Positions 1 to 9,430 of a stretch of DNA of 9,430 nucleotides are shown here, one piece after another. Origin of the DNA: an uncultured archaeon (lineage in GTDB: Archaea; Iainarchaeota; Iainarchaeia; Iainarchaeales; CSSED10-239); NCBI GenBank assembly GCA_964463155.1, contig CAYXAY010000017.1, forward strand, positions 5,734-15,163, read 5' to 3'. Under the pieces are notes generated by a model, which did no database searches, was not told the DNA's origin, and saw nothing but the letters and a program-made list of their open reading frames with translations. The translations under genes were made by a program, and so were the position numbers. Numbering within the stretch: position 1 is the stretch's first letter; each line of letters opens with the position of its first letter.

Positions 1-2
1 TT

Positions 3-887
3 TCAGGTAAAAACCGGCTTGTAAAAAATCAGGATAATTCTAAAAAATTCTATTGTGTTGATTCCGGAAATAATAATTCAGGAAACGATAATGTATCTTT
101 CATCAACGCTAGACGAAACAAAAGAAATTTTAATGAGCAAAATATAAGAAGCTTTGGAACAAGCCCTAATAGGTCAAGAACGCAACTGTTCTCACAACCA
201 AAGAACAACAACAGGCCACACAAGAGCAATAATGGTTTTAACAATAATGGAAACAATCACAAATTTCAAAACCCTGATGTTGCAAAATACATTTCTAATC
301 TTAATATTAAAGACCAGCCAGCAGTAATTGCTGCAATCAACGATAACTTTTTGAAAGTGGACTTGCAAAAATTACATGCAATTGACGAGAAGTTGCTTGA
401 TGACGCAATAATCACAAACAACAAGGAAACTGTGGATCTTGCAATCATAGCCTATGCCTACAGAAAGCTAATCTCTAAAAAACACATTTTTTACAACCCT
501 AATTGGAAAGCATTTAAAGACAAGACAATTGCTGATTTAAAACTTGCAACAGAATTATCAAAAAAAACAGACAAAACAGAATACAATAAAAAAATAAAAG
601 AAATACAAACAGACATTGAACACACAGACAAACTATTAGGACATTTCATACATGACATTGTTTTTAATGCTAGAGCAAAACTAGCATCTTCAGCCTATGC
701 TACAGGACTTTCATTGTCCCAAGCAACTAGCCTTTTGTCAGCAGACAAAGACGCGGTTATGGAGATTATAGGACAAACAAAGATTCCAGACGAAGATTCA
801 AGGATTATTGGAAAAACCATAAAAGAAAAAGTAGAAATCTTAAAAAAGATTTCAACCAAAAAAACAAACGAAGTGATTAAGAAATGA
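3..887 (+). CDS. Hypothetical protein, 5'-partial (start lies upstream of window); Asn-rich low-complexity region followed by a C-terminal UPF0175-like HTH segment
   Basis: This frame has no stop from nt 3 to TGA 885-887 (about 295 codons) in AT-rich DNA. The ORF-track start at 351 is only the first in-frame TTG, and there is no in-frame ATG upstream. N-part reads ...SGNNNSGNDN...NNNRPHKSNNGFNNNGNNHKF. C-part AKLASSAYATGLSLSQATSLLSADKDAVMEIIGQTKIP resembles UPF0175-type antitoxin HTH (by eye). The stop overlaps the next gene start (ATGA). Confidence 0.6.
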   Translation, partial: SGKNRLVKNQDNSKKFYCVDSGNNNSGNDNVSFINARRNKRNFNEQNIRSFGTSPNRSRTQLFSQPKNNNRPHKSNNGFNNNGNNHKFQNPDVAKYISNLNIKDQPAVIAAINDNFLKVDLQKLHAIDEKLLDDAIITNNKETVDLAIIAYAYRKLISKKHIFYNPNWKAFKDKTIADLKLATELSKKTDKTEYNKKIKEIQTDIEHTDKLLGHFIHDIVFNARAKLASSAYATGLSLSQATSLLSADKDAVMEIIGQTKIPDEDSRIIGKTIKEKVEILKKISTKKTNEVIKK

Positions 888-1555
888 AGATTGTTTTCGA
901 TACAGGAGTTTTAATTAGTTTTTCTCAGACATGTTTATTGCCTGCGTTTTCTCATATAAGAGACGATATTGGGGAGTTTGTAATAACAACAGGAGTAAAA
1001 TATGAATGTATTGACAGGGTTAGAAATAACATGAGGTTTAAACTAAGCTCTCTTAGAATAAACGACCAGATCAATGAGTTTATATTTACTATTTATAAGG
1101 GAGACAAAGAACTTGATAACAAAACAAAAGAAATACTAAACCTAACAAACAGCATTTATCTAATTAATGGAAACCCACTTAATATTGTTGATTTTGGAGA
1201 AGCCGAATGCCTTGCTCTTTTAACAATAACAAACGCAAATTGCCTAGCCATTGATGAAAGAACAACAAGATTGTTGATTGAAAACCCAGAAGTGCTTTTA
1301 GAGATATTAAGAAGAAAACATTCAAACAAAAAGATAGAGTTAAGAAAAGACAAACACGATAAGTTTAAGCAAATGATTGGAAGCCCGGTAGTCATCCGTT
1401 CAGTTGACCTTTTGGCTTTTGCATATGAGAAGAATCTTTTAAAAGGAATGATAACTGATAAAGAATATCTTAAGTCAGCCTTATATTCATTAAAATTCAA
1501 TGGTTGTGCAGTGTCCTTTGAAGAGATTGAAGAGTATCTACGGAATTTAAAATAA
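884..1555 (+). CDS. PIN-domain protein (DUF3368/VapC-like nuclease fold)
   Basis: 223-aa ORF. It has N-terminal IVFDTGVLI (first acidic PIN motif), then DFGEAECLAL and AIDERTTR motifs typical of PIN/DUF3368 proteins. There is a 4-nt ATGA overlap with the upstream gene. Ends at TAA 1553-1555. Confidence 0.7.
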   Translation: MKIVFDTGVLISFSQTCLLPAFSHIRDDIGEFVITTGVKYECIDRVRNNMRFKLSSLRINDQINEFIFTIYKGDKELDNKTKEILNLTNSIYLINGNPLNIVDFGEAECLALLTITNANCLAIDERTTRLLIENPEVLLEILRRKHSNKKIELRKDKHDKFKQMIGSPVVIRSVDLLAFAYEKNLLKGMITDKEYLKSALYSLKFNGCAVSFEEIEEYLRNLK

Positions 1556-1570
1556 AAAGAAGAAAAGAGA

Positions 1571-2380
1571 ATGAAGATAGTAAAAAAGAACAAAACATAT
1601 TTTCTAAACTTTGACAATGACGCAGAAGCAAAAGACCTAGAGAATTATATAAATAAAGACTTGGAAATCAAAGTAATCAACTCTCAAACACTAGTTCTTT
1701 CTTTGAAAGAAAAAAACGCGCTAATTGTTGGACAATCCAAGGTCGTTTCAAAACCGCCGTTAGTATTAACAAAAGACGAGATTAAAAAAAAATTAATAGA
1801 TATCCTTCAAGACAAAGACTTAACATTTAAAGAAAAAGTAGAAGGTCAATTTGAAACTCTTCTTAAGTTAGAAGACCTTTTAGTCTTTAAAGAGATGTTA
1901 AAGAACAAAGAGATTGTAACCTACAAGAAATCAGACAAATACAAAAAAGCAATCTATGTTGTAAATGAAGAGAAAAAACCATCCACTCTTCCAAACATCG
2001 CAAAAGAAGTGATTTCTTCCCAAAAGACTGTTGCGGAAGACCCCGACACAATAAAGAAAGATTTCCTTAAAAAAAAATATGCTATAATAAAAACTCTTGG
2101 GGTGGCAGACAAATTTGCAAAAGAATTTTATCCTAAGTTTAAAAATAATGAGATTAAAGGGCAGAAATCCTTTGATGGTTATTTTTATGTTATTGATGTT
2201 ACTCTTTACAACAACACCCGAAAACAAATACTTTCTTGTGATCTAGACAAAAACTTCTCAATTGACGATTTATCAAAGAAGTTAGGTAAAGACCAGGATC
2301 TTTTAAAGATAGCAATAGACTTTCTTAAAGAAGAAGGAGCAATTATAGAAAAAAGAAAAAACAGTTATTGTTTAGTTTAA
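1571..2380 (+). CDS. Hypothetical Lys-rich protein, probable winged-helix DNA-binding C-terminus
   Basis: 269-aa ORF with ATG 15 nt after the PIN stop. No catalytic motif recognised. C-terminal DDLSKKLGKDQDLLKIAIDFLKEEGAIIEKRKNSY has a wHTH-like pattern, and a second similar segment sits at residues about 67-130. Confidence 0.55.
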   Translation: MKIVKKNKTYFLNFDNDAEAKDLENYINKDLEIKVINSQTLVLSLKEKNALIVGQSKVVSKPPLVLTKDEIKKKLIDILQDKDLTFKEKVEGQFETLLKLEDLLVFKEMLKNKEIVTYKKSDKYKKAIYVVNEEKKPSTLPNIAKEVISSQKTVAEDPDTIKKDFLKKKYAIIKTLGVADKFAKEFYPKFKNNEIKGQKSFDGYFYVIDVTLYNNTRKQILSCDLDKNFSIDDLSKKLGKDQDLLKIAIDFLKEEGAIIEKRKNSYCLV

Positions 2381-2400
2381 ATTAGGAGAAAAGATAAGAC

Positions 2401-2697
2401 ATGGAAACATTAACAATAGTATTACTAGTAGCAATCGGAATATTTGCAGTTGGAAATGTTCTTTTGTTTTTATTGGAAAGAAAGCAAAAGCAAAGAGAAG
2501 CGCAAAGATTACCTTTTGGCTCAGCAAAAGAAGAAATACTAAATTCCAAGGTGGATGTTTTAAACAAAAGAGTTGCTCACTTGGAAGAAAAAGAAAGACA
2601 AAAACAAGAAAAGCCAAGCATTATAACAGCAATAATCAAAAAGAAGCCAAAGAGCAAATTTCCGATTACAAAGTATAAGAAAAAGAAGAAAAAGTAA
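2401..2697 (+). CDS. Small membrane-anchored coiled-coil protein with poly-Lys tail (hypothetical)
   Basis: AGGAG at 2384-2388, 12 nt upstream of the ATG. N-terminal hydrophobic helix TIVLLVAIGIFAVGNVLLFLL, a charged helical segment, and a C-terminal KYKKKKKK. Confidence 0.55.
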   Translation: METLTIVLLVAIGIFAVGNVLLFLLERKQKQREAQRLPFGSAKEEILNSKVDVLNKRVAHLEEKERQKQEKPSIITAIIKKKPKSKFPITKYKKKKKK

Positions 2698-2699
2698 AA

Positions 2700-2768
2700 T
2701 TAAGACATCAGCCCGCCCATTTTATCATCATGAATCAGCAGGTGTTCCTTTTTCATCATCTGTCTTAA
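2700..2768 (-). ncRNA. Box C/D sRNA (archaeal 2'-O-methylation guide RNA)
   Basis: Minus strand reads 5'-UUAAGACA-G-AUGAUGA(C)-AAAAGGAACACCUG-CUGA(D')-UUC-AUGAUGA(C')-UAAAAUGGGCGGG-CUGA(D)-UGUCUUAA-3', followed by UUUU. It has a perfect 8-bp terminal stem, perfect C, D', C' and D boxes, a 3-nt D'-C' loop and a 69-nt length. A TATA box lies about 28 nt upstream on the same strand. Confidence 0.8.
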
Positions 2769-2788
2769 ATAAGATAAGAAGGGAAATA

Positions 2789-2796
2789 TATTTAAA
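2789..2796 (-). promoter_or_regulatory. TATA box (TTTAAATA on minus strand) for the box C/D sRNA
   Basis: Forward tatttaaa equals minus-strand TTTAAATA. Its 5' edge is 28 nt upstream of the sRNA terminal-stem 5' end (2768), which is the canonical archaeal spacing. Confidence 0.45.
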
Positions 2797-2835
2797 GAGG
2801 CATACACAATATTTAGATAGATAAAAACGAAAAAA

Positions 2836-3510
2836 ATGAATATCCGACAGATTGCTGAAAGGTTTGAAACCTTTGTTAAAGACGAGGCGATTGTAGCCAT
2901 TGGCACAAGCGAATATGACGCGGAGTTTATTTATGAGTTTGTAAAACTGCTTTTACATAAGAACAAAAAAGTATATTTTGTTGCAACAACTGCAAAACAA
3001 GCAACACAGTTTCATCATCTTAGCCAGCAAGTGGTTTCCTTAAGCGATAAGGAGATTGATGTTGCAATTGAGTTTGCAAACCAGGTTGATAATTATAATA
3101 ATTTTATAAAAAAAGACACAAAATCATATATCAGAGACAAAATGATTGCCCAGTCTGCTCAAAACCTAATAGTTGTCTCTAATCTTTACAATGTTGTTGA
3201 AAAAATAGACAAAGACATCTATGTAGAGATAAGTTCTTTTGCTTGGGAAAGAACAATTTTAAACCTTCAAAGCTATGGCTTTGCAAGAGTTGTAAAAGAC
3301 ACAGAAGACAATTTCATAAAAACAGAGACAGGGCATTATCTTTCAAGAATAACTCTAGACAAAAATATTTCCCTCGATGACTTTGAATACTCTATTAGAA
3401 ACATACCTGGTGTTCTAGAAACAGGGGTTTTCTTAGGTCTAGCAGACATCTTTTTTATCATTGACTCAAATGAAAACATTATACTAAAAAAAACAAGTCA
3501 AATAAAGTGA
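2836..3510 (+). CDS. rpiA: Ribose-5-phosphate isomerase A-like protein, highly divergent
   Basis: 224 aa, collinear by eye with RpiA: IVAIGTSEY (vs GxGTGST), IDVAIEFANQVD (vs DGADEVD), FIKKDTKSYIRDKMIA (vs IKGGGGALxREK), and a C-terminal NIPGVLETGVFLGLAD (vs IPGVVExGLF). Ends at TGA. Confidence 0.6.
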   Translation: MNIRQIAERFETFVKDEAIVAIGTSEYDAEFIYEFVKLLLHKNKKVYFVATTAKQATQFHHLSQQVVSLSDKEIDVAIEFANQVDNYNNFIKKDTKSYIRDKMIAQSAQNLIVVSNLYNVVEKIDKDIYVEISSFAWERTILNLQSYGFARVVKDTEDNFIKTETGHYLSRITLDKNISLDDFEYSIRNIPGVLETGVFLGLADIFFIIDSNENIILKKTSQIK

Positions 3511-3516
3511 TGTCTT

Positions 3517-3945
3517 ATGAGAGCTGCTTTTCCAAAAAAGATACCAGGAACAAGAAGACAAATTCTTCATCTTGGAAATGTTGGCGAAGATTGTGCTTAT
3601 CGTTCAAAAAAAATAGCAAAAAGATTTCCGAATTATGATTTTCATGGTATTGATTTAAAAGACATTAAAAACAAAGAGATAGATCATCCAAGTGCAGAAA
3701 CAGACCTAACATTAAAACCACTAAGGGAAGCAAGACTTGATCTTAAAAAACCAGAAAATCTAAATCAGATTCAAGCAGAATTTATAGCGGGATTAAAGAA
3801 ATTTGAATACGAATCTTTGGATTTAGTATCTAGTGATTTTTCCGTAGGCTTTTACAAAAGAGAATACAATCCCGAAAAATTAAAACCGAATGCAAAGAAA
3901 GGATTTGAGATAGGTCACCAGTATGTGTATTCTAATTCAGGATAA
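3517..3945 (+). CDS. Class I SAM-dependent methyltransferase-like protein, N-terminal part up to the in-frame TAA
   Basis: 142-aa ORF. ILHLGNVGED (degenerate motif I), FHGIDL (motif II-like), ESLDLVSSDFSV (motif IV region). It ends at TAA 3943-3945 in the middle of the Rossmann fold. Confidence 0.6.
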   Translation: MRAAFPKKIPGTRRQILHLGNVGEDCAYRSKKIAKRFPNYDFHGIDLKDIKNKEIDHPSAETDLTLKPLREARLDLKKPENLNQIQAEFIAGLKKFEYESLDLVSSDFSVGFYKREYNPEKLKPNAKKGFEIGHQYVYSNSG

Positions 3946-4200
3946 TATGCAAAAAAGATAATAGATTTAATTTATCTAAAATTAAAACCAAAAGGAAAAT
4001 TAATTCTTTATTATTCTTTAGATAAACAAAACAAAAACCAGTATTTTAAAAGAAATGTGGAAGAGGTTTTTGAAAAAAGCAAATTTAAGTATAAAATAGA
4101 AGAAGTAAATATTACAAAAATTCCTGCAGATTATAGATCTTTTTATCTATTGCATTTTAGGGGCCTCAAAATCTACAGGGTCATTGCCATAAAAGAATAG
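3946..4200 (+). other. Same-frame, stop-free continuation of the methyltransferase fold (84 sense codons, no start codon), ending at TAG
   Basis: Directly after TAA 3943-3945 the same frame reads YAKKIIDLIYLKLKPKGKLILYYSLDKQNKNQYFKRNVEEVFEKSKFKYKIEEVNITKIPADYRSFYLLHFRGLKIYRVIAIKE*. LKLKPKGKLILYY is the classic LKPGGxLxx methyltransferase motif. There is no ATG, and the only GTG/TTG are internal (GTG at 4057), which is why the ORF track misses this stretch. Confidence 0.6.
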
Positions 4201-4229
4201 TAGTATTTTTATATATTTTTATGCTTAAT

Positions 4230-4237
4230 TTTATATA
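4230..4237 (+). promoter_or_regulatory. TATA box (TTTATATA) for the tRNA-Met/tRNA-Glu unit
   Basis: TTTATATA starts 27 nt upstream of the tRNA-Met 5' end (4257), which is archaeal promoter geometry. Confidence 0.5.
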
Positions 4238-4256
4238 ATAAGTGAGATCTATTTTT

Positions 4257-4329
4257 GCCTCGGTGGTTTAGCGGTTAGAACGCCAGACTCATAATCTGGA
4301 AATCGGCGGTCCGAATCCGCCTCGAGGCA
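4257..4329 (+). tRNA. tRNA-Met (anticodon CAT), elongator type
   Basis: Manual cloverleaf: acceptor GCCTCGG/TCGAGGC, anticodon arm CCAGA-CTCATAA-TCTGG, T arm GGCGG-TCCGAAT-CCGCC, discriminator A, no encoded CCA. It lacks the A1:U72 pair and the three G:C pairs in the anticodon stem expected of an archaeal initiator. tRNA-Ile2(CAU) is not excluded. Confidence 0.88.
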
Positions 4330-4334
4330 TCTTT

Positions 4335-4408
4335 GCTCGAATAGTGTAGCACGGTAATCACATCAGCCTCTCACGCTGATAACGGGGGTCCGAATCCCCC
4401 TTCGAGCA
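4335..4408 (+). tRNA. tRNA-Glu (anticodon CTC)
   Basis: Acceptor GCTCGAA/TTCGAGC, anticodon arm TCAGC-CTCTCAC-GCTGA, T arm GGGGG-TCCGAAT-CCCCC, discriminator A, no CCA. Only a 5-nt spacer separates it from tRNA-Met. Confidence 0.88.
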
Positions 4409-4416
4409 CTTTCCGA

Positions 4417-4429
4417 TTTTTCCCTTTTT
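4417..4429 (+). terminator. Oligo-T terminator after the tRNA pair
   Basis: TTTTTCCCTTTTT lies 9 nt downstream of the tRNA-Glu 3' end. Archaeal termination commonly uses T-runs. Confidence 0.4.
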
Positions 4430-4476
4430 AAAAAAGCTTTAAAAACATATTTCTCTTTGTATTGTATTGAAAGATT

Positions 4477-6045
4477 ATGCAATTCAAACAGACACCAGAA
4501 CAACAAGCAAGAGATCTTAGATTTTACGTGCTTGAAGGAGTGTTCTGGGCAATAATGTATTACCTTGGAATAATATTTTTAGTTCCATACCTGATATCCT
4601 ATAATGCAAACACTATGCAAATTGGTTTGTTAAACACCTTACCAATATTTATTGCATCTTTCTTTGCTCTTCTGTCTTATCAGTTCCTGAAATATTTCAA
4701 ATCAGAGAAACAGTTTGCCTTGTTTTTTGCAATAATTCAAGCAGCATTATGGATTCCACTTGCATTCATAGGATACCTGTTTAATGACCAACTCGTAATA
4801 TGGCTTGTAATAATTATTTACTGCCTTATCATAACATTAGAACAACTTCCATTTGCAGTATATAGGGAATGGATTGGAAGAGTGTTTAATACAAAACACA
4901 TTGTTGAATATAATTCCCAAAAACAAATAATACTAAATCTTGTTTCAATACTCCCATTGTTTCTTGCCGGAATATTATTGGATACAATAAACAAAAGCAA
5001 TGTTATAATTGGCTTTACAATAATTTTTATAGTCGTAGCAACATTTAGATTTCTTTCAGCAATCATGATAAGCAAGATGAGCCAGACAGAGACAAGCGAA
5101 GAATTGCAGAAAGAATCAAAAGAACTAAACAAACCCGTTTTTAAGATATTTAAAAATGAGGTTTTAAAAGACAAGCAATTTAAGTATTTCTTAATAATTA
5201 CCTCTCTTGTCTATCTAGGAATGCATATTGCAGCCCCATTTTACAGATATTATTTTTTAGAAGTATTAAATTTCAGTTATAAACAATACATATTTTTAGA
5301 AATAGGAGTAATACTTGGACTAGTGCTTAGTTTCTTCTATTGGGGGAAAATATGTGACAAGTATGGTTCAACAAAAGTGTTGAAAGCAATAATTCTTTTC
5401 TTGCCAATTTATCCATTAATGGTTATTCTTTTTGGTAACAATCCGTGGTTGTTATTTTTACTTAATGTCTTTGATGGAGCAATAATGGCAGGATTTGCTC
5501 TTGGAATATTTGGTTATTTCTATCAGAACATAAAAGAGGACATAATACATCACATGGCTTTTTTTATGATATTCCAATCACTTGCAATGCTTATTGGAAC
5601 ATTAATCGGAGGATATATATCTTCAAATCCACGATTCTGGTATGAAGGTTTAGAAAAAAACGGTTTGCTTTTGATTTTCCTAATATCTATGATGTTTAGG
5701 ATATTTACAATTGGATTTGTAAGCAAGATAAAAGACACTAGCAGAGTAAAAATCAACCTACCAAAGAACATACTTCTTCAAAAACCAATAATCTTTGGTT
5801 TAAACAAATTTTTAAACTTTACAAAAGATGAAGGGAAGATTCTTGCAAAAAGGCTTTACGATGAAAGAATGGAGCTTACAAAGGAACTTCAAAAAGAAGA
5901 AAAAAGTATTAGACAGAACATAAAAAAACTTGTTGTAAAAGAAAAAGAGCTGTTTAAAGAGATATCAAAATTACAGGACAAAGATAAAAACACAAAACTA
6001 AAAGAAAAAAACGTTTTTGGCAAGGCAAAAAAACACAGAAAATAA
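4477..6045 (+). CDS. MFS-type transporter with a Lys/Glu-rich C-terminal coiled-coil tail
   Basis: 522 aa. Two blocks of about six hydrophobic helices are separated by a charged central loop (SQTETSEELQKESKELNKP...). The roughly 100-aa tail is rich in K and E. Ends at TAA. Confidence 0.75.
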   Translation: MQFKQTPEQQARDLRFYVLEGVFWAIMYYLGIIFLVPYLISYNANTMQIGLLNTLPIFIASFFALLSYQFLKYFKSEKQFALFFAIIQAALWIPLAFIGYLFNDQLVIWLVIIIYCLIITLEQLPFAVYREWIGRVFNTKHIVEYNSQKQIILNLVSILPLFLAGILLDTINKSNVIIGFTIIFIVVATFRFLSAIMISKMSQTETSEELQKESKELNKPVFKIFKNEVLKDKQFKYFLIITSLVYLGMHIAAPFYRYYFLEVLNFSYKQYIFLEIGVILGLVLSFFYWGKICDKYGSTKVLKAIILFLPIYPLMVILFGNNPWLLFLLNVFDGAIMAGFALGIFGYFYQNIKEDIIHHMAFFMIFQSLAMLIGTLIGGYISSNPRFWYEGLEKNGLLLIFLISMMFRIFTIGFVSKIKDTSRVKINLPKNILLQKPIIFGLNKFLNFTKDEGKILAKRLYDERMELTKELQKEEKSIRQNIKKLVVKEKELFKEISKLQDKDKNTKLKEKNVFGKAKKHRK

Positions 6046-6062
6046 GGTTCTGTAGAAATCCC

Positions 6063-6084
6063 TTTACAATATTAATATTGTAAA
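6063..6084 (+). terminator. Perfect 22-nt palindrome followed by a T6 run (possible terminator for the MFS gene)
   Basis: tttacaatatt/aatattgtaaa at 6063-6084, then TTTTTT at 6094-6099, located between convergent genes. The stem is AT-only, so this is weak. Confidence 0.3.
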
Positions 6085-6102
6085 AGAAATAACTTTTTTA
6101 TT

Positions 6103-6655
6103 TCAACTTAATTTTTCAATATTATAGGTTAATACCTTTAGGATAACCGGCTTTTGCGGATTATCCTGTTTAGTCGCAGTTACAAAACCGCCTGTTGTTG
6201 GCTTGATTGCGGAGATTACTGATTCTACGGGATCTTTTGTTATAAGATTTAGTTCTAAATCGCTTCATTGCTTTTATTCTGTTATCAGACACAGTCTGAT
6301 AATTTGGCGGTTTTCTAAATGGTATGTGTACTGTTATGTTATTTCCCCAACAATATTCTAGTTTTTGTAAAATGTTTTTACTTATCTTACTTACAAACAT
6401 TTGTAGAATTGTAAAGTGCGGTAGTTTCGGGATGCCAAGCATTCTCAAAACATTTGTGTCGTTTAACAACTCTGTTAAATCACGATAAGAACATTTGTGT
6501 CGTTCTTTTATAATTAGTAAATATACATGAACAAAGTTGCTGTAAAGCTTGTTAGAGTACTTAGAAAAATGAGAAGGCAATCTAACTTCGCCAAAAACGC
6601 GTTCAACTTGTTTGAAAAAGGTATTAAAACTTATCGGTTGTAATATATTTAACAT
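6103..6655 (-). pseudogene. Degraded IS4/IS5-superfamily DDE transposase (IS remnant)
   Basis: The minus ORF 6170-6655 has an N-terminal HTH-like SYRDLTELLNDTNVLRMLGIPKLPHFTILQMF, then jumps to the C-terminal HIPFRK...SYNKRS. The conserved C-terminus VESVISAIKPTTGGFVTATKQDNPQKPVILKVLTYNIEKLS* continues in another frame down to TGA 6103-6105, with the frameshift near 6229-6232. Total length is about 185 aa, so most of the DDE core appears to be deleted. Confidence 0.65.
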
Positions 6656-6745
6656 AAATCTTCAAAATATATGTGTCGTAAGACATATATGTTTTTTATG
6701 TTGCAATTAAGGAGTATAGAGGGTTTCTACAAATCCATTTACTTT

Positions 6746-6753
6746 AAGGAGGT
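6746..6753 (+). promoter_or_regulatory. Shine-Dalgarno site (AAGGAGGT)
   Basis: Strong SD 5 nt upstream of ATG 6759. Confidence 0.6.
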
Positions 6754-6758
6754 AAAAA

Positions 6759-7235
6759 ATGTTTACAAACGCGTTGTTTGCAGTGATGGATTTTGCACCA
6801 ACAACCTCAACAGAAGGAATAGTAACCACAGGATGGTTGGGGACATTATTAGCGATGTTTGCGGCATTTATGGTTGTTGCAATAATAATAGGAATAGCAT
6901 TATATGTTTATAATTCCGTGATATGGTACACCATTGCAAAAAAATTAAAACACAAATACCCATGGTTAGCATGGATTCCATTTGCAAATATTGCAATGAT
7001 ATTACAATTAGGTGATTTCCGTTGGGCACTAATATTCTTACTATTGATTCCACTCTTAGGATGGCTTGCAGTTGTTGTGCTATTGTTTATTGCAACGTGG
7101 AGAGTCTTTGAAAAAAGAAAATATCCTGGCTGGTTAGCATTAATACCATTAGCAATTGCAATACCATTTTTAGGTTTTGTAGTAGCTATTGGATATCTAG
7201 TACTAATTGGCTTTGTTGCATGGAAAGATAAATGA
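6759..7235 (+). CDS. Small polytopic membrane protein (DUF5684-like)
   Basis: 158 aa with about four hydrophobic helices. KYPWLAWIPFANIAMILQLG...LLLIPLLGW...KYPGWLALIP resembles the repeated xWLAWIP motif of DUF5684-type proteins (recalled by eye). Strong SD. Ends at TGA. Confidence 0.7.
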   Translation: MFTNALFAVMDFAPTTSTEGIVTTGWLGTLLAMFAAFMVVAIIIGIALYVYNSVIWYTIAKKLKHKYPWLAWIPFANIAMILQLGDFRWALIFLLLIPLLGWLAVVVLLFIATWRVFEKRKYPGWLALIPLAIAIPFLGFVVAIGYLVLIGFVAWKDK

Positions 7236-7260
7236 TTTTATCTTTCTCTTTTTTTATTTT

Positions 7261-7602
7261 TTAACATTTATTTTCTTTTATGATAGGGATGGTGTCAGCT
7301 ATACAAGCATTGTTATAAGTTACATCATTAGCTGCACAAACAGGACCATATCCCATAGTGCATGGCTTTGATATGTCGATAACAGATTATCTTTTAGAGC
7401 ATTCTTTTCTAAATTGCCTCCATTCTTCGCATTCAGAATGCCCATCCGGTAATATACAAGCACTAAATTGTCCTTTCACATCTTTTGTTTCTAAAAATCC
7501 TCCAAGCGTTAAACAGTTACGAGATGCCGGATTTTCAATCCCTGTGTTTGTTGCAGGCTTTAATAATACAAAACTTAAAACAATTGCAATAACAACAACT
7601 AA
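7261..7602 (-). pseudogene. DUF333 (putative-hemolysin-like) plus Kazal-like domain secreted protein; in-frame TAA between the domains and no canonical start
   Basis: Minus-strand frame: LVVVIAIVLSFVLLKPATNTGIENPASRNCLTLGGFLETKDVKGQFSACILPDGHSECEEWRQFRKECSKR*SVIDISKPCTMGYGPVCAANDVTYNNACIADTIPIIKENKC*. NPAS..C...GG....C.LPDGSECEEW...EC matches DUF333. C..GYGPVC..N..TY.N.C matches the Kazal core. The internal TAA is at 7387-7389. Another TAA (7603-7605) immediately precedes the hydrophobic segment. There is no in-frame ATG, GTG or TTG before residue 42. Confidence 0.6.
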
Positions 7603-7620
7603 TTATATATAAAAGACAAG

Positions 7621-7632
7621 AATTTATAAATT
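7621..7632. promoter_or_regulatory. Palindromic TATA element (AATTTATAAATT) in the divergent intergenic region
   Basis: Perfect 12-nt palindrome. TTTATAAA ends 22 nt before ATG 7653 (near-leaderless GGCT-like gene) and sits about 20-25 nt from the start of the minus-strand DUF333-Kazal frame. Confidence 0.35.
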
Positions 7633-7652
7633 ATTTTATTATAGAGTTTTCT

Positions 7653-8216
7653 ATGATTAAAAAAATAATTATTGCTTTGTTGTTATTGTTTTTTATTGGT
7701 TGTATATTTTATATTTTAACTAAACAATCAACAACAATAGTAACAATGGATCCAGAAGACGAGAATAAGATATATTATTTCGGTTATGGAAGCAACATGG
7801 ATATTGATCTTTTAAGAAATAGGATTGATAATAATTCTATTGTGCCTGTAAGTTATGCAAAACTTGAAGACTATGAACTGATTTTTCCAAGAGGGGTAGG
7901 TAGTGTTATCCCTAAACAAGGGCACGACATATATGGTTGCCTTTATCTTTTGACAAGAGAAGAAATATTAAAGCTTGATATTGTTGAAGGTTACAAGGAA
8001 GGCAGAGACCGAAACAAAAATAGTTATATAAGAGACAAGATTAATGTTATTGTTCCAGATGGTAGAACAATACAAGCAGATATCTATATTCAAGTAAACA
8101 ATACTATTGATTACAAGACAAGTCAAAGTTATAAAGATACACTTGTTAAAGGCGCAAGCGATTGTTCTCTTCCCGATTTCTATAAGACAGAATTAGAGCA
8201 AATAGAAGTTAGATAA
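7653..8216 (+). CDS. Gamma-glutamylcyclotransferase / AIG2-like family protein with N-terminal membrane anchor
   Basis: 187 aa. N-terminal KKIIIALLLLFFIGCIFYIL helix, then the YYFGYGSNM motif and LDIVEGY (catalytic Glu region) typical of the GGCT/AIG2 fold. Confidence 0.7.
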   Translation: MIKKIIIALLLLFFIGCIFYILTKQSTTIVTMDPEDENKIYYFGYGSNMDIDLLRNRIDNNSIVPVSYAKLEDYELIFPRGVGSVIPKQGHDIYGCLYLLTREEILKLDIVEGYKEGRDRNKNSYIRDKINVIVPDGRTIQADIYIQVNNTIDYKTSQSYKDTLVKGASDCSLPDFYKTELEQIEVR

Positions 8217-8328
8217 TTTTCTTAATTTTGTGAATTTGTTATTTGTCGTAAAATTTTTGCATTTTCCAAAATAACAGTTATATTCTCGGCACTGGACAGT
8301 CTTCCTCCCCAAAACACCCAGATTTCTT

Positions 8329-8349
8329 TCACCAATATATTATTGGTGA
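8329..8349 (+). promoter_or_regulatory. Hairpin sequestering the Shine-Dalgarno site of the Bro-N-family gene
   Basis: TCACCAAT (8329-8336), loop ATATT, ATTGGTGA (8342-8349), giving a perfect 8-bp stem. The 3' arm contains the SD GGTGA (8345-8349), 7 nt upstream of ATG 8357. Confidence 0.4.
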
Positions 8350-8356
8350 TTAATAG

Positions 8357-8770
8357 ATGCAAGACAAAAATGAAATTGCAATTTTTGAAAACAAAAAGAT
8401 AAGAAGATCATGGCATGAAGAAGACTGGTGGGTTTCAGTAGTTGATATTGTGGGGGCATTGACTGAAAGTGAAAGACCCAGAAAATATTGGAATGATTTG
8501 AAATTTAAGATATCAGAAGAAGGTTTCCAGTTGTCCGAAAAATTCGGACAACTGAAACTACAATCTGAAGATGGTAAATATTATGAAACAGATTGTGCAA
8601 ATCTTGAAGGAATCTTTAGAATAATTCAATCAATTTCTTCTCCAAAAGCAGAACCATTCAAGTTATGGCTTGCAAAGGTCGGTTATCAAAGAATTGAAGG
8701 AAACATAGATCCAGAACTAATAATCAACAGAGTTTTAGATACTTATCTAAGGAAAGGTCATTCTATATAA
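8357..8770 (+). CDS. Bro-N domain family protein (phage antirepressor-like), N-terminal part up to the first in-frame TAA
   Basis: 137-aa ORF. FENKKIRRSWHEEDWWVSVVDIVGALT (Bro-N-like) and the highly characteristic IQSISSPKAEPFKLWLAKVGYQRIE block. GGTGAT SD at 8345-8350. Confidence 0.75.
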   Translation: MQDKNEIAIFENKKIRRSWHEEDWWVSVVDIVGALTESERPRKYWNDLKFKISEEGFQLSEKFGQLKLQSEDGKYYETDCANLEGIFRIIQSISSPKAEPFKLWLAKVGYQRIEGNIDPELIINRVLDTYLRKGHSI

Positions 8771-9190
8771 TTGGCAAATCAAAGACTTAAGGCAATTGAA
8801 GTTAGAAAAGAATTGACAGAGGAGTGGAAAAGATGCGGTATAGAAAAACCACCAGAGTTTGCATCTCTCACAAACACTTAAACAAAGGCCCGGTCTGATA
8901 GAACAGTAAGAGAATATAAAGATTTAAAAAATTTAAAGAAAGAAAAATTAAGAGACAATATGACTAATATAGAACTAATATTAAATCTCTTTGCGGAAGC
9001 AACAACAACCGAGATTTCCGAGATTGAAAATCCAAATGGTTTTCTTCCAAGTGAAGATGTTGCTAAATCTGGTAGAGAAATTGCAGGAAATACAAGAAAG
9101 AATATTGAAAAAAGATTCGGAAAAACAGTAATCACTTCTAAAAATGCAAAAAATCTTTTAGTGGAAAAAGAATATAAAAAAATAGGATAG
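8771..9190 (+). other. Same-frame continuation of the Bro-N-family gene through TAA 8768-8770 and TAA 8879-8881, ending at TAG 9188-9190
   Basis: Codon-by-codon reading in the frame of 8357 gives LANQRLKAIEVRKELTEEWKRCGIEKPPEFASLTNT*TKARSDRTVREYKDLKNLKKEKLRDNMTNIELILNLFAEATTTEISEIENPNGF...GKTVITSKNAKNLL...*. This order of motifs (RxELTxEW, EFAxLTN, EYKxLK, NLRDxM, ELIxxxLxExxTxEIS, GKxVxTxxN) matches the full-length family as I recall it. ORF-track entry 8960-9190 is only its tail. Confidence 0.65.
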
Positions 9191-9191
9191 G

Positions 9192-9264
9192 TGGTCCCAC
9201 CCGGGATCGGACCGGGGATCTCTACCATGTCAAGGTAACGTCATAACCACTAGACCATAGGACC
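9192..9264 (-). tRNA. tRNA-Val (anticodon GAC)
   Basis: The reverse complement folds as GGTCCTA-TG-GTCTAGTGGTTATGAC-G-TTACC-TTGACAT-GGTAG-AGATC-CCCGG-TCCGATC-CCGGG-TGGGACC-A. The D arm is archaeal-type and there is no encoded CCA. An AT-rich TATA-like stretch at 9277-9290 lies about 20 nt upstream. Confidence 0.88.
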
Positions 9265-9293
9265 TTTTGTTTGCTTGATATAATAATTAAGTA

Positions 9294-9316
9294 AAAAACT
9301 ATTTATAATAGTTTTT
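9294..9316. terminator. Palindromic hairpin with A5/T5 flanks (possible terminator after the aaRS gene)
   Basis: aaaaactatt-tat-aatagttttt, a 10-bp stem and 3-nt loop, lying between the aaRS stop (9370) and the tRNA-Val promoter region. AT-rich, so low information. Confidence 0.3.
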
Positions 9317-9369
9317 GTTTTTTATTAAAAATCAAGTGATCCCGCTGTTGTTAGAACTAACTAACCATT

Positions 9370-9430
9370 TTATGGAGTTAATCTTTCAGGATCTCTTGGA
9401 AGAAGTACTGCGTCTTTGACATTAGCAAGG
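9370..9430 (-). CDS. 3' end of a class IIb aminoacyl-tRNA synthetase, most like archaeal/eukaryotic-type aspartyl-tRNA synthetase
   Basis: The minus frame reads ...LANVKDAVLLPRDPERLTP*. The (F/L)PRDxxRLxP C-terminus is characteristic of archaeal/eukaryal AspRS. Only 19 codons are in the window. Confidence 0.45.
   Translation of the reverse strand, partial: LANVKDAVLLPRDPERLTP

Follow-up and report, generated by a model that had tools for sequence, protein, structure and literature searches.

Five premature TAA codons in three genes of an archaeal locus are best explained as ordinary nonsense mutations

Three reading frames in a 9,430-nucleotide stretch of archaeal DNA (the window hereafter) are broken by five in-frame TAA codons and by no frameshift, which raises the question of whether TAA is decoded at this locus or whether three genes are being lost. 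The initial annotation had described these interruptions, and our re-examination confirmed its frames and coordinates. The affected frames are a methyltransferase-like (MT-like) gene (3517-4200, plus strand) with one TAA at 3943-3945, a Bro-N/DinD-like gene copy (8357-9190, plus strand) with TAAs at 8768-8770 and 8879-8881, and a DUF333-Kazal frame (7261-7626, minus strand) with TAAs at 7603-7605 and 7387-7389. As had been reported, stop-free runs of 36 to 102 codons follow: 84 codons up to the terminal TAG (4198-4200) in the MT-like gene, 36 and then 102 up to the terminal TAG (9188-9190) in the Bro-N copy, and 71 and 41 in the DUF333-Kazal frame, which terminates with TAA at 7261-7263. In DNA this AT-rich (GC ~31%), chance would rarely leave 84 or 102 codons open (P ~7e-4 and ~1e-4 for random sequence of the same composition); the runs exceed chance because they are real coding sequence, and homology crosses every TAA without a gap in all three frames. 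The further claim that no usable start codon follows the TAAs does not hold strictly, given TTG 8771, ATG 8960 and GTG 4057, but it stands in so far as these could only yield fragments of 36, 76 and 47 residues, respectively.

We compared the interrupted sites with those of related genomes, as the initial annotation had proposed. The relatives carry sense codons at the TAA sites, none has a stop codon at any of them, and most of the aligned codons lie one base from TAA. The encoded residues differ from site to site, being K/E/T in the MT-like gene, E and L at the two Bro-N sites and Q in the DUF333-Kazal frame, so that no single decoding of TAA fits the aligned K/E, E, L and Q. Across ~165 kb of related loci, no interrupted conserved gene was detected after removal of rRNA artefacts. 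Within the window, three intact conserved genes on the plus strand (884-1555, 1571-2380 and 2401-2697) served as controls for TAA termination: at the aligned ends, the stops of the window and of the related locus L007 are TAA/TAG, TAA/TAA and TAA/TAA, with omega values of 0.06-0.13. Not one internal TAA occurs among the 1975 codons of the eight intact genes. Past the TAA of the gene at 884-1555, the frame stays open for 274 codons and reaches into the next gene. The window encodes only tRNA-Met(CAT) and tRNA-Glu(CTC) (4256-4409, plus strand) and tRNA-Val(GAC) (9190-9264, minus strand, abutting the Bro-N stop), none of which reads UAA, and the proposed scan for a UAA suppressor thus came back negative for the window. 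The core genes of the window show balanced relative rates without acceleration, which indicates that decay is not genome-wide.

The DUF333-Kazal frame, a pseudogene of a secreted or membrane-anchored protein, is the most heavily damaged of the three. Profile searches placed a DUF333 match (E 5.6e-11) and a Kazal_1 match (E 5.4e-05) on either side of TAA 7387, which lies in the variable linker between the domains and corresponds to Gln in the nearest homologue. This 117-residue protein of the same architecture aligns end to end at 54% identity, and its initiator Met is opposite an ATA codon directly preceding TAA 7603, placing that TAA at or beside the ancestral codon 2. Ahead of the DUF333 domain we found no in-frame ATG, GTG or TTG, and an additional in-frame TAA (7624-7626) lies six codons upstream of TAA 7603. 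TAA 7603 can therefore not be counted as the interruption of a startable frame. Because it is startless and carries this further upstream TAA, the frame should be dead whatever TAA decodes to. As to its residues, 3 of 6 nearly invariant columns are altered, and all 25 invariant residues, cysteines included, are kept.

The Bro-N copy aligns over its entire length to homologues of 277 residues (at most 81% identity), which terminate at the position of the window's TAG but use TGA. The first TAA replaces a GAA codon (Glu) of the homologues, and the adjoining invariant Trp has changed from TGG to TTG; the second replaces a Leu codon (CTA/TTA), with an invariant Trp four codons downstream turned into CGG (Arg). 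These two lost tryptophans are among eight departures at columns conserved to at least 95%, whereas 118 homologues show a median of one and a maximum of six. Four of the departures lie upstream of the first TAA (F26V, P94S, E115G, Y135H) and four downstream (W139L, W179R, L212F, G240R). Relative-rate counts with seven outgroups gave 18-25 changes for the window copy against 6-9 for its closest homologue, while control pairs were balanced, and the acceleration looks stronger after the first TAA (16:2) than before it (9:4). Pairwise omega (0.11-0.12) exceeds the values for intact pairs (0.08-0.10) only slightly. From the codon usage of the window, neutral drift is expected to produce one nonsense mutation per 13-16 missense changes, and the ~15 extra amino-acid changes of the copy roughly match the missense load that would accompany each extra nonsense hit. 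In relatives the usual Bro-N locus is conserved (Beta_propel...Bro-N/HhH-GPD) and adjoins HhH-GPD. The window copy is non-syntenic; it is flanked by a GGACT gene and tRNA-Val, in a variable region where the N-terminal relic of an IS5-family transposase (6170-6655, minus strand) is also found. NCBIfam NF033579 matched the relic over positions 32-100 of the 289-position profile (E 1.3e-8; 34.7 bits, the cut-off being 140), and tblastn matched it to an annotated IS5 transposase; its presence labels 6046-9190 as variable and in decay. Taken on homology, conserved columns, rates and gene order, the Bro-N copy reads as a decaying pseudogene.

A different picture emerged for the MT-like gene. Its homologues of 220-240 residues align over the whole length at up to 77% identity, and across nine loci of relatives the TAA site is AAG, AAA, GAA or ACA. 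The gene has a class I SAM-methyltransferase fold outside any Pfam family; the model of an orthologue (pLDDT 80) matched SAM methyltransferases in a Foldseek search of the PDB (E ~1e-9). In this model the TAA precedes the final three core beta-strands, and a product stopped there would be predicted to miss these last strands of the Rossmann-like fold. The gene order RpiA, MT-like, tRNA-Met, tRNA-Glu, MFS is core-syntenic in all ten relatives examined. The earlier description of the interrupted genes as part of an accessory island thus fails for the MT-like gene, although it is reasonable for 6046-9190. A relative-rate count showed no acceleration (14 vs 17 unique changes), and pairwise omega was 0.11 for the whole gene and 0.04 for the part beyond the TAA; with dS saturated at ~1-2, the low omega shows only that any inactivation is recent. 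Judged by its sequence, the gene resembles a living one, with no damage beyond the TAA. Given the conserved block and the unrelaxed constraint, the TAA is probably a very recent nonsense allele, or else it is tolerated.

We consider it likely, with a probability of roughly 0.8, that the premature TAAs are ordinary nonsense mutations and that the three frames are pseudogenes of three different ages. Of the two options left by the initial annotation, recent nonsense-only pseudogenisation is supported by the sense codons in relatives, the startless DUF333-Kazal frame, the damaged Bro-N copy and the working TAA terminators. Readthrough or suppression of TAA found no such backing, as we detected no conserved stops, shared motif or structure, no suppressor tRNA in the window and no internal TAA elsewhere in it. 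The host, a DPANN-type archaeon with relatives among 'Candidatus Ainarchaeum' and 'Candidatus Forterrea' MAGs, would keep TAA as a normal stop, and point mutations would have turned sense codons into TAA, inactivating three genes. Regarding the relative ages, we infer that the DUF333-Kazal frame decayed furthest, having lost its start (ATA for Met) and gathered three TAAs. The Bro-N copy, outside its usual locus and with two TAAs and ~15 extra changes, would be intermediate. The MT-like gene, otherwise undamaged in its conserved RpiA neighbourhood, would have been knocked out by its one TAA only very recently, and the site may still be polymorphic within the population. None of the three genes should then give rise to a functional full-length protein.

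Several features of the locus count against the nonsense-pseudogene reading, namely that all five stops are TAA, that four are followed by T and that frameshifts are absent, as well as the intact-looking MT-like gene, the modest omega of the Bro-N copy, the retained invariant residues of the DUF333-Kazal frame, the local density of interruptions and the lack of acceleration in the core genes. All statistics on the TAA pattern are post hoc and concern five sites. With TAA expected to make up 0.51 of new nonsense mutations, five out of five has P ~0.035. The T-rich context noted in the initial annotation is present, with P = 0.008 (uncorrected) against codon-position-1 frequencies, but weakens to p = 0.08 in a Fisher test against terminal TAAs. 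The sequences after the TAAs share no motif, and none folds into a significantly stable structure (z -1.9 to +0.9). Clustering of the stops in 3 of 11 genes has P = 0.23. With 3 of 12 genes interrupted, the local density is high, given that no interruption was detected in relatives. Likewise, both plus-strand frames do end at TAG, as had been remarked, but the TAG of the MT-like gene is ancestral, lying at the same place in the L007 orthologue, and the Bro-N homologues use TGA. Prokaryotic pseudogenes usually owe as much to indels as to nonsense mutations, and a small number of frameshifts, not zero, would have been expected in the three frames.

Among the alternatives, tolerated leaky termination is unlikely but survives best. 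With TAA still a stop, low-level near-cognate readthrough would supply some full-length product and keep the MT-like gene, and perhaps the Bro-N copy, partly functional, and nonsense alleles would persist. Such leakiness would suit the TAA-only, T-flanked stops and an MT-like gene that is conserved in all relatives and undecayed save for its TAA. UAA is, however, generally the least leaky stop codon, the stops are unconserved and without downstream structure, the Bro-N copy has lost invariant tryptophans, and the DUF333-Kazal frame is startless; the 274 open codons after the TAA of gene 884-1555 would also be awkward if TAA leaked appreciably. Disrupted genes of Salmonella are translated at a low level (PMC9122581), and conserved genes of prokaryotes have been reported to contain in-frame stops commonly (PMC7918605), yet the Salmonella readthrough occurs mostly at UAG with C at +4, where U is rare (PMC9122581). 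Real leakiness of TAA strikes us as having a slighter chance still. We see a similarly small chance that some TAAs, especially 3943 and 7387, arose from erroneous base calls or assembly, or come from a minority strain in a metagenome bin of low coverage. 'Pseudogenes' with internal stops are often low-coverage assembly artefacts (PMC11017572), and in the Logan assembly, built from the same run (SRR11582140), the locus is fragmented, with breaks at 21, 3493, 7480 and 9210, so that TAAs 3943 and 7387 fall within 3494-7479, outside its matches. This independent assembly is nonetheless 100% identical to the window over 21-3493 and 7480-9210, which confirms TAAs 7603, 8768 and 8879, three of the five. 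Moreover, only ~5% of random base changes make stops, and five erroneous ones would imply ~100 errors in ~2 kb, at odds with the normal neighbouring genes (omega 0.06-0.13, balanced rates), while the missense damage of the Bro-N copy and the start loss of the DUF333-Kazal frame indicate real evolutionary decay.

We regard it as slightly less probable that shortened products are functional, either a 137-residue Bro-N domain protein or products of re-initiation at TTG 8771, ATG 8960 or GTG 4057. Residues 15-107, which make up the complete Pfam Bro-N domain, precede the first TAA, TTG 8771 directly follows that TAA, and the Bro-N acceleration looks stronger downstream; but half of the conserved-column changes are N-terminal, the MT-like fragment would be predicted to lack three core strands, and the DUF333-Kazal frame is startless. 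Least probable is genuine recoding of TAA in some contexts by an ochre-suppressor tRNA or a modified aRF1, for which only the small-sample patterns speak (TAA alone, the following T, no frameshifts, TAG ends), set against residues without a shared meaning, no internal TAA in the intact codons, at least three conserved genes ending in TAA at orthologous positions, plus-strand ends where TAG is ancestral or homologues have TGA, a DUF333-Kazal frame that would be dead anyway, three window tRNAs without a suppressor, and a survey covering over 250,000 genomes of bacteria and archaea, which reports that the known bacterial changes all reassign UGA (PMC8629427). The same study put isolated inferences at stop codons down to pseudogenes or contamination, and in-frame stops in pseudogenes are known to give false recoding calls (PMC8629427). 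If true, TAA recoding would be a new variant of the prokaryotic genetic code.

Known recoding systems include UGA read as Trp or Gly in bacteria, and UAG as pyrrolysine and UGA as selenocysteine in archaea. In a true reassignment, the codon occurs throughout conserved genes, stands for one amino acid, is no terminator or only a contextual one, and has a cognate tRNA. The window resembles such systems in having in-frame stops within homologous, otherwise open frames; it differs in that its TAA is absent from intact genes, corresponds to several amino acids, ends conserved genes and lacks a tRNA in the window. In ciliates, UAA and UAG are read as Gln and termination depends on context (PMC4967479). 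With 'pseudo-pseudogenes' and readthrough (PMC9122581; PMC7918605), the locus shares otherwise intact disrupted frames, for which low-level full-length translation is conceivable, but documented cases are mostly UAG (68.6%) with an adjacent C, whereas the window stops are all UAA and in four cases followed by U. Compared with prokaryotic pseudogenes made by nonsense mutations, the window differs in showing only TAA and no frameshifts, and in an MT-like gene that is syntenic and otherwise undecayed. It shares with them stops at sense codons of the orthologues, most of these one mutation away, the accumulation of stops in a dead gene together with loss of the start codon and invariant residues, and, for two of the three cases, a position within a variable stretch that holds an IS relic.

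All five internal TAA codons proved to be in frame upon translation: one in the methyltransferase-like (MT-like) frame at 3517-4200 on the plus strand (3943-3945), two in the plus-strand Bro-N frame at 8357-9190 (8768-8770 and 8879-8881), and two in the minus-strand frame encoding a DUF333 and a Kazal domain, which runs from 7261 to ~7626 (7387-7389 and 7603-7605). The stop-free runs that follow them (84, 36, 102, 41 and 71 codons) were likewise confirmed, as was the termination of both plus-strand frames at TAG. Homology spans every TAA ungapped in all three frames. Many homologues could be aligned across all 277 residues of the Bro-N frame (identity up to 81%) and 13 across the full length of the MT-like frame (identity up to 77%), while the Kazal frame has its DUF333 match upstream of the 7387 TAA and its Kazal match downstream, and can be aligned over its entire length with a 117-aa protein that shares this domain architecture. 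Used as a query in a word-indexed protein search, the DUF333-Kazal frame returned no matches; its homologues came from an exhaustive search of representatives. Three points of the initial annotation had to be corrected, one of them being the island setting of the MT-like gene (see below). Start-like codons do follow some of the TAAs (TTG 8771, ATG 8960 and GTG 4057), and the 7603 TAA does not interrupt a startable frame, as there is no upstream start codon and another TAA lies six codons upstream (7624-7626).

An independent assembly of run SRR11582140 (Logan) matches positions 21-3493 and 7480-9210 with 100% identity, so that a second, independent assembler confirms three of the TAAs (7603, 8768 and 8879). 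The matching Logan contigs break at 21, 3493, 7480 and 9210, and the segment 3494-7479, whose MFS and DUF5684 proteins are known from NCBI only, was not recovered from Logan; coverage may be low there, or strains may differ. In JGI metagenomes, no near-identical strain was detected with an exact pattern that flanks the MT-like TAA and allows any codon at that position, nor was a syntenic island detected with the GGACT protein as query.

The window comprises 9430 bases with ~31% GC. Its first part, on the plus strand, contains a partial gene (3-887), genes for a 223-aa protein with a faint DUF3368 match (884-1555), a 269-aa protein (1571-2380), a 98-aa protein (2401-2697) and ribose-5-phosphate isomerase A (RpiA, 2836-3510), the MT-like frame, the tRNA-Met(CAT) and tRNA-Glu(CTC) genes (4256-4409) and an MFS transporter (4477-6045). 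The order first gene-RpiA-MT-like-tRNA-Met-tRNA-Glu-MFS is kept in ten related loci, including Candidatus Ainarchaeum MAGs and the complete Candidatus Forterrea multitransposorum genome, which marks the MT-like gene as a conserved resident. Downstream follow an IS5-family transposase relic (6170-6655, minus), a DUF5684 membrane protein (6759-7235), the Kazal frame, a GGACT-family protein (7653-8216), the Bro-N frame and tRNA-Val(GAC) (9190-9264, minus). The content of 6046-9190 has no counterpart in the ten loci and includes the IS5 relic, and this segment therefore represents a variable region. Accordingly, the proposed accessory island is a reasonable description of 6046-9190, but not of the MT-like gene's surroundings.

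Several features of this neighbourhood were recorded in passing. The block of unknown function (window 1-6045; relatives L007 and L009-L016) is ordered alike from Ainarchaeum-like MAGs to Candidatus Forterrea, and most of its genes from the first gene through MT-like lack a Pfam family. The gap between tRNA-Met(CAT) and tRNA-Glu(CTC) measures 3 nt in the window (4256-4409) and in L007 (5786-5938), 9 nt in L011, and 0.8-2.9 kb in five other relatives (L009 6829-9197, L010 9027-12101, L012 10737-11688, L013 6160-7256 and L014 10677-13579); the spacer looks like a recurrent insertion site in the lineage. The match of the IS5 relic is limited to profile positions 32-100 of 289, and hence the relic lacks the catalytic part. 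It contains an exact 15-nt direct repeat, AACATTTGTGTCGTT, at 6449-6463 and 6490-6504, and the related TGTGTCGT is found in a palindromic stretch (~6665-6695) just upstream of its start. No att-like direct repeat was found, and the idea that a tRNA-Val repeat delimits an integrated element was therefore rejected.

Aligning orthologues at the TAA positions, a comparison suggested by the initial annotation, revealed sense codons in the relatives. The MT-like site is AAG in L007, the closest orthologue (77% identity), and AAA, GAA or ACA in eight further loci, yielding a K/E/T column, and the gene is interrupted in none of the nine orthologous loci. At the first Bro-N site, the three homologues with DNA carry GAA, and 18 of 20 aligned homologues have Glu in this column; at the second, homologues carry CTA or TTA (Leu). 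The Kazal linker site (7387) is Gln in the nearest homologue, and the 7603 site falls in the N-terminus, a hydrophobic or start region, where that homologue begins 'MALVIV' and the window reads 'I*LVVV' (ATA TAA TTA GTT). At most sites the sense codon is one substitution away from TAA, with GAA to TAA, TTA/CTA to TAA and AAA/AAG/GAA to TAA as the inferred routes; a sense codon in intact orthologues that is point-mutable to TAA is what characterizes a nonsense pseudogene. No stop is conserved at the same position among the nine MT-like loci and all Bro-N homologues examined, every one of which has a sense codon. These sense codons, combined with extra lesions in the Kazal and Bro-N frames, uphold nonsense-only pseudogenisation, one of the two options initially put forward. 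We consider the three frames to be ordinary nonsense-mutation pseudogenes of three ages, with a probability of roughly 0.8.

Both the Kazal and the Bro-N frame carry lesions besides a single stop, as pseudogenes do. The Kazal frame has three TAAs and no in-frame ATG, GTG or TTG from the upstream stops to the DUF333 domain, its first start-like codon (GTG 7479) already lying inside that domain. Because no start codon precedes DUF333, translating TAA could not restore a signal-anchored Kazal protein. Three of six nearly invariant columns are altered (G to S, G to A, G to N), and all invariant residues, cysteines included, are kept. The Bro-N copy departs from the family at eight columns that are at least 95% conserved, the highest number among 119 aligned members (median of the others 1, next-highest 6), with departures both upstream (F26V, P94S, E115G, Y135H) and downstream (W139L, W179R, L212F, G240R) of the first TAA. 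Measured with seven distant outgroups, it accumulated 18-25 lineage-specific changes vs 6-9 in its closest homologue, control pairs being balanced; the excess is ~3:1 relative to the closest homologue and 1.1-3:1 relative to others. Given the codon usage of the window, neutral mutation yields ~1 nonsense per 13-16 missense changes, so that drift after inactivation predicts just such a load of one extra stop and ~15 extra missense changes. Positions 8768-8773 underwent two G-to-T changes spaced by four bases (GAA TGG to TAA TTG), which made the first stop, removed the adjacent invariant Trp and incidentally left a start-like TTG directly behind the stop. Pairwise omega downstream of the TAA is 0.09-0.15 at a saturated dS of ~1-2, and thus predates the stops. 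The closest homologues share a constant gene neighbourhood (Beta_propel ... Bro-N), in which Bro-N converges on an HhH-GPD glycosylase gene; the assembly of the relative L009 contains one of these homologues. The window copy is hence displaced, and it may be redundant.

The Bro-N family itself is very strongly conserved, with at least 8000 matches; the best 120 of these are 56-81% identical over the full length and come from archaea, a Candidatus Taylorbacteria MAG, Bacteroidales and Alkaliphilus. No Pfam family covers the C-terminal 170 residues, which show only a weak DinD-like NCBIfam match (E 1.2e-3). In relatives, the 3' end of Bro-N overlaps the convergent HhH-GPD glycosylase gene; homologues are located at L001 6043-6876, L004 4363-5196, L017 3001-3834 and L018 3001-3837.

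The MT-like gene carries its single TAA without further lesions. Lineage-specific changes (14 vs 17 against L007) reveal no acceleration, and pairwise omega is 0.11 for the whole gene and 0.04 for the part after the TAA. Because dS is saturated (~1-2), the low omega and balanced rates show only that the stop is recent, and omega downstream of the stops reflects the history before them; dN/dS relative to the nearest relatives was thus uninformative as a test of post-stop selection. An AlphaFold model of an orthologue (pLDDT 80) adopts a class I SAM-methyltransferase fold, and Foldseek matches of this model in the PDB (E ~1e-9) include TrmB/METTL1 and NpmA-type rRNA methyltransferases. As the TAA precedes the last three core strands, the model predicts that the 142-aa product should not fold. 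Throughout the lineage, this conserved gene of unknown function adjoins RpiA and the tRNA-Met/tRNA-Glu pair, and in one population it seems to be either expendable or newly lost. Of the three frames, the MT-like gene alone admits two readings, a knockout of very recent date or a stop that is tolerated.

A tolerated stop would be expected in a lineage with unusually leaky UAA termination, caused by a weak ochre-suppressor tRNA or a relaxed aRF1 and possibly favoured by a following U. If UAA were leaky, TAA nonsense alleles, and not TAG or TGA alleles or frameshifts, would be tolerated and accumulate, even in the MT-like gene. Judged by statistics that are post hoc and derive from five sites in a window chosen for looking odd, all five stops are TAA vs ~51% expected of new nonsense mutations (P ~0.035), T follows the internal TAA in 4 of 5 cases (P=0.008 against codon-position-1 frequencies, uncorrected for the many contexts that might have been examined), and clustering of the stops in few genes is not significant (P=0.23), so the latter was dropped as an argument. 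The three interrupted frames contain no frameshifts. Compared with terminal TAAs, the reported T bias has a Fisher p of 0.08, and at two sites the +4 T stems from ancestral Tyr and Trp codons. Apart from this T, the TAAs share no downstream motif, and the 70-nt segments starting at each TAA form no stable structure (z -1.2, -0.65, +0.87, -1.94 and -0.34). A known recoding RNA element was discounted, as an Rfam search gave three tRNAs only; the tRNAs within the window are confined to tRNA-Met(CAT), tRNA-Glu(CTC) and tRNA-Val(GAC). With the stops unconserved and neither motif nor structure shared, the initially proposed readthrough or suppression is not supported. A lineage with leaky UAA termination is very improbable, and genuine TAA leakiness or recoding retains a slim residual probability. 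The leaky reading, if correct, would represent the first case of natural UAA suppression or recoding among prokaryotes and would bear on stop-codon reassignment in AT-rich genomes.

One further arrangement concerns the TAA of gene 884-1555, which is followed by 274 stop-free codons, since gene 1571-2380 lies in the same frame with no stop in between. Leakage at this TAA would yield a fusion protein of the two genes. Their orthologues in L007 are in different frames, and the shared frame in the window looks like a coincidence.

A variant code in which TAA is a sense codon is very improbable, as internal TAAs are not spread over the conserved genes of the window and call for no consistent amino acid, and as TAA still terminates three conserved genes. 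The eight intact window genes, six of them conserved and syntenic in relatives, contain no internal TAA in 1975 codons, the five TAAs being confined to three other genes. No single decoding fits, because the sites align to K/E/T, E, L and Q. Genes 884-1555, 1571-2380 and 2401-2697 stop at TAA in alignment with the ends of their L007 orthologues, which terminate at TAG, TAA and TAA, respectively. That both plus-strand interrupted frames end at TAG is uninformative about TAA, because the final TAG of the MT-like gene is the ancestral stop, identical in L007, and Bro-N homologues stop at the corresponding position with TGA.

For sequence error to account for the stops, ~hundred errors in ~2 kb would be needed, as only ~5% of random base changes create stops; the neighbouring genes are without sign of such an error load. 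Genome-wide relaxed selection was dismissed, since the window's core genes evolve no faster than those of six relatives and have an ordinary omega of 0.06-0.13. A stop-codon screen of ~165 kb of relatives detected no interrupted conserved genes. This screen was initially dominated by off-frame and antisense ORFs and was then restricted to dominant ORFs; the leftover matches suggestive of conserved in-frame TAA/TGA turned out to be rRNA genes (L011 ~900-3600, L012 ~1700-3700, L014 ~400-3000, L015 ~400 and L016 ~4100), whose conserved DNA causes several relatives to share spurious alignable ORFs.

The main value of the case lies in caution: recently killed genes in AT-rich, small-genome archaea can mimic recoded genes, with open frames, motifs conserved past the stop and only TAA as the interrupting codon. 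A claim of recoding should thus first be checked against the codons of orthologues, the presence of start codons and the use of terminators, and for rRNA genes as well. A screen covering >250,000 genomes of bacteria and archaea states that every known bacterial change reassigns UGA, and warns that in-frame stops of pseudogenes mimic reassignment (PMC8629427). In Salmonella, the one system in which translation of disrupted bacterial genes was measured, readthrough occurred mostly at UAG with an adjacent C, U being rare at +4 (PMC9122581). In-frame stops are reported to be frequent in prokaryotic genes that are otherwise conserved, and to be short-lived for the most part (PMC7918605); some are assembly artefacts (PMC11017572). 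The three interrupted frames described here fit this ordinary category of in-frame stops.
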